DNA of 64,000 bases from Alphaproteobacteria bacterium (GTDB taxonomy: Bacteria > Pseudomonadota > Alphaproteobacteria > Rs-D84). Positions 1-64,000 of the stretch are shown one piece after another. Position numbers and translations under genes: made by a program. The stretch lies in the NCBI GenBank assembly GCA_031549365.1, contig JAVBPX010000001.1:64001-128000 (forward strand), given 5' to 3'. The notes beneath the pieces are model-generated. The model made no database searches. It was given only the letters and a program-made list of their open reading frames with translations, and was not told the DNA's origin. Position 1 is the stretch's first letter; each line of letters begins with the position of its first letter.

Positions 1-45
1 ATATACACAACGGACTTTCGCCAAATCTTTGTATATACAAATGTG

Positions 46-74
46 TTGACAGCTGTATTGTCTTTGATTATAGT
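46..74 (+). promoter_or_regulatory. sigma70-type promoter
   Basis: TTGACA (46-51), 17-nt spacer, TATAGT (69-74). Confidence 0.6.
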
Positions 75-102
75 GTGCTTCTGTTCGGAAATAATTGGAA
101 TC

Positions 103-321
103 ATGCAAAATATATTAAAACAAATCTTTATGATGAATATCAAAACGGTTTTAACCGATTACGCAGCGATGCGCGCCTTTCAAAAAAATGATACTGTTGT
201 AAATATGCGTATGAATTCAAAATTGGTGGATAAAATCAAAGCCCTGGCCGCAGAACAAGGCGTGCCATACCAAACATTAATTGCCGCCACATTAAATAAA
301 ATCACCGAAGAAGACAAATAA
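103..321 (+). CDS. CopG/BrnA-like ribbon-helix-helix antitoxin-type protein (start uncertain; ORF track start at 43 overlaps the promoter)
   Basis: VNMRMNSKLVDKIKALAAEQGVPYQTLI matches the RHH antitoxin pattern (I.iR......iK..A...G.pYQtlI). Confidence 0.6.
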   Translation: MQNILKQIFMMNIKTVLTDYAAMRAFQKNDTVVNMRMNSKLVDKIKALAAEQGVPYQTLIAATLNKITEEDK

Positions 322-371
322 AAATATCCCCCTCCGCCCGCGTCGTATAAAAGCGCAATCTTTTTTAAAGT

Positions 372-453
372 TGTCATTGCGAGGAGCTATGGCTCCGCGG
401 CAATCATTGCAATTGAAATCTCATCCGGGAAAATCAAAGATTTTCTCCGGATG
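372..453. repeat. Composite REP/RPE-like palindromic element
   Basis: TGTCATTGCGAGGAGC...GCGGCAATC followed by hairpin CATCCGGGAAAATCAAAGATTTTCTCCGGATG (422-453); related copies at 49008-49039 and 60578-60642. Confidence 0.7.
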
Positions 454-528
454 TAACATCAATCAAAATTTACTTTGTCTTCGCTTGCTCGCCAGAATGG
501 ACACGCTATTTCGCGAAAAACAACATTA

Positions 529-1023
529 TTAATCTTGTTTTTCGCTACACCACGGTTGCCGTTTACCACCATTATACGAACGGGCGTGACCTTCGCGCAC
601 CATAACATCACCGATATCAATATCACCATCATAAACGTATGCGTCAATCCGACCCAAATATTTATCATCTTTGATTTTTTGCAATCTTATGATTTTGCCC
701 TTGGGCAATAATTCTTTTAAACGATTTTTTGATGCCAATGCTGCAACCGCCTCGGCATCACAACGTGCATCCATTTCCGGGGCATCAATTTGCATAATAC
801 GAACACGAACTGAAATTTCTGTACCGCTGGCCAATAAAACCTCGGCCGCAAATGTATCACCATCCACAACATATCCAACACGCGCTTGTTCCGGGGTTGA
901 AATTTCGTTCTTTTTTTGTTTTATTGGTTTTTCGGACGCCGCCAAAACGGTTCCGATAACAATTGATACCAGAATCACGATTGTTTTTATTAATTTCTTT
1001 TCTATGGCAATCTTGGTGACCAT
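529..1023 (-). CDS. Thermonuclease (SNase family), N-terminal membrane anchor or signal
   Basis: VVDGDT, VRIMQIDAPE, DKYLGR and MVREGHAR motifs. Confidence 0.9.
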   Translation of the reverse strand: MVTKIAIEKKLIKTIVILVSIVIGTVLAASEKPIKQKKNEISTPEQARVGYVVDGDTFAAEVLLASGTEISVRVRIMQIDAPEMDARCDAEAVAALASKNRLKELLPKGKIIRLQKIKDDKYLGRIDAYVYDGDIDIGDVMVREGHARSYNGGKRQPWCSEKQD

Positions 1024-2351
1024 GCTGGATCCGTTGCATACCCTGGCGTTTTTAATTCATATGAATTTTGACCTGTAATATCGACCGACATTAATTTTGA
1101 AATACGCTCTTTGTCGTCGACACCTTTCTCGGTTTCAGTATAAATAACGCGACGGCCATTTGGCGCCCATGATGGCGATTCCATAAACCAACCGGTTGAT
1201 AAAATACGTTCGCCCTTACCCTCTGGCGTCATAATCCCAATTGAAAAAGTATCATTTGCGATTTTGGTAAAGGCTATAAAATCCCCACGTGGCGACCAAG
1301 CAGGCGTTGCATAACGACCATTACCAAATGTTAATCTGTGTTCTTTTAATGTATCCAAATCCATAATGTGTAATTGTTGCGATCCAGAACGATTTGAATT
1401 AAAAGCCATTTGTTTACCATCCGGAGAATATGCAGGCGAAGTATTAATACCATCCCCAAACGTCAATTGACGCAAAGCGCGGGACGATAAATCCAATTCA
1501 TATAAATTGGTTGCGCCATTATCAACCATTGAAAAAGCAACTTTTTTCCCGTCTGGCGAAAAACGTGGAGAAAATGTCATTTCTGCAAATTTACCCAAAC
1601 GCGATTGCGCCCCGTTCACCATATCCAACGTCCAAACATGTGGATCGTCACCCCGGAATGACAAAAAAGTTATCGCATGCATACTGGGCGACCAATGCGG
1701 CGACATCACAAATACTTCGGGTCCGGACATATAACGAAAACCATAACCATCACTGTCCATAATTGCCAAACGTTTTATACGTTTATCCATTGGACCAGAT
1801 TCTGAAATAAATACGATTTGGGTATCGAAATAACCGGCCTCGCCCGTTAACCTTTCATATACGGCATCGGCCATAATATGCGCCAACCGACGCACTGTTT
1901 TTTTGGAAGCAACCAACGATTGAGCCTCGATTTGTTCCCCCGACGTAACATCCCAAACATAAAATTGCAATCTAACTTTGTCTTTACCAACGGCTGAAAC
2001 CTGGCCCTGAATCAAAGCATTAGCATTCAGCGCCCGCCAATCAACAAAGGTTGGCATGGTTCCGAATGGAACCTTTTCTGGAAATGCTTCCTTATCAATT
2101 AAATGAAATAATCCTGTTGATTTTAAATCATTTTCAATCACAGACGTTAATTCTGCCGCCGTTTTCTTCAAAGATGAATCTTTTGCCTCGAACGGCAATA
2201 TAGCAATCGGCAATGGCTTGGCATTCCCCGCTACAATATCCACATTCAATTCAGCGCGCGCCCCGGCCACAAAAACCAAGGACAAAAATATAAATAAATA
2301 TCGTTTTATCATCATGACCGAAATAATAACCGAATCGGCACAAAAAAGCAA
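1002..2351 (-). CDS. tolB: Tol-Pal system beta-propeller protein TolB
   Basis: Signal peptide, PIAI, RRLAHIMADAVYERLTGEAGYFDTQI, repeated SP.WSPDG (PD40) units. Confidence 0.95.
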   Translation of the reverse strand: MLFCADSVIISVMMIKRYLFIFLSLVFVAGARAELNVDIVAGNAKPLPIAILPFEAKDSSLKKTAAELTSVIENDLKSTGLFHLIDKEAFPEKVPFGTMPTFVDWRALNANALIQGQVSAVGKDKVRLQFYVWDVTSGEQIEAQSLVASKKTVRRLAHIMADAVYERLTGEAGYFDTQIVFISESGPMDKRIKRLAIMDSDGYGFRYMSGPEVFVMSPHWSPSMHAITFLSFRGDDPHVWTLDMVNGAQSRLGKFAEMTFSPRFSPDGKKVAFSMVDNGATNLYELDLSSRALRQLTFGDGINTSPAYSPDGKQMAFNSNRSGSQQLHIMDLDTLKEHRLTFGNGRYATPAWSPRGDFIAFTKIANDTFSIGIMTPEGKGERILSTGWFMESPSWAPNGRRVIYTETEKGVDDKERISKLMSVDITGQNSYELKTPGYATDPAWSPRLP

Positions 2352-2393
2352 AATATTTCTTTATTTCTGGATTTATTTACATATAATATAGGT

Positions 2394-3383
2394 ATGACAA
2401 AAATAACAGAACCTTTAATCGTATCATCCAACGACGATGGCATTCGTTTGAACCGTTGGATTCATCGTAATTTTCCGACATTGCCAACACCAATGTTCCA
2501 TAAATTGTGCCGCACTGGACAAATCCGCGTAAACGGCAAACGCGTCAGCGGAAATGAAAAACTATCAACAAATGATGCTGTGCGCATTCCGCCACAATTG
2601 TCCCACTTGCCGGACAAACCATTATCGACCGAGGATGGAACCCGTTTTTCCCTGACCGATTTGGAAATGTTACGCAAATGCATTGTTCATAATGATGCCG
2701 ATTTGGTTATCTTTGACAAACCTGCGGGACTGGCTGTCCAGGGAGGATCTGGGATCAAAAAATCTTTGGATAAAATGGCCGCGGCATTGTTCCCACACGA
2801 TTCCATATTAATGGTACACCGCTTGGATCGTGAAACATCCGGCTTAATAATGTGCGCTAAAAATTTAAAAACAGCCCAGGCATTGGCCAAAACATTTCAT
2901 GACCGCGAAACGCACAAGGAATATTTGGCATTGTTATTGGGCGATGTAAAACCATCAGCCGGCACAATAAAAACCATGATGGCCCGCGGACGCGTAATTG
3001 CCAATGCGGATGCAAAAAAATACGAACGCGAAACTGGCCAAACACCAAAGGCTGCAATCACAAATTACCAAGTATTGGATAAATTGCCAAACATGTTGTC
3101 ATTTGTATCGTTTGAACCAGAAACCGGACGCACACATCAATTGCGTTTGCATTCGGCATATTCGTTACGCGCCCCAATTATTGGCGATAATTTATACCGA
3201 GGGGATAAAAAAACAACCCTGCCCGAAACTTTAATTCCTCTGCTAAATTCAAAAAATCTATTTTTGTTATCGTATCGTTTAACATTTAAACACCCGACGA
3301 CTGGCAAAACAACCACCGCTACTGCGTCCATTCCCGATTTTATGAAACCAGTATTGGAATTTTTGGAATTCAAACAACCATAA
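2394..3383 (+). CDS. rluC: RluA/RluC-family 23S rRNA pseudouridine synthase with S4 domain
   Basis: KPAGLAVQGG, VHRLDRETSG, TGRTHQLR, PIIGD motifs. Confidence 0.85.
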   Translation: MTKITEPLIVSSNDDGIRLNRWIHRNFPTLPTPMFHKLCRTGQIRVNGKRVSGNEKLSTNDAVRIPPQLSHLPDKPLSTEDGTRFSLTDLEMLRKCIVHNDADLVIFDKPAGLAVQGGSGIKKSLDKMAAALFPHDSILMVHRLDRETSGLIMCAKNLKTAQALAKTFHDRETHKEYLALLLGDVKPSAGTIKTMMARGRVIANADAKKYERETGQTPKAAITNYQVLDKLPNMLSFVSFEPETGRTHQLRLHSAYSLRAPIIGDNLYRGDKKTTLPETLIPLLNSKNLFLLSYRLTFKHPTTGKTTTATASIPDFMKPVLEFLEFKQP

Positions 3384-3393
3384 TGGAAAACAA

Positions 3394-5550
3394 ATGCCAG
3401 AAAAACTGAGCACTATTCGTCGCAGACTTCGAATACTCCGATATACGTTACGCTTTTTCTTTCTGGCGTTGAGCATTATTTTAATATCAATTGTTATTGC
3501 TCTGTCGCAATTGGATTTGGAAAATTTTCGCGATGAACTTGTAGCTCAAACAAAAAATCAAACAGGATTAAATGTTCAAATTGACGGCACAGTATCATGG
3601 CGATTATCATTGCGTCCGAAAATTATTTTAAATGATATTAAAATTGCAAACGCAGATTGGGCAAAAAATAAAAACGGGTTAACTGCTGATCAATTGATTG
3701 TTACATTAAATTTGTTTTCATTGTTTACTTCCAGTCCATCTGTCGAAGAATTACAATTAATTTCTACAAAACTATTTCTAGAAATGGATAAATCTGGAAA
3801 ATATTCCATGGAAATCACAACCCAAAAAGATTCAAAAACCGAAGAAAAAATTGAACATCCACGCTATCCTTTGGATCCATTATCTGAAATCCGTTATTTA
3901 TATTTGGACCGTCCCGAAATTACATATATAACGCCGGATAAAAAGTGGTCATTCAAACCAACGACTGTACGAATCAGTCATGCTGAAAATCGATCCAACA
4001 TGGAATACAAGGGTTACTTGATGTACAACCAAGAATTATACCCATTCCACATTGTTATGGAAAAACTGGATCGCGACCGTGGTGTTTATCCGTTACGTAT
4101 CCAGCTTGATAATTCCGACATAAATTTCGTCGCACATTTGGCGTTGGAAAAAACCAGCTTGATGCCTATTGATTTTAATATTACTGGGGAATTGGATCGC
4201 ATTGAAATACATTTGGGCTATTTGGGGATAAACGGAATACCGGATATAACACCATTAAAATTCAGCATGAATGCCGGATTGGATCATAATAAATTAACAA
4301 TAAATAAATTAAAAATTACCGGTTATAAAAACGATGTTAATGCAAAATTAATTTATGACTGGTCGAAAAAGAAACCAACGCTATCTGGATCAATAACTTC
4401 TAATTCTATTGATTTGGGATTATTATTTCCAAAATTATACGGACATCCGGATCCTGAAAAACCATCGCCAGACCGCCCATTAAACGTATTTATGGATACG
4501 CCGATATATCCTGAATTATTGGCATTGATGGATGCAAATATTTCTGCGGATGTAAAAAATTTACGCATATACCGTTTAATGGATGTAAAAAACATAAAAA
4601 CAAACATATCGCTGGAAAATAATAATTTAAAATTAATCGCACAGTCCGATTTTGCTTCCGGATCATTAATGGCCGCGGTTAACGGATCATTAAACCGTGA
4701 TGGCAAAAGTTTATCTGCATCGGCATCCGGAATTGGCACACATATAATGGCCGGCGAAATTTTGGCATCAATCCATCATGCTGATGTTTTATCTGGAATG
4801 CCTGGTGATTTTCAATTTTATTTCACCGCCAACGGTCACGATTTATCATCATTAATGTCATCCGTTACTGGATCGATTCGAATTTATTCAACTGATCGTG
4901 GCATCGCGCATGACGCATCATTTTTATTCATGGGTCAGGATTTTTTAACATCCGTCCAAAAAAACGTCAAAGATATATTTGTTGATTCAAAAAATAAAAA
5001 TGATGTTCGCGTCCAATGTAGTGCGATTAATTTAAAAATTCGAAATGGATATGTTGAAACAAAACGCGGTATTGCGGTCGAAAGTAATTTGGTTAATATC
5101 CTGGGCGAAGGATATGTTGATTTGGGTCGTGAAAAATTACAGGCCGCTATGGTTACCACCCCCAGCAAGGGCTTAAAACTCAGCCTGTCTGGTCAAATCG
5201 TTGATATGATGGAGGTCAAAGGCAGCATCGCCGAACCAACAATATCCGTAAATCAATCCGGCATATTAAACAAAACATTAACATCAACTGCGGCTGGATT
5301 GGCACTGGTGCCATTGACTGGTGGGATCAGTATTGCTGCCACTGCGGGATTGGGATTGGTTGCTGGGACATTTTTATCATCGTGGTTAACGGACGAACAT
5401 CCATGCCAAACGGCATTGCAATCCGGCGCACCATCGCATGACGATGATCCGGAATTTATGTATCGTCCGGTTGATGATTTGGCCCATGAATTTTTCATCA
5501 ATACCCAAAACCAAATCAAAGACAGATTTTCCAAAAACAAAAAAATCTAA
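3394..5550 (+). CDS. AsmA-family (lipid-transfer bridge-like) protein
   Basis: N-terminal TM then TGLNVQIDGTVSWRLSLRPKI...IANADWA; C-terminal GEGYVDLGRE, GSIAEP. Confidence 0.8.
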   Translation: MPEKLSTIRRRLRILRYTLRFFFLALSIILISIVIALSQLDLENFRDELVAQTKNQTGLNVQIDGTVSWRLSLRPKIILNDIKIANADWAKNKNGLTADQLIVTLNLFSLFTSSPSVEELQLISTKLFLEMDKSGKYSMEITTQKDSKTEEKIEHPRYPLDPLSEIRYLYLDRPEITYITPDKKWSFKPTTVRISHAENRSNMEYKGYLMYNQELYPFHIVMEKLDRDRGVYPLRIQLDNSDINFVAHLALEKTSLMPIDFNITGELDRIEIHLGYLGINGIPDITPLKFSMNAGLDHNKLTINKLKITGYKNDVNAKLIYDWSKKKPTLSGSITSNSIDLGLLFPKLYGHPDPEKPSPDRPLNVFMDTPIYPELLALMDANISADVKNLRIYRLMDVKNIKTNISLENNNLKLIAQSDFASGSLMAAVNGSLNRDGKSLSASASGIGTHIMAGEILASIHHADVLSGMPGDFQFYFTANGHDLSSLMSSVTGSIRIYSTDRGIAHDASFLFMGQDFLTSVQKNVKDIFVDSKNKNDVRVQCSAINLKIRNGYVETKRGIAVESNLVNILGEGYVDLGREKLQAAMVTTPSKGLKLSLSGQIVDMMEVKGSIAEPTISVNQSGILNKTLTSTAAGLALVPLTGGISIAATAGLGLVAGTFLSSWLTDEHPCQTALQSGAPSHDDDPEFMYRPVDDLAHEFFINTQNQIKDRFSKNKKI

Positions 5551-5567
5551 AAATAAAATCGTATTCA

Positions 5568-5611
5568 TTGTTAATTCATGGGAAATTATAAATTTTCTCC
5601 TGAATTAACAA
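5568..5611. repeat. TTGTTAA-ended palindromic repeat, copy A1
   Basis: TTGTTAATTCA-TGGGAAATTATAAATTTTCTCC-TGAATTAACAA; closely similar to 52419-52461. Confidence 0.75.
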
Positions 5612-5840
5612 ATACAATAATAAACAAACAATATTTAAAATCTAAAACGAATCTTAATATTTGGCCATCCTGATCGTAGCGAGATAATCCAATAAAACAA
5701 ACCACATTGTAACGCAATGTAAATAAAATAATGTCATTACTCGGGATGGATCCAGAAAACAATTAATAATTGTTTTACCATCCGAACAGCAACAGCAATC
5801 TTTGATTGCGTGGTTGCGTCGTAGCAATCTTTGCACTTAA

Positions 5841-5873
5841 ATTAAAACCTCCCCATTTGGGGAGGTTTTTTAA
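5841..5873. terminator. Bidirectional intrinsic terminator between asmA-like gene and aspS
   Basis: AAAACCTCCCCA-TT-TGGGGAGGTTTT flanked by A and T tracts. Confidence 0.75.
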
Positions 5874-5885
5874 TTCAAAATCACA

Positions 5886-7658
5886 CTATCCCTTCTTGCG
5901 AATTTGGATGTGCAATTCACGCAATTGTTGTTCGGAAACTTCAACTGGAGCGCCCAACATTAAATCTTGGCCACGTTGGTTGGTTGGAAATAAAACAACT
6001 TCACGTAAATTTGGTTCACGACATGCCATGCAAACCAAACGATCAATTCCAAATGCACATCCGGCATGTTGCGGCGCACCATATTGGAACGCAGTCCACA
6101 TACCGCCGAATTTTTTGCGAACAACTTCGGCATCGTATCCGGCAATTTCGAATGCTTTGACCATAATTTCTGGTTTATAATTACGCAATCCGCCCGAACA
6201 AATTTCCGCACCGTTTAAAACCATGTCATATTGGAATGCTTTTATTTCCAGTGGGTTTTGGTTTAACAATGCATCCAATCCGCCCTGGGGCATTGAAAAT
6301 GGATTGTGCGAAAATGCGACCTTGCCTGTTTCTTCGTCCAATTCATAGAATGGAAAATCAACAATCCAGCAAAATTTATAATCGTTTTCATCAATCAATT
6401 TTAAATCTTCGCCCAATCTGATTCGGATTTTACCAGCTGCCTTGGCGGCAATGTCTTTTTTCTCGCATACGAAAAATACAGCATCGCCCTTGGCAACTCC
6501 GGTTGTTTTCATAATTGATTCAATTTCTGATTCCGATAATGATTTTGCGATTGGTCCTTTGACCTCGTCCGCGAATGCCAAATATCCCAATCCACGCAAT
6601 CCGATTTCTTTGGCAAATTCGCCCATTTTATCGAACCACGAACGCGCCATACCTCCCGCAGTTGGTGCTGGGATTGCACGAACAACCGAGCCTTCTTTCA
6701 CTGCGTCTGCAAATAATGAAAATGCGGATTTTGCAAACACATCTGATACATCCGAAATGATAATTGGGTTACGCAAATCTGGTTTATCAATACCGTATTT
6801 TTCAATTGCTTCCATATATGGAATGCGTGGAATGTTTGAATCAACCGTACATTTGCCATCTGTGAATATTTTCATCATTTCTGGGATTAATGCTTCACCA
6901 ACTGCAAAAACATCTTCTTGTTCCACAAAAGACATTTCCATATCCAATTGATAAAATTCCAATAAACGATCCGCACGCAAATCTTCGTCACGAAAACAAG
7001 GCGCAATTTGGAAATAACGATCAAATCCAGAAATTTGAATCAATTGTTTATATTGTTGAGGCGCCTGAGGCAAAGCATAAAACATCCCATGATGTAAACG
7101 ACTTGGTACCAAGAAATCGCGAGCACCTTCGGGACTGGATGTTGTTAAAATCGGGGTTTGAAATTCTTGGAATCCCAAATCCCACATTTTATCACGCATC
7201 CATTTAATCATGTGATTGCGTTTTGTAATATTTTTTTGTAGTTTTTCACGACGTAAATCAATGTATCGATATTGAATACGTAAATCTTCTGGAAATTTTT
7301 CGTCGCCAGCAACCTGAATTGGCAAAACCTCTGCCATTGATTGAACGCGGTATTCGCTGACGGAAACTTCAATCTCACCAGTTTTTAATTTTGGATTTAT
7401 AACGGACACATCACGCGCAACAACGTTACCAATAACTGTAATCACAGATTCGTTATGAATTTTTTCCAAATCGCGTAATGCTTCATTTGATAAATCAACA
7501 ACACACTGAGTCATTCCATAATGGTCGCGTAAATCAATAAACAATAATGATCCGTGATCCCGTTTTTTATGCACCCAACCGGATAACGTTACAACCGTTC
7601 CGACCTGCGCCTTGGTCAATTCTCCACAAGTATGGGTTCTGAACTGATTTGCTCTCAT
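5886..7658 (-). CDS. aspS: Aspartate--tRNA(Asp/Asn) ligase, predicted non-discriminating
   Basis: RTHTCG, RDHG (His typical of ND-AspRS), PEGARDF, LPQAPQ, FRDED, GIDRL; ATG 7658 follows SD AAGGTG. Confidence 0.97.
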   Translation of the reverse strand: MRANQFRTHTCGELTKAQVGTVVTLSGWVHKKRDHGSLLFIDLRDHYGMTQCVVDLSNEALRDLEKIHNESVITVIGNVVARDVSVINPKLKTGEIEVSVSEYRVQSMAEVLPIQVAGDEKFPEDLRIQYRYIDLRREKLQKNITKRNHMIKWMRDKMWDLGFQEFQTPILTTSSPEGARDFLVPSRLHHGMFYALPQAPQQYKQLIQISGFDRYFQIAPCFRDEDLRADRLLEFYQLDMEMSFVEQEDVFAVGEALIPEMMKIFTDGKCTVDSNIPRIPYMEAIEKYGIDKPDLRNPIIISDVSDVFAKSAFSLFADAVKEGSVVRAIPAPTAGGMARSWFDKMGEFAKEIGLRGLGYLAFADEVKGPIAKSLSESEIESIMKTTGVAKGDAVFFVCEKKDIAAKAAGKIRIRLGEDLKLIDENDYKFCWIVDFPFYELDEETGKVAFSHNPFSMPQGGLDALLNQNPLEIKAFQYDMVLNGAEICSGGLRNYKPEIMVKAFEIAGYDAEVVRKKFGGMWTAFQYGAPQHAGCAFGIDRLVCMACREPNLREVVLFPTNQRGQDLMLGAPVEVSEQQLRELHIQIRKKG

Positions 7659-7683
7659 ATTTTTCACCTTTTTGCTTTTGATA

Positions 7684-7729
7684 TTTGTTAAAACAAGAAT
7701 AATTATAAATTATTTCCTGTTTTAACAAA
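7684..7729. repeat. TTGTTAA-ended palindromic repeat inside the aspS 5' leader
   Basis: TTTGTTAAAACA-AGAATAATTATAAATTATTTCC-TGTTTTAACAAA. Confidence 0.7.
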
Positions 7730-7800
7730 AACAGAAACAATCACAATGCTTTCAAATTTTGATTTTATGCACCGAATCATTTCTGATTGTTAAATCCTCT

Positions 7801-7944
7801 GCAAGGACGTCTTTCAAACGCGGTGCCACCTTGCTTCGTGCTGGAATACCAACACCTTGATCAAACGTATCGTGTTCAAACGGCGGGTTCTAATCGGATT
7901 AACCTTTCTTCCCGCATGCTCACCGGTGTTTGCCGGGTCAATGC
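7801..7944 (-). ncRNA. T-box riboswitch, ultrashort Stem I (ileS/class II-like architecture), Asn (AAC) specifier
   Basis: Minus strand: K-turn/Stem I GCATTGACCCGG-CAAACA-CCGGTGAGC; Stem II GCGGGAAGAA...TTAGAACCCGC; IIA/B pseudoknot CGT-TTGAAC-ACG...GTTTGA; Stem III GTGTTGG-TATT-CCAGCAC; T-box domain GCAAGG-TGGCACC-GCGTT-TGAAA-GACGT-CCTTGC. Confidence 0.9.
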
Positions 7945-7954
7945 AACTGATCCT

Positions 7955-7983
7955 ATTCTGTTACCAATATTAAAAAAAATCAA
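7955..7983 (-). promoter_or_regulatory. Putative sigma70 promoter of the T-box/aspS transcript
   Basis: TTGATT-17 nt-CAGAAT on - strand, ending about 10 nt before Stem I. Confidence 0.5.
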
Positions 7984-8002
7984 GAAAAATATTTTTATTC
8001 CA

Positions 8003-8033
8003 CAAATAAACCCCGGTTTCCCAGGGTTATTTG
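8003..8033 (-). terminator. Intrinsic terminator of gyrB
   Basis: CAAATAACCCTGG-GAAA-CCGGGGTTTATTTG on - strand just after the gyrB stop. Confidence 0.7.
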
Positions 8034-8040
8034 ACTTGAA

Positions 8041-10482
<2,442 letters not shown>

Positions 10483-10564
10483 TTAAATCATAGCAAAAAA
10501 ATGCCCCGCGGGGCAAGCAAAAAATTATAAAAAAGTTATAAAAAAATGGCGAATTTCCGAGGGT

Positions 10565-10897
10565 TTAAAAAGTCATTATTAAATCCATAACTATCTTTTT
10601 TTGATCCACCGATAATTTAGTAAATTTTTGTACCATTTTTTGAAATTCTATGTCTTTTGAAGTAACGCTGTGTTTTATAAAATAATCCGTTCCAACCTTT
10701 AAAACATCGCATATTTCCAACAGCCTCTGAACAGACAATTGATTAACTGCGGTTTCGTATTTTTGAATTTGTTGGAACGATAATCCTAATTCCTTGGCTA
10801 ATTGCTCCATGCTCATACCGCGTTCCATGCGCAATGCCCGTAATTTCCCCCCAATTTCCGCATTTACATCCAAATTTTCTCTCTTTTTATTGGCCAT
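10565..10897 (-). CDS. XRE-family HTH transcriptional regulator
   Basis: IGGKLRALR...LAKELGLSFQQIQKYE. Confidence 0.9.
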   Translation of the reverse strand: MANKKRENLDVNAEIGGKLRALRMERGMSMEQLAKELGLSFQQIQKYETAVNQLSVQRLLEICDVLKVGTDYFIKHSVTSKDIEFQKMVQKFTKLSVDQKKIVMDLIMTF

Positions 10898-11035
10898 AAC
10901 CCCTTCCCTTTGGTTTTATTTGCTTGCTCTTGTAAAAAGAATTTTATATAGTTTTCTACGTACACTAGAACACATTTATATATAACATAGTTTTATATGT
11001 TGTGTCAACATAAAATTCTATGCGTGGGGTAAATT

Positions 11036-11485
11036 ATGAAAAACATATCAAAATCACCGGAATCAATTGCAGATCGTTTACGTACAATCCGTCGAGATTT
11101 GGGAATGAATCAAAAGGAAATGTCGCTACATTTGGGATTGGGCGAATCAACCTGGCAAAACTACGAGCGCGAATTGAATATTCCCGGTGGCGAGGTTTTA
11201 TCAAAAATCGCAGCATTGGGATATAACACAGATTGGATTATAACTGGCATGGGCCCGATTCGTGGAAACATGATCCGCGAGGGTTCAGTTCAAAACAATT
11301 TCGATTTAAAATGGGTTGAAAAAACCTTTGATGAAATTTTATCCAATAAATTTCCAAATTCCGCGTTGCCAACATCATTAAAACCATTTGTTCAAAATCA
11401 TTCTGTAAAAATCATGAAACTGGCAACGAACCCGGACGAAGCAATCGGTATGATTAAAATGATTATTGATGATTTTAAATTTTAA
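11036..11485 (+). CDS. XRE/CI-like HTH transcriptional regulator
   Basis: RLRTIRRDLGMNQKEMS...TWQNYER...DWIITGMG; divergent from 10565-10897. Confidence 0.85.
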   Translation: MKNISKSPESIADRLRTIRRDLGMNQKEMSLHLGLGESTWQNYERELNIPGGEVLSKIAALGYNTDWIITGMGPIRGNMIREGSVQNNFDLKWVEKTFDEILSNKFPNSALPTSLKPFVQNHSVKIMKLATNPDEAIGMIKMIIDDFKF

Positions 11486-11498
11486 TAATCCCGTAAAT

Positions 11499-11526
11499 AA
11501 AAAACTCTCGGATCCGAGAGTTTTTT
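11499..11526. terminator. Bidirectional intrinsic terminator
   Basis: Palindrome AAAAAACTCTCG-GATC-CGAGAGTTTTTT between convergent genes. Confidence 0.8.
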
Positions 11527-11529
11527 TAT

Positions 11530-12624
11530 TTACGAAAAATTCGCTGTAATCTGATCTTGCATATCAAACGTTCCGAATACAACCCATGCAATCACAACTG
11601 ATACCGCCAAAATACCAACCGCATTTAAAATATTTGAAATAGCTTCAATTTCACGAACCGAATTTTCCAAATAATCATCGGCTATTCGTTCCAAACTTTT
11701 ATCAAACCCGTCCATATCAGCATATATAATTAAATCACCAACCAATTCTGTACTCGGGAACTCGCGCTCTGTTTTTTCCAATGCTTTACCTAAATTATCA
11801 CCGTTTGCAATAAAATGTAATGATTCATCAATTACAACCGATAAATAGCGCGAAGCATTTTCAGATAACAATTTTAATGCTTGGGGTAAACTACTACCTG
11901 CTTTGACCATGGCCGATAATGATAATAAAAATCCAACACCAACGAACACCTTGTACAATGACCATGGCGGGAATCTATCAAACTGAACTCGACCAAATTT
12001 GGTCCACAACGGCATTGAAAACCCAATTAATGCTATTAATCCGATAAATCCGCCCATCATATACGGCCAATAATCCGCAGCAATATACGATAACGATACC
12101 AATGTACGCGCAGTACCACGCCAAACGATATCTTTGCCGGCCGCTTCCATCAATGGCGGCACCAAATATAATCCAACCAAAATAATAACAATGAAAGTCA
12201 TTAAAAATAAAAACGCAGGATATGCCAGAGCACTAATTAATGAACTCTTAATTTTTTTGGAACCCTCTGAAACTTTTAAAACATTCATTAATGCAATTTG
12301 CAACTTTGAAATATCGCCAACTGTTAACATCAAAGTTTCGGATTTTGGAACCCAACCTTTGGATGCTTCGGCAAATGTTTGCCCCTTTTCCAAATTCGAT
12401 TGCCATTCACGGTAAACTATGGCAAAAGGTTCATTTGGTTTTTTCCCATCATGACTTTCGATTTGCCACAAACGATCCAGCGCATCCATTAATGTAAAAT
12501 TATTTTTTAACAATGACGATAATTTGCGACAAGCATTCAAACGCTTTTCATCGTCAAATTTGAACATAAATTTTGCATACATACGATCCAAGTTTGATGC
12601 GCGTGCATGTGTTCTTGTTGCCAT
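11530..12624 (-). CDS. Type IVb pilus inner-membrane platform protein (PilR/T2SS F family)
   Basis: Two T2SSF-like domains, AL.YP and PPWSLY motifs, 3 TM segments; follows the ATPase. Confidence 0.85.
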   Translation of the reverse strand: MATRTHARASNLDRMYAKFMFKFDDEKRLNACRKLSSLLKNNFTLMDALDRLWQIESHDGKKPNEPFAIVYREWQSNLEKGQTFAEASKGWVPKSETLMLTVGDISKLQIALMNVLKVSEGSKKIKSSLISALAYPAFLFLMTFIVIILVGLYLVPPLMEAAGKDIVWRGTARTLVSLSYIAADYWPYMMGGFIGLIALIGFSMPLWTKFGRVQFDRFPPWSLYKVFVGVGFLLSLSAMVKAGSSLPQALKLLSENASRYLSVVIDESLHFIANGDNLGKALEKTEREFPSTELVGDLIIYADMDGFDKSLERIADDYLENSVREIEAISNILNAVGILAVSVVIAWVVFGTFDMQDQITANFS

Positions 12625-12636
12625 TGTAAACCCCTG

Positions 12637-14295
12637 TTAATATATTGTAGGCTGATCCAACAAACCCACCCAACGTTCCAATTCGTTTGCGGAAATAATT
12701 CCTTTTAGCATTAATTCCCCTGCGGCCTCTTTTAATGTTCGGCCATTTAATTCTTCCAACCAATAACGAACGGCCTCTTTGGTATCGCCTTCTAATACTC
12801 GGTTTAAAAAATACCCATCGGTCATAATTAATTCGCCAGCCTTGATTCGCCCTGTTGTTCCCTTGAAATCACATTTATCACATCCTGGCCCTTTGATATA
12901 AACTTGATGTAATCCGATTTCGCCAAAGGCCTCTTTTACACGATTATACACTGCATTTTCAGGATGTTTGTGTAACGCTTCTTTGCAATTTGGGCAAACT
13001 TTTCTGAATAAACGCATTGATATCAGCCCACGCATCATGGTTTCGTCTTTCAACTTAAATGCTTCAACACCCATATCCAATAATCGTGTCATCGCAGCCA
13101 ATGCCGAATTGGCGTGAATTGTTGTCCAAACATTATGTCCTGACAGCGCACCCTTGACAGTCAGCAATGCAGCCGACAATGTTCGGATTTCCCCAACCAT
13201 TAATGCATCAGGGTCGGATCGCAAAGCGGCTGCCAATGCTTCGGTAAATTTTTCATCCTTTTCTTCTTCGGACGATGCATTTGTAACAGGCATCTGACGC
13301 GATCCGAAAATTGGAGATTCCGGCGGATCTTCCACTGTCAATAAATTGATTTCATAATTTTGTTCTTTTAACATCATAGTCATATTTTGACGCAATGTCG
13401 TCGATTTACCCGAAGATGTTGGCCCAGCCACAACAACCAATCCTGTTGGGAACGCTCGCATACGATATAAAAATCTTTGTTCATATGGTGTAAATTCTTG
13501 CTCAACTTTAATGCCCTCGGATGGATTGTCATACAACAATCGCATAACCAAATATTGGGACCCGAAAGCGATCGGGTTAAATTGCATACGAATACCCAAT
13601 ATATTTTGTGGCAAATATAAATCTTTGGTCCCGCGTAATGGTGTGCGCCCATCTTTCTGAGCACCCTGATATTCATTCTGGGCATAGTTACTGTCCGAAA
13701 TATCAGCACTGGCGAATGCAGCACGAACAAAACTTTCACCCCATTGTGAATTATATTCCAAAACGGTTTGCATGCTTCCATCAATTCGGAAATAAATTGT
13801 CGTTTGATCGGCAACAACGATATGAATATCCGACACTCGCATTGATGCGGCACGCGCAACAATGTCAACAAAATCCTTTTGCATTTGGTTGTCGTAATCA
13901 GCACGATGCGATGTTAATCCCCCACCTGCTTTGGCTTCGTTAAATTTATATATGTTTGATAATAAACCCAAATCGCTGTAATAAGGCTCTTTTGCCAAGC
14001 GTTGTTCTTTTTGCAACAATGATAAAAAAGCCAAAACTCGTCCATCATAACGATGCGTCCGAGATATGATAATTTCGCCTTGGGAAAAATACGCAATTAA
14101 ATTTTGTGTATCTTTTGCCAATTCCAGCAAAGCACCGAATCCGGTCATCAAACGATTGTTTTCAGAAAACAAATATTCGATAATTTCTTTCTGTTCCACA
14201 TCGCCCAAATGCGGAGGAACTGAAAATCGTCTATCCTTGTTCGATTCGACGACAGTATTATCTGTTAATTTGTTATCGACCATGCTCTCTCCCAA
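12637..14295 (-). CDS. Type IVb pilus assembly ATPase (PilQ/GspE family)
   Basis: SDIHI, GPTSSGKST, TVEDPPE, RSDPDALMVGEIR, TTIHAN, two CxxC. Confidence 0.9.
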   Translation of the reverse strand: MGESMVDNKLTDNTVVESNKDRRFSVPPHLGDVEQKEIIEYLFSENNRLMTGFGALLELAKDTQNLIAYFSQGEIIISRTHRYDGRVLAFLSLLQKEQRLAKEPYYSDLGLLSNIYKFNEAKAGGGLTSHRADYDNQMQKDFVDIVARAASMRVSDIHIVVADQTTIYFRIDGSMQTVLEYNSQWGESFVRAAFASADISDSNYAQNEYQGAQKDGRTPLRGTKDLYLPQNILGIRMQFNPIAFGSQYLVMRLLYDNPSEGIKVEQEFTPYEQRFLYRMRAFPTGLVVVAGPTSSGKSTTLRQNMTMMLKEQNYEINLLTVEDPPESPIFGSRQMPVTNASSEEEKDEKFTEALAAALRSDPDALMVGEIRTLSAALLTVKGALSGHNVWTTIHANSALAAMTRLLDMGVEAFKLKDETMMRGLISMRLFRKVCPNCKEALHKHPENAVYNRVKEAFGEIGLHQVYIKGPGCDKCDFKGTTGRIKAGELIMTDGYFLNRVLEGDTKEAVRYWLEELNGRTLKEAAGELMLKGIISANELERWVGLLDQPTIY

Positions 14296-14304
14296 ATGAT
14301 CTGT

Positions 14305-14988
14305 TTATTGCTGAACGCCCAAAGTTTGGCTATCATTTCCTTTTTTGAATGTAACACCATCGTCCAAAGAAATACTTTTTACTTCATACCCGTTTGGCAA
14401 TTGTTTTCCAACTTGTAATTTTCTTTTTTGGGTATTTTTCATATTTTCAATCGTTACAAACAATTCGTTTCCGGCGCCATAAATATCCAATACACGATAC
14501 GTATCTGATAGTTTTTCGCCTTCGTTAACTTCTTCTTGCACCTGTTGTTGTGTTGACGTGGATACAGCAACTTCGGACAAGGATCTATTTATCTGATTTC
14601 TTTTTTCTTCTTCGAATGCTTGACGCTCTTGTTCCAATCTTGCTTTTTCCTGTTCTATTTTTTTCTTCTCGGCTTCGGCTTTTCTGGTTTCTTCTTCGGT
14701 GTCTTTTTGCATTTGTTCCATTTCACGCTGTAATCGAATTTTTTCAGACATTAACTTATCCATATCCAATTCCATTCTGGCCTGTTCCATTTCCAATTTC
14801 ATTAATACTTTTTCTTGTTCCATATCTGAAATACGTTGAAATAACGAAGAGCCTTCATCAAATTCATTTAAATTTAATGTTTGTTCCGGCACATTTGTAT
14901 TTGCGACAGCTGGCGCTACATCCTCGGCATATACAGCTGTACAAAAACCAGATAATACGATACCTAGTAATATTTTTTTATTTAACAT
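14305..14988 (-). CDS. PilP-like type IVb pilus biogenesis protein
   Basis: Signal peptide, coiled coil, C-terminal IYGAG...G.QLPNGYEVKSISLDDGV; position between pilO- and pilQ-like genes. Confidence 0.65.
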   Translation of the reverse strand: MLNKKILLGIVLSGFCTAVYAEDVAPAVANTNVPEQTLNLNEFDEGSSLFQRISDMEQEKVLMKLEMEQARMELDMDKLMSEKIRLQREMEQMQKDTEEETRKAEAEKKKIEQEKARLEQERQAFEEEKRNQINRSLSEVAVSTSTQQQVQEEVNEGEKLSDTYRVLDIYGAGNELFVTIENMKNTQKRKLQVGKQLPNGYEVKSISLDDGVTFKKGNDSQTLGVQQ

Positions 14989-16246
14989 AAATTTTCTCCT
15001 CGTAAATCCAAGACTGTTTCTTGTTATCCCATTTTATCACAGAAAACTCTACCGATGCAAATGGTTCAAATATTTTTACAAATTCCATTGGCGACAATTT
15101 TGATTCAGCAGATACCAAAATAAATTGCACCTGCTTGGTCAGGTTTTGATTTTTTGGGTGAATAATTGTTTCCTGCTTTACGGACATAGACACTGCCATA
15201 TTCATTTTTTGAAACAACGCGGTAATTTCACGACGAGTCTGCTCTGAATTTTCAACCGGAGTTGTTTTTTTCGTTGATACTTTTTCCAATGTTGCAAATA
15301 AATTAACATCCGTATCAGACGTTTGCTTTACTTGAATCCCAGGCATAACATTTTCAACTTCGTTATATAAATCTGTAATGGTTCCATAATCACGGCGAAT
15401 ACGCGCAATAATCTGCCCGCGTGTACATTCTGTTTCTAAAACGACCCAGCCTGGTAATGTTTGCATGATATATGCTGTTGCTCTGAAACACTGATTTGCA
15501 CGTTCTGTTATATCTGGCAATTGCTCATACGGCAAAACCAGAGGCATAACATCAGCAATTGAAATAACTTCTTTTTCTTGTTTTTGTTGCGCTATGATTT
15601 TTTGCCTATACTCTTCCAACAATGTCGGATTTACTTGGGCCAACTGCGGGGCCGGCGCAACTACTTCCATAATTTGTTTTTGAAACGTAATAAAAACCAT
15701 TATTAATAACATTCCAATAAATAAACCAGATATTATAAATTGCTTTAACCTATCCAATGTTTTTAATGAACGTTTGGCAGTTCCAAAAATAACTTCGTCA
15801 ATATGTTTTTCTGTCGCATGATCAATATTCCAATGCGACGGAGCAATACGCAAACCCCAATCTGGCAATTCCAACAAACGCATATATGCAGCACGCGCCG
15901 ATTCATCATCCGAATATAACATATCTTGGTCGGATAAAATTTGACCATTTCTAACAGCCAAAATCCAAACGCCTTCTTTTACCAAAAATGCAGCAACAAA
16001 AGATGTTCTATCTGATAATGAATCACAAACTTCGGGAGCCGCGGCGAACATACCCGTTGAATGCTTGGATGCCGAAAAACCCAAACCATACATTCCACGA
16101 TAATCAGTATAAAGCTGGGCGCCACCGACAATTGATTTTGCAGTTCGACGCGCAGAATCACCCGCAGACTGACCATCAATCAACGGCTGCCAAAATAAAC
16201 CTGTGGCATATTTTTTACGACCAACAGTAATAACCTGAGCGGTCAT
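14978..16246 (-). CDS. PilO-like type IVb pilus accessory protein
   Basis: ATGLFWQPL N-terminus, central TM, LPGW...C motif. Confidence 0.75.
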   Translation of the reverse strand: MTAQVITVGRKKYATGLFWQPLIDGQSAGDSARRTAKSIVGGAQLYTDYRGMYGLGFSASKHSTGMFAAAPEVCDSLSDRTSFVAAFLVKEGVWILAVRNGQILSDQDMLYSDDESARAAYMRLLELPDWGLRIAPSHWNIDHATEKHIDEVIFGTAKRSLKTLDRLKQFIISGLFIGMLLIMVFITFQKQIMEVVAPAPQLAQVNPTLLEEYRQKIIAQQKQEKEVISIADVMPLVLPYEQLPDITERANQCFRATAYIMQTLPGWVVLETECTRGQIIARIRRDYGTITDLYNEVENVMPGIQVKQTSDTDVNLFATLEKVSTKKTTPVENSEQTRREITALFQKMNMAVSMSVKQETIIHPKNQNLTKQVQFILVSAESKLSPMEFVKIFEPFASVEFSVIKWDNKKQSWIYEEKIYVK

Positions 16247-16279
16247 CGCAAAACTCTCCTTCCCCTATTCCACCGAATA

Positions 16280-17908
16280 TTAATTCAGCGGAGCTCCCCA
16301 ATTCTGCATCATTGCACGTTCAGGATCCAATGGTGATACCAAAACCTGTGGCGTGATGATAACAACCAACACGTCGCGTTGCGATGTTGTTTCACGGCTT
16401 CCGCCCAACGCCATAAATTCAGGATCTCCGATTCCGAATCGAGTGTCGTTATTTGTGATTCGTTCAAACCCTGACAGCACCAACGTCTGACCCGATTCCA
16501 TAACAACTTCTTGCATGAAAGATCTTTCTTCGGTTTCTGGCAACTGCAATGTAACAGATCCAATCGTAGTCGTTGACATTTTCAACAATCCTTTGATTGA
16601 CATTTTGAATAACAACAATATACGACCGTTATCCAAAACATTTGGCATTAATTGCATGCTGAACCCTGTATCCAATTCAGCCTGATCCACCGTGGCGGCT
16701 TCAACTGCTGAAAAATTTCTGGTTTCAAACTGTTTAATGTATCCTGTTGTTTTCATATTGCTGACTGGGGCAATACGATTATTTCTGGTTGTAACAACAG
16801 CACTGGTTACCAATGAAATTTTTCCTTGTTTTGCCAACGCTTGGATAAACGCATCTGTCCCGGCCAAATTACCCAATCCGGATGCAGCAATCTGATCCGC
16901 GGTAAATCCACCAGTAACAACACCTGACGAATCAACGGCTGCCAACCCAGCTTTTGCCAATACATTATTATTTAACACCGCAATATTCATACCCTGGGCT
17001 TCAGTAGTGGTTAAATTGTTGACAGGATTTGAAACCAATTGCAGTCCCGCAGCCGATTGAATCGCTGCGCCCAAATTCAAACCCAGAGCATTTGAATTAT
17101 CGATTGAAACTTGCAATACTTTTACGTTAATTGCGATCAGCTGAGACAAACGTTGATTTTGTTTATTTATGTAATCGCCAACGCGTTGCAAAATTGATGG
17201 GGGCGCTGTCACAGTAATTGAACCCATTGATCTGGACACTGTGAATTTCGCATTTTGGGTCCCTTCTAAAATTCCACCAATTGTTTTTTCAACCTCTTCC
17301 CATTCACGCAAGTTTGATTCCAATGACACATGATTGGCGTCATCGGCGGCAATTCTGGAACGATAATTAATGTCTGTTCCCAATGCAAACAAAGTAAATG
17401 TTTTTGTTTCTGTTTCATAAAAGACAATTTCTTCACGATCATAATACCACAACAAATCCAAATCTGTTGCGATTTGGGTCAACAATGTCGATAATTTTCC
17501 AGTATATGCAATATTCATTGCCTTACTTAATTTATCAGCACTTATTTTGCTGTCGATTTTAACTGGAATATCAGTCATCGCATGAATGTTATTTGATAAA
17601 ACTTGTAATGTAACAGGTTCGTTTAATAATAACGTAACCCCGTTTTCACCTTCGAATTCAGATGGCAAATTATTTTTATGAGGCAAAACTACCGAAGCAG
17701 ATCCCAACCAAACACCTTCGGACATTGAAATAGTATCATTCGTTGCCTTGGAACGTGGATTTTTTGCGTCTTCCAGCGCACTGTTTGCATTCAAAAAGTC
17801 GTTATCAACTTGCGTTGCAACCTGTGCAGATTCTTTTTTTGCACATCCGGTTAAAATTGACCCAATTACAGCCAATATCAACCCATAACGTTTAATATCC
17901 ATTCCCAT
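16280..17908 (-). CDS. PilN-like lipoprotein secretin
   Basis: Lipobox ILTGC; secretin C-terminus QLPETEERSFMQEVVMESGQTLVLSGFE...VVIITP. Confidence 0.9.
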   Translation of the reverse strand: MGMDIKRYGLILAVIGSILTGCAKKESAQVATQVDNDFLNANSALEDAKNPRSKATNDTISMSEGVWLGSASVVLPHKNNLPSEFEGENGVTLLLNEPVTLQVLSNNIHAMTDIPVKIDSKISADKLSKAMNIAYTGKLSTLLTQIATDLDLLWYYDREEIVFYETETKTFTLFALGTDINYRSRIAADDANHVSLESNLREWEEVEKTIGGILEGTQNAKFTVSRSMGSITVTAPPSILQRVGDYINKQNQRLSQLIAINVKVLQVSIDNSNALGLNLGAAIQSAAGLQLVSNPVNNLTTTEAQGMNIAVLNNNVLAKAGLAAVDSSGVVTGGFTADQIAASGLGNLAGTDAFIQALAKQGKISLVTSAVVTTRNNRIAPVSNMKTTGYIKQFETRNFSAVEAATVDQAELDTGFSMQLMPNVLDNGRILLLFKMSIKGLLKMSTTTIGSVTLQLPETEERSFMQEVVMESGQTLVLSGFERITNNDTRFGIGDPEFMALGGSRETTSQRDVLVVIITPQVLVSPLDPERAMMQNWGAPLN

Positions 17909-18809
17909 CCTCCAAAGTCTGAATAACTAATACTCGGTTACCCTTGTAAAATCTTGCGTATGGCACAGGGTTTGCCCGCCCAAAATTACGAACCAAGGCC
18001 GATGACACGTCTACAAATCTGCCTTTGAATACTGCCGATGCTTGGATTGGATATTCGCGCGATGTGTTCCAAACAACATCCCAGCCTTCTTTCTTTGCCC
18101 AATTTTCCAATACCGAACGCAATGTTTGCCCCTGAGTTACGACCCATGATCTGACCTGATCGGAACCTTTTAATTCGACCTGATCCCCAGGCAATACTTC
18201 TTGCTCTGAATTCATTGAAGCCGAGCTATCAGCCAAAGATTCAGAAATAAAATCCTGTTGAATCCCGTAATTTTCTGGACGCACAGCGTCAACAGACTTT
18301 CTTTTGGAATTGCGAGATGCTGCCAAAACAACTGTCCCATCGTCCATCATCATTTCTTGGTGCATTAATGGCATTTCAGACTGATGCTCGTAAATATTAA
18401 AACCTGCTGGGGCTTGGTATGCATGATCCATATTTGCCCCCCCAGAAAATCCGAATGCTTCGGCCCCTGCATTATTCGACATATTAATATTGTTTTCAAT
18501 TCGGATATCAGACTGAGTCCCCGAAACAGGCCACGAAGTTTCTTTTTCAACTGGCACATATGGTTTATATTTTTTTTCAACGGCTGGTGCTGGCTCAACC
18601 GATGCGACCTCCACTTCATAAGAAACAGGTGCTGACGCTTCTTCATATTCCACCTGGGCAATTGGCGTCGGGGATTCCGGCACATAAATATTATTTTCAA
18701 TCATTAAACCTGATTGATTGTCCGAATACGATGCGTCGCCATCAGCAAACGCAGGAAAAACCAACATAAATGCTGATCCCAACAATACGGCAAACCCTTT
18801 ACGAAACAT
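17892..18809 (-). CDS. TcpQ-domain (PilL/CofC-like) periplasmic pilus protein
   Basis: Signal peptide; C-terminal WVVTQGQTLRSVLENWAKKEGWDVVW...YPI...F.G.F. Confidence 0.8.
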   Translation of the reverse strand: MFRKGFAVLLGSAFMLVFPAFADGDASYSDNQSGLMIENNIYVPESPTPIAQVEYEEASAPVSYEVEVASVEPAPAVEKKYKPYVPVEKETSWPVSGTQSDIRIENNINMSNNAGAEAFGFSGGANMDHAYQAPAGFNIYEHQSEMPLMHQEMMMDDGTVVLAASRNSKRKSVDAVRPENYGIQQDFISESLADSSASMNSEQEVLPGDQVELKGSDQVRSWVVTQGQTLRSVLENWAKKEGWDVVWNTSREYPIQASAVFKGRFVDVSSALVRNFGRANPVPYARFYKGNRVLVIQTLEDGNGY

Positions 18810-18844
18810 GATGTTTATCCTTTTTTCCTTGATCCTTTACACCT

Positions 18845-18873
18845 ATGATAACGATATTCGCAATTTCTTACAA
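18845..18873 (-). promoter_or_regulatory. Putative promoter of the pilus operon
   Basis: TTGTAA-17 nt-TATCAT on - strand. Confidence 0.45.
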
Positions 18874-18907
18874 GTCTTTTTTACACTTGGTTCTATAAAT
18901 AATTCAA

Positions 18908-18941
18908 TAAAAAATCCCACATCTTTCGATATGGGATTTTT
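18908..18941 (-). terminator. Intrinsic terminator of rpsD
   Basis: AAAAATCCCA...TGGGATTTTT hairpin. Confidence 0.65.
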
Positions 18942-18959
18942 TCGATTTTAAAAACCCGA

Positions 18960-19583
18960 TTATCGTGAGTAATACTCAACAACCAAACCTGGTTCCATCG
19001 CAACAGCGTATGGCACATCTTCAAACAAAGGCACGCGCACAAATGTCGCTTCGAATTTGTCTGGATTTACACGTACATAATCACAGAATTCACGATCGCC
19101 TGCTTCCAACGAATTCACGACTAACGCCATGTTTTGCGTCTTTTCTTTCAGAGTGATAACATCATTTGGTTTTACTTGGTACGATGGAATCTTAACGCGT
19201 TTTCCGTTAACCAAAACATGCCCGTGATTTACCAATTGGCGCGCAGAAAACACCGTTGGCGCAAATTTTGCACGATACACAACCGCATCCAATCTTGATT
19301 CCAACAAACCAATCATATTTTGCGAAGTATCGCCCTTGGCATTATTTGCAGTTTGATAATAGCTGCGGAATTTCTTTTCCCCGATATTTCCATAAAAACC
19401 TTTCAAAACTTGTTTTGCTTTCAACTGCTTGCCGTAATCAGATGCATTTCCTGTACGTTTTGTTGGGCCGTGTTGACCAGGCGTATATTTACGTTTGTTT
19501 AATGGTGATTTTGCGCGTCCCCAGATATTTAATCCCCAGCGACGATCAATTTTTAATTTTGTATTTTGGCGTTTTCCTGCCAT
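18960..19583 (-). CDS. rpsD: 30S ribosomal protein S4
   Basis: [38 protein letters not shown]; SD AGGA favours ATG 19583. Confidence 0.98.
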
Positions 19584-19589
19584 TTTCAT

Positions 19590-19713
19590 ATCCTATGGTT
19601 TATGTTATTCGGTCCAGATTTCCGATATCGGATTGGGGCACCTTATCCCCCGACATAATGACCATAGCCAATATATACGGTTACTCAGGCCTCCATCTTT
19701 CCAGACAGTTCGG
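19590..19713 (-). promoter_or_regulatory. Structured 5' leader of rpsD (candidate autoregulatory r-leader)
   Basis: GNRA hairpin CTGTCT-GGAA-AGATGG and a long stem closing next to the SD; promoter TTGACT-17-GATAAT at 19747-19719. Confidence 0.5.
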
Positions 19714-19853
19714 GCCCGATTATCATGCAAAAGTATCCAAAAGTCAAGCATTTTTCCAAAAACCTCTCTACTCTATAAATTTGGGCTTTTGTTACCATCA
19801 TAAATTGTGCTATTATATATAGTGTGAAAGATTAGGTATACGGAGGATTAAAA

Positions 19854-20645
19854 ATGTCACGTTTCTTGAAATCATTATTTTTTATAATTTTAATTGCTGG
19901 CGGGTTTGCATTGGGCTTTTATCTAACGCACCCAGATTCTGAATTTGTGTCAAATATGGAAAAACAGCCGATTATAATGCCAGCCGATGAATCTGCAAAA
20001 CATCTGGATGATGCACGATTTGCATTGATAGAATCAAAAATCAAGCATTTGTCAGAAAAAACTGATTCATTAAATGATCGTGTCGAAACATTGGAATCAA
20101 CCACAAAACCAGCCCAACAAAAGGCGATCGCCAGATTGGTTTTATTATTCGATTTGCGTCTACGAATAACTAATGGACAATCATTTGCTGATTTGCTGGA
20201 TTTAATGGATCCCGCTGTTCGAAATAATTTTGCATTTTTGGATGACTATTCCGAATCTGGAATCCCAACAATGGATCAATTACGCATATCATTTGATGGC
20301 TTAATCCGCCCAGCGATTATTGCTGATAATTCCGCGAACAATGAAACTCGGGCAATATCTTCCTTTGAACGCTGGGCAAATAACTGGGTGTCTGTTCGTA
20401 AAAATATTGTTGATGAAAAAAATCCAGAATCTGTATCCAGCATGCTGACCGCCGCAAATATTTATTTAAAATCGAACCAGCCCAAATTGGCTCTCCAACA
20501 ATTAAATTTGGTTTCTGAAAAATCCGCTGCTGCCGGGAACATAATAAATCCTTTTGTTGAAAAATTAACAATTGTTTTGATGGCTTATGATACTTTGGAT
20601 TCAGAATTAAACTCAATTTTTTCAACCATGAACTCAGGTAAATAA
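19854..20645 (+). CDS. Mitofilin/Mic60-like (COG4223) membrane protein
   Basis: N-terminal TM, coiled coil, G.SFA..L, GIPTMDQL...F, VSVRK motifs; followed by HemY-like gene. Confidence 0.7.
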   Translation: MSRFLKSLFFIILIAGGFALGFYLTHPDSEFVSNMEKQPIIMPADESAKHLDDARFALIESKIKHLSEKTDSLNDRVETLESTTKPAQQKAIARLVLLFDLRLRITNGQSFADLLDLMDPAVRNNFAFLDDYSESGIPTMDQLRISFDGLIRPAIIADNSANNETRAISSFERWANNWVSVRKNIVDEKNPESVSSMLTAANIYLKSNQPKLALQQLNLVSEKSAAAGNIINPFVEKLTIVLMAYDTLDSELNSIFSTMNSGK

Positions 20646-20646
20646 T

Positions 20647-20895
20647 ATGTGGAATTTTTTAAAAACAATATTCTATACATTAATAATTGCATCCATAGGC
20701 GGATTGTTTTATGTATTAAATTCAATGGATTTACCGATTACAATTATTACAAAAAGCTACACTATTGAAACAACCGGCGTAGTAATCGCAACCATACTGT
20801 TATTCGCATACACTCTGATATATTTCATTCACAGATTTTTTGTATGGATGGCCGTTTGGCGCGATCGTAAAATTCAAAAAAAATTGGATAAATAA
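20647..20895 (+). CDS. Short HemY N-terminal-like membrane protein
   Basis: Two TMs with I.I....Y.IETT linker and basic tail; position after mic60-like gene. Confidence 0.5.
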   Translation: MWNFLKTIFYTLIIASIGGLFYVLNSMDLPITIITKSYTIETTGVVIATILLFAYTLIYFIHRFFVWMAVWRDRKIQKKLDK

Positions 20896-21651
20896 CTACC
20901 GACTTGGTACTTTGATTGTCTTTTGAAACGTTTTGTTTTCAATTGGGAACAACGCTGTTTGACCGTTTTTTTCCACATTAATAACCAACTCTGCCTCTGG
21001 CTTTTTATTCAATTCCACATATCTATCAATTAATCCCTGACGCGTTGCCTTGTGATCAAAATCAAATGTGTTTATTTTACAAATATTTTTCAACAAATCA
21101 CGCAGAGCAATTATATAATCCAAACTTTTGCTGACTTTGGCCTCGTTTGTAATTGTAACCGTTCCATCAAACTTATTTGGCCCCGGTAAAAGCCTTGTGA
21201 AATCGTACATTTTTGTAACAACTTCTTTGTGCAAAAACCCAGCTGGAATAAAATCAAAGCCACCCTCATCTTCTTTGTCATAAGTTTTTGACGGAAACAA
21301 ATCTGGATTTATGTATGCATTTGAATCCAACCCATGTTCCTTTATGTATACTTTAATGTCCTTGAAGCCGTAACCTTTTACAACCCTGTTATTATCAAAA
21401 CGCGGATTTTTATCCAACTCTTGCAAAATAATCGAAACAACCTGATCTGCATTTAAATTCGTGACTTTGATGGTTGCCGCCTGACAGAATTTGTGCGCTT
21501 TGTATATGTGCTGTTTTGTTTGAATTTCTTTGATCGCATCATTATTAAAGTACTGACATAAAATACGATTATTGTACCCCAGGCTATTCCTGACTTCTTT
21601 TTCAAAAATATCTTTTTTATCTGTCATGATAACCCTCTCTCGGCTGGTCAA
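20896..21651 (-). CDS. Hypothetical protein
   Basis: 251-aa ORF with its own TTGACA-17-TACATT promoter (21696-21668); no recognised motif. Confidence 0.7.
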   Translation of the reverse strand: MTSRERVIMTDKKDIFEKEVRNSLGYNNRILCQYFNNDAIKEIQTKQHIYKAHKFCQAATIKVTNLNADQVVSIILQELDKNPRFDNNRVVKGYGFKDIKVYIKEHGLDSNAYINPDLFPSKTYDKEDEGGFDFIPAGFLHKEVVTKMYDFTRLLPGPNKFDGTVTITNEAKVSKSLDYIIALRDLLKNICKINTFDFDHKATRQGLIDRYVELNKKPEAELVINVEKNGQTALFPIENKTFQKTIKVPSR

Positions 21652-21720
21652 TTACAGTTGCCCTATAAATGTAACACACGACTGGCTTTTTGTCAAGTAT
21701 CTTGGGAATAAATACCAATA

Positions 21721-23754
21721 TTATTCCAAAACCAATAAATCTGATTGCAAACGTTTTATTTCGTCACGCAGCGCCGTTGCCTGTTCGAATTCCAGATTTT
21801 CTGCATGTTTTTTCATATCACGAGTCATTTTTTTAATCATTTGTTTAATATCGTCGGTTGACATAATTCCGTCTTTGCCATAAACGAATTTACGAGCAAC
21901 ATCGGTTTTTGGACCTGCATCTTCGGAAACTTGATCAAACACACTCTTTTTAACGGATGTTGGTGTAATATTATTCTCTAAATTATATGCTCGTTGTTTT
22001 TCTCGCCTACGAGATGTCTCGGACATCGCAGCATCCATGCTGGCAGTAATTTTATCAGCATACAAAATAACGCGTCCATTAACATTACGCGCCGCACGAC
22101 CAATTGTTTGAATTAACGATCTGGTTGAACGCAAAAAACCTTCTTTATCTGCATCCAAAATTGCAACTAATTCGCATTCTGGGATATCCAATCCTTCGCG
22201 CAATAAATTGATACCAACCAAGACATCAAAATCCCCCAAACGCAGTCCTCGGATCAATTCAATACGCTCTAACGTTTCAACATCGGAATGTAAATATTTT
22301 GCGCGAATACCATGCTCAACCAAATATTCAGTTAATTGTTCGGCCATTTTTTTGGTTAATGTTGTACATAAAACTCGTCCGCCACGCTCTATGACCAATT
22401 TACATTCATGCATTAAATCATCCACCTGATTCGTGGTTGGACGAACAATACATTCTGGATCAATCAATCCTGTTGGGCGAATCAATTGTTCAACCACAAT
22501 ACCGCGCGATTGTTCAATCTCCCATTGTTCGGGCGTTGCCGATACAAACACAGATAATGGGCGCATATGATCCCATTCTTCGAACATTAATGGGCGATTG
22601 TCGCGGCATGATGGCAAACGGAATCCGTAGTGAACCAAAGTATCTTTGCGCGCACGATCTCCACGAAACATTCCGCGGATTTGAGGAACAGACACGTGCG
22701 ATTCATCAACAAATAATAACGCATCTTTTGGCAAATATTCAAATAATGTTGGCGGCGCTTCGCCTGGTTTTCGCCCCGATAAAAATCTGGAATAATTTTC
22801 AATTCCACGGCAAGTCCCTGTTGCATTTAACATTTCCAAATCAAATTTTGTGCGCTCGGACAATCTCTGCTCTTCTAAAAACTTTTTGTTTTCACGAAAA
22901 TAATCTAAACGTTCTTTTAATTCTGCCTCTATATCCAATACGGCCTGATTGAATGTTGGGCGCGGCATAATATAATGCGAATTCGGATAAATCGTTACAG
23001 TATCCAGCACAACTTTTTTTTGCCCAGTTAAAATATCAAATTCATTAATCTCTTCGATTTCATTTCCAAAGAATGAAATCTTCCAACCACGATCCTCGGA
23101 ATGGGATGGAAATATATCCAAGGTATCGCCACGAACACGAAATTCCCCGCGGGAAAAACCAATGTCATTTCTTTTGTATTGTAATGAAACTAAAATATCG
23201 CAAACATCACGCACGCTTAAATTTTGTCCCACCGAAATTCCAACACGTGATTCAGCATATGTTTCCGGCGCCCCCAAACCGTACAAACATGAAACCGATG
23301 AAACAATAATAACATCGCGATATTCCAATAATGAACGCGTTGCGCTGTGGCGCATACGATCCAATTGATCATTGATTGAAGCATCCTTATCAATATATGT
23401 ATCGGTTGTTGGAACGTATGCTTCTGGCTGATAATAATCATAATATGACACAAAATACTCCACATGATTTTGTGGAAAAAATTGTTTCATTTCTGTATAT
23501 AATTGCGCTGCTAAAATTTTATTCGGCGCCATAATCAACGTCGGCCTTCCAGATTTGGCAATTATGTTCGCCATTGTAAAAGTTTTCCCAGAACCAGTAA
23601 CACCCATTAAAACCTGGCTCTGCTTGTTTTGGTCAATGCCTTCCAATAATTGGCGAATTGCCTCGGGCTGATCACCCGATGGCATATAATTGGAATCCAG
23701 AATAAATGGACTTTTATTCTTCTGCATTGGTATTTTTTCCTTGTTTTCAAGCAT
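21721..23754 (-). CDS. uvrB: Excinuclease ABC subunit B
   Basis: [40 protein letters not shown]-terminal UVR domain. Confidence 0.98.
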
Positions 23755-23798
23755 ACATAGGTATTATACTCCAATTATCAAGAGAGAGAATATAAAAA

Positions 23799-26780
23799 AT
23801 GGAAAAAACATCAAAGTCTTGGGTGTCTATGGCCCTCTGGGGCGGTTTGACTTTATTTGTCATGCTGGTGCTGGGGCTGGTAATGGTTCCACAATTTATT
23901 CGACTGGATCCTATGCGTCCTTCACTGGAAGCAGCCATGTCCCAGAGATTTGGCATGAGCGTTATGATCGATGGCAATTTACGTTTATCTCTGGTTCCAA
24001 AACCAACATTAATTGTTGAAAATGTACGTTTCGACGGTCCAATATATCGTGGATCAATTGGTTCTATGACATTTTCAATTCCAATATCCGAAGTCGTCCA
24101 TTATTCCCAAGTATCAATTCCAGAACGCTTAACGATAAACCGTGCAAATTTAATTTTCAAAGGGCCTATGTCTGACGCAGGAATGGCTTTTTTATCTTCT
24201 CCTCAAAAGATTGCAAACACTTTGGTTTTTCGCGGCGCAACATTTTCAGACGGCAAATATACACTGTCAAATATTTATGGAATACTGCGCCCGGCAGATC
24301 GCGCGAACATCTTCAACGGATCGTTTGTATTTAATCGAGAATCGTACAAAGCATCATTATTGCGCAACCAATCCAGATTTCACCTGGATCTTGATAACAC
24401 ACATCAAGTTTTGGATTTATCCATGGATTTTTCAATTCGTGATGATCAAATCCTGGGGGATGGGGAAATAAAATTGACATCACCTCAATTCGGAAAATTC
24501 ATGCAAACGTTGGGCTATGATTATTTCAAACATCAAATGTACCAAAATACATTCGCAATCAAAACCCGATTTTCATTAAATCGACATAATATTGATTTGT
24601 CCCCTTTATCATTTGCATCGCCTAAACTAACGGGGAACGGGATGATTCGAATCCCGCGAAATTCATCAACCGATATGGAAATAATTGAACTATCTCTTAA
24701 AACTGGTGATTTATCACAATTAATACCGAATGAAAAATCATTTGATTCTGAATTATTAAAACTGTTATCCAACCGCCAAATAATGTTGGATGGCAACGGA
24801 TTATTTACTTACAAAAATATGAATTTTAAAAAGTTTGTATTAAAATCCAAAACCGAAGAAAACAATATAATTCGAATCGATCAATTGTTAATCGAAGGTG
24901 ACACCATGAACATTGGCATGGCGGGCCGCATATCTTCCATTGATAACCAATTAAATATGGATCGTATGAATTTGGCATTTCGCATATTTTATCCATCCGA
25001 AGTAATAACATTACCAAAAACTGTATCCGGCATAAAATTGCCTCGCGAAATGTCTGGACAATGCCTATTGAACGGAACATATAAAAATTGGATATGTGAT
25101 CCAATGTTGATTGTTTTGCCAAATGTAAATGCAACTGGATCGCTATCATACACAACAACTGATAATGTTCCAAAATATTCATTGTTCATAGAATCTCCTA
25201 AATTGGATGTGTCCGACTTTGTAACTGCAGATGTATCTGGATTGCGCGACACACTTACATATCTACCATCCGTGTTTACTTTTAATTGGTCGTTAGGCTT
25301 TAAAACACCTGAATTTACATACGACGGCACTACGTTATTATCACTATCGGGCATGCTTGATATAACTCCAAAATCGGTTAAAATATCCAATGATTTACCA
25401 ATTACATATAAATCACAGGACCAAACAACAACCATATCTGGCGCAATTGAAAAAGATAAAAACTCTTGGAATTTTGTTGATTTTCAAATGAACAAAACAC
25501 AAATGAAATTATCAAACCAAGTTTGGACAACTGTAAAAATGCCATTGTCCGGGTCGTATTTCATGGATAAAATCGGAACATTAATCGCTTCTTTTAATGG
25601 ACCAATGTCATACCCTTCAATTAATGCTTCGTTTATAAATCCAGATTTTACTTTCGGATTTGAAAGGAATACTAACGCAAAAAATATGACATTTACAATT
25701 ACTTTGGCGGATGCTGCGGTCGCCGCAAAAATATTGTATCCTGATTTTTCAACAACATTTTTGCCAAACAATTTGAACGTATCACTATCTGGCGAATTTT
25801 ATAATGCTGGGAACACAGCATATATATCGAATGCTATATTGAAAATTGGGAAAACAACATTTAATGGAACAATCGAACATTTGATGGATTCAAATGGTCC
25901 AATTGTTGCGAATTTAAAAACAGAAACTGTGGATTTGGACTCTATGATTGATTTAAAATACAGGGACGATTACCAATCATTGCAATTTGTATCTCAAAAT
26001 CCATTTATATCCGCATTGCATATCCCAAATATATCGTTGTCCATCTCGGCAGGGAATTTGATTTACCACGGCATTTCATATGATTCGTTTTCATATGCAT
26101 TAAACACAAACAAATCATCAGCATCGCAAAAACTGTCTATTACAGATGCGGCTCTTGGATCTGTAATTTTGGATATAAATCGTAAAAATGGTGGATATGA
26201 TATCTCGGTCCAGGCAAACCGCTTTAAAGTAACCGACCCAATATTACCAATTAAAACGCCATTAAATGTACGCGAATCAGAATTAACAATGGATGCTAAA
26301 TTATATACATTCGGCATGACCGCGTATGATATTAATCGAAATATGAATGGAACTATATCATTTGATTTTTCAGACGGGATTATAATGGGACTTGGGTATG
26401 ATCAATTCTATCAAAAAACATCTTCTTTTTCCCGGGCGAACTTGGAAAATGCCCTGACAACCGCATTGACAACCGGCGCGTCTCGCTTTCAGTCTTTATC
26501 AATACGCGGAACATTAATTGATGGAAAATTCCAAACTGACCGCCCTTTTGTTTTAAAATCTAAATTTGTAACGATTACCGGGAATATGCAATACGATTCA
26601 GAATCATTAACATTACAATCAAGCATGTTGATGTTGGGCACTTCGGCCAATCCAAAACCAATATCGGTTGATATTATAAAAAATGGGATGCGCCAATTCA
26701 GCATAATGGAAATTCAACAAAACATCGACCCAGATTACACAAATTATTATTTTATGAATATGGGGAACGCACAAAATTAA
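23799..26780 (+). CDS. Large AsmA-like protein
   Basis: N-terminal TM then V.IDGNLRLSLVPKP; long beta-rich body; convergent with RHH gene as in alphaproteobacteria. Confidence 0.7.
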   Translation: MEKTSKSWVSMALWGGLTLFVMLVLGLVMVPQFIRLDPMRPSLEAAMSQRFGMSVMIDGNLRLSLVPKPTLIVENVRFDGPIYRGSIGSMTFSIPISEVVHYSQVSIPERLTINRANLIFKGPMSDAGMAFLSSPQKIANTLVFRGATFSDGKYTLSNIYGILRPADRANIFNGSFVFNRESYKASLLRNQSRFHLDLDNTHQVLDLSMDFSIRDDQILGDGEIKLTSPQFGKFMQTLGYDYFKHQMYQNTFAIKTRFSLNRHNIDLSPLSFASPKLTGNGMIRIPRNSSTDMEIIELSLKTGDLSQLIPNEKSFDSELLKLLSNRQIMLDGNGLFTYKNMNFKKFVLKSKTEENNIIRIDQLLIEGDTMNIGMAGRISSIDNQLNMDRMNLAFRIFYPSEVITLPKTVSGIKLPREMSGQCLLNGTYKNWICDPMLIVLPNVNATGSLSYTTTDNVPKYSLFIESPKLDVSDFVTADVSGLRDTLTYLPSVFTFNWSLGFKTPEFTYDGTTLLSLSGMLDITPKSVKISNDLPITYKSQDQTTTISGAIEKDKNSWNFVDFQMNKTQMKLSNQVWTTVKMPLSGSYFMDKIGTLIASFNGPMSYPSINASFINPDFTFGFERNTNAKNMTFTITLADAAVAAKILYPDFSTTFLPNNLNVSLSGEFYNAGNTAYISNAILKIGKTTFNGTIEHLMDSNGPIVANLKTETVDLDSMIDLKYRDDYQSLQFVSQNPFISALHIPNISLSISAGNLIYHGISYDSFSYALNTNKSSASQKLSITDAALGSVILDINRKNGGYDISVQANRFKVTDPILPIKTPLNVRESELTMDAKLYTFGMTAYDINRNMNGTISFDFSDGIIMGLGYDQFYQKTSSFSRANLENALTTALTTGASRFQSLSIRGTLIDGKFQTDRPFVLKSKFVTITGNMQYDSESLTLQSSMLMLGTSANPKPISVDIIKNGMRQFSIMEIQQNIDPDYTNYYFMNMGNAQN

Positions 26781-26992
26781 TTATTCGATTGTAATCGTTT
26801 TAAAACATATATGCGAATGTATCCAGATAAATTTTTATTAACCGAAATATCTCTGTCTTGATCAATTTTTTGAATTAATTTTGCCACAGATATATTATCA
26901 TCATCCGCCCATTTTTGGATCAAATCAAAAAATTCTTTTTCTAGAGTAATACTGGTTTTATGACCTTGGATTGATATTGAATATTTTGACAT
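26777..26992 (-). CDS. Ribbon-helix-helix domain protein (RHH_4)
   Basis: SISIQGHKTSITLE.EF...LI.KID...NLS..IR.YVL. Confidence 0.9.
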   Translation of the reverse strand: MSKYSISIQGHKTSITLEKEFFDLIQKWADDDNISVAKLIQKIDQDRDISVNKNLSGYIRIYVLKRLQSNN

Positions 26993-26993
26993 T

Positions 26994-27437
26994 TTATATC
27001 AGCCCCACCAATAAGCATTCATACATAGCCCGATAAATAGAGGCGTATTTTTTAACAGGGGACAACGTCATTACATCCAACATCCAAACAACGCCCGATG
27101 AATCAACCGCGAACCAAAATAAACCATTACGTCCAATTACCGTTTTTCCGCGTAATACCTTGTATGCCATTAATTCTTTGTTTACTGTAATTATACTGGG
27201 CAATATATACATCCGGCCATCGCGATTATATTCAGTAACACCAAATATCTGTGCATCCCCACAAATAATTCCATCATGCCGCATATAAAAGCGCATTAAA
27301 TCCATTGGCAACATTGCACACTGCATTTGCATTAACGAACCCTGGGCAATCTCAATTGCGCGTTCTGATGCCGCCGGCAACATGATCGCAACATCTTTTT
27401 TATTTTGTAATTCTTTTAAAAATTCTTCATGGTTCAT
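26994..27437 (-). CDS. SMI1/KNR4 (SUKH)-like protein
   Basis: PAASE..I......LP.D...FY..HDG....IFG pattern. Confidence 0.7.
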   Translation of the reverse strand: MNHEEFLKELQNKKDVAIMLPAASERAIEIAQGSLMQMQCAMLPMDLMRFYMRHDGIICGDAQIFGVTEYNRDGRMYILPSIITVNKELMAYKVLRGKTVIGRNGLFWFAVDSSGVVWMLDVMTLSPVKKYASIYRAMYECLLVGLI

Positions 27438-27438
27438 T

Positions 27439-27996
27439 TTAATTTTTTCCCTGGGTCATTTGTTGCGCAACTATTGCTGACGCAATTTCTGACATTCTGT
27501 CGGATGTAGTGTTACCACCTGCCCCATTATTCATTGAACGCAATGTTGGGACATAAACTTTTTTGGCCGGATTTGGAACAAATAATTCAGGCGCATAATC
27601 ATAACCCGCCGTTGGCGTTTTACCCATTTTTGCCATATAATCCATCGCCTGATCAATTAAAAAACGGTCCAATAATTGGCCATACGGATGCATAGCAACC
27701 AAATACATATTATCAACACTGATTTCACCGCCATACATCAAAGGACGCTTAAATTTTATTGATAGATTTTCTGGCAATTCCATATTTTGTAATAACCCCA
27801 TTAACATTGGCATTGATAAATTCATCAACATTAATTCTTCAACAGAATCGCTCAAAGACTGTAAAAATTCCCGCCGTATTTTTTTAAATTTTACATACCA
27901 ATCAGAATCTAATGTTACTGGGCGAAACGACACATGTTGGACTGGCAAATCATCCATCCCAAAATCTTTCAATTTCTGTTCCCAAATACTTTGCAT
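27439..27996 (-). CDS. Degenerate HNH-nuclease-like protein
   Basis: RREFLQSL...LPENLSIKFKRPLMYGGEISVDNMYLV..HPY resembles P.g..vHH..PL..GG.N...NLvL...pH with the His residues lost. Confidence 0.55.
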   Translation of the reverse strand: MQSIWEQKLKDFGMDDLPVQHVSFRPVTLDSDWYVKFKKIRREFLQSLSDSVEELMLMNLSMPMLMGLLQNMELPENLSIKFKRPLMYGGEISVDNMYLVAMHPYGQLLDRFLIDQAMDYMAKMGKTPTAGYDYAPELFVPNPAKKVYVPTLRSMNNGAGGNTTSDRMSEIASAIVAQQMTQGKN

Positions 27997-29204
27997 TATA
28001 CTTCACTCGATTCTTGGTTAAAATATGAATATATCGCATCAACAAATTCATCAAATGCTTCGTCTGGCCCTTCGGAATTTTTGTGGGCGCTGACAAATGA
28101 TTCCAACGTTGGCATATCACTTTGGTTTATGTTTGAAATAACAGAAACATCCAAAGCATTCCAAACAGATTTAATTTGATCCAGGTTTGTAATTGTGGCA
28201 TTTTCTAATAATAACCAGGGCGTTATTTTTATACCATCTTCATCTTCTAATGCTTCGATCGCCAGCGCACGAACCTTTTCAACCACATCAACCAGAGCCC
28301 AAACAGGCGACTTAATTTCGTCCCCAGATGATGATTTCCACAACAACGGCTCTCCGTTTTTCTCACCTTCGAATGCACTGATGTCACCAGAATTCGAACA
28401 AATTAACCCTATCATTAATTCTTGACCTCGGGTTGCCCAAACACTCGGTTTAATTCCTGAAATACTTGGGGAATTCTTGATAATAAATCCAGCATTCTCA
28501 AAAACATTTTTAACTTTTTCCATCGTATCAGAACGCGGATTAAATTTCGGACTCTTAGAAAATGGTTCAAACGGATCAGACATAACAACAGAATTTGAAT
28601 CTTGTTCCAACGTCGGTCCAGACATAACGATTGGCGCTGGCGGAATTAAACCATTTGATGGGTTAATCACAGGCATGCTGACTGAATCAGATTGAATGGT
28701 TGATAATGCTGCCATATTAATATTTGGCGCAGACAACATCGGAGGTCGAACCAATTGCACAGACACAGCTTCTGGCTCTACTTTTTTTTCAGAAATATTT
28801 TCTGATATATTTTTAACCTCGGCAACATTAACCGCTATTCTGGGCATACCAAAATCAATAGAACGTTCCGGAGTTGCAGTTTGATTCGGCATACGAATAC
28901 TGCCCCCTATGGAATTTTTCATTAATAATTTTTCGTCTTCCTCTTCTTCTGGTGTGAATAATTTGCGACAACACCAGGCAGTTCCGTATAAACCAACCAA
29001 CCAAATGATTGAAACAAAGGTTAACGTGAAATAAAAACCCATTGAAATATTCGCGCCATGAATTTGCTGATCAATAAAATATGACCAATGCGACAAAGAC
29101 AATAAATTAAAGGCATAGGTATGATTAACAAACAAAACCGTCCCCAATAATATAATACTGGTCCACAAGAACATCATTAAAAATGTATCTATTGTTTGCT
29201 TCAT
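27996..29204 (-). CDS. Membrane protein with Pro-rich linker and degenerate NERD-like C-terminal domain
   Basis: 2 N-terminal TMs; G.I.......W......KSPV motif; SD GAGGGG before ATG 29204. Confidence 0.55.
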   Translation of the reverse strand: MKQTIDTFLMMFLWTSIILLGTVLFVNHTYAFNLLSLSHWSYFIDQQIHGANISMGFYFTLTFVSIIWLVGLYGTAWCCRKLFTPEEEEDEKLLMKNSIGGSIRMPNQTATPERSIDFGMPRIAVNVAEVKNISENISEKKVEPEAVSVQLVRPPMLSAPNINMAALSTIQSDSVSMPVINPSNGLIPPAPIVMSGPTLEQDSNSVVMSDPFEPFSKSPKFNPRSDTMEKVKNVFENAGFIIKNSPSISGIKPSVWATRGQELMIGLICSNSGDISAFEGEKNGEPLLWKSSSGDEIKSPVWALVDVVEKVRALAIEALEDEDGIKITPWLLLENATITNLDQIKSVWNALDVSVISNINQSDMPTLESFVSAHKNSEGPDEAFDEFVDAIYSYFNQESSEV

Positions 29205-29256
29205 TAAAATCCCCCTCATCGTGGTATTATAACATACCACGTGGGGGTAATCCAAG

Positions 29257-30996
29257 TTATTCTTGGTTGTCGCGTGTCATTTGTAAAAATTTATCTCGGC
29301 GTTGCTTTAACAATTCTTCGCCAGACATTTTTCCCAAAACTTTTAATTCAGAAACAATTGCGTCTTTCATTTGATCCATTGTTGTCGCCCAATCCAAATG
29401 CGCACCACCGGCCGGCTCCATAACAATTTTATCAATTACGCCCTGTTCTTTTAATTCGGACGCAGTCAATTTCATGGCTGCCGCAGCCTGCATTTTATAT
29501 TGATTGTCCCTCCATAAAATAGAAGCACAAGATTCAGGCGCAATAACTGAATAAATCGCATTTTCCAGCATCATAACTGTATTTCCGGTTGCAACAGCAA
29601 TCGCACCACCAGATCCCCCCTCGCCCACAATCATTGAAATATATGGCGTTTTAATTGATAAACCCTGATGAATTGATGATGCCACCGCTTCGGATTGTCC
29701 TCGTTCTTCGGCTTCTAATCCGGCAAACGCGCCCGTTGTATCAACCAATGTGATTACTGGCAAATTGCATTTTTCAGCCAACCTCATCAAACGGGCGGCT
29801 TTTCTATATCCTTCGGGATTTGGCATACCAAAACGGTGTTTTTGGCGGGTTTCAATTGTACGCCCCTTTTCTTGGCCCATAATCATAACAGGAATTCCTT
29901 GAATATATCCCAACCCTCCAATTAATGCAGGATCCTCGGCATATAATCTATCGCCTGCCAATGGGGTAAAACGATCGACCATTCCATTTATATAATCCAA
30001 AAAATGCGGTCTGTTTTCATTTCTGGCCAATAATACTTTGGTGTATGCTTCGGTCTTTTCTTCTTTCGATTTTGATTTTGTGCTTGTCTTTTGTTGTACA
30101 ACTTCTGTCTTTGGCGTAACCACAGCCTTGATTTCTGGCACGTGCTCTTTGCGCATTAATACAGCTAAAACATCTGATAAAGTATCTTTTAAATGCGCAC
30201 GCGTTGTAACAATATCAATCATGCCATGCTCATATAAATATTCGGATGTTTGGAAATCATTTGGTAATTTTTCACGAATATTTTGCTCGATAACGCGACG
30301 CCCTGCAAATCCGATACGAGCACCAGATTCTGCGATATGAACATCGCCCAACATTGCAAATGATGCTGTAACACCACCAAATGTTGGATCCGTTAAAATA
30401 ACAATATATGGTAATTTTGCATCTTTTAATTTATCAATCGCGGATGTAGTGCGTGCCATCTGCATCAATGCTAAAACGTTTTCCTGCATACGCGCACCAC
30501 CAGATGATGTAACAATAACAAATGGTTCACGATTTTTAATGGCATGATCAACACCGGCAATTATCCCTTCACCAACAGCGCGTCCCATTGATCCGCCATT
30601 GAATTCAATATTCATAACAGCCATGGTTGTTTTGACACCACCAACGGCACCAGAAGCAACCGCAATTGCATCATCATAACCCGTTTCTTTGCGGGCTTCG
30701 GCTAATCTGGTTGTATATGGCTTTAAATCAACAAAGCCCAACGGATCATCAGACACATGTGGTAAATTAATTTTTTCATAATCCACGGAATCAAATAATA
30801 AATCAAACCTTTGCTTTGGAGTCATTCCAAACAAATGGTTACATTCTGGGCATACACGTAAATTATCCTTGTAATCTTTGTAATAAACCAACTTTCCACA
30901 ATGCGCACACTTTAACCACATCAATCGACGAACGGAATCATATCGTTCCAAATTTTTATTTTTTATTCCTGGCTTTTTCTTTTTCAATAACCACAT
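29257..30996 (-). CDS. accDA: Fused acetyl-CoA carboxylase carboxyltransferase beta-alpha (AccD-AccA)
   Basis: WLKC..C...VCPEC zinc finger, GGSMG, SGGARMQE (AccD); GDR...D, FGMPNPEGYRKA, GEGGSGGA, PESCASILW (AccA). Confidence 0.95.
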   Translation of the reverse strand: MWLLKKKKPGIKNKNLERYDSVRRLMWLKCAHCGKLVYYKDYKDNLRVCPECNHLFGMTPKQRFDLLFDSVDYEKINLPHVSDDPLGFVDLKPYTTRLAEARKETGYDDAIAVASGAVGGVKTTMAVMNIEFNGGSMGRAVGEGIIAGVDHAIKNREPFVIVTSSGGARMQENVLALMQMARTTSAIDKLKDAKLPYIVILTDPTFGGVTASFAMLGDVHIAESGARIGFAGRRVIEQNIREKLPNDFQTSEYLYEHGMIDIVTTRAHLKDTLSDVLAVLMRKEHVPEIKAVVTPKTEVVQQKTSTKSKSKEEKTEAYTKVLLARNENRPHFLDYINGMVDRFTPLAGDRLYAEDPALIGGLGYIQGIPVMIMGQEKGRTIETRQKHRFGMPNPEGYRKAARLMRLAEKCNLPVITLVDTTGAFAGLEAEERGQSEAVASSIHQGLSIKTPYISMIVGEGGSGGAIAVATGNTVMMLENAIYSVIAPESCASILWRDNQYKMQAAAAMKLTASELKEQGVIDKIVMEPAGGAHLDWATTMDQMKDAIVSELKVLGKMSGEELLKQRRDKFLQMTRDNQE

Positions 30997-31017
30997 TTTA
31001 AATCCTTTGGGATAAAA

Positions 31018-31302
31018 TTAATCTTCGTTATTCATTTTTTTTGCTAAATCCGTTCCCATTTTGAAATGCACAGATTTTTTGGCAGGCACAGCAATCATTT
31101 CCCCAGTTTTTGGATTATACCCAATCCTGGTTGCCAATTTACGAGGGGAAAAAGAACCAAATCTTCTTATCTCAACCCTGTGGCCTTCGGAAATTTTTTG
31201 CATAACTTCGGATAACACAGTATCAACAATTGCTGTTGCTTCGGTTAATTCCATTCTTGGGTACCTTACCTGAACGGATCTGATCAAATCTGATCTCTTC
31301 AT
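31018..31302 (-). CDS. ihfB: Integration host factor beta / HU-family protein
   Basis: MKRSDLI, RVEIRRFGSF, NPKTGE, VHFK. Confidence 0.8.
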   Translation of the reverse strand: MKRSDLIRSVQVRYPRMELTEATAIVDTVLSEVMQKISEGHRVEIRRFGSFSPRKLATRIGYNPKTGEMIAVPAKKSVHFKMGTDLAKKMNNED

Positions 31303-31365
31303 AATATCTTACTCCTTGTAACTTGGGATGATATAATGGCCTAAAACTTCTAAAAATTCAAGTTG

Positions 31366-32202
31366 TTATTTGGAAACATCGCCTGATTTTTTGTTTACTG
31401 TTTTTGACATGTCCCTGGCATCTAAATCATCAAAATCAAAATCATATGACACAGATGTTGCCTGACTTTCGCCCTCTTCATGTAATGACATAGCAGACAT
31501 AGGCAACCCATCAACATCGGCATATTCGGATAATCTAGTATATCTGATAATTGCCGAATATGGGTCCAGTGTAACATTTTTAACATCTTCCAAATATTCC
31601 AAATTATCAGCATAAAATACAAATATACTGGCCCCGTAATAAACCCAATATATTGTTCTATTACCATTTGTTGCTGCCGGCACAATGAAATACATCGGAT
31701 CTAAAAATATATCGCCGATCATGCCAATACCGTGGCGAATGCTCATTGGGTATAAAAAAGGCACTGTTATAATTGGGCCTTCGGCAACACCCCATGTTGT
31801 CAATGTTTTTGAAAAATTCTCTTTATCGCGTGTTACGCCCCAATCAGTTGCGACATCAAAAAGCCCGGCAACTCCAACTGTTGAATTAATTGCAAATCGA
31901 CCTGTTGTTACACCTGCATTTTCAAATTTTGCCTGTAACAAACTGTTTATAACAGTACCCATTTCACCAATGTTTGAAAAGAATCTGTAAACACGCGTCC
32001 TTAAAAATTCCGGAAGAATAAAATTATAAGTATCAATTACCGGAGAATAAACATAATCATTAACAACTTCGTTGAATGCAAATATTCCACGATTGGTTTG
32101 TTCAATTGGATCATATGGGGCTGGCACAACGCCAACATCTCGATGGGATGCGCATCCAAAACAAACGAATACCAATAAAACTACCAAGACCTTTTTAAAC
32201 AT
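31366..32202 (-). CDS. mlaA: MlaA/VacJ lipoprotein
   Basis: Lipobox CFGC, DPIE..NR..F.FN, RF.INST.G..GLFDVA. Confidence 0.92.
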   Translation of the reverse strand: MFKKVLVVLLVFVCFGCASHRDVGVVPAPYDPIEQTNRGIFAFNEVVNDYVYSPVIDTYNFILPEFLRTRVYRFFSNIGEMGTVINSLLQAKFENAGVTTGRFAINSTVGVAGLFDVATDWGVTRDKENFSKTLTTWGVAEGPIITVPFLYPMSIRHGIGMIGDIFLDPMYFIVPAATNGNRTIYWVYYGASIFVFYADNLEYLEDVKNVTLDPYSAIIRYTRLSEYADVDGLPMSAMSLHEEGESQATSVSYDFDFDDLDARDMSKTVNKKSGDVSK

Positions 32203-32274
32203 GGCCTCATTTTATCATAAAATGCTTTTAAATGCACGTTGATATTGTCCCTTAATTCTGATAATATTACAGGC

Positions 32275-33003
32275 ATGAATACATTTGATTTCACTAAAAC
32301 TTTGGCAGAAATAAAACCTTTGCTCAACCTTTGCTGTTGGACCAGCGAGGATTCATCAACTCTGATACATGCCGCCACGGCCGCGGTTGAAAATAATGTT
32401 AAACTATTATCGGTCGAACCTGTATCAATACCATTGGTCTGGAGTTGGACTGAAAAAACACCATTAAAATTATATGCTTTTATGGCCGCTGATTTTAACA
32501 AACAGGATGAAAAAAAATTAATATCTGATATGAATATCCCATTAAAACGTGGCGCTTCTGGAATTCAGATTTATACACCTGTTAATTCATTTGAATCTTT
32601 GGTAAACGCTTTGCTGCCTATTCGCCACGATTTGTTTTTTGGACGAGATCTAACAATCGCTTTGCCATTGGACAATATTACACCGAACCAATGGCCAATG
32701 ATATTTCAATATTTATCCAAATTGGATGTTTCACGATTATTATTAATTGCGTCAAAACCATTGGCCGTTGCGCAACATATATATGGCCTGCTTTCGGTAA
32801 TACCTGCACACACAAATTGGTCATTGGATGTATGTGTAACGTCATCTAAAAATGCGATAAAACCAATCGAAGATACATTTCGTTTAACACAAAAAATGGC
32901 GCCATGGATATTGGACCAAAACAAATTGCATTTTTTCGTCCAACCATCTTTCTTTCAAAATTACCCACGGGATACACAATATGATGATGCGGATCTGGAC
33001 TAG
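32275..33003 (+). CDS. Hypothetical protein, possibly degenerate DeoC-like aldolase fold
   Basis: L...A..A.....LLSVEP..I, ...LKRGASGIQI pattern; catalytic KTSTG motif absent. Confidence 0.5.
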   Translation: MNTFDFTKTLAEIKPLLNLCCWTSEDSSTLIHAATAAVENNVKLLSVEPVSIPLVWSWTEKTPLKLYAFMAADFNKQDEKKLISDMNIPLKRGASGIQIYTPVNSFESLVNALLPIRHDLFFGRDLTIALPLDNITPNQWPMIFQYLSKLDVSRLLLIASKPLAVAQHIYGLLSVIPAHTNWSLDVCVTSSKNAIKPIEDTFRLTQKMAPWILDQNKLHFFVQPSFFQNYPRDTQYDDADLD

Positions 33004-33913
33004 TTTGACCACAGCCTGCTTATTAATGCTGACACTAAATACAGCGCCAGCAACATCGCCTTTTGACTATGACGATTCTAATAAAACTGGACTCTCAAAC
33101 GATAAAAACATTTCTGACAACGGTGAATATTGCCATGTAATTGGCACCTCAAACCGCGCACCGACACTATGTGGGAAACCGGTCCAGGGCGGATTATTAT
33201 ACGGAGAATCCAGAAACCATTCTGTTTATTATAAAAATGAATTGGTATCTATTGGCGACATATTTACAATCGGATTGGATCGCGATACTCCGGATACAAT
33301 TAAATTAAAGTTCTGTAATAAATTGGGGGAATGTTCTGAATACGCTTATAAAATTGAAAAGCAAAACTGGCAGATCCAACGGGTATCCGTCCCTGATAAA
33401 TTTGTACATTATACCCCCGAAATAGAAAAACGAATCGAACGCGAAAGCAATGAAATCCGAAACGCACGAACCGCCCGCGACACAACATTATTTTTCATGA
33501 ATATGGAGGAACCACTGGACTCAAAAAAATTCCGAATTTCCGGCGTTTTTGGATCGCAACGTGTGTTTAATGATATACCAAAATCCCCCCATCGTGGATT
33601 GGATTTCGCAGCACCGACTGGAACGCCTGTTATTGCTGCCGCTCCGGGTCGCGTTGTATTGGTTGGGGATCATTTTATGTCTGGAAATATCGTGATGATT
33701 TCACACGGATATGGGATATACAGTGTGTATTTGCACCTGTCAAAAATTAATGTATCTGTTGGACAAAACGTATCTGGCACCACAAAAATCGGATTGGTTG
33801 GATCAACAGGCAGATCATCTGGCGCCCATTTACACTTTGGAATTTACTGGAATCAAACTGCATTGGATCCCCAACAAATCTTGATCCCCCGTGGCACCGA
33901 AAAAACATTATAA
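32981..33913 (+). CDS. M23 family metallopeptidase
   Basis: HRGLD, YLHL, GSTGRSSGAHLHF. Confidence 0.92.
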   Translation: MMMRIWTSLTTACLLMLTLNTAPATSPFDYDDSNKTGLSNDKNISDNGEYCHVIGTSNRAPTLCGKPVQGGLLYGESRNHSVYYKNELVSIGDIFTIGLDRDTPDTIKLKFCNKLGECSEYAYKIEKQNWQIQRVSVPDKFVHYTPEIEKRIERESNEIRNARTARDTTLFFMNMEEPLDSKKFRISGVFGSQRVFNDIPKSPHRGLDFAAPTGTPVIAAAPGRVVLVGDHFMSGNIVMISHGYGIYSVYLHLSKINVSVGQNVSGTTKIGLVGSTGRSSGAHLHFGIYWNQTALDPQQILIPRGTEKTL

Positions 33914-33946
33914 TCAATTGAATAATACAAAATTTATTAAAACTTG

Positions 33947-34074
33947 TTAATCGCGTCATAATGCGATGAATGTAAAGAAACATTAATTTTTTCGGGGGTG
34001 AGTGTATATAGACATACATGATCCTTCGAAAAAATTAATGTCTTGTTTTCAGTCGCGCATTATGACGCGATTAA
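33947..34074. repeat. 128-nt interrupted inverted repeat overlapping the trxB stop
   Basis: Perfect 19-bp arms 33947-33965 / 34056-34074 and inner perfect 15-bp arms 33980-33994 / 34027-34041. Confidence 0.85.
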
Positions 34075-34992
34075 ATAGTCTTCGACTTCCATGGCGGCCG
34101 TTGCCCCCCACCCCACTGCAATCGCAACCTGTAACTTGGTATTTGCACGAACGTCGCCCGCAACAAAAATTCCATGATTTTCAATTTGCGTTTTGTTTGG
34201 CAATGTTACCAAATGGCCATGGTCATCACGCTTAATTTCATCATTTAAAAACTCAGTATTAGGAGAATGTCCGATTGTAATAAATACGCCATCGATATTA
34301 ATTGTATTTTGCTTTTCCGAATCAATTTCTTGGGTTAATACAGATGTAACACCATTTGCATCGCCCATGATTTCAACAACATCCGTGTTCCACATAACTG
34401 ATATATTTGTCGCATTCATAATTTTATCAACAACAACTTTTTCCCCGCGGAAAAATGCATCACGACGGTAAATTATTGTTACGTGTTTGGCCAATTTTGA
34501 CATGTATAATGCTTCGACCAATGCGGAATTTCCACCGCCAATGAACACAACATCTTTGCCGCGGTAAAAAAATCCATCGCACACAGCGCAATAACTGACC
34601 CCGCGACCTAAATATTCAGATTCTCCTGGAATTCCCATTGTTTTTGCACGGGCCCCGGTTGCGACTATAATCGCGCGAGCAACCAATTCTTTGCCGTTGT
34701 CCAATGAAATATTATAATTGTCGTTATCACGTTTTACAAATTTCGCTGACGCCAAAATAATTTTTGCACCGAAACTTTCCGCCTGATTTTTCATAATCTC
34801 GGTTACTTCGAACCCTGAAATTGGTCCAATAACCCCTGGATAATTTTCCAATTCTGGGATTGTTGCCATTTGACCACCTAACTCTCCTCCGGCGACAATC
34901 GCGACCGAACGTCCGGCACGCCCTGCGTATAATGCAGCTGTTAACCCAGCAGGCCCAGACCCTAAAATAACAATGTCAAAAATATTATCCAT
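34060..34992 (-). CDS. trxB: Thioredoxin reductase
   Basis: GSGPAG, ENYPG, GVSYCAVCDG, GGGNSA, FVAGD. Confidence 0.95.
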   Translation of the reverse strand: MDNIFDIVILGSGPAGLTAALYAGRAGRSVAIVAGGELGGQMATIPELENYPGVIGPISGFEVTEIMKNQAESFGAKIILASAKFVKRDNDNYNISLDNGKELVARAIIVATGARAKTMGIPGESEYLGRGVSYCAVCDGFFYRGKDVVFIGGGNSALVEALYMSKLAKHVTIIYRRDAFFRGEKVVVDKIMNATNISVMWNTDVVEIMGDANGVTSVLTQEIDSEKQNTINIDGVFITIGHSPNTEFLNDEIKRDDHGHLVTLPNKTQIENHGIFVAGDVRANTKLQVAIAVGWGATAAMEVEDYLIAS

Positions 34993-35045
34993 AATTCATC
35001 CTTTTTACGGATTTTAACCATATTCAAACAAATGATGCAAGCGGT

Positions 35046-35744
35046 TTATTCCCGAAATATCACAGTATCAAACAAATTATTTAAATCTTGCTTTAAATAT
35101 TCATCATTGAAAAATTGATTGCGTTCGGTTTCGTTTGTACGAGGGCCTTCATCTGCTTCGTATACGCGATATTTTTGCACGGCAAAGCTTTTGATGCCGG
35201 CATCTGATGATCGCTTTGCTATATCCAAAACGGCTTCACGCGACACAAACCTGGGATCACATGTAATCCGAACTTCGGCAGATTTACCTGATTTTCCCAA
35301 AACTTCCAAACTTTCAATCACACGATTGTGCGCGGAACTGACCCCTGTTAATTTCAAATAATTTTTTTGATCTGTTTTTATATCCAATCCAACCCAATCA
35401 ATAATTGATAATGCTTTTTTTAATTGGTCCGGATAAAATCCGTTTGTATGCAAACCAATTAAAAAACCCATATCTTTGATTCGTTTCATATATTCCAAAA
35501 CAACATCGCCTTGGGTTAATGCCTCCCCTCCTGAAAAAACAACTGCTTCTAATTTGCCTCGACGATGATTTAACCATTCAATAATTTTTTCTGGATCGTA
35601 TTCACCCTCGCCCGCTTCCAAGAACTGAGGATTCGAACAATAAACACACCTAAATGGGCAACCTTTTAAAAATAAAACGGCGGCCAACATCCCCGGATAA
35701 TCAATCGTAGTAAAGGGAGTCAGTCCGCCGATCTGAACTTGCAT
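35046..35744 (-). CDS. nrdG: Anaerobic RNR activating enzyme (radical SAM)
   Basis: TTIDYPG, CPFRCVYCSNP, SGGE. Confidence 0.92.
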   Translation of the reverse strand: MQVQIGGLTPFTTIDYPGMLAAVLFLKGCPFRCVYCSNPQFLEAGEGEYDPEKIIEWLNHRRGKLEAVVFSGGEALTQGDVVLEYMKRIKDMGFLIGLHTNGFYPDQLKKALSIIDWVGLDIKTDQKNYLKLTGVSSAHNRVIESLEVLGKSGKSAEVRITCDPRFVSREAVLDIAKRSSDAGIKSFAVQKYRVYEADEGPRTNETERNQFFNDEYLKQDLNNLFDTVIFRE

Positions 35745-35751
35745 TATATTA

Positions 35752-35928
35752 TTACGCTGCTTTCTTTAATAATTCTAAATGGCGATCGGCCGTAGTCAAA
35801 GCATTTTCTTCTTTGAAAGTTTTTCTTTCTTGGAATTCGGAAAATTTTCCAATATTAAAATGTTTAACCGGACGAATGTATCCCATGCTACGTGAAAAAG
35901 TCTCACATTTTGTTCTTTGTTTTGTCAT
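35752..35928 (-). CDS. Stand-alone glycyl-radical domain of class III RNR (58 aa, not in ORF track)
   Basis: MTKQRTKCETFSRSMGYIRPVKHFNIGKFSEFQER...; SD AGGAGG; R..GY glycyl-radical motif. Confidence 0.9.
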   Translation of the reverse strand: MTKQRTKCETFSRSMGYIRPVKHFNIGKFSEFQERKTFKEENALTTADRHLELLKKAA

Positions 35929-35951
35929 AATTCTCCTCCTCTATTTTTTGT

Positions 35952-38000
35952 TTATTTTACAATGTTTGCTAATCTTTCCTCGGCGGCGATTTCCTCGTCG
36001 CACTTTGGACAGAATTCATGCCGTCCCGGCAAATACCCGTGTTTCGGACAAGTCGAGAACGTAGGGGTCAAAGTCATATAAGGCAATTTATAGTTTTCAA
36101 AAATTGTCTTAATAATTTTCTTTGCCGCCTCTCCGGATGACACGGGCTCCCCCAGGTACATATGCCACATGGTACCGCCTGTATATTTCCGTTGAAATGC
36201 TTCTTGATGTTCCAATGCAACAAATGGATCATCTGTAAAATTAACTGGTAACTGAGTAGAATTAGTATAGTACGGTGCATCGTTTGTTCCCGCCGTCAAA
36301 ATATCAGGGAAATTTTTCAAATCAGTTCTTGCAAATCTGTATGCTGTGCCCTCTCCTGGTGTTGCTTCTAGATTGTACAAATTTCCTGTTTCTTCTTGAA
36401 ACACAACCAATTGTTCACGAATGAAATCCATAACGTCTATAACCAATTGTTTACCCATTGGGGATGAAATATCTTCGCGCCCATCGGTAAAATTCCTGAC
36501 CATTTCATTTGCACCATTAACACCAATGGTCGAAAAATGGTGATTCCAGTTACCCAAATAACGTTTGGTAAATGGATATAATCCGTTATCAATATTTTTA
36601 GTAATTACACGGCGTTTAATTTCCAACGAATCTTTGGCTAATCCCAATAATATTTTTAAATTATCAAACAAAGCTTCACGATTTCCCTTGTTTAAATAAC
36701 CCAACCTTGGCAAATTTATTGTAACAACTCCGATTGATCCCGTTTTTTCAGCAGATCCGAACAAACCACCGCCACGTTTTAACAATTCACGAACATCCAA
36801 CTGCAAACGGCAACACATAGAACGAACATCGGTTGGGTTCAAATCAGAATTCAAGAAATTTTGGAAATTTGGAATACCGTATTTGGCAGTTAAATCAAAC
36901 AAAGGCCCAACGTTTGGATGATTCCATGGGAAATCTTTGGTGATATTATATGTTGGAATTGGGAAAGTAAATGGACGACCATGCGCATCACCTTCGGTCA
37001 TAACTTCTAAAAATGCTTTGTTTAACATATCCATTTCTGGCTGCAAATCGCCATATGTGAAATTGACTGGTCTGCCGCCGATATACGGGTTTTGTTTTTT
37101 CAAATCTTCGGGACACGTCCAATCAAAAGTAAAATTAATGAATGGTGTTTGGGTTCCCCAGCGGCAAGGCACCGCGCAATTGAAAATCAAAGTTTGCATT
37201 GCGTTTTTAACTTCTTCGAAAGACATATTGTCAATTTTGATATATGGCGCCAAATAAGTGTCCACTGATGAAAAAGCCTGGGCCCCAGCAAATTCGTTTT
37301 GCAATGTTCCTAAAAAATTAACCATGTGGGATACAGCGGTCGACATGTGTTTCGCAGGCTGACATTGTAAATAACCCTCAACCCCGTTGAATCCTTCGTA
37401 CAATAATTCTCGCAATGACCAACCGGCACAATATCCAGTCAACCAACCCAAATCATGTATGTGCAATGCAGCACTTTTGTGCGCTTCGGCAACAGGACGT
37501 GGATACAAATGCAACCAATATTGGGCTGTTACTCGTTCGGATGTCCTCAAAATCAAGCCGCCAATCGAATATCCAATATTGGCATTTTCCTTGACTCGCC
37601 AATCGGCAGCGGACAAGTATCCGTCCATTACATCAACAACATCCAAATTTGTGTCGCGGATCTCGTTATGTTGATGTCTATATATAATGTATGCTTCGGC
37701 AGTTTTATAAGCATGATGATCCATTAATGCTTTGACCACTAAATCTTGTATTTGTTCAACAGTTGGGATTAAACCACAAAATCTGTCATCCAAATCGCGA
37801 ACAACACTGGCTTCTATGGCTAAAACTCCGGCCATATCAATTTCTTGGGTGGCGTTTGCTGCTTTTCTGATGGCATTTTGAATCTTTTTGGAATCAAAGG
37901 CTATAACTTCACCATCGCGCTTTTGAACTTTGGCGACCTTGCACGCAAAACCAGATGCGATTTCGATGATATTCTTCTGATTATTGTCCTTTTTTTCCAT
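35952..38000 (-). CDS. nrdD: Anaerobic ribonucleoside-triphosphate reductase, ATP cone plus catalytic barrel, lacking C-terminal glycyl domain
   Basis: VQKRDG ATP cone, HIHDL, YCAGW, FTFPIPTYN, SMCCRL, EATPGE, CPKHGY...CPKC then stop. Confidence 0.95.
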   Translation of the reverse strand: MEKKDNNQKNIIEIASGFACKVAKVQKRDGEVIAFDSKKIQNAIRKAANATQEIDMAGVLAIEASVVRDLDDRFCGLIPTVEQIQDLVVKALMDHHAYKTAEAYIIYRHQHNEIRDTNLDVVDVMDGYLSAADWRVKENANIGYSIGGLILRTSERVTAQYWLHLYPRPVAEAHKSAALHIHDLGWLTGYCAGWSLRELLYEGFNGVEGYLQCQPAKHMSTAVSHMVNFLGTLQNEFAGAQAFSSVDTYLAPYIKIDNMSFEEVKNAMQTLIFNCAVPCRWGTQTPFINFTFDWTCPEDLKKQNPYIGGRPVNFTYGDLQPEMDMLNKAFLEVMTEGDAHGRPFTFPIPTYNITKDFPWNHPNVGPLFDLTAKYGIPNFQNFLNSDLNPTDVRSMCCRLQLDVRELLKRGGGLFGSAEKTGSIGVVTINLPRLGYLNKGNREALFDNLKILLGLAKDSLEIKRRVITKNIDNGLYPFTKRYLGNWNHHFSTIGVNGANEMVRNFTDGREDISSPMGKQLVIDVMDFIREQLVVFQEETGNLYNLEATPGEGTAYRFARTDLKNFPDILTAGTNDAPYYTNSTQLPVNFTDDPFVALEHQEAFQRKYTGGTMWHMYLGEPVSSGEAAKKIIKTIFENYKLPYMTLTPTFSTCPKHGYLPGRHEFCPKCDEEIAAEERLANIVK

Positions 38001-38031
38001 TTTTTTGCCTTTTTCATAAAAAATGCCAAAA

Positions 38032-38081
38032 ATACAACTGGTTGTGTCTTTTTGGGTGTTTGTATACACAATATATAGTTT
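38032..38081. promoter_or_regulatory. Putative NrdR boxes upstream of nrdD
   Basis: ACACAATATATAGTTT (38066-38081) fits acaCwAtATaTwGtgt; weaker ATACAACTGGTTGTGT (38032-38047). Confidence 0.55.
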
Positions 38082-38244
38082 TTAAAATTTTCAAACAAGA
38101 CATTTTTTTGCAAAATTTGCACTTTTTTGTCTTGACTTTTTTAAAGTGCCAAAAATCTGCCAAAACCGGATTTTGCCCCCTAGATTTTTGATAAAAAAAA
38201 TGATATACTTCGACCATATTTATTGAAACCGCGGGGAAATTCAC

Positions 38245-39054
38245 ATGCAACGTATGTTTATTATATTTGGAACTTGGGCCACAGCATCATTGATTTGGAC
38301 TTTGTTATCGATTCGTTTATTGGTTGGAACACTGTCTATGGATGCCTTGATAGAATTGGATTCCGTTATGATTTCTGCCTTGGTTATTTGCATAATTGTT
38401 CCGATTTCGATGTTTTTTATGATTGCTGTCCTATTTAATTTTTATTCGATTCAAAAACAAACTCTGCGACTATTGTTTAATATGCATAATTCATCAAAAC
38501 ATCAAATGGATATACTACAACAGTTGGGAATGGCATTTATTGAATTCAAACATCAAACATCTGCTGATTCGTTTATGCGCAATATTGATTTGATTTATCA
38601 CGATTTATTACAACATTTGATTCCAATTGCTGATTCGGTATCGGTGGTTGCCCGCTCGTCCAAGGAACATCCATTATGGCAAGTCGCAGGCGGTCTGGTT
38701 GATGCATACAATAAAAATCCACACGTGTTGGAACAATTGCGCCGCCAATTAAAATGGGACGAATCATATCAACAACATGTTGAACTGTTTTTAAAACACG
38801 CGAACCAATTGTTGGAAAAATTGGGGGAATACGACCGCGACGGATTATTGTTACAAACATTTAACGAGGGGTTAATGGGTCAAATCATGGCATTATTAAC
38901 CCAGGCTCAAAATCTGGCCATGGATTCTGGATTAAAAACACCTGCTGCTACACAATCATCATCACAAAAATCTGTGCTGTCGATTCTGGGGCAAAAATCC
39001 CCAGCCTCTCCGTCTTTGTTGGACGAAGATTTGTTGGAGCCTGATAATGCATGA
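38245..39054 (+). CDS. Membrane protein with TipN/GPR-like C-terminal helical domain
   Basis: 2 TMs; ...D..Y..HV..F......LL......DRDG.L..TF..G.MG.I..LL..A pattern. Confidence 0.45.
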   Translation: MQRMFIIFGTWATASLIWTLLSIRLLVGTLSMDALIELDSVMISALVICIIVPISMFFMIAVLFNFYSIQKQTLRLLFNMHNSSKHQMDILQQLGMAFIEFKHQTSADSFMRNIDLIYHDLLQHLIPIADSVSVVARSSKEHPLWQVAGGLVDAYNKNPHVLEQLRRQLKWDESYQQHVELFLKHANQLLEKLGEYDRDGLLLQTFNEGLMGQIMALLTQAQNLAMDSGLKTPAATQSSSQKSVLSILGQKSPASPSLLDEDLLEPDNA

Positions 39055-40408
39055 ATTCAAACCAGGGATATCGCGTGATGCAATTACACAATTATCAAAA
39101 TTGCGTAACGAACCTTCTTGGTTACTGGATTTTCGATTAAATGCATTTGAACATTGGAAAACAATGAGCGAACCACATTGGTCCACAACAACATATGATC
39201 CAATTGATTACCAATCAATAACATATCATTCCAAACCCACTATTAATGATGAAATTGATGCTGATACAAAATCAGTATATGACAAATTGGGAATCCCAGA
39301 ACACGAACAACGCGCATTAATGGGAATGGCTGTGGACGCTATATTGGACAGCTCATCCATACATACATCATATCAATCCGATTTGGAAAAATTGGGAATT
39401 ATATTTATGCCTATGTCTGATGCTATCAAAAAACATCCTGAATTGGTTCGAAAATATTTGGGAACGGTTGTTCCACATACAGATAATTTTTTTGCATGCT
39501 TGAATTCCGCAGTATTTTCAGACGGGACATTTGTATATATTCCATCCGGAGTTAAATGCCCGATTGATTTGGCATCATACTTTCGAATTAATACAGCAAC
39601 CATTGGCCAATTCGAACGAACATTAATAATTGCAGAATCCGGGTCTGAATTATCTTATCTCGAGGGGTGCTCGGCCCCGCGCCGTCCAAACCATCAGTTA
39701 CATTCCGGAATTGTTGAAATAATCGCACATGATAATTCAATTGTAAAATACGCCACTGTTCAAAATTGGTACGCTGGAAATTCCGATGGCGTTGGCGGCA
39801 TATATAATTTCGTAACCAAACGTGGAATTGTTCATAAAAACGCAAAATTATTATGGACCCAGCTCGAGGTTGGATCCGCCAAAACCTGGAAATACCCATC
39901 GTCAATATTAATGGGCGATAATTCACATTCCGACTTTTATTCATTATCAATCACACGCCATCACCAAATGGCCGACACAGGAACAAAAATGATTCATATT
40001 GGAAACAATTCAACATCAAATATATTATCCCAGGGTGTCGCTATGGAACAATCAAATCAAACTTTCCGATCATTGATTACATTTGGCAAAAATACAACCG
40101 GCGCCAAAAGCGCATCAAATTGCGATTCAAAAATTATTGGGAATATGGCATCGGTAAACACATTACCAACCGTTCGCCATATGAATTCAAATAATACTTC
40201 GGGGCACGAGGCAAAAACATCCGCAATATCCGAATCCCAATTATTCTTTTTGAACGCATCCGGAATTGGTTCAGATCTGGCCACAGGATTAATTATTGGC
40301 GGGCTTGCAGCACCTATTCTTTCTCGCCTTCCTATGGAATTTTTAATAGAATCAAAACAGCTAATTCAAATCGCAGTATCAAATGGTGATAAAAATGCTA
40401 CAAATTAA
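39047..40408 (+). CDS. sufB: Fe-S cluster assembly protein SufB
   Basis: EP.WLL.FRL, LNSAVFSDG, GQFERTL, YLEGC, NFVTKRG, TWKYPS, ADTGTK. Confidence 0.95.
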   Translation: MHEFKPGISRDAITQLSKLRNEPSWLLDFRLNAFEHWKTMSEPHWSTTTYDPIDYQSITYHSKPTINDEIDADTKSVYDKLGIPEHEQRALMGMAVDAILDSSSIHTSYQSDLEKLGIIFMPMSDAIKKHPELVRKYLGTVVPHTDNFFACLNSAVFSDGTFVYIPSGVKCPIDLASYFRINTATIGQFERTLIIAESGSELSYLEGCSAPRRPNHQLHSGIVEIIAHDNSIVKYATVQNWYAGNSDGVGGIYNFVTKRGIVHKNAKLLWTQLEVGSAKTWKYPSSILMGDNSHSDFYSLSITRHHQMADTGTKMIHIGNNSTSNILSQGVAMEQSNQTFRSLITFGKNTTGAKSASNCDSKIIGNMASVNTLPTVRHMNSNNTSGHEAKTSAISESQLFFLNASGIGSDLATGLIIGGLAAPILSRLPMEFLIESKQLIQIAVSNGDKNATN

Positions 40409-41072
40409 AAATTTAACCGTAACAAACGGAAATAAAAAATTATTGAATAATGTTTCAATTAATATTGCTGATAATTCAATCCATTTGTTATCTGGCCCAA
40501 ACGGCAGTGGCAAAACCAGTCTATTAATGACAATCATGGGACATCCAGACTATGTTGTCGAATCTGGTGAAATTTTATTTAATGGCAAAAACATTGTTAA
40601 TATAACTCCAACCGAACGTTCATTAATTGGGATTGCCTTGTTACAACAACATGTGCCTGAAATACCGGGATTAACAGTATCATCATATTTAAAACACGCA
40701 ATGTCAGCACATTATAAAAATAAATTTGGGAATGATTTGACCGCTGGTGAATTTTTTAAAATGTTAAATGATGCCACTGAAAATTTATCAATCCCGGCAC
40801 CTTGGCTATCGCGATCAATTAATGTTGGTTTTTCGGGTGGGGAACGTAAAAAATTGGCCCTGCTCTATCTCTATTTAATAAAACCAAGATTGGCCATGAT
40901 TGATGAACCCGATTCGGGATCCGATTTGGATACACAAAAATTAATAGCAAAAACAATTTTGGAACTGCATCAATCCGGCACCACATTTATTGTAATTTCG
41001 CACCAACCAACGTTTACGGAAATGATACATCCAACCAATGTATCAAAAATTGACAGCGGCACCATATTATAA
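40383..41072 (+). CDS. sufC: Fe-S cluster assembly ATPase SufC (probable start 40395)
   Basis: GPNGSGKT, GHP.Y, N.GFSGGERK, DEPDSG. Confidence 0.92.
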   Translation: MVIKMLQIKNLTVTNGNKKLLNNVSINIADNSIHLLSGPNGSGKTSLLMTIMGHPDYVVESGEILFNGKNIVNITPTERSLIGIALLQQHVPEIPGLTVSSYLKHAMSAHYKNKFGNDLTAGEFFKMLNDATENLSIPAPWLSRSINVGFSGGERKKLALLYLYLIKPRLAMIDEPDSGSDLDTQKLIAKTILELHQSGTTFIVISHQPTFTEMIHPTNVSKIDSGTIL

Positions 41073-41158
41073 ATGGATTAATCTCCTATATTATTTTCTG
41101 TGGATTCCTTAAATTTTGTGATATAATACGCACGTTAAAACCATACAGGAGGAACCAC

Positions 41159-41956
41159 ATGGTAAAAAAACTAAAAGCCCCCTCGGCTCCGTCAAAATCC
41201 GTCGCCACAAAACAATCGAAAACCCAAAAACGCAGTTTGTGCTCTTGGTTTATGAGCCCACGCGAACATTTGGATCGCCTCAGCTATATCGCCATTTCAT
41301 TAAACTTATTGTTGCACGCGATTATTGCAGGAATCGGATTGCACTATTTTCATAAAAAAATCATGATGGCCTGGACAATTACCGGCCAAATGGTTCCATT
41401 GAAATTAATCTTATCACCTGCTGAACGCATTGTTTTGACAGTATTTGGAATCTATATGCTGTGGATTATCGTAATGTCTGTATTTACGATTATTAAACGT
41501 AGTCGCAAATTGGGACTGGCTGGCTGGACAATGTTATTTTCATTTCCATTCGGATTGCACACCCTGTCATTATCTGGATTCTTTTTGCCGGATTCGGACG
41601 AAAAAATGGCATTGGATTTGCGCATGAACTGGTTTAAAAAATTGGTAAATTGGGTTGCTTATTCAACACCAGGCCAAATGTTATCTGGCATTTTAATTAT
41701 GTTGTCTTCATGGATTGCGGCACCAATTATATTTGTATTTGATTTCTTGTTCTTTTGGCTGCCAGCATCATTGTTTGGCCGCGAAAAAGTTTCGAAATCA
41801 TTCAAAAATTATGCCCCTGTTATCGCAGTATTTAACATTTTGATGATTATCTTGTTGGTAATTGCAATCGCATTGGTGTACCGCGCATATTTAAATATGA
41901 CGCCAGGATCTGAATTAACAGTTTCTGAAACAATTTCTGCAACTGTAACAAAATAA
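41159..41956 (+). CDS. Multi-pass membrane protein (DUF805-like region)
   Basis: Several TMs; IKRSRKLGLAGW resembles the DUF805 motif. Confidence 0.6.
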   Translation: MVKKLKAPSAPSKSVATKQSKTQKRSLCSWFMSPREHLDRLSYIAISLNLLLHAIIAGIGLHYFHKKIMMAWTITGQMVPLKLILSPAERIVLTVFGIYMLWIIVMSVFTIIKRSRKLGLAGWTMLFSFPFGLHTLSLSGFFLPDSDEKMALDLRMNWFKKLVNWVAYSTPGQMLSGILIMLSSWIAAPIIFVFDFLFFWLPASLFGREKVSKSFKNYAPVIAVFNILMIILLVIAIALVYRAYLNMTPGSELTVSETISATVTK

Positions 41957-41959
41957 TTA

Positions 41960-43009
41960 ATGGGGACGACAATGTCAAAATTTCTATCTATTGTATTTGG
42001 AATACTTGGTGTTGTCGTCCTGTTATCCTTGGGACAGTCTGTAATTGTTCCATTTTTGGTCGCAATATTTGGCTGGTATTTAATTAATGCTCTGGCTACA
42101 TATTACGCCATGGTTATGCCACGCCCGAAATCAAAATGGACAAAAATATTTTCATTACTTTTTTCAATTGCAACCACCATTGGATTGGTCTGGTTGTTTG
42201 TAATTGAAATGACTCCAAACATCCATTTATTTATGGAAAGATGGCCTCAAATCCAATCAAAATTAATTATATTTTTACGCCAACTATTGGAACCTGTTGG
42301 AATTACAATATCAACATCTGCGATGAATATGGAATTTAATGAAATTGCTATGGCATTTCGTTCATCCCTGGCGGGATTATTTACATCCATGGGGTTAATA
42401 TTGGTGTATATATTCTTTATGTTTATTGAACAAGGAACTTTTGTTAATAAAATTCGTGCTCTTTTCTCTGAAAACAATCAGCACAAAAAAATCCTGCGAA
42501 TATTTCGTGACATCGACCATAATATGAAAAAATATTTATTTATCAGAACTGTAATGTCATCCATGATGGGTGTGTCATCTTATTTATGGATGTCCTACTT
42601 TAATTTGGAATTGGCTGGTTTTTGGGCATTTTTAATATTCGTATTAATGTATATTCCAACATTTGGATCAATTCTGGCATGTGCATTGCCTATACTTTAT
42701 TCATTGTTATTCTTTCGCGATATATCGGACACCATTACAATGGGACTTGGGATCGCAGCATTACAAATTGTTATCGGAAATATATTGGAACCAAAATTGA
42801 CCGGACAGACTTTGAATTTATCCACTTTGGCCATATTGGTAAACTTGGTATTCTGGGGAATTTTATGGGGACCCGTTGGAATGTTTTTCAGTGTCCCATT
42901 GTTGGTCGCAATATTGGTTGTAACATCACAATTTGATTCGATGCGTCCATTTGCAATTTTATTGTCCGCGAACGGAATAATCCCAGACAAGGAAGAAGAC
43001 GATAATTAA
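41960..43009 (+). CDS. AI-2E family transporter
   Basis: YIPTFGS, GNILEP...G, FWG.LWG..GMF.SVP. Confidence 0.9.
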   Translation: MGTTMSKFLSIVFGILGVVVLLSLGQSVIVPFLVAIFGWYLINALATYYAMVMPRPKSKWTKIFSLLFSIATTIGLVWLFVIEMTPNIHLFMERWPQIQSKLIIFLRQLLEPVGITISTSAMNMEFNEIAMAFRSSLAGLFTSMGLILVYIFFMFIEQGTFVNKIRALFSENNQHKKILRIFRDIDHNMKKYLFIRTVMSSMMGVSSYLWMSYFNLELAGFWAFLIFVLMYIPTFGSILACALPILYSLLFFRDISDTITMGLGIAALQIVIGNILEPKLTGQTLNLSTLAILVNLVFWGILWGPVGMFFSVPLLVAILVVTSQFDSMRPFAILLSANGIIPDKEEDDN

Positions 43010-43038
43010 AAATAAACCAGAAACAAAATTTAAAAACT

Positions 43039-43059
43039 TGGGGCCCAATTTGGGCCCCA
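43039..43059. terminator. Bidirectional terminator
   Basis: TGGGGCCCAA-T-TTGGGCCCCA between convergent genes. Confidence 0.7.
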
Positions 43060-43063
43060 CTTT

Positions 43064-43645
43064 TTATTTAACTGATTTTATTTTCTTTGTTGCTTCTATT
43101 GTATATGTGACTGCGGACCAAATTGATAAAATCATTGCGATCCATAAACATAACATTGAAGCATAAAACACCAATTCCATAAATTTCGAATAAATGTATG
43201 GTGTACGAACCAAGGCTAAAAACAAATACAGACCGCTAATTGAAATAAATTGTGTGGCTGCTTTGATTTTACCAATTGAAAATCTTGGCTTTGGCACAGG
43301 CAATGAAATTTTCATTGATCCCAACCATTCGCGTAACCCAGATACATATAATTCACGCAAAATCATTAATATTGATGGTATCACACATGCCCATGCGCCC
43401 CACACAACCATCAATAACATTAATGCGATTGCCACCAAAAATTTATCACCCATGTGATCCATTACGCCGCCAAATTTGCTCTCCACTTTGTATTTTCTGG
43501 CCAAATACCCGTCAAAAAAATCCGTTGCTGCTGCGATTGAAAAAACAATAAACGCCGCACCAAACATTTGATTCATTGCCAATGGAATCAATGTAAAAGC
43601 ACCAATAATTCGAAATATAGTTAAAGCGTTAACAAATGTTTTCAT
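43064..43645 (-). CDS. pgsA: CDP-diacylglycerol--glycerol-3-phosphate 3-phosphatidyltransferase
   Basis: N.LT..R, TDFFDGYLARK...S.FG..MD..GDK; downstream of uvrC. Confidence 0.9.
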   Translation of the reverse strand: MKTFVNALTIFRIIGAFTLIPLAMNQMFGAAFIVFSIAAATDFFDGYLARKYKVESKFGGVMDHMGDKFLVAIALMLLMVVWGAWACVIPSILMILRELYVSGLREWLGSMKISLPVPKPRFSIGKIKAATQFISISGLYLFLALVRTPYIYSKFMELVFYASMLCLWIAMILSIWSAVTYTIEATKKIKSVK

Positions 43646-43671
43646 TTAAAACTCCCTTTTGTTTATAATAT

Positions 43672-45471
43672 TTACCCTAGCGCGTCTTTGTGAAAAAATC
43701 TATATATTTTTTCAGCCGTTGATTTTGAAATACCATCAACCTTGGTCAAATTTTCGATTGAAGCGTCAATTATCCCGTTAACACTGCCGAAATATGCCAA
43801 TAATGCTTTTTTGCGCGTGCCGCCAATCCCCTCGATTGCGTCCAGCGCGGACCCAACCGCAGATTTTGCCCGTTGTTTTCGGTGAAATGATATTGCGAAT
43901 CGATGTGCTTCATCACGAACCGCACCCATTAAATTAAACAACTTGGTGTCCTTTTCAATTTTAACCTCTGACCCATCTGGCATTATGAAATGTTCATCGC
44001 CGGATCGAACCACACCCTTGACCACGCCCAATGTTGGAATATCCAAGCCAATTTCATTTTGAACCGATTTTGCAACATTCCATTGTGCGCGACCACCGTC
44101 AACAATAATTAAGCTCGGGATTGTTCCTTGTACTTCCGCTTTGGAATAACGTCGTAATAAAAATTCATGCATCATGCCGATGTCATTGCCGGCCATGGCT
44201 AAATCCTCCAATTTAAAATGGCGATATTCTTTTTTGTTAAAACCGTCCGCGCCAAATACAATCATGGACCCAACAGGATGTTTTCCAAACAAATGCGAAT
44301 TATCAAAAACATCAACCCTATTAATTTCAATACCCAACCAATTTTTTAAATCATTAATTGGCTCATCCCATTTTTTTATATTGTTTACAGAAAACCTCCG
44401 CGAGGATAACATTTGTTGTTCAATTTGATCGATTGCCCCCTTGTCTGATCCGTGCGCCATATTAATGTTAATTTTTCGTCCAAATTTTTCACGTAAAACT
44501 TTGGCCACATTTTCAGATATTTGAATTGATGTAACAATATTGATGTTATCTGTACAATCATTGTAAAACCATAATATGCTGGATTCCAGAATTTCCGAAT
44601 TTGTCATATCATCCGTGTGTTTTGGATAAATTGTTTGTGCGGAAATAATTTGACCATTGCGTTGCCTAGTAATCCCAACAATTGGTTGCGCCCCATCAAA
44701 CACACCAACAAAATAATCAACATTTCGGGTATCATGCTTGCCTTGTTTCACAGTTGTTGATATGGCTTGGATTTGATCTCTGAAACGCGTTGCGCTTTCG
44801 TAATCCATTTTATTTGATGCCGCCGCCATCTTAACTGATAATTCGCGAATCAAATCATCCGATTTCCCGGATAATACAGAACGTGCAAATTCAACATTTT
44901 TAATATATTCACCATGCGAAATTTTATCGCAACATGGACCAGAACACCGACCAATTTGATACAACAGACATGGCCTCACACGGTTTTTAAACATAGCATT
45001 GGAACAAGTCCGTAATAAACAAACCCTCTGAATTAACTTGACTGTTTCATTTAATGCGCCAACTGATGGGTACGGCCCAAACACATCACGTTTTGCTGTA
45101 ATTTTTCCACGAAATTTAATCAAGCGCGGAAAATTATCATCACTGATGTTCATCAATGGATACATTTTATCATCAGTTAATAAAATATTATATTTTGGGG
45201 CCCTATTTTTTATCAAATCAGATTCTAATATCAAAGCCTCGGTCTCGGTCTTGGTTGTTAAAATATCAACCTTATCAATCTGCAAAACCATTTGCCCAAT
45301 ACGTGCCGACACCTTGGATAAATCAGTATACTGATTTAAACGCTTTTTTAAATTCTTGGCCTTGCCTACATATAACAGTTTTGATTCATGATCAAACATC
45401 TGATAAACCCCTGGGGTTTCCGGGGCATTTTCGATTAAAATTTTTAATTTTTCTACTTTCATTATTTGCAA
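43672..45471 (-). CDS. uvrC: Excinuclease ABC subunit C
   Basis: PGVY...YVGKAKNL, FGPY, FDNSH, VDGG.AQ, RDEAHRFAI, HhH motifs. Confidence 0.97.
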   Translation of the reverse strand: MQIMKVEKLKILIENAPETPGVYQMFDHESKLLYVGKAKNLKKRLNQYTDLSKVSARIGQMVLQIDKVDILTTKTETEALILESDLIKNRAPKYNILLTDDKMYPLMNISDDNFPRLIKFRGKITAKRDVFGPYPSVGALNETVKLIQRVCLLRTCSNAMFKNRVRPCLLYQIGRCSGPCCDKISHGEYIKNVEFARSVLSGKSDDLIRELSVKMAAASNKMDYESATRFRDQIQAISTTVKQGKHDTRNVDYFVGVFDGAQPIVGITRQRNGQIISAQTIYPKHTDDMTNSEILESSILWFYNDCTDNINIVTSIQISENVAKVLREKFGRKININMAHGSDKGAIDQIEQQMLSSRRFSVNNIKKWDEPINDLKNWLGIEINRVDVFDNSHLFGKHPVGSMIVFGADGFNKKEYRHFKLEDLAMAGNDIGMMHEFLLRRYSKAEVQGTIPSLIIVDGGRAQWNVAKSVQNEIGLDIPTLGVVKGVVRSGDEHFIMPDGSEVKIEKDTKLFNLMGAVRDEAHRFAISFHRKQRAKSAVGSALDAIEGIGGTRKKALLAYFGSVNGIIDASIENLTKVDGISKSTAEKIYRFFHKDALG

Positions 45472-45529
45472 ACACCACTATTTTATGATATAATAGCGTC
45501 GCAAACATAAAAAAACAAGGGAGTGTTTC

Positions 45530-46006
45530 ATGTTAATTAAAAAATCCGAATCTGGACGTTCCATGATTGAAATGTTGGGTGTTTTGGCAATTATGGGCGT
45601 TTTGACTATCGGCGCCATCCAATTGGTATCATACGCCATGGCGACCCAGAAAAAAGGCACGGTTGAAACCGAAATTGTCCAAATATACCAAGGCGTTCGC
45701 AATATTTTCAGCGCAGCCGAAGATTATTCTGCCCTGGATAACGGCGTATTCGGAGCAATGGGTATTTCACAAAAAAATCCGTATGGCGGAACATATTCTG
45801 TATCGGCTGATGTTTCCAATCCACGCCAATTCACGGTTCATATTAATGGATTGCCAAAATCGGATTGCGAATACTTTAAACTGAAACGCTGGACAGAATC
45901 TGTTGAATATATCAACAGCAACGGCCAACGTGGCGGCGCCGTTGCAACCCCAGCGGATTGCTCGGACCGTGCTGGAAATAATACAGTATCAATTACTTAT
46001 TTCTAA
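45530..46006 (+). CDS. Type IV prepilin with PilS-like globular domain
   Basis: KSESG|RSMIEMLGVLAIMGVL class III signal (E at +5), NPYGG, GLP..DC, C-terminal Cys pair. Confidence 0.85.
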   Translation: MLIKKSESGRSMIEMLGVLAIMGVLTIGAIQLVSYAMATQKKGTVETEIVQIYQGVRNIFSAAEDYSALDNGVFGAMGISQKNPYGGTYSVSADVSNPRQFTVHINGLPKSDCEYFKLKRWTESVEYINSNGQRGGAVATPADCSDRAGNNTVSITYF

Positions 46007-46024
46007 ACCACGAAAATCAAACTT

Positions 46025-46047
46025 GGGGCCGATTGGCCCCTTTTTTT
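46025..46047 (+). terminator. Intrinsic terminator after the pilin gene
   Basis: GGGGCC-GATT-GGCCCC followed by a T run. Confidence 0.75.
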
Positions 46048-46132
46048 AATTGCCTTTTTATGTTGCCCAGGCTTTTATTCTTGACAAAACATTTATTTAA
46101 TATACAATTACCGTAACCAAAAGGCATAAACC

Positions 46133-46795
46133 ATGATTAAACCAGATTGCTTTGATTGTCCGATATCGCCGGGATGCCTGCCATCAACCGCAATGATTTG
46201 CGATGATAAACTGAAAAAAATAATGTTTTCTAACCACGGGGAAAATTGGCTTTGGCTGGTATTGTATCCGCAATTGTCATTTTTAATTTTATCCGCAGAG
46301 ATCACAATGAACCCTCGAATTTTGGGCAATACAGAAACAACCAAAGGCAATCCATATAATCATATCCAAAATTTCATCAAATCATTGGAATTGATGAAAA
46401 ATCAATTTTCATTTATGTCGGCAACATCAGACTTAATAACATATTATGAACTGATTTTAAAATCAACACGGAACAATAAATTATTGCGCGACGATTTTGA
46501 ATATATGGAATTATGCGGACATTATACTGGGAAATGGTCCCAACCCGACAATATAAAAAATATGCACTATGTTACTATAAATAAAATCTTGTTGGATCTA
46601 TCATCCAGTTTCAGCCGTCCTACAAAATTCACCGTGGATAAAAAAACGTACGATCGCCCTGCTTTGTCTGCAAATGACATTAAAAACTTTGAACTTTTTA
46701 CGCAAATCACATCTGAAAGATTTCGTGAATTATCCGAAAACTTTCAAAAAGCATCCATCGGCATATATGACTTTGACGACGACCAAGGGAGATAG
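46133..46795 (+). CDS. Hypothetical protein, tandem paralog 1
   Basis: Shares AE.TMNP and N.HY motifs with the next two ORFs; TTGACA promoter at 46081. Confidence 0.75.
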   Translation: MIKPDCFDCPISPGCLPSTAMICDDKLKKIMFSNHGENWLWLVLYPQLSFLILSAEITMNPRILGNTETTKGNPYNHIQNFIKSLELMKNQFSFMSATSDLITYYELILKSTRNNKLLRDDFEYMELCGHYTGKWSQPDNIKNMHYVTINKILLDLSSSFSRPTKFTVDKKTYDRPALSANDIKNFELFTQITSERFRELSENFQKASIGIYDFDDDQGR

Positions 46796-46806
46796 AGGAC
46801 AAAAAA

Positions 46807-47373
46807 ATGCAAACAAAAACAATTGCAACAAATTTTCCATATCCTTGTTCGGACGAAATGAAAAATGCTATGGAACAATTTCCAAAATCTCTCTATTGGA
46901 CCGAAAGCGTATTTCATTTCATATACGAAAATATTAAATTCGCAGAACTGACAATGAACCCAAAATATATTCATTCAAATAATTCTGATCCAACTCTTCG
47001 ATTCCGCGCATATTATACAAATGTGATGGACGTTATGCGCAGCCTGAATTTAATCCACTATATGGAATTCCCCGAAGTTAAAAATCATTACGATAAAATT
47101 TTGAACGCACTGCGTCCTCGGATTGAAATTGATGACATATTGGATTTATTTGAATTCTGTCGATACGATTTGGCCACATGTACCCCAACCCGAAACAATA
47201 TCCACTATGTTGCTATTATGAAAGTACTCCGTGAATGGAAAGACTCTGCAAACGGCAAACCATCTGTCATTATTGAAAAAATTGGACCAACCGCATCTGG
47301 CATTGCCTATAATAATTTCATAGATTTCACTAATGCTACAATCAAACACGTGCGCAATGAAAAATTAAAATGA
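46807..47373 (+). CDS. Hypothetical protein, tandem paralog 2
   Basis: AELTMNP, FPE...HY, DILDL.E..YDL, NIHY. Confidence 0.75.
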   Translation: MQTKTIATNFPYPCSDEMKNAMEQFPKSLYWTESVFHFIYENIKFAELTMNPKYIHSNNSDPTLRFRAYYTNVMDVMRSLNLIHYMEFPEVKNHYDKILNALRPRIEIDDILDLFEFCRYDLATCTPTRNNIHYVAIMKVLREWKDSANGKPSVIIEKIGPTASGIAYNNFIDFTNATIKHVRNEKLK

Positions 47374-47942
47374 TGTACGAAGATATAATTCATATTGATT
47401 TATACACCGAACTACCCTGTCCAATGCGAGGATGGTGCCACGGACAAAATCAAGATATTATTAATTTTTTTAAAAAACATAAATTTTCACACAACGATTA
47501 TAAAAAAATCCATGCGATTTATAATCATATAATGTGTGCAGAATATTGGCTGGCGCCGCATTTGGTTCATAAAAAATTTCAAGATCCGGTACGCCGATAT
47601 CATTATTACCGGGATTCTGTCATGTCCATAATTAAACAAACAACGGACATTTGGGATGCTCCGTTCCCAGAATTAAATAAACATTATAAATCATTTATTA
47701 AAAACAAATATAACGGCTGTATATATGATTTGGATATTTTGGATTTACTAGAACAAAATTACTATGATTTAAAAACATTGTCCCCTTCATTACAAAACAT
47801 TCATTATCAAATAGCTAGTTCGATAATAGAATTGGCAAAACAAGAAACAAAATTTTCGGCCTCGCAAATTGCACTGCCATCACTGTTATTACAATTTAAA
47901 AATATATTAATCTCAAATATTAAACGCGACAAATTCAAATAA
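47370..47942 (+). CDS. Hypothetical protein, tandem paralog 3
   Basis: AEYWLAP, FPE...HY, DILDLLE..YDL, NIHY; ATGA overlap with paralog 2. Confidence 0.75.
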   Translation: MMYEDIIHIDLYTELPCPMRGWCHGQNQDIINFFKKHKFSHNDYKKIHAIYNHIMCAEYWLAPHLVHKKFQDPVRRYHYYRDSVMSIIKQTTDIWDAPFPELNKHYKSFIKNKYNGCIYDLDILDLLEQNYYDLKTLSPSLQNIHYQIASSIIELAKQETKFSASQIALPSLLLQFKNILISNIKRDKFK

Positions 47943-47944
47943 TA

Positions 47945-48904
47945 TTATTTATACCGATTATTTGATGACATCACATCAACATTTTTATTCTTGTATAATT
48001 CAACCATTTTATCACGAGCAACAGACAAATAAGTACGCGGATCAAATACATCTGGTTGTTCGGATAATACTTTCCTTATCCCTGCTGTAAAAGCCAACCT
48101 GGAATCAGAATCAACATTTATTTTGCAAATATTTTTTTGAACAGCCAAACGCAATTCAGATTCTGGCACACCATGGGCATTAATTAATCTTCCGCCAAAT
48201 TTATTAATTTCATCAATCAAATATTCCGGCACGGACGAAGCTCCGTGTAATACCAGCGGAAAATTCGGTAATTTTTTTGCAATCTCATCCAAAATATCCA
48301 AACGCAGTTTCGCATTTTCATTTTTAAATTTATACGCCCCATGCGATGTCCCGATTGATATAGCCAAACTGTCGACACCCGTTAATTCTACAAATTTAAC
48401 AACATCATCCGGGTTTGTATACATTGATTTATCGGATTCAATATCTTCCTCTATTCCGCCCAATATTCCCAATTCGCCTTCAACTGAAACATCAAATTTT
48501 TTTGCATATTCAACAACGCGCTTTGTTAATGCAATATTTTCATCAAATGGTAAATCGGAACCATCAATCATAACTGATGAAAAGCCAGAATCAATGGCGT
48601 CAACACATGATTCAAAACTGTTGCCATGATCCAAATGTAGTGCTATCGGGAAACGCCCGCCCATTTCACGCGCATATTCGGTCGCGCCCATCGCCAAATG
48701 TTTTAATAATGTTGATCCCATATACTTTCTAGCGCCCCGGGAAACCTGTAAAATCACGGGGGAACCTGTTTCCGCGCATGCTAAAATTATTGCCTGTAAT
48801 TGTTCCAAATTATTGAAATTGTACGCCGGCACAGCATATTTATTATCATATGCATGTCTAAACATTTCGCGTGTATTTACCAAACCCAAATCTTGATATT
48901 TCAT
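47945..48904 (-). CDS. fba: Class II fructose-1,6-bisphosphate aldolase
   Basis: ALHLDHG, GFSSVMIDGS, VEGELG, GTSHGAYK, VLHGASS, KINVD. Confidence 0.95.
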   Translation of the reverse strand: MKYQDLGLVNTREMFRHAYDNKYAVPAYNFNNLEQLQAIILACAETGSPVILQVSRGARKYMGSTLLKHLAMGATEYAREMGGRFPIALHLDHGNSFESCVDAIDSGFSSVMIDGSDLPFDENIALTKRVVEYAKKFDVSVEGELGILGGIEEDIESDKSMYTNPDDVVKFVELTGVDSLAISIGTSHGAYKFKNENAKLRLDILDEIAKKLPNFPLVLHGASSVPEYLIDEINKFGGRLINAHGVPESELRLAVQKNICKINVDSDSRLAFTAGIRKVLSEQPDVFDPRTYLSVARDKMVELYKNKNVDVMSSNNRYK

Positions 48905-49007
48905 TAGCTCACCTTTGTAGTTGCATTATAGCATAAAAAGACGTGGATTCGAAAATAAATTGAAATACGTCCCTCAAATTACGAGTCCAATAATTTTGTT
49001 AAAAAAT

Positions 49008-49039
49008 CATCCGGGAAAATCAACGATTTCCTCCGGATG
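49008..49039. repeat. CATCCGGGA...TCCGGATG hairpin repeat
   Basis: Differs from 422-453 at 2 of 32 positions. Confidence 0.8.
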
Positions 49040-49075
49040 CAGTAACAGAATATTAAATAATACAAAGAATAAAAT

Positions 49076-51055
49076 TTACACAAATACGTCTTTTACAAAT
49101 TTGGCATGTTCTGTAATAAATTTGAAACGGAACTCTGGTTTTTTCCCCATTAATTCAGCAACTAAAACCCGGGTTTTTTCGGCATCTTCTGCCCCCTCTT
49201 CGGTTTTTTCGGGCAATTCAACACGAATTAAACGACGTGTCCGCGGATCCATTGTCGTTTCTTTTAATTGGTTCGCCATCATTTCACCCAATCCTTTGAA
49301 TCGTGAAATTTCGACTTTTTTATTTTTTAATTTTCCGTTTAATAACTCATCCAATTCTTCGTCGGACGCAACATAAATACTTTCGGTTCCAACCGTTACC
49401 TTGAACAAAGGCGGGCAAGACAAATATAAATGCCCGTTTTGGATTAATCCCGGCATTTGTTGATAGAAAAATGTCATCAACAACGAAGCAATGTGCGATC
49501 CGTCAACGTCAGCGTCGGTCATAATAATTACTTTTTCATAGCGTAATTTTTCATCATCATAATTGCGTAGAGAGCCTGCTCCCAAAGCTTCAATTAAATC
49601 ATTCAATTCTTTGTTTGCTTCGAACTTTTCATTTGAATGCGTCGCAACATTTAAAATTTTTCCGCGCAATGGTAAAATCGCTTGGGTTTCTCTGGAACGC
49701 GCTTGTTTAGCCGTACCGCCCGCGGAATCGCCTTCGACTATGAATAATTCAGTGCCGATCACACCATGCTTTGAACAGTCTGCCAATTTACCCGGTAAAC
49801 GCACGCGCTTGGTCGGAGTTTTACGCGCAACATCTTTGACTTTTTTTGTTTTAATACGCGCATCGGACAACATAATAATGAAATCCAATAACGCATTCGC
49901 AGTCTTTGGATCTGATGCCAAAAATAAATCGAACGGATCCTTCATCGCATTTTCAACATAACGTGCAATTTCTGGATTTGATAATTTTTCCTTGGTCTGC
50001 CCTAAAAATTGTGGGGTTTTATAAAATACAGATAACAAAACAGTCGCAGAATCTAAAACATCCTCGGCCACGATTTGATTGGCGTGTTTATTGCTAATTT
50101 TTTCGCCATAATTTTTTAATCCCTTGACCAATGCAGAACGTAATCCCGATTCATGCGTTCCACCATCAATTGTTGAAATGGTATTGCAATACGAATTGAA
50201 AAATCCATCGTCTGACGCTGCCCCATTTTCATCCGTCAACCAAGATACCGCCCATTCTACATGCCCTAAATCATCTGGGAATTCGACGGACCCTGCAAAA
50301 ATTTTTGGCGTAATTGTTTGTTTTTTTGAAACTACTTGGCTTAAAAAATCCTCGACTCCGTTTTTAAAAAAGAACGTGGCACGATCCGGAATATTCATAT
50401 CCTCGGTTATTAAATCTGGATTGCAAATCCATTCAATTTTAACACCACGTGTTAAAAAAGCTTTGGCGCGCGCCAATCTATATAATTTAACTGGTTTAAA
50501 TACAGCCGCATCACCAAAAATTTGCTCATCCAATGTGAAACGCACCGCAGTTCCATGCCCCTTGGTCGGCGCACCCTGACTAATTTTTGAAACTGTTTTC
50601 CCGCGTGAAAATGTTTGAGTCCATGAATACCCATCCTTGATAACTGTCACAGTCGTATCGGATGATAATGCATTAACAACAGCAGCACCAACACCGTGCA
50701 ATCCGCCGGATGTTTTGTAAACATTGTTGTTAAATTTTCCGCCCGAATGCAATGATGTAAATATAATTTCCAGCGCGGATTTATCTGGGAACTTTGGATG
50801 CGGATCAATCGGAATACCACGACCATTGTCTGAAATTTCAACAGTTTTAGCATCAATTAATTTAAATGTGATTGTATCTGCGAATCCTGCCACAGCCTCG
50901 TCCACGGCATTGTCCAAAATTTCGACCGGCAAATGGTGCCAAGCTTTTTCATCAGTGCCGCCGATATACATTCCCGGGCGCAACCGAACAGGTTCCAGCC
51001 CTTCCAATACTTGAATGTCTGACGCAGAATAAGAATTATTAATTTTTTCACTCAT
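49076..51055 (-). CDS. parE: DNA topoisomerase IV subunit B
   Basis: [36 protein letters not shown]; shorter than gyrB, no insertion. Confidence 0.93.
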   Translation of the reverse strand: MSEKINNSYSASDIQVLEGLEPVRLRPGMYIGGTDEKAWHHLPVEILDNAVDEAVAGFADTITFKLIDAKTVEISDNGRGIPIDPHPKFPDKSALEIIFTSLHSGGKFNNNVYKTSGGLHGVGAAVVNALSSDTTVTVIKDGYSWTQTFSRGKTVSKISQGAPTKGHGTAVRFTLDEQIFGDAAVFKPVKLYRLARAKAFLTRGVKIEWICNPDLITEDMNIPDRATFFFKNGVEDFLSQVVSKKQTITPKIFAGSVEFPDDLGHVEWAVSWLTDENGAASDDGFFNSYCNTISTIDGGTHESGLRSALVKGLKNYGEKISNKHANQIVAEDVLDSATVLLSVFYKTPQFLGQTKEKLSNPEIARYVENAMKDPFDLFLASDPKTANALLDFIIMLSDARIKTKKVKDVARKTPTKRVRLPGKLADCSKHGVIGTELFIVEGDSAGGTAKQARSRETQAILPLRGKILNVATHSNEKFEANKELNDLIEALGAGSLRNYDDEKLRYEKVIIMTDADVDGSHIASLLMTFFYQQMPGLIQNGHLYLSCPPLFKVTVGTESIYVASDEELDELLNGKLKNKKVEISRFKGLGEMMANQLKETTMDPRTRRLIRVELPEKTEEGAEDAEKTRVLVAELMGKKPEFRFKFITEHAKFVKDVFV

Positions 51056-51155
51056 GCGCCCTATTATAAGGATTTCAATCGCGATTGCAAATTAAAAATG
51101 CCCCTTGACTTTAATCAATGCTAAACTATATACATAACAAAAAGGATTGTATTAA

Positions 51156-52259
51156 ATGGCCAAAAATTTATATGAAATATTGGGTGTATCCAAAACTGCA
51201 AACGATGCTGAAATTAAAAAGGCATACCATAAATTGGTGATGCAATACCATCCCGATCGAAACCCGGATAACAAAGAAGCAGAATCCAAATTCAAAGAAA
51301 TAAACTCTGCCTATGATATTTTGCGCGACCCACAAAAACGTGCGGCCTATGACCAATTTAGCGACGCAGCATTCCAAAATGGTAACACTGGGGGCGGCGC
51401 TGGATTTAACGGGTTTGGCGGCGGATTTGGTGGTTTTGGGGCTGGCGGTGCCGATTTTTCCGACATATTCGAAGATTTATTTGGCGGAATGGGATTTGGC
51501 GGCGGGACAAAACAGCAACGCAACCAACCTGGCCGCGATTTATTACACGAAGTAACAATGTCATTACACGATGCATTTTTGGGAAAAACTGAAACCGTTA
51601 CATTTACAGCTGCATCCAAATGCAAAAAATGCCATGGGCACGGTACGGATAGCGGGAAAGAAGCCCCAACCTGTTCAACCTGTCACGGATCTGGAATGGT
51701 TCGCCGGTCCCAGGGTTTCTTTGCAATGCAAACACCGTGTCCCGAATGTCATGGATCCGGACATATTATTAAAAGCCCATGTACTGAATGTCATGGGAAC
51801 GGCGTTGTTAATGAAAAACGAACATTGGATGTAAAAATACCTGCCGGCGTTATGGACGGCACACGATTACGACTGGCCGGCATGGGCGAAGCATCAGTGC
51901 ACGGTGGCCGCGCGGGTGATTTTTATGTTGATATACGCGTTCGTGCGGATAAAACATTTGACCGCGATGGCGACGATTTGCACCAAACCATATCGGTTCC
52001 ATTTACAACATTGGCAATGGGTGGCAAAATTGATGTTGATACAATTGATGGCAAACCAGTTGAATTAAAAATTGCGGACGGCACCCAAATTGGAACAAAA
52101 ATGCGCGTTCGCGGACGCGGAATGCCCGTTGTTGGTCGCGATTCGCGTGGGGACATGTATGTCCATATAACAACTGATATTCCAAAAAAATTAACGGACA
52201 AACAACGTGAATTGTTGGAAAAATTCGCCGCCGAAAAACCAAAAAAGGGCTGGTTTTAA
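51156..52259 (+). CDS. dnaJ: Chaperone DnaJ
   Basis: HPD, G/F-rich region, four CxxCxGxG. Confidence 0.98.
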   Translation: MAKNLYEILGVSKTANDAEIKKAYHKLVMQYHPDRNPDNKEAESKFKEINSAYDILRDPQKRAAYDQFSDAAFQNGNTGGGAGFNGFGGGFGGFGAGGADFSDIFEDLFGGMGFGGGTKQQRNQPGRDLLHEVTMSLHDAFLGKTETVTFTAASKCKKCHGHGTDSGKEAPTCSTCHGSGMVRRSQGFFAMQTPCPECHGSGHIIKSPCTECHGNGVVNEKRTLDVKIPAGVMDGTRLRLAGMGEASVHGGRAGDFYVDIRVRADKTFDRDGDDLHQTISVPFTTLAMGGKIDVDTIDGKPVELKIADGTQIGTKMRVRGRGMPVVGRDSRGDMYVHITTDIPKKLTDKQRELLEKFAAEKPKKGWF

Positions 52260-52262
52260 TTA

Positions 52263-52304
52263 TTGTTAAATCCAGAATAACATTGTTATTTCCGGATTTA
52301 ACAA
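52263..52304. repeat. TTGTTAA-ended palindromic repeat
   Basis: TTGTTAAATCC-AGAATAACATTGTTATTTCC-GGATTTAACAA; similar to 60485-60526. Confidence 0.7.
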
Positions 52305-52418
52305 ACTCAATAATAATTGTAAAAAACCAAAACAAATCTTCATTTTTGCTCATACTTAGCACCAAATGCGACCCATAAAATCCCAATCATATATAGACTG
52401 ATGCAACCTCACGCCTCA

Positions 52419-52461
52419 TGTTAATTCCGTGGAAAATTAAAAATTTTATCCTGAATTAACA
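52419..52461. repeat. TGTTAA-ended palindromic repeat
   Basis: TGTTAATTCCGTGGAAAATTAAAAATTTTATCCTGAATTAACA, similar to 5568-5611 including the A-rich tail. Confidence 0.75.
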
Positions 52462-52499
52462 ATCACAATAAAAACATAAAACATTATTTCGTAACCAAC

Positions 52500-52527
52500 A
52501 TTAAAACCCGGAATTCCGGGTTTTAAT
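52500..52527. terminator. Bidirectional terminator
   Basis: Perfect palindrome ATTAAAACCCGG-AATT-CCGGGTTTTAAT. Confidence 0.75.
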
Positions 52528-52528
52528 A

Positions 52529-52738
52529 TTAATACGATTTTGAACCATGCTGACCTGTATATGGATTTACATTACCACTGCTGCTCCAGTTATCACTTTT
52601 TGTATGATTTGCGTCGGATCTATAATGACCTTGGACGTGCGTGCCGTTGGATCTTGTATATCCATTAACGTACGTATCTGCCACAGCTGCCGACGAAACA
52701 AATGCCAACACACCAAATAAAACAAGTATTTTTTTCAT
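52529..52738 (-). CDS. Small secreted protein
   Basis: Signal peptide MKKILVL...AVA, then YVNGYTRSNGTHVQGHYRS...DNWS..GNVNPYTG, a pattern recalled from a widespread uncharacterised family. Confidence 0.75.
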   Translation of the reverse strand: MKKILVLFGVLAFVSSAAVADTYVNGYTRSNGTHVQGHYRSDANHTKSDNWSSSGNVNPYTGQHGSKSY

Positions 52739-52951
52739 ATTCATTCCTTTTAATTTGCGGCAGAAATATTTCTGCCATCTCAACCAATGATTGAATCAAA
52801 AACATAAAAAGTAAACAGGTTCATATTCCTAGGATATGTTAAAAATATCTATGCCGGCATCCCTCTTTTTTGACCATGTGCCAACCCCAACAAATTACTT
52901 GACAAACGCAATAAATCGTTTATTATGTATTCATAGACCAAAGGAAATAAA

Positions 52952-53344
52952 ATGCCAAATTGTAACGAATGCAAATATTTAAATACATGCGACCTGCGCA
53001 AATCGGACGTGCCAGAATTATGCACGGACGAATTATTACAACACCGTTTTGTATCGGCTTCTGAAATGGGAACAATGTCAAAACACGCTATTGCTCACTA
53101 TAAAAATTTACGCAATGCGTTAAATTTGTTGTGCAATTCCAGGAACATATCCGAAATCAAACGCCTGTCAAAATTCTTGGGGAACAGTTTGGAAATTTTA
53201 CAAAATACAGTTGATCACCATAAAAATATCGGCGGGCTGAGCAAATACACCGAAAGCACAAAACAATTTTCGGTTATTAACCTCCGTGCGCTTGAAATTT
53301 TAAAACCAGAAATCGAACGCGTAATCACGCAAAACTCAAAATAA
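52952..53344 (+). CDS. Hypothetical protein with N-terminal Cys cluster
   Basis: CNECKYLNTC...C; SD AAGGA; TTGACA promoter at 52899. Confidence 0.7.
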   Translation: MPNCNECKYLNTCDLRKSDVPELCTDELLQHRFVSASEMGTMSKHAIAHYKNLRNALNLLCNSRNISEIKRLSKFLGNSLEILQNTVDHHKNIGGLSKYTESTKQFSVINLRALEILKPEIERVITQNSK

Positions 53345-53346
53345 CG

Positions 53347-53883
53347 GTGAATATTATGAAATTCAAACCATTGTTTAAAACAGCATTATTATCATTATTA
53401 ATGTTTGTCGCATGCAAAAAGGATGAAAACGGTCCAACCGTTGAAAAATACAATGCAAAAATTAACGCAACAACCGACGCGAATTCTGTTTATGCCGCTG
53501 GGCATCGTGCGATTCGCCTGGGTGCATCCGAAATGGTAATTACATCCGACATTGGCCGATATGAATTAACGCCATCTGGCATTAATCATTGGTTTCAATT
53601 GCGCCTGCATATGGAGGATGCCGGTAACAAAAAATTCATTGTAAACAACATTGACACCCTGTCCCCTGCGATGAAGGGTCAACCATTTAATTTACACACC
53701 ATGGTTGCGTACGAAAAAATGGGATACCCGGTTATTGTTTATATCGGATCAAATTCATTCCAATTTGATACGGTAACCGCCGGCAAATTTTCGTTGGATT
53801 CAATTAAATCACCAATTATAATTGATACAACAAAAACCGTTATATCAGAATCCTCTGCCCGTAATGCAATTAATTCAAAATAA
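53347..53883 (+). CDS. Putative lipoprotein
   Basis: LLMFVA-CKKDE lipobox. Confidence 0.65.
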   Translation: MNIMKFKPLFKTALLSLLMFVACKKDENGPTVEKYNAKINATTDANSVYAAGHRAIRLGASEMVITSDIGRYELTPSGINHWFQLRLHMEDAGNKKFIVNNIDTLSPAMKGQPFNLHTMVAYEKMGYPVIVYIGSNSFQFDTVTAGKFSLDSIKSPIIIDTTKTVISESSARNAINSK

Positions 53884-53892
53884 GGAAAAATC

Positions 53893-54577
53893 ATGACAAA
53901 ACAAAACAAATATATTCTATAAAAAAATAACTATCGAACTTCCTATTTCTACTAGTATCCAAGAAGCCGCAGAGAAAGCTATATTAACAGCAGAAATCGA
54001 GGAAGGCTTTTTTACAAATGCAAAATGTATTGTATCTTTTAATTTTAATGGGGTAACAATTAACGTTACTTCTGCAATGACTATCGAACAAGTAACCGCT
54101 TCTCTGTTCAGAAAATATGAACTCCGATCGATGAAAGACAAAAGCTCGCCAGACTATATCAAAAGCGATTTGCTTTCTAAACTTGCTTATGTTAAACGCG
54201 AACGAGCCGACAAAAAAACACAGACTAAGGTTCAAGCCGAGCCATTTGAAACATCCTCCATACCAGCATGGAACAATTACAGGGATCTAAATTCTGATTC
54301 GTACAGCAATGCCGTTATGGAATATGCGGAAATATGGGCGAAATTAATGCAAATTGAATTGCGCACTGGGGCAAAATTAACCAAAGAGCTTGCAGATCTG
54401 CTATCCGACCAAGCAGATGTTTTGGGAATCTCTGGGTTCCAATTTGGATGTGCAAAAAATTGCTTATACGCTTACTGGAAATACGGCGAAGAATTGGGCG
54501 CGGCTTATAATGCCCCATCTGACAAAATCAAACAAATTCGATCGGATGTTGCAAAACGTCAAAAAGAATCCAAATAA
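53893..54577 (+). pseudogene. Frameshifted hypothetical (phage-like) gene; ORF track shows only 54077-54577
   Basis: SD plus ATG 53893 hits TAA at 53920, while the 54077 frame is open back to 53897; (ACAAA)3 follows the ATG. Confidence 0.6.
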
Positions 54578-54585
54578 ACCGCCAT

Positions 54586-54612
54586 AAAAAACCCGCCAAT
54601 TGGCGGGTTTTT
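54586..54612. terminator. Bidirectional terminator
   Basis: AAAAACCCGCC-AATT-GGCGGGTTTTT. Confidence 0.8.
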
Positions 54613-54615
54613 CTT

Positions 54616-55731
54616 TTATATCCTCTGTGGCATTAAAATGAATAATGCGTCTTTCTTGTCTTTCGATTGCAAAATCGTTGGAGACAATGGATCCATCATT
54701 ATCATTTGCATCGTATCGCCATCGATTTGATTCGCAATATCCAATAAAAAACGAACATTAAACGAAATCACAAATTGATCATCGCCATTGTATTCGATAT
54801 CCATATCTTCGGTCGCAGTACCAGTTTCTGGGGTCGAGGCGGATGCCACCAATTTGTTCATTGAAAAAGTCAATAAAACTGATTTTGTTTTCTCGGTCGA
54901 TGCAACGGATACACGATCAACGATTTGAATGAAATGCGCTTTGTCCATTGTAACAACTTTGTCGTTGTTCTTTGGAATTACAACTTTGTAATTTGGATAT
55001 TGAGCGTCAACCAGTTTGGATGTTAATACGGCGTCGCCCACAGTGAATCTGGCCTTGGTTTCGGACAATTCGATAACAACGTCGTCTGATGCTGCATCAT
55101 CCAATAATTTACGCAATTCGCCAATTACACGACGAGGCAAAATAACGGACGGCATTTCCTCGGAACCCTTGGGCGATGGCACAGAACACAATGCTAAACG
55201 TTGTGAGTCGGTCGCAACGGACGTCAACATTTTTTGGCCTTTTTCTTCGGTCAAATGGAAATAAATCCCGCCCAAATGATAACGAACATCATCTGTTGGA
55301 ATTGCAAATTTTGTTTGATCAATCATATGCGATAAATCATCTGTCGACATCGCAAATTTTGTGGTCAAATGCGCACCCGCCATCATTGGGAAATTATCGG
55401 CTGGTAATGTTGATAATGTAAATCTGGCCTTGCCACTCGACACAACCATTTGATCGCCAATTTGCTTCATCTTGATTTCGGAATCATCTGGTAATTTGCG
55501 AACGATATCGTACAACAAATGGACAGGCAATGTCATTTTACCCTGTAATGTAACGTCGGCTGGAACTTTTTCAACCAATTCCAAATCAACGTTTGTTGCG
55601 GTCATAATCAAACTGTCTTTGACCTCCATTTTAACGTTCATCAAAATTGGTAATGTAGCACGTCTTTCCACGATGGATTGCATGTGTGCCAATGTTTTGA
55701 TTAAATCCTGACGATATACTGAAAATTCCAT
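54616..55731 (-). CDS. dnaN: DNA polymerase III beta clamp
   Basis: ERR.T.PIL.N, ATD..RL, SKLVD..YP.Y, ..MP C-terminus; downstream of dnaA. Confidence 0.96.
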   Translation of the reverse strand: MEFSVYRQDLIKTLAHMQSIVERRATLPILMNVKMEVKDSLIMTATNVDLELVEKVPADVTLQGKMTLPVHLLYDIVRKLPDDSEIKMKQIGDQMVVSSGKARFTLSTLPADNFPMMAGAHLTTKFAMSTDDLSHMIDQTKFAIPTDDVRYHLGGIYFHLTEEKGQKMLTSVATDSQRLALCSVPSPKGSEEMPSVILPRRVIGELRKLLDDAASDDVVIELSETKARFTVGDAVLTSKLVDAQYPNYKVVIPKNNDKVVTMDKAHFIQIVDRVSVASTEKTKSVLLTFSMNKLVASASTPETGTATEDMDIEYNGDDQFVISFNVRFLLDIANQIDGDTMQMIMMDPLSPTILQSKDKKDALFILMPQRI

Positions 55732-55832
55732 CGTATGCTCCTTTGTAATCTTTTGTATTTCATGGCTATTTTAACGAAAATCCCCCCGCGACGCAAGGGA
55801 TTTTTGGGTATTTTTTCAAAAATTTCTAGATG

Positions 55833-57170
55833 TTAAATGGATCCGCCACAAATGCGGGCCAATTGATCCAATTCTGCGATTAATGTCAAATCGGACAGCT
55901 TTTGTTGTTCAATTTGATCAATTCCGTACAAAACAGTCGCATGATCACGATCGCCCAACAATTTACCAATGGCCGTCAAAGATAAATCCGTAGAATTTTT
56001 CAAAACATACATCATCATGTAACGGGCACGAACAACTGATTTTTGACGACGAGAGGATAAAACATCATCAAACGCAACACCTATCGATTCGCACATTTTT
56101 TTAACAAAATCTGTTGGTGTTTTTGGTTGTGATATTACATCGCGCAATAAAAATTCGGCGCGATCGCGGGATACTTTTTGTCCCGTCAAATCGGACCAGG
56201 CCGCAACTTTTTTCAAAACACCGGACATTACATGGCCATTACCTTGGATTATTGATGCAATATGTTCGGCAACATTTAAATCCAGTCCCGCACGCGCCAA
56301 AATCGTTTTTTTAACATGTGCATTCATTGAACAAACGTCCACCACCAGGCCCGATGCCAATATCGATTGGAAACGACGATCAAAACCAGTTAATGCGGAT
56401 GGCGCCATCGGAGCAGTGATTACAACTTGTTTTCCGGCAGCGATTAAATCCAATAATGTTAATAACATTTCCTCGGTTGATGCGCGTTTCCCAATTAATG
56501 CCGAAATTCCATCAATAATTAAAACATCGCATGCGCGCAATTTGTCCTTGAAATCAAATGTGGATTTTTCATGAATCGAACGAATGAAATCGGATGCAAA
56601 CCCGGCCCCAGTCATCATTAATACATTGCGTTTGCCATTGGATTCAATGTCGCCGGCAATCGCGTTTAATAAATGGGTTTTTCCGCATCCTTCGTCGCCA
56701 TAAATGAATAATGGTGAAAACACAGCGGCGTTTGATGATGCCACTTTTTTGCATGCTGCCACAGCAAAAGAATTTTCATCCACTGTTACAAAATTATTAA
56801 ATGTTTGATCACGATTTGCAATTGGCGCAGATGTTTCAAATATCGCTTTTTGAATATTGTCATTAACGTTTTCCGTAATAATTTCGCATGAAACACTACG
56901 GCGAATTGATACTGTTACTGTCAATCCGAACGAACCCGCAACCTTGTTAATTATTGATAAATGGGTATGTAGTATAAAATCAGAAACAAAACGATTTGGA
57001 GCAATGATATTAACTTGGTTATTTTCGATGTTGCCAACACATGGGGCAATCCAGCTTGCAAAAGCAGCCTCGTTCATACTCTTTTTTAATTGGTCGCAAA
57101 ATAAATCCCAAGTAACATTTGAAACTTGTCCAATAACATTTGTTTGGTGCGCCAATAAAACCATTACCAT
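55833..57170 (-). CDS. dnaA: Chromosomal replication initiator DnaA, divergent AAA+ module
   Basis: F.SWI domain I, TFNNFV, PLFIYG..G.GKTHL, SL..IG..LG.RDH.TV; upstream of dnaN; SD AAGGGG before ATG 57170. Confidence 0.9.
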   Translation of the reverse strand: MVMVLLAHQTNVIGQVSNVTWDLFCDQLKKSMNEAAFASWIAPCVGNIENNQVNIIAPNRFVSDFILHTHLSIINKVAGSFGLTVTVSIRRSVSCEIITENVNDNIQKAIFETSAPIANRDQTFNNFVTVDENSFAVAACKKVASSNAAVFSPLFIYGDEGCGKTHLLNAIAGDIESNGKRNVLMMTGAGFASDFIRSIHEKSTFDFKDKLRACDVLIIDGISALIGKRASTEEMLLTLLDLIAAGKQVVITAPMAPSALTGFDRRFQSILASGLVVDVCSMNAHVKKTILARAGLDLNVAEHIASIIQGNGHVMSGVLKKVAAWSDLTGQKVSRDRAEFLLRDVISQPKTPTDFVKKMCESIGVAFDDVLSSRRQKSVVRARYMMMYVLKNSTDLSLTAIGKLLGDRDHATVLYGIDQIEQQKLSDLTLIAELDQLARICGGSI

Positions 57171-57673
57171 TCCCCTTCTTGGGTTTACAGAAAACATCTC
57201 TATACCAATGCGCCCCGAATTTTCAATCAACCAACATATAAATTATATGTTTTTAATTATGACCGCTGAAACATCACCGCGAACACAATATGATTGTCCC
57301 TATCACCCGAACACATCCATCACAAATAATCAAAACGTCAGTCCCATTTTGAAAACATGTTTTGAACGGTATAGCCTTCCTCTTCTTTTTGTTTACTGTG
57401 CCGTCAAAGATTTTTTGGAATATAGATTCTGAATTTATGCGCTATTACAACAATTCGAACCCGTCTTCAAAATGTCTTCGATCGACTGGATACGTAGTTC
57501 ATAGTATATTCAAAAACCCAACTTACAAGCGTTTTTTTTCAAAATAACAAACTTTTTTTTCTTGACGATTTTCGGGCAATTTGATTTTTATTTTGTATAT
57601 ACATTGCCTATCCGTTTATGGGCTTTAATTTTCAAAAAATCCCTAACTAAAACCGATTCTGATTTTACACTTT

Positions 57674-58684
57674 TTACGCTAAAATAAATCCGCCTTCAAC
57701 ACGAATTATGCTGCCATTTATTTCCAATATAACTAATTCTTTTTTAATATCAGATACATTTTTGTTCAATATTAATGATATTTCAGATTCAGATAATGGC
57801 TTTTGACTTAATAACTCCAAAATATTTGATTCAACTTGAATCTTTTTCTCGTTGATTTTTGTATCTTTTTTGAAAAAATCCGTTATACCCATGCACAATG
57901 TGGCCTGCCCTGATTTTATTAACGAATTTGGCCCAAAACTGCGTGGGTCTGTTGGGTGCGATGGAATCGCAAACACAGGCCTAGACAATTTAATCATATG
58001 ATTCGCAGTAATCATACTGCCCGATTTATCTGTTGCTTCGCCCAATATCATTTGATTCGAAATCCCAGCCACCAATTGATTTCGCTTCACGAAATACTTT
58101 GCTATGGGTTTTGTGCCAATTGGCATATCCGATATAACGCATCCGCGTTCAATAATTGATTTATATAACGATTCGTTTTCAATGGGCCAAGGCTGATCAA
58201 CCCCGCCTGCCAAAACAGCAACTGTTACATTGTTTTTGCTTGATTTTAATGCGCCCTGATGTGCGGCGGCGTCCGATCCCATCGCCATACCAGATACAAC
58301 CAAAAATCCATTTTCGGCAAATTCATATGACAATTGCCCCATAAACTTTAAGCCATTTGCGGATGCGTTTCTGGTACCCACCATCGCAACCGATTCTTTT
58401 GATAATGTGTCTGGGTTACCCAACACACTGATTACAGGCGGATGACCGTGCATAGACTTTAAATTAACGGGATATCTTGGGTCATCATCAAATATGAATT
58501 CGGACCCTTTTCTATTCATCAATTCAATCTCACGTGAAACCGAATCGTGTAACGAATCTTTAATTGCCAAATTATCCAGCGCGGACCTGGCCGAACCAAA
58601 TTCATTTATTAATTGATTATATTTGACGGGGCCAACGCCATCCATCCGAATTAACGTTAATCTATCAATGTCCGATTGTTTCAT
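57674..58684 (-). CDS. dprA: DNA-processing protein DprA
   Basis: YP..L, AMVGTRNAS, VSGMA.G.D.AAH, F..RN, SGS..TA, C-terminal winged helix. Confidence 0.93.
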   Translation of the reverse strand: MKQSDIDRLTLIRMDGVGPVKYNQLINEFGSARSALDNLAIKDSLHDSVSREIELMNRKGSEFIFDDDPRYPVNLKSMHGHPPVISVLGNPDTLSKESVAMVGTRNASANGLKFMGQLSYEFAENGFLVVSGMAMGSDAAAHQGALKSSKNNVTVAVLAGGVDQPWPIENESLYKSIIERGCVISDMPIGTKPIAKYFVKRNQLVAGISNQMILGEATDKSGSMITANHMIKLSRPVFAIPSHPTDPRSFGPNSLIKSGQATLCMGITDFFKKDTKINEKKIQVESNILELLSQKPLSESEISLILNKNVSDIKKELVILEINGSIIRVEGGFILA

Positions 58685-59313
58685 TTTTTTAATTTTATCC
58701 TGGATTCTTCACCACGAATCAAACGTTTGATATTTTCATAATGACGAGCCCATCCCAACAACGCCAAAACAGCAAATGTTACAACTATAATCTGTTGGCC
58801 AGTTATTAAATATGCAAACATAGGCAGAGACAATAACATCATTAACGCCGCCAGCGAAGAATAACGGAATACAATTGCCATTACCAACCAAACTAAAACT
58901 GCTCCGATAAACATATTTGTATTAACAGCCAATGCGAACCCCAGGGTGGACGCAATACCCTTGCCTCCCTTGAACTTTAACCAAATTGGAAAGTTATGTC
59001 CCAGCACAGCAAAAAAACCGGCAACAATGCCCGCCATTGGATTAAATAATGTCTGACCTATGATTGTTGCCAATGCGGCCTTGCCCCCATCCAACAACAC
59101 GGTTAATATGGCCAATTCCCAACGACCTGTTCGCAAAACATTCGTTGCCCCGATGTTTCCGGACCCAATTTTACGCAAGTCCCCTGCTTTGAACAATTTG
59201 GTCAAAATCAATCCAAATGGGATTGAGCCCAGCAAATAGCCCGTCACCATCATAGTGTACAGAGGCGGCTGATTGAAAAACCAAACAGAAATTGATTCGA
59301 ATAATTGTTGCAT
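58681..59313 (-). CDS. plsY: Glycerol-3-phosphate acyltransferase PlsY
   Basis: YLLGSIP, GSGNIGATN, GH.FP, FKGGKG, RH.ENI.RL. Confidence 0.96.
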   Translation of the reverse strand: MQQLFESISVWFFNQPPLYTMMVTGYLLGSIPFGLILTKLFKAGDLRKIGSGNIGATNVLRTGRWELAILTVLLDGGKAALATIIGQTLFNPMAGIVAGFFAVLGHNFPIWLKFKGGKGIASTLGFALAVNTNMFIGAVLVWLVMAIVFRYSSLAALMMLLSLPMFAYLITGQQIIVVTFAVLALLGWARHYENIKRLIRGEESRIKLKK

Positions 59314-59337
59314 TTTAATCCTCCTTGATTAAAAAAC

Positions 59338-59366
59338 TTGACCTTTTTCGTTTTATACTTTATAAC
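59338..59366 (+). promoter_or_regulatory. rpsT promoter
   Basis: TTGACC-17 nt-TATAAC. Confidence 0.55.
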
Positions 59367-59410
59367 ATATCCTGTTCAACTCCGTAAAGGAAAAAAAGGA
59401 TATAAAAAAT

Positions 59411-59671
59411 ATGGCACACCATAAATCTGCAAAAACTCGTATTACACGCAACGAAAACGCTCGTTCTGTGAATATTTCCCGCAAATCACGCATCCGTACT
59501 TTTATTAAAAAAGTAACAACTGCTATTACAGGCGGCGACAAAAAAACAGCAACCGAAAACATGCGCGTTGCAGAATCCCAAATGGCACGTGGTGCTGGCC
59601 GCGTAATGCATAAACGCACTGCAGCCAGAAAGACTTCGCGCATGGCAAAGAAAGTCAATAAAATGGCTTAA
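59411..59671 (+). CDS. rpsT: 30S ribosomal protein S20
   Basis: MAHHKSAK.R...N...KSRIRTFIKK...H..TAARK.SR. Confidence 0.97.
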   Translation: MAHHKSAKTRITRNENARSVNISRKSRIRTFIKKVTTAITGGDKKTATENMRVAESQMARGAGRVMHKRTAARKTSRMAKKVNKMA

Positions 59672-59766
59672 TTTCCCCTTGGGAATATAAACTTCTTGCC
59701 CCGGACGTTTGTCTGGGGTAAAATTTTGTTTGGATATATACAATTCATAAACCAAAGGGGGGATAA

Positions 59767-60414
59767 ATGAAAAAAGTATTAATATTCTTGGGCATAATTG
59801 CTGTTGCATTGATTGGCGCATACGCCTATTTCGGTGGATTTTCATCCGTTACTGTTAATAATGTAACACGCGATCAAAAAATCGCAGTATACGTAACACA
59901 CACTGGATGTTACAAAAAAATGAACGATGATATGATGCCATTGTACAAAAATTTGGAAAAAACATTTGGTCCGGACGCTAAAAATTTGGTCGGTTTTGGA
60001 ATTTATTTGGATAATCCTGAAACTGTTAAATCCACGGATTTGCGCTCAATCGTTGGATATTTCATTTCAGAGGATCAGGCTAAAAAATTAAAAGACGAAA
60101 CATTCCATTCGGGCATCACAGTAATCCCATCATATAATGCGATTTCGGTTCCATTTACATATCGCGGAATGCCTTCGTTTATAATTGGTGTAATGCGTGC
60201 ATACCCTGCGTTGGATAAATTCATCATGGCGAATCCTGAATTAAAATGGGGATCATCCGTTGAAATCTATGATTTACAAAATCACCAAGTTTTCTATGAC
60301 GTACCAACAGGCGAAAGCTTTACAATCATGATGACAAATCTGTATACAAAGTCGGTATTGGCAAAACCATCCACGGCACCTGCCGCCCCTGTTGAACCAA
60401 CACCTGCAAAATAA
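59767..60414 (+). CDS. Membrane-anchored GyrI-like domain protein
   Basis: N-terminal TM, H.G.Y, GIYLDNP, LRS.VG, EIYD. Confidence 0.75.
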   Translation: MKKVLIFLGIIAVALIGAYAYFGGFSSVTVNNVTRDQKIAVYVTHTGCYKKMNDDMMPLYKNLEKTFGPDAKNLVGFGIYLDNPETVKSTDLRSIVGYFISEDQAKKLKDETFHSGITVIPSYNAISVPFTYRGMPSFIIGVMRAYPALDKFIMANPELKWGSSVEIYDLQNHQVFYDVPTGESFTIMMTNLYTKSVLAKPSTAPAAPVEPTPAK

Positions 60415-60431
60415 TTATTTTGCTGATAATT

Positions 60432-60459
60432 AAATCCCCGTGTCTTGCGGGGATTTTTT
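60432..60459 (+). terminator. Intrinsic terminator
   Basis: AAATCCCCGTG-TCT-TGCGGGGATTT plus T tract. Confidence 0.7.
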
Positions 60460-60484
60460 ATTGCAATCTAGGGCATGCATTTTA

Positions 60485-60642
60485 TGTTAATTTCAGAATA
60501 ACATCCTGTTATTTTCGAAATTAACAATGCCAACAATTTAAAACTATCCATAATCAGTATAATTTAATACTAACACTTGTCATTGCTAACAAAGCGCGAC
60601 AATCTTTGCAATTAAAAAACATCCGGGATTTTCCCGGATGTT
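60485..60642. repeat. Mosaic of palindromic repeats
   Basis: TGTTAA...TTAACA hairpin 60485-60526; TGTCATTGC...CAATCTTTGCAATT then CATCCGGGATTTTCCCGGATG (60620-60640), same order as at 372-453. Confidence 0.7.
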
Positions 60643-60663
60643 AAAAAATCAAATAACAATCAA

Positions 60664-61362
60664 TTAAAACAATATATGCAAACGTCCACCAATTGTTAAA
60701 TCAGATTCATCAATTGCATACGACATATATCCAACCCATTGTGTGCGTCCATAAATTTTGTTCAATCCCAAATTAATGAATATGTCATCGAAATCGGATT
60801 CTGTTGATTTTCTGAACGTTACACCCAAATTACTGGACCAGCTTTCTGTAAACCTGAACTGCATTTCTGGTGTAAAATCAATGTTTGCAAAACCATCATC
60901 ATGATCAAAAACCCATGATGTTTTCAAAGTTCCCGTAAATGTAACATTTTTACGAACAGTACCGCCACGAATTCCCAATGTATAAATCGTGTGATAATAT
61001 TCTGGGACATCATCTTTGGCACCAAATCGAATGTCCGCCAATGCGTCGTAAATCATTGACCCCTCGGCCAAACGAACAACCGTTCCGATTTGAACATTTG
61101 CTAATCCGTCTTCGTCGCTATTTAAATCTTCGCGATAACGAATTGCGCCCCAAACAGAAGTATTTGGAGTAACACCCCACAATACTTTTTCTGAAATTTC
61201 TGCAACTTCATGGGTAAAAGATAACCCTGTTGTTGATAAAATGTCATTGCGCGCGGCCATCCATAATGGATCTTCCATGTTTGTTGAAAATGGTCTTTCT
61301 GCCGCCATGGATGCACTTGGCAATACCAATAAACCGGCCAAAATTACTAAATAACGTTTCAT
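60664..61362 (-). CDS. Outer-membrane beta-barrel protein
   Basis: Signal peptide, alternating beta strands, C-terminal Phe. Confidence 0.7.
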   Translation of the reverse strand: MKRYLVILAGLLVLPSASMAAERPFSTNMEDPLWMAARNDILSTTGLSFTHEVAEISEKVLWGVTPNTSVWGAIRYREDLNSDEDGLANVQIGTVVRLAEGSMIYDALADIRFGAKDDVPEYYHTIYTLGIRGGTVRKNVTFTGTLKTSWVFDHDDGFANIDFTPEMQFRFTESWSSNLGVTFRKSTESDFDDIFINLGLNKIYGRTQWVGYMSYAIDESDLTIGGRLHILF

Positions 61363-61379
61363 ATTATATGCTCTTTAAA

Positions 61380-62591
61380 TTAAAAATATATCTTTAAACC
61401 AACGCCAACATTGTATTCGCTGCTGTTGTCGATTTTGCCAGTGTACAATTGTTTTCTGACACCTTGGTATACGCGTTCCAACGTCATGTTGTCACCATCA
61501 CCACTATCCCACAATACCATTGACCCGAACACATCCAAAGCAACATATTTATTGAATTGGTATCCCAAATCAGCCCTGGCACCCCATTTTTGATGCCAAC
61601 CAAAATCCCCGATTGCTGTGGATAAATCCAAAGACAATCCGTTCCCGAACGCAGTAAACACACCGACAGTTCCTTCGACGTATACATGATTTTTCCCGTC
61701 TTCCAATACAATAATGTACTGTGCGGCATCCGCTGGATTTACAACACCGATTCCACGCTCTTCGTCATCATACATTGCAATATAAACGTCTGCGGCTGCA
61801 TACAATGTAGACATTTGCATTTTATACCCAACTCTGCCATCCAAAACAAACTGGGACGAAGCATCTTGTTTTGTATACATTAATGATGTGCGCGTAACGA
61901 TCTTGCTGTCTTCGTATGGGCGATATGTAACACCAACACCATAATCATCCAAACCAGAATCACTCTCTTTTAATCCGATAAATTTATAATCTGAATCATG
62001 ATATAATCCGACAACAAAAATTGCGAAATTATCTGTGATTCCAACGCCGAATTCTTGGGTAATATCCAATGATTTTCCCCGCCATTCTGCCACATCACCA
62101 ACAACTGCTGGATTTCCATTTACCAACAACGGGTTATCCAGAGGATCCAAAATTGCACCAACCTTGAAATCCAAATCATATTTATGAAAAGCGGCTTCGG
62201 TTGATGAAACAAAAGCACCCTCGCCCGGCATAAAGAATGGGTGTAACAATGTTTTCTCACGATTTTTTGTTGTCGTGGTGGTTGTTTTATCCCTATAATT
62301 TTTTGCTTTTACAGTCGTTTCACAATTGCTTGTTTTGCAACCATCATAATCATCATAAATGCTGGATGGAGTATAATACATATTTGCGCCACCGCGTGTT
62401 GGTTCTTGGACAGCATATGCGGATCCAGCAACCGTTTGGTTTGACGCATTATATTTATTCCATTCGATATTTTGCTTTGGCTGTTGTGCTTTTTGGGTCA
62501 AATTTGCTTGGTACGATGGATAACTAGCTGCATTCGCAACGCCAACAGAAAACAACCCCAGCGCTAACAGAGATACTTTTTTCATAAACAA
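61380..62591 (-). CDS. Outer-membrane beta-barrel protein with low-complexity N-terminal extension
   Basis: Signal peptide, Thr-rich linker, C-terminal VGVGLKIYF. Confidence 0.7.
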   Translation of the reverse strand: MFMKKVSLLALGLFSVGVANAASYPSYQANLTQKAQQPKQNIEWNKYNASNQTVAGSAYAVQEPTRGGANMYYTPSSIYDDYDGCKTSNCETTVKAKNYRDKTTTTTTKNREKTLLHPFFMPGEGAFVSSTEAAFHKYDLDFKVGAILDPLDNPLLVNGNPAVVGDVAEWRGKSLDITQEFGVGITDNFAIFVVGLYHDSDYKFIGLKESDSGLDDYGVGVTYRPYEDSKIVTRTSLMYTKQDASSQFVLDGRVGYKMQMSTLYAAADVYIAMYDDEERGIGVVNPADAAQYIIVLEDGKNHVYVEGTVGVFTAFGNGLSLDLSTAIGDFGWHQKWGARADLGYQFNKYVALDVFGSMVLWDSGDGDNMTLERVYQGVRKQLYTGKIDNSSEYNVGVGLKIYF

Positions 62592-62648
62592 CTCCTATGT
62601 TTCATCCGTTGATTATATCACAAAAGCAATCCCCCTCCAAATGTTTTT

Positions 62649-63287
62649 TTACTTTGGATTATGACTAAAAATATCCCTCTCGGACCATTCTAAATCCAAT
62701 AAAACCCTTGTTGGCAAAAATTCAAAACAAGAATTTGCAACATCCAACAAATTTTTATCCTCTAACATTTGTTCCAACACCAGTTTTAATTCATGCAAAA
62801 ACAACACATCGTTGGCTGCATATTCACGTTGCGGACGCGTTAAATCTTTGGACCAATCGGACATATTTTCTGACTTGTCCAATTCGATACCCAAAACCTC
62901 TTTTAATGAACGGGCCAGAGTATGCCCTTTTTTAGGCCGGGCCAATAAAACTGCAATTTTAGAACAAAATGTTGGCATTGCCCAAACGCCCAATTCTTTG
63001 TAAATCATCAATAAATCCATCCGGGCATAATGAAATATTTTTAAACATTTTTTATTTGATAAAACACGCTTTAAATTATCATATTCTACACCGCGCTTGA
63101 TCTGAACCAAATAAACATCGTCGCTGCCCTTGGCCTTTAATTGAACCAATAATAAACGATCTTCGTGAACATCAATACCTGTTAATTCAGTATCAACCGC
63201 CAATTCTTTGGTTTTTAATAAATCTTCGGCCATTTCATCCGATAAATCTTGTTTTAAATAAATTATGTTTGGCGCTGTCATAAACAT
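62649..63287 (-). CDS. rnd: Ribonuclease D-like 3'-5' exonuclease
   Basis: AVDTE, KIFHYAR.D, SDWS..L...Q..YAA.DV, DIFSH. Confidence 0.88.
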   Translation of the reverse strand: MFMTAPNIIYLKQDLSDEMAEDLLKTKELAVDTELTGIDVHEDRLLLVQLKAKGSDDVYLVQIKRGVEYDNLKRVLSNKKCLKIFHYARMDLLMIYKELGVWAMPTFCSKIAVLLARPKKGHTLARSLKEVLGIELDKSENMSDWSKDLTRPQREYAANDVLFLHELKLVLEQMLEDKNLLDVANSCFEFLPTRVLLDLEWSERDIFSHNPK

Positions 63288-63724
63288 GTCCTTTTTGCTT
63301 GATCCAAAAAATCATTTAATAAAATTGTCGCAGACATTTGATCCGTTGTTTCGCGTCGACGTGCTCTGGATAAATTTAATTCGCCCAATAATCTGGATTC
63401 TGCGGCCTTGGATGTTAAACGTTCGTCCATAAAAAATATTGGAAAATCAAACTGGGCCAATAATTTATCTGCAAATCCGCGAACTTTACCGGCCGTTTCA
63501 CCGATTGACCCGTCCATATTTTTTGGGTCCCCAATAACAATACCACCTATGTTATTCTCGGATATCATGGTTAAAATTGTATCTATTGCCCTGTCCTGAT
63601 TTTTTGCTTCAATTTGCGCCCTGGGTAACGCCATCACCATATCATAGTCAGACACAGCAATACCAATACGAACACTGCCCCAATCAATCGCCAAAACGCG
63701 CTTTTTTTGGGGGATTTTTGACAT
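63278..63724 (-). CDS. ruvX: Holliday junction resolvase-like / pre-16S rRNA nuclease RuvX (YqgF)
   Basis: LAID.G..RIGIAVSD, G.P.NMDG, DERLTS, D..SA. Confidence 0.93.
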   Translation of the reverse strand: MSKIPQKKRVLAIDWGSVRIGIAVSDYDMVMALPRAQIEAKNQDRAIDTILTMISENNIGGIVIGDPKNMDGSIGETAGKVRGFADKLLAQFDFPIFFMDERLTSKAAESRLLGELNLSRARRRETTDQMSATILLNDFLDQAKRTCL

Positions 63725-63792
63725 AAAATCCTTGCAACTTGTGTAAATCAATGGTATAACCTTCTATGTTTTATATAACCAAAGGTAGCATA

Positions 63793-64000
63793 ATGAGTAT
63801 TGATAAATCAAGTCTGAAAAAAATCGCAAAATCAGTATGCCTGGAAATAACCGATGAACAAATTGATAATTTGGATTTAATATCTGTTATTGAATGGGCC
63901 GGCGAAATTTCCCGTGTTGATACAAAAAATATTGAACCAATGTATCATATTCCAACGCATGCTATGATATTCCGTGATGATGTTGCCAATACTGGCGGGA
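63793..64000 (+). CDS. gatC: Asp/Glu-tRNA amidotransferase subunit C (partial, runs off window; not in ORF track)
   Basis: MSIDKSSLKKIAKSVCLEI...VIEWAGEISRVDTKNIEPM....FRDDVA; divergent from ruvX as in alphaproteobacteria. Confidence 0.85.
   Translation, partial: MSIDKSSLKKIAKSVCLEITDEQIDNLDLISVIEWAGEISRVDTKNIEPMYHIPTHAMIFRDDVANTGG

What the first reader, a model, noticed from the sequence alone, without database searches (positions are those of the whole stretch)
7801..7944. Complete ultrashort-Stem-I T-box riboswitch in an alphaproteobacterium
Seen on the - strand, in canonical order between a promoter (7983-7955) and aspS: K-turn plus Stem I GCAUUGAC-CCGG-CAAACA-CCGG-UGAGC (7944-7918); Stem II GCGGG-AAGAA-AGGUUAAUCCGA-UUAGAA-CCCGC with S-turn-like purine loop (7915-7883); Stem IIA/B pseudoknot CGU-UUGAAC-ACG...GUUUGA (7882-7861); Stem III GUGUUGG-UAUU-CCAGCAC (7855-7838); antiterminator/antisequestrator GCAAGG-UGGCACC-GCGUU-UGAAA-GACGU-CCUUGC (7834-7801) with the 7-nt UGGNACC bulge. 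Known: T-boxes are mainly Firmicutes elements. The variant with the specifier in a terminal loop and no T-loop module is characterised from actinobacterial ileS leaders (recalled as CCGG-CGAUCA-CCGG). To my knowledge T-boxes are not described in Alphaproteobacteria. Inference: an unrecognised tRNA-sensing regulatory system that the standard T-box model would probably score poorly.
Basis: partly seen in the sequence, partly recalled or inferred. Interest (0 to 1): 0.95.

Follow-up and report, generated by a model that had tools for sequence, protein, structure and literature searches.

The report
tRNA-sensing T-box leader in an alphaproteobacterium
Upstream of the aspartyl-tRNA synthetase gene of a tiny-genome gut alphaproteobacterium lies a genuine, conserved T-box riboswitch of the ultrashort type that reads tRNA-Asn, a regulator so far described almost only in Gram-positive bacteria.

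Summary
Window 7944-7801 (- strand) matches Rfam T-box RF00230 end to end at 51.9 bits (E 1.4e-10; cut-off 93), with 72 Stem I positions deleted. K-turn, terminal-loop specifier AAC+A, Stem II, IIA/B pseudoknot, Stem III and the UGGCACC discriminator are all present. Across 9 leaders from several families, 98.8% of cells pair and 16 of 28 pairs change on both sides (0 of 500 shuffles). The gene downstream is aspS. The genome has tRNA-Asn(GUU) with G73, gatA and gatB, and no asnS or second aspS, so an Asn specifier fits a non-discriminating AspRS. T-box matches occur in 35 of 61 related small genomes but in only 2 of 151 families of the class. Named relatives are labelled Alphaproteobacteria or Rickettsiales. 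No canonical terminator or sequestrator is present. Folding predicts that the T-box bulge itself pairs with the aspS Shine-Dalgarno sequence, and that the tRNA-stabilised fold frees it. Verdict: a real T-box, and a new variant in phylum, in specificity and probably in expression platform. No binding or expression experiment exists.

The parts
8009..8028 (-). GC-rich hairpin plus T-run after gyrB (terminator-like), which sets the aspS leader apart as its own unit
   Evidence: 8 pairs, 5 GC; gyrB = 8041-10449(-) by Pfam
7955..7983 (-). Promoter-like TTGATT-17 nt-CAGAAT, ending about 10 nt before Stem I
   Evidence: Read. It is below the threshold. Relatives have clearer -35/-10 pairs at the same distance.
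7918..7944 (-). Ultrashort Stem I: 2-bp base, K-turn (GA/GA), 4-bp stem and 6-nt terminal loop
   Evidence: base and upper stem covary (helices 1-2)
7927..7930 (-). Specifier AAC (Asn, 7930-7928) followed by the conserved purine A7927
   Evidence: The same loop position is AAC or GAC followed by a purine in all relatives read. tRNA-Asn GUU is present.
7883..7915 (-). Stem II with purine-rich internal loop (AAGAA / UUAGAA; S-turn region)
   Evidence: 4 of 5 lower pairs change on both sides (helix 3)
7864..7882 (-). Stem IIA hairpin (7882-7871) and IIB pseudoknot partner GUU (7866-7864), which pairs with loop AAC 7876-7874
   Evidence: The pseudoknot pairs covary in relatives (helix 6). The window is offset by one column in that alignment.
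7838..7855 (-). Stem III, 7 bp with loop UAUU
7801..7834 (-). Discriminator (antisequestrator): helix A1, 7-nt bulge UGGCACC (7828-7822), helix A2
   Evidence: -11.3 kcal/mol; helices 7-8 covary; the bulge's fourth base C matches G73 of tRNA-Asn
7794..7808 (-). Small alternative hairpin GUCCUU/GAGGAU that uses the A1 3' strand and covers an SD-like GAGGA
   Evidence: Formed in the unconstrained MFE.
7703..7780 (-). Possible 25-codon upstream ORF (ATG 7780-7778, TAA 7705-7703), 14 nt after the SD-like GAGGA
   Evidence: Read. No close relative is available to test conservation.
7732..7785 (-). AU-rich 17-bp hairpin whose 5' strand holds CGGUGC (7774-7769), complementary to the T-box bulge; it is followed by UUUUUGUU (7731-7724)
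   Evidence: (-15.5 kcal/mol); complement to the bulge -11.2 kcal/mol, reached by 0.028 of 500 shuffles
7684..7729 (-). AT-rich perfect hairpin, a member of a dispersed palindromic repeat family of this genome
   Evidence: similar copies on contig C15
7665..7681 (-). UCAAA-AGC-AAAAA-GGUG: the aspS Shine-Dalgarno sequence (GGUG 7668-7665) and upstream bases predicted to pair with the T-box CACC-GC-G-UUUGA (7825-7813)
5886..7658 (-). aspS, bacterial-type aspartyl-tRNA synthetase (start ATG 7658-7656)
   Evidence: Pfam; NCBIfam NF001750, 783 bits; start chosen

Best explanation
This is a functional T-box riboswitch of the ultrashort-Stem-I class, in the 5' leader of aspS of a reduced-genome (0.91 Mb) alphaproteobacterium. 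The terminal-loop specifier AAC, backed by Stem II and the IIA/B pseudoknot, pairs with the anticodon of tRNA-Asn(GUU). The UGGC of the discriminator bulge pairs with the free 3' GCCA end of uncharged tRNA-Asn. The organism has no AsnRS and makes Asn-tRNA-Asn through a non-discriminating AspRS plus GatCAB. Uncharged tRNA-Asn therefore reports a shortage of AspRS activity and should switch aspS on. The output is most likely translational. Without tRNA, the 5' half of the T-box (the CACC of the bulge plus the A2 5' strand) pairs with the aspS Shine-Dalgarno GGUG and the bases before it. Two intervening hairpins bring these parts together. Uncharged tRNA stabilises helices A1/A2 and frees the Shine-Dalgarno sequence. 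Shown: the anatomy, its covariation, the matching tRNA, the pathway context and the clade-wide conservation. Inferred: tRNA binding, the direction of control and the bulge-to-SD switch.
For: RF00230 matches full length at 51.9 bits, E 1.4e-10. It is the only credible T-box in the genome.

On 9 leaders, 98.8% of cells pair and 16 of 28 pairs change on both sides. No shuffle of 500 reaches this, and slid controls give 37-50% paired.

Of the downstream genes of 30 hit loci, 21 are aspS, 6 are archaeal-type Asp-tRNA(Asn) ligase and 3 are tyrS.

tRNA-Asn(GUU) and tRNA-Asp(GUC) both have G73 and an encoded CCA. No asnS is found over its cut-off (best 87.5 against 342.6 bits). The two other class IIb hits are lysS. 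gatB and gatA are present.

In the 3 of 3 genomes that have T-boxes on both AspRS types, the bacterial aspS carries GAC and the archaeal-type enzyme carries AAC. That loop position therefore behaves as a codon.

Platform, in the window: in the free ensemble the SD is about 90% paired, and 3.53 of 4 units of pair probability go to the bulge. With A1/A2 enforced, the SD bases are 47-89% unpaired. None of 100 spacer shuffles reaches 3.53; their mean is 0.26. The enforced fold lies only 1.4 kcal/mol above the MFE.

Platform, in relatives: the MFE pairs the SD with the bulge in 16 of 33 leaders. GGUG[CU][CU]A lies within 20 nt of the start in 13 of 33 leaders, against 1 of 523 predicted gene starts of this genome.
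Against: The score is below Rfam's gathering cut-off. No helix competes with the 3' strand of the discriminator in the way of known terminators and sequestrators. A1/A2 (-11.3 kcal/mol) forms first during transcription, and the predicted competitor lies 140 nt downstream, so kinetics may favour a constitutively 'on' fold. The window's SD region has only the 4-nt GGUG complement to the bulge (41st percentile of the background). The case therefore rests on thermodynamic folding. The relatives are kin, so the counts overstate independence. The background of gene starts comes from one genome only. No close relative exists (at most 66% AspRS identity) to test the window's own spacer. There is no binding, probing or expression experiment.
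Confidence: 0.65

Rival explanations
1. It is a transcription-attenuating T-box. The hairpin 7785-7732 with its U-run (7731-7724) is an intrinsic terminator, and tRNA binding prevents termination.
For: A 17-bp hairpin (-15.5 kcal/mol) is followed by UUUUUGUU. tyrS T-boxes in related families use clear terminators.
Against: The hairpin does not overlap the discriminator's 3' strand, so the two folds do not exclude each other. The only link is CGGUGC pairing with the bulge. That would make the hairpin form when tRNA occupies the bulge, which is the wrong direction for a synthetase gene. The hairpin is AU/GU-rich with a 19-nt loop, unlike the GC-rich terminator after gyrB. aspS leaders of relatives with 25-30 nt spacers have no terminator.
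Confidence: 0.1
2. It is a relic. The tRNA-binding domains persist but no longer switch anything, and aspS is expressed constitutively from a leader lengthened by inserted hairpins.
For: There is no canonical sequestrator. The discriminator is stable on its own. One leader hairpin (7729-7684) belongs to a dispersed palindromic repeat family, which suggests an insertion. The genome is reduced.
Against: All helices, the K-turn, the specifier register and the bulge are intact. They are kept by compensatory change across families. The specifier tracks enzyme type in relatives. The native spacer gives SD-bulge pairing that 0 of 100 shuffles reach.
Confidence: 0.12
3. The T-box controls a short upstream ORF (7780-7703) through a conventional 3'-strand sequestrator (GUCCUU 7808-7803 pairing with GAGGAU 7799-7794). 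Translation of that ORF opens the downstream hairpins and so couples to aspS.
For: The small hairpin forms in the unconstrained MFE and covers an SD-like GAGGA. An ATG follows, and its ORF runs through both hairpins.
Against: The SD-to-ATG spacing is 14 nt. The hairpin has only 6 pairs, 2 of them G-U. The ATG sits inside the 5' strand of the 7785-7732 hairpin. No relative shows a comparable ORF, and there are no close relatives to test conservation.
Confidence: 0.06
4. It is a chance resemblance or an assembly artefact, not a T-box of this organism.
For: The score is below gathering. The genome is a metagenome-assembled bin.
Against: The E-value is 6e-11 for the genome. Homologous elements lie at the same place in 21 aspS loci. 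One contig of a public DNA run spans 5790-8242 without a difference. GC content and GC skew are even across the window. AspRS and GyrB both have their nearest relatives in the same named MAGs.
Confidence: 0.01

Closest known systems
Ultrashort-Stem-I translational T-boxes of actinobacterial ileS (Mycobacterium, Nocardia)
   Same: Stem I is reduced to a K-turn and a short helix with the specifier in the terminal loop, followed by a purine. It is backed by Stem II with an S-turn, the IIA/B pseudoknot, Stem III and a UGGNACC discriminator. There is no terminator, so control of translation is expected. The class is described in passages of a bioRxiv preprint (10.1101/2023.02.28.530422) and of PMC7583486.
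   Different: According to the preprint passage, all known members regulate ileS and answer to tRNA-Ile. Here the gene is aspS, the specifier is Asn (Asp in many relatives) and the host is an alphaproteobacterium. The predicted sequestrator uses the 5' half of the T-box (the bulge) and not the 3' strand. I could not read Sherwood et al. 2015 (not held), so the strand used in ileS is taken from reviews and from recall.
Canonical transcriptional T-boxes of Firmicutes (tyrS, glyQS; Rfam RF00230)
   Same: The domain order, K-turn, T-box sequence and pairing with the tRNA NCCA end are the same. It is a synthetase gene under control of its own substrate tRNA.
   Different: There is no long Stem I, no distal T-loop platform for the tRNA elbow and no terminator that overlaps the antiterminator. 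Related families do hold one near-canonical tyrS T-box (90.4 bits).
Asn-specific T-box control of the tRNA-dependent asparagine pathway in Clostridium acetobutylicum
   Same: The logic is the same: tRNA-Asn charging governs an AspRS that serves the GatCAB route. PMC2494555 (passage) notes that one of three aspS genes of that species is T-box regulated. The detailed study is recalled only and was not seen.
   Different: That element is a long-Stem-I transcriptional T-box in a Firmicute.
Deltaproteobacterial leuA T-boxes (Geobacter, Pelobacter)
   Same: These are the only proteobacterial T-boxes named in the surveys I read (PMC2494555: 2 of 125 proteobacterial genomes; PMC3766115).
   Different: They are described as 'typical' T-boxes on a biosynthetic gene, in another class, and are not ultrashort.

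Membership tests
T-box leader (Rfam RF00230) | Match to the family covariance model at its gathering score | tested here: not met
   The score is 51.9 bits against 93. The match is full length, E 1.4e-10. The shortfall comes from the 72 deleted Stem I positions.
T-box leader (Rfam RF00230) | K-turn at the base of Stem I, and a specifier triplet followed by a purine | tested here: met
   GA/GA K-turn and loop CAAACA. The register is conserved as AAC or GAC plus a purine in relatives.
T-box leader (Rfam RF00230) | Discriminator: helices A1 and A2 joined by the 7-nt bulge UGGNACC within the conserved T-box sequence | tested here: met
   7834-7801, bulge UGGCACC; covariation in A1 and A2
T-box leader (Rfam RF00230) | A cognate tRNA in the genome whose anticodon matches the specifier and whose base 73 matches N of the bulge | tested here: met
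   tRNA-Asn GUU with G73 and CCA
T-box leader (Rfam RF00230) | A downstream gene tied to the amino acid that is read | tested here: met
   aspS is downstream. There is no asnS or second aspS, and gatA and gatB are present.
T-box leader (Rfam RF00230) | A mutually exclusive terminator or sequestrator that uses the 3' strand of the antiterminator | tested here: not met
   Only a 6-pair hairpin uses that strand. The main predicted competitor pairs with the 5' half.
T-box leader (Rfam RF00230) | Binding of uncharged tRNA, with discrimination against charged tRNA | not testable with these tools
   This needs EMSA/ITC, probing or toeprinting.
Ultrashort (US) translational T-box class | Short Stem I with the specifier in the terminal loop and no elbow-binding platform | tested here: met
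Ultrashort (US) translational T-box class | Stem II with S-turn and the IIA/B pseudoknot present | tested here: met
Ultrashort (US) translational T-box class | Regulates ileS and responds to tRNA-Ile (as the class is described in print) | tested here: not met
   Here the gene is aspS with an Asn specifier. The description comes from a passage seen.
Ultrashort (US) translational T-box class | Shine-Dalgarno sequence masked in the tRNA-free state | tested here: inconclusive
   This is predicted by folding. It works through an unusual partner and has not been measured.

The most novel reading that the evidence does not exclude
In this alphaproteobacterial lineage the T-box bulge UGGCACC doubles as the anti-Shine-Dalgarno element. 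The ribosome-binding site of aspS (GGUG, extended in many relatives to GGUGCCA or GGUGUCA, i.e. ending like a tRNA 3' end) pairs with the very bases that read the tRNA's NCCA end. The mRNA's own RBS and uncharged tRNA would then compete directly for one site. Long leaders use an internal GGUGC decoy as a relay. The same clade has also evolved T-boxes with an ultrashort Stem I and no Stem II at all. That arrangement is held to bind tRNA poorly in Actinobacteria.
Probability: 0.4. Interest if true: 0.85.

Novelty: new variant of a known kind. Interest (0 to 1): 0.8.

Why it matters
T-boxes are textbook Gram-positive regulators. The surveys I could read list them in Firmicutes, Actinobacteria, Chloroflexi and Deinococcus-Thermus, plus two deltaproteobacterial leuA cases.

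A clade of gut-associated alphaproteobacteria with genomes under 1.1 Mb keeps T-boxes on aspS, on a second archaeal-type AspRS and on tyrS. This widens the known range of the mechanism. It also shows that very small genomes retain RNA-based sensing of tRNA charging.

The find breaks the published rule that ultrashort T-boxes serve only ileS and tRNA-Ile. It gives a natural series in which the specifier switches between Asn and Asp according to the enzyme.

It offers compact natural variants for structural and synthetic-biology work. These include roughly 90-nt elements without Stem II, and a possible output stage in which the T-box bulge acts as the anti-SD.

In practice, the Rfam cut-off and class-restricted searches miss all of these elements: 0 of 61 genomes scored over the cut-off.

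Tried and rejected
The Rfam gathering scan of the window found nothing. Only the permissive scan shows the element.

The two other weak RF00230 hits in the genome (18.1 and 12.4 bits) were rejected. The better one lies in a region that reads as coding, with no start after it.

I looked for a canonical terminator or 3'-strand sequestrator. Only the 6-pair GUCCUU/GAGGAU hairpin was found.

I looked for close relatives to test the window's own 140-nt spacer. The best AspRS identity was 66% in genome contigs and 60% in metagenome contigs, so no comparison of the spacer or the upstream ORF was possible.

Sequencing runs: one metatranscriptome run holds contigs over 5917-6914, 6893-7496, 7503-7833 and 8215-8942. 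No contig of that run covers 7834-8214. DNA may also be present in an RNA library. I therefore draw nothing from it, except that the spacer, the SD and the discriminator lie on one contig with the start of aspS in that library. A second RNA run held nothing.

I built a smaller model, R1, from the Stem-II-less relatives instead. R1 does not match the window's own element.

In alignment A2 the window's Stem II was shifted by one column, so A2 was not used for counts.

A coding explanation for the conserved GGUG[CU][CU]A was rejected: the GUG is in frame with the ATG in some leaders and out of frame in others.

Sherwood et al. 2015 (PMC4313828) is not held. Supplements are closed, so the phylum tables of TBDB (PMC7778990) and of the 2008 and 2013 surveys could not be checked. 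They may list hits that I did not see.

'Not in print' rests on these searches.

Full report
WHAT IS THERE. Between gyrB (8041-10449, - strand) and aspS (5886-7658, - strand) lies a 380-nt spacer. After gyrB comes a GC-rich terminator-like hairpin (8028-8009). A promoter-like TTGATT-17 nt-CAGAAT follows at 7983-7955. It is below the threshold of the scan, but relatives have clearer promoters at the same distance.

From 7944 to 7801 the - strand reads, in order:
- a 2-bp stem, a GA/GA K-turn, and a 4-bp helix closed by the loop CAAACA (Stem I, 7944-7918);
- Stem II with purine-rich internal loops (7915-7883);
- a small hairpin whose loop end AAC pairs with GUU five bases downstream (Stem IIA/B, 7882-7864);
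- Stem III (7855-7838);
- a two-helix element with the 7-nt bulge UGGCACC (7834-7801).

IS IT MORE THAN CHANCE. At Rfam's gathering scores the window has no match at all. A permissive scan of 7600-8100 gives T-box RF00230 at 7800-7950(-). The score is 51.9 bits and the E-value is 1.4e-10. The match covers model positions 1-219 of 219, with 72 positions of the long Stem I skipped. The whole-genome scan returns the same site at E 6e-11. Two other weak hits (18.1 and 12.4 bits) I reject; the better one lies in coding-like sequence.

The same model finds sub-threshold matches in 32 of 61 related genomes, G000 included, at E <= 0.01. None is over the cut-off. I looked at the gene downstream in 30 hit loci. 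It is aspS in 21 (58-64% identical to the window's over the part held). It is a ~435-aa enzyme in 6 and a ~390-aa enzyme in 3. NCBIfam names the two enzymes archaeal-type aspartate--tRNA(Asn) ligase and archaeal-type tyrosine--tRNA ligase.

I aligned 9 full-type leaders: the window, 5 further aspS leaders and 3 aspS2 leaders, from four families of the order plus one further family of the class. With the structure I wrote, 98.8% of cells pair. Sixteen of 28 pairs change on both sides, including pairs in Stem I, Stem II, the IIB pseudoknot, A1 and A2. No shuffle of 500 reaches the observed values. Sliding the 3' partners drops pairing to 37-50%. The structure was derived from these sequences, which favours it. 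Even so, the number of double changes is large.

WHAT IT READS. In the window the loop is C-A-AAC-A, so the triplet in the usual register is AAC (Asn), followed by the conserved purine. In relatives the same loop position holds AAC or GAC followed by a purine. By my reading, bacterial-type aspS leaders split about evenly: 16 AAC and 16 GAC.

Three genomes carry T-boxes on both enzyme types. In 3 of 3, the bacterial aspS has GAC and the archaeal-type, non-discriminating enzyme has AAC. That is what a real specifier should do.

The window's genome is 911 kb in 15 contigs and 97.6% complete. It has tRNA-Asn(GUU) and tRNA-Asp(GUC), both with G73 and an encoded CCA, which matches the C of UGGC. It has no asnS over its cut-off (best 87.5 against 342.6 bits). 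The two other class IIb genes are lysS paralogues. gatA and gatB lie just beyond the window's end. The single AspRS must therefore also charge tRNA-Asn. An Asn-reading T-box on aspS makes physiological sense: it would report unaspartylated tRNA-Asn.

WHOSE GENOME. The AspRS groups at 100% local support with three MAGs labelled Alphaproteobacteria or Rickettsiales. It sits inside a tree in which 64 of 80 rows are Alphaproteobacteria. GyrB is 67% identical to the same MAGs' genomes. It is 56% identical to Paracoccus, 52% to a Holosporales MAG and 46% (partial) to Victivallis.

Five named MAGs with these labels carry the T-box motif directly upstream of aspS. GC content (0.35-0.41) and GC skew are even over the window. 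A public DNA run holds 5790-8242 on one contig without a difference; it may be the source sample. I saw no sign of chimerism. The class assignment still rests on labels and single genes.

HOW WIDESPREAD. I built a model, R1, from the relatives that lack Stem II. It finds matches in 31 of 61 genomes at E <= 0.001. Together with RF00230, that makes 35 of 61 genomes by my tally of the two tables. In the window's own family, counting G000, 28 of 37 genomes have a match. One genus has none in 11 genomes.

Across the class, with one genome per family, only 2 of 151 genomes match at E <= 1e-4. They are the window's genome and one other 1.1-Mb genome, whose match is also an ultrashort AAC T-box on aspS.

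THE OUTPUT STAGE. The window has no helix that competes for the 3' strand of the discriminator in the way of known terminators and sequestrators. Only a 6-pair hairpin (7808-7794) uses that strand. Between the discriminator and the start codon lie 140 nt with two hairpins.
- Hairpin 7785-7732 (-15.5 kcal/mol) is followed by UUUUUGUU.
- Hairpin 7729-7684 (-17.2 kcal/mol) belongs to a palindromic repeat family with copies elsewhere in the genome.

The unconstrained minimum-energy fold (-45.4 kcal/mol) opens A1/A2. It pairs CACC-GC-G-UUUGA of the T-box (7825-7813) with UCAAA-AGC-AAAAA-GGUG (7681-7665), which is the aspS Shine-Dalgarno region. The fold with A1/A2 enforced and the bulge kept free lies 1.4 kcal/mol higher and leaves the SD open.

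In the ensemble, the SD is about 90% paired, almost all of it with the bulge (3.53 of 4). With the tRNA-bound fold enforced, the SD bases are 47-89% unpaired. Shuffling only the spacer gives a mean of 0.26, and 0 of 100 shuffles reach the native value.

Relatives point the same way. In 16 of 33 leaders the MFE pairs the SD with the bulge. In 7 it pairs with the 3' strand, the conventional way; these include three aspS2 leaders with 9-14-bp sequestrators. In 1 it pairs with the A2 5' strand, and in 9 there is no such pairing.

The heptamer GGUG[CU][CU]A is the complement of UGGCACC with G-U allowed, and it ends like a tRNA 3' end. It lies within 20 nt of the start in 13 of 33 leaders, against 1 of 523 predicted gene starts of the window's genome. 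Its GUG is in frame with the ATG in some leaders and out of frame in others, so coding does not explain it.

Of 9 leaders with long spacers, 7 carry an internal complement to the bulge that fewer than 5% of dinucleotide shuffles reach. The window's is CGGUGC at 7774-7769, with a fraction of 0.028. In several of them, blocking that complement lets its hairpin partner pair with the SD, as in a relay.

My reading is that control is translational and that the bulge serves as the anti-SD. This is inference from folding and motif statistics on related sequences. Kinetics could favour the early-formed discriminator, and nothing has been measured.

COMPARISON WITH WHAT IS KNOWN. The architecture is that of the ultrashort translational T-boxes of actinobacterial ileS. 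A 2023 preprint passage says that all members of that class regulate ileS and answer to tRNA-Ile. A 2020 review passage says that translational T-boxes were mostly identified in Actinobacteria, and that a truncated Stem I hardly binds tRNA without Stem II.

Surveys from 2008 and 2013 (passages) list T-boxes in Firmicutes, Actinobacteria, Chloroflexi and Deinococcus-Thermus. They add two deltaproteobacteria (leuA), which are 2 of 125 proteobacterial genomes. The TBDB paper applied its class II model to Actinobacteria and to class I hits with a truncated Stem I (passage).

Searches pairing T-box terms with Alphaproteobacteria, Rickettsiales or Gram-negative/Proteobacteria returned no report of an alphaproteobacterial T-box (listings and abstracts only). 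Supplements were closed and Sherwood et al. 2015 was not held. A listing in a supplementary table cannot be excluded.

VERDICT. It is a new variant of a known kind in three respects: the host class, the specificity of the ultrashort class, and probably the expression platform.

My odds are:
- genuine T-box: about 0.95;
- reads tRNA-Asn: about 0.85;
- translational control through bulge-SD pairing: about 0.45.

Noticed in passing
L200:1985-2057 (-), = G000:C14:155784-155856, outside the window: A tRNA-like cloverleaf sits between a promoter-like site and the start of a second lysS paralogue. ARAGORN calls it 'tRNA-?(Lys|Glu)'. It has a 6-nt anticodon loop UUUUCC and a weak D arm. It may be a tRNA-Lys mimic in the leader of a LysRS gene, used for autoregulation.
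   Followed up: partly
L199:567-2033 (-) and L200:462-1961 (-): A 0.91-Mb genome keeps two full-length class II lysS genes (NF001756: 655 and 596 bits).
   Followed up: partly
Relatives, e.g. L098:1540-1656 (+), L092, L102, L107, L004:2808-2924 (+); alignment A3: Most aspS T-boxes in the window's family have an ultrashort Stem I (3-bp helix, 9-nt loop, longer basal helix) and the discriminator. They have no Stem II or IIA/B pseudoknot, only about 30 AU-rich nt with a conserved AAAGUUAUAA-like motif. The whole element is about 90 nt. Reviews hold that Stem II is essential when Stem I is truncated.
   Followed up: partly
L097/L194, L090/L195, L101/L196 (genomes G017, G035, G026): Where both AspRS types carry T-boxes, the bacterial type has the Asp specifier GAC and the archaeal-type Asp-tRNA(Asn) ligase has the Asn specifier AAC. 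This holds in 3 of 3 genomes.
   Followed up: yes
L084 (G044:C19:3851-4083 -), L088, L089: Related families hold near-canonical long-Stem-I T-boxes (up to 90.4 bits) with a UGGUACC bulge and clear terminators, upstream of an archaeal-type tyrS. This may be a trace of how T-boxes entered the lineage.
   Followed up: partly
window 7684-7729; G000:C15 near 16673-16712, 27065-27086, 31286-31303, 32258-32279: The AT-rich perfect hairpin in the aspS leader belongs to a dispersed family of about 40-nt palindromic repeats in this genome.
   Followed up: partly
L095, L104, L106, L102, L112, L109, L195 (just upstream of the T-box): A tRNA gene with anticodon GGU (Thr, by my reading of the anticodon loop) lies directly 5' of the aspS T-box in several relatives. 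The leader may be co-transcribed with a tRNA.
   Followed up: no
window 7703-7780 (-): A 25-codon ORF starts inside the leader's first hairpin, 14 nt after an SD-like GAGGA that the A1 3' strand can cover.
   Followed up: partly
L097:1296-1412 (-) and L194: Genome G017 (78% complete, 2% contamination) shows two bacterial-type aspS genes, each with its own GAC T-box. This is either a paralogue or two strains in one bin.
   Followed up: no
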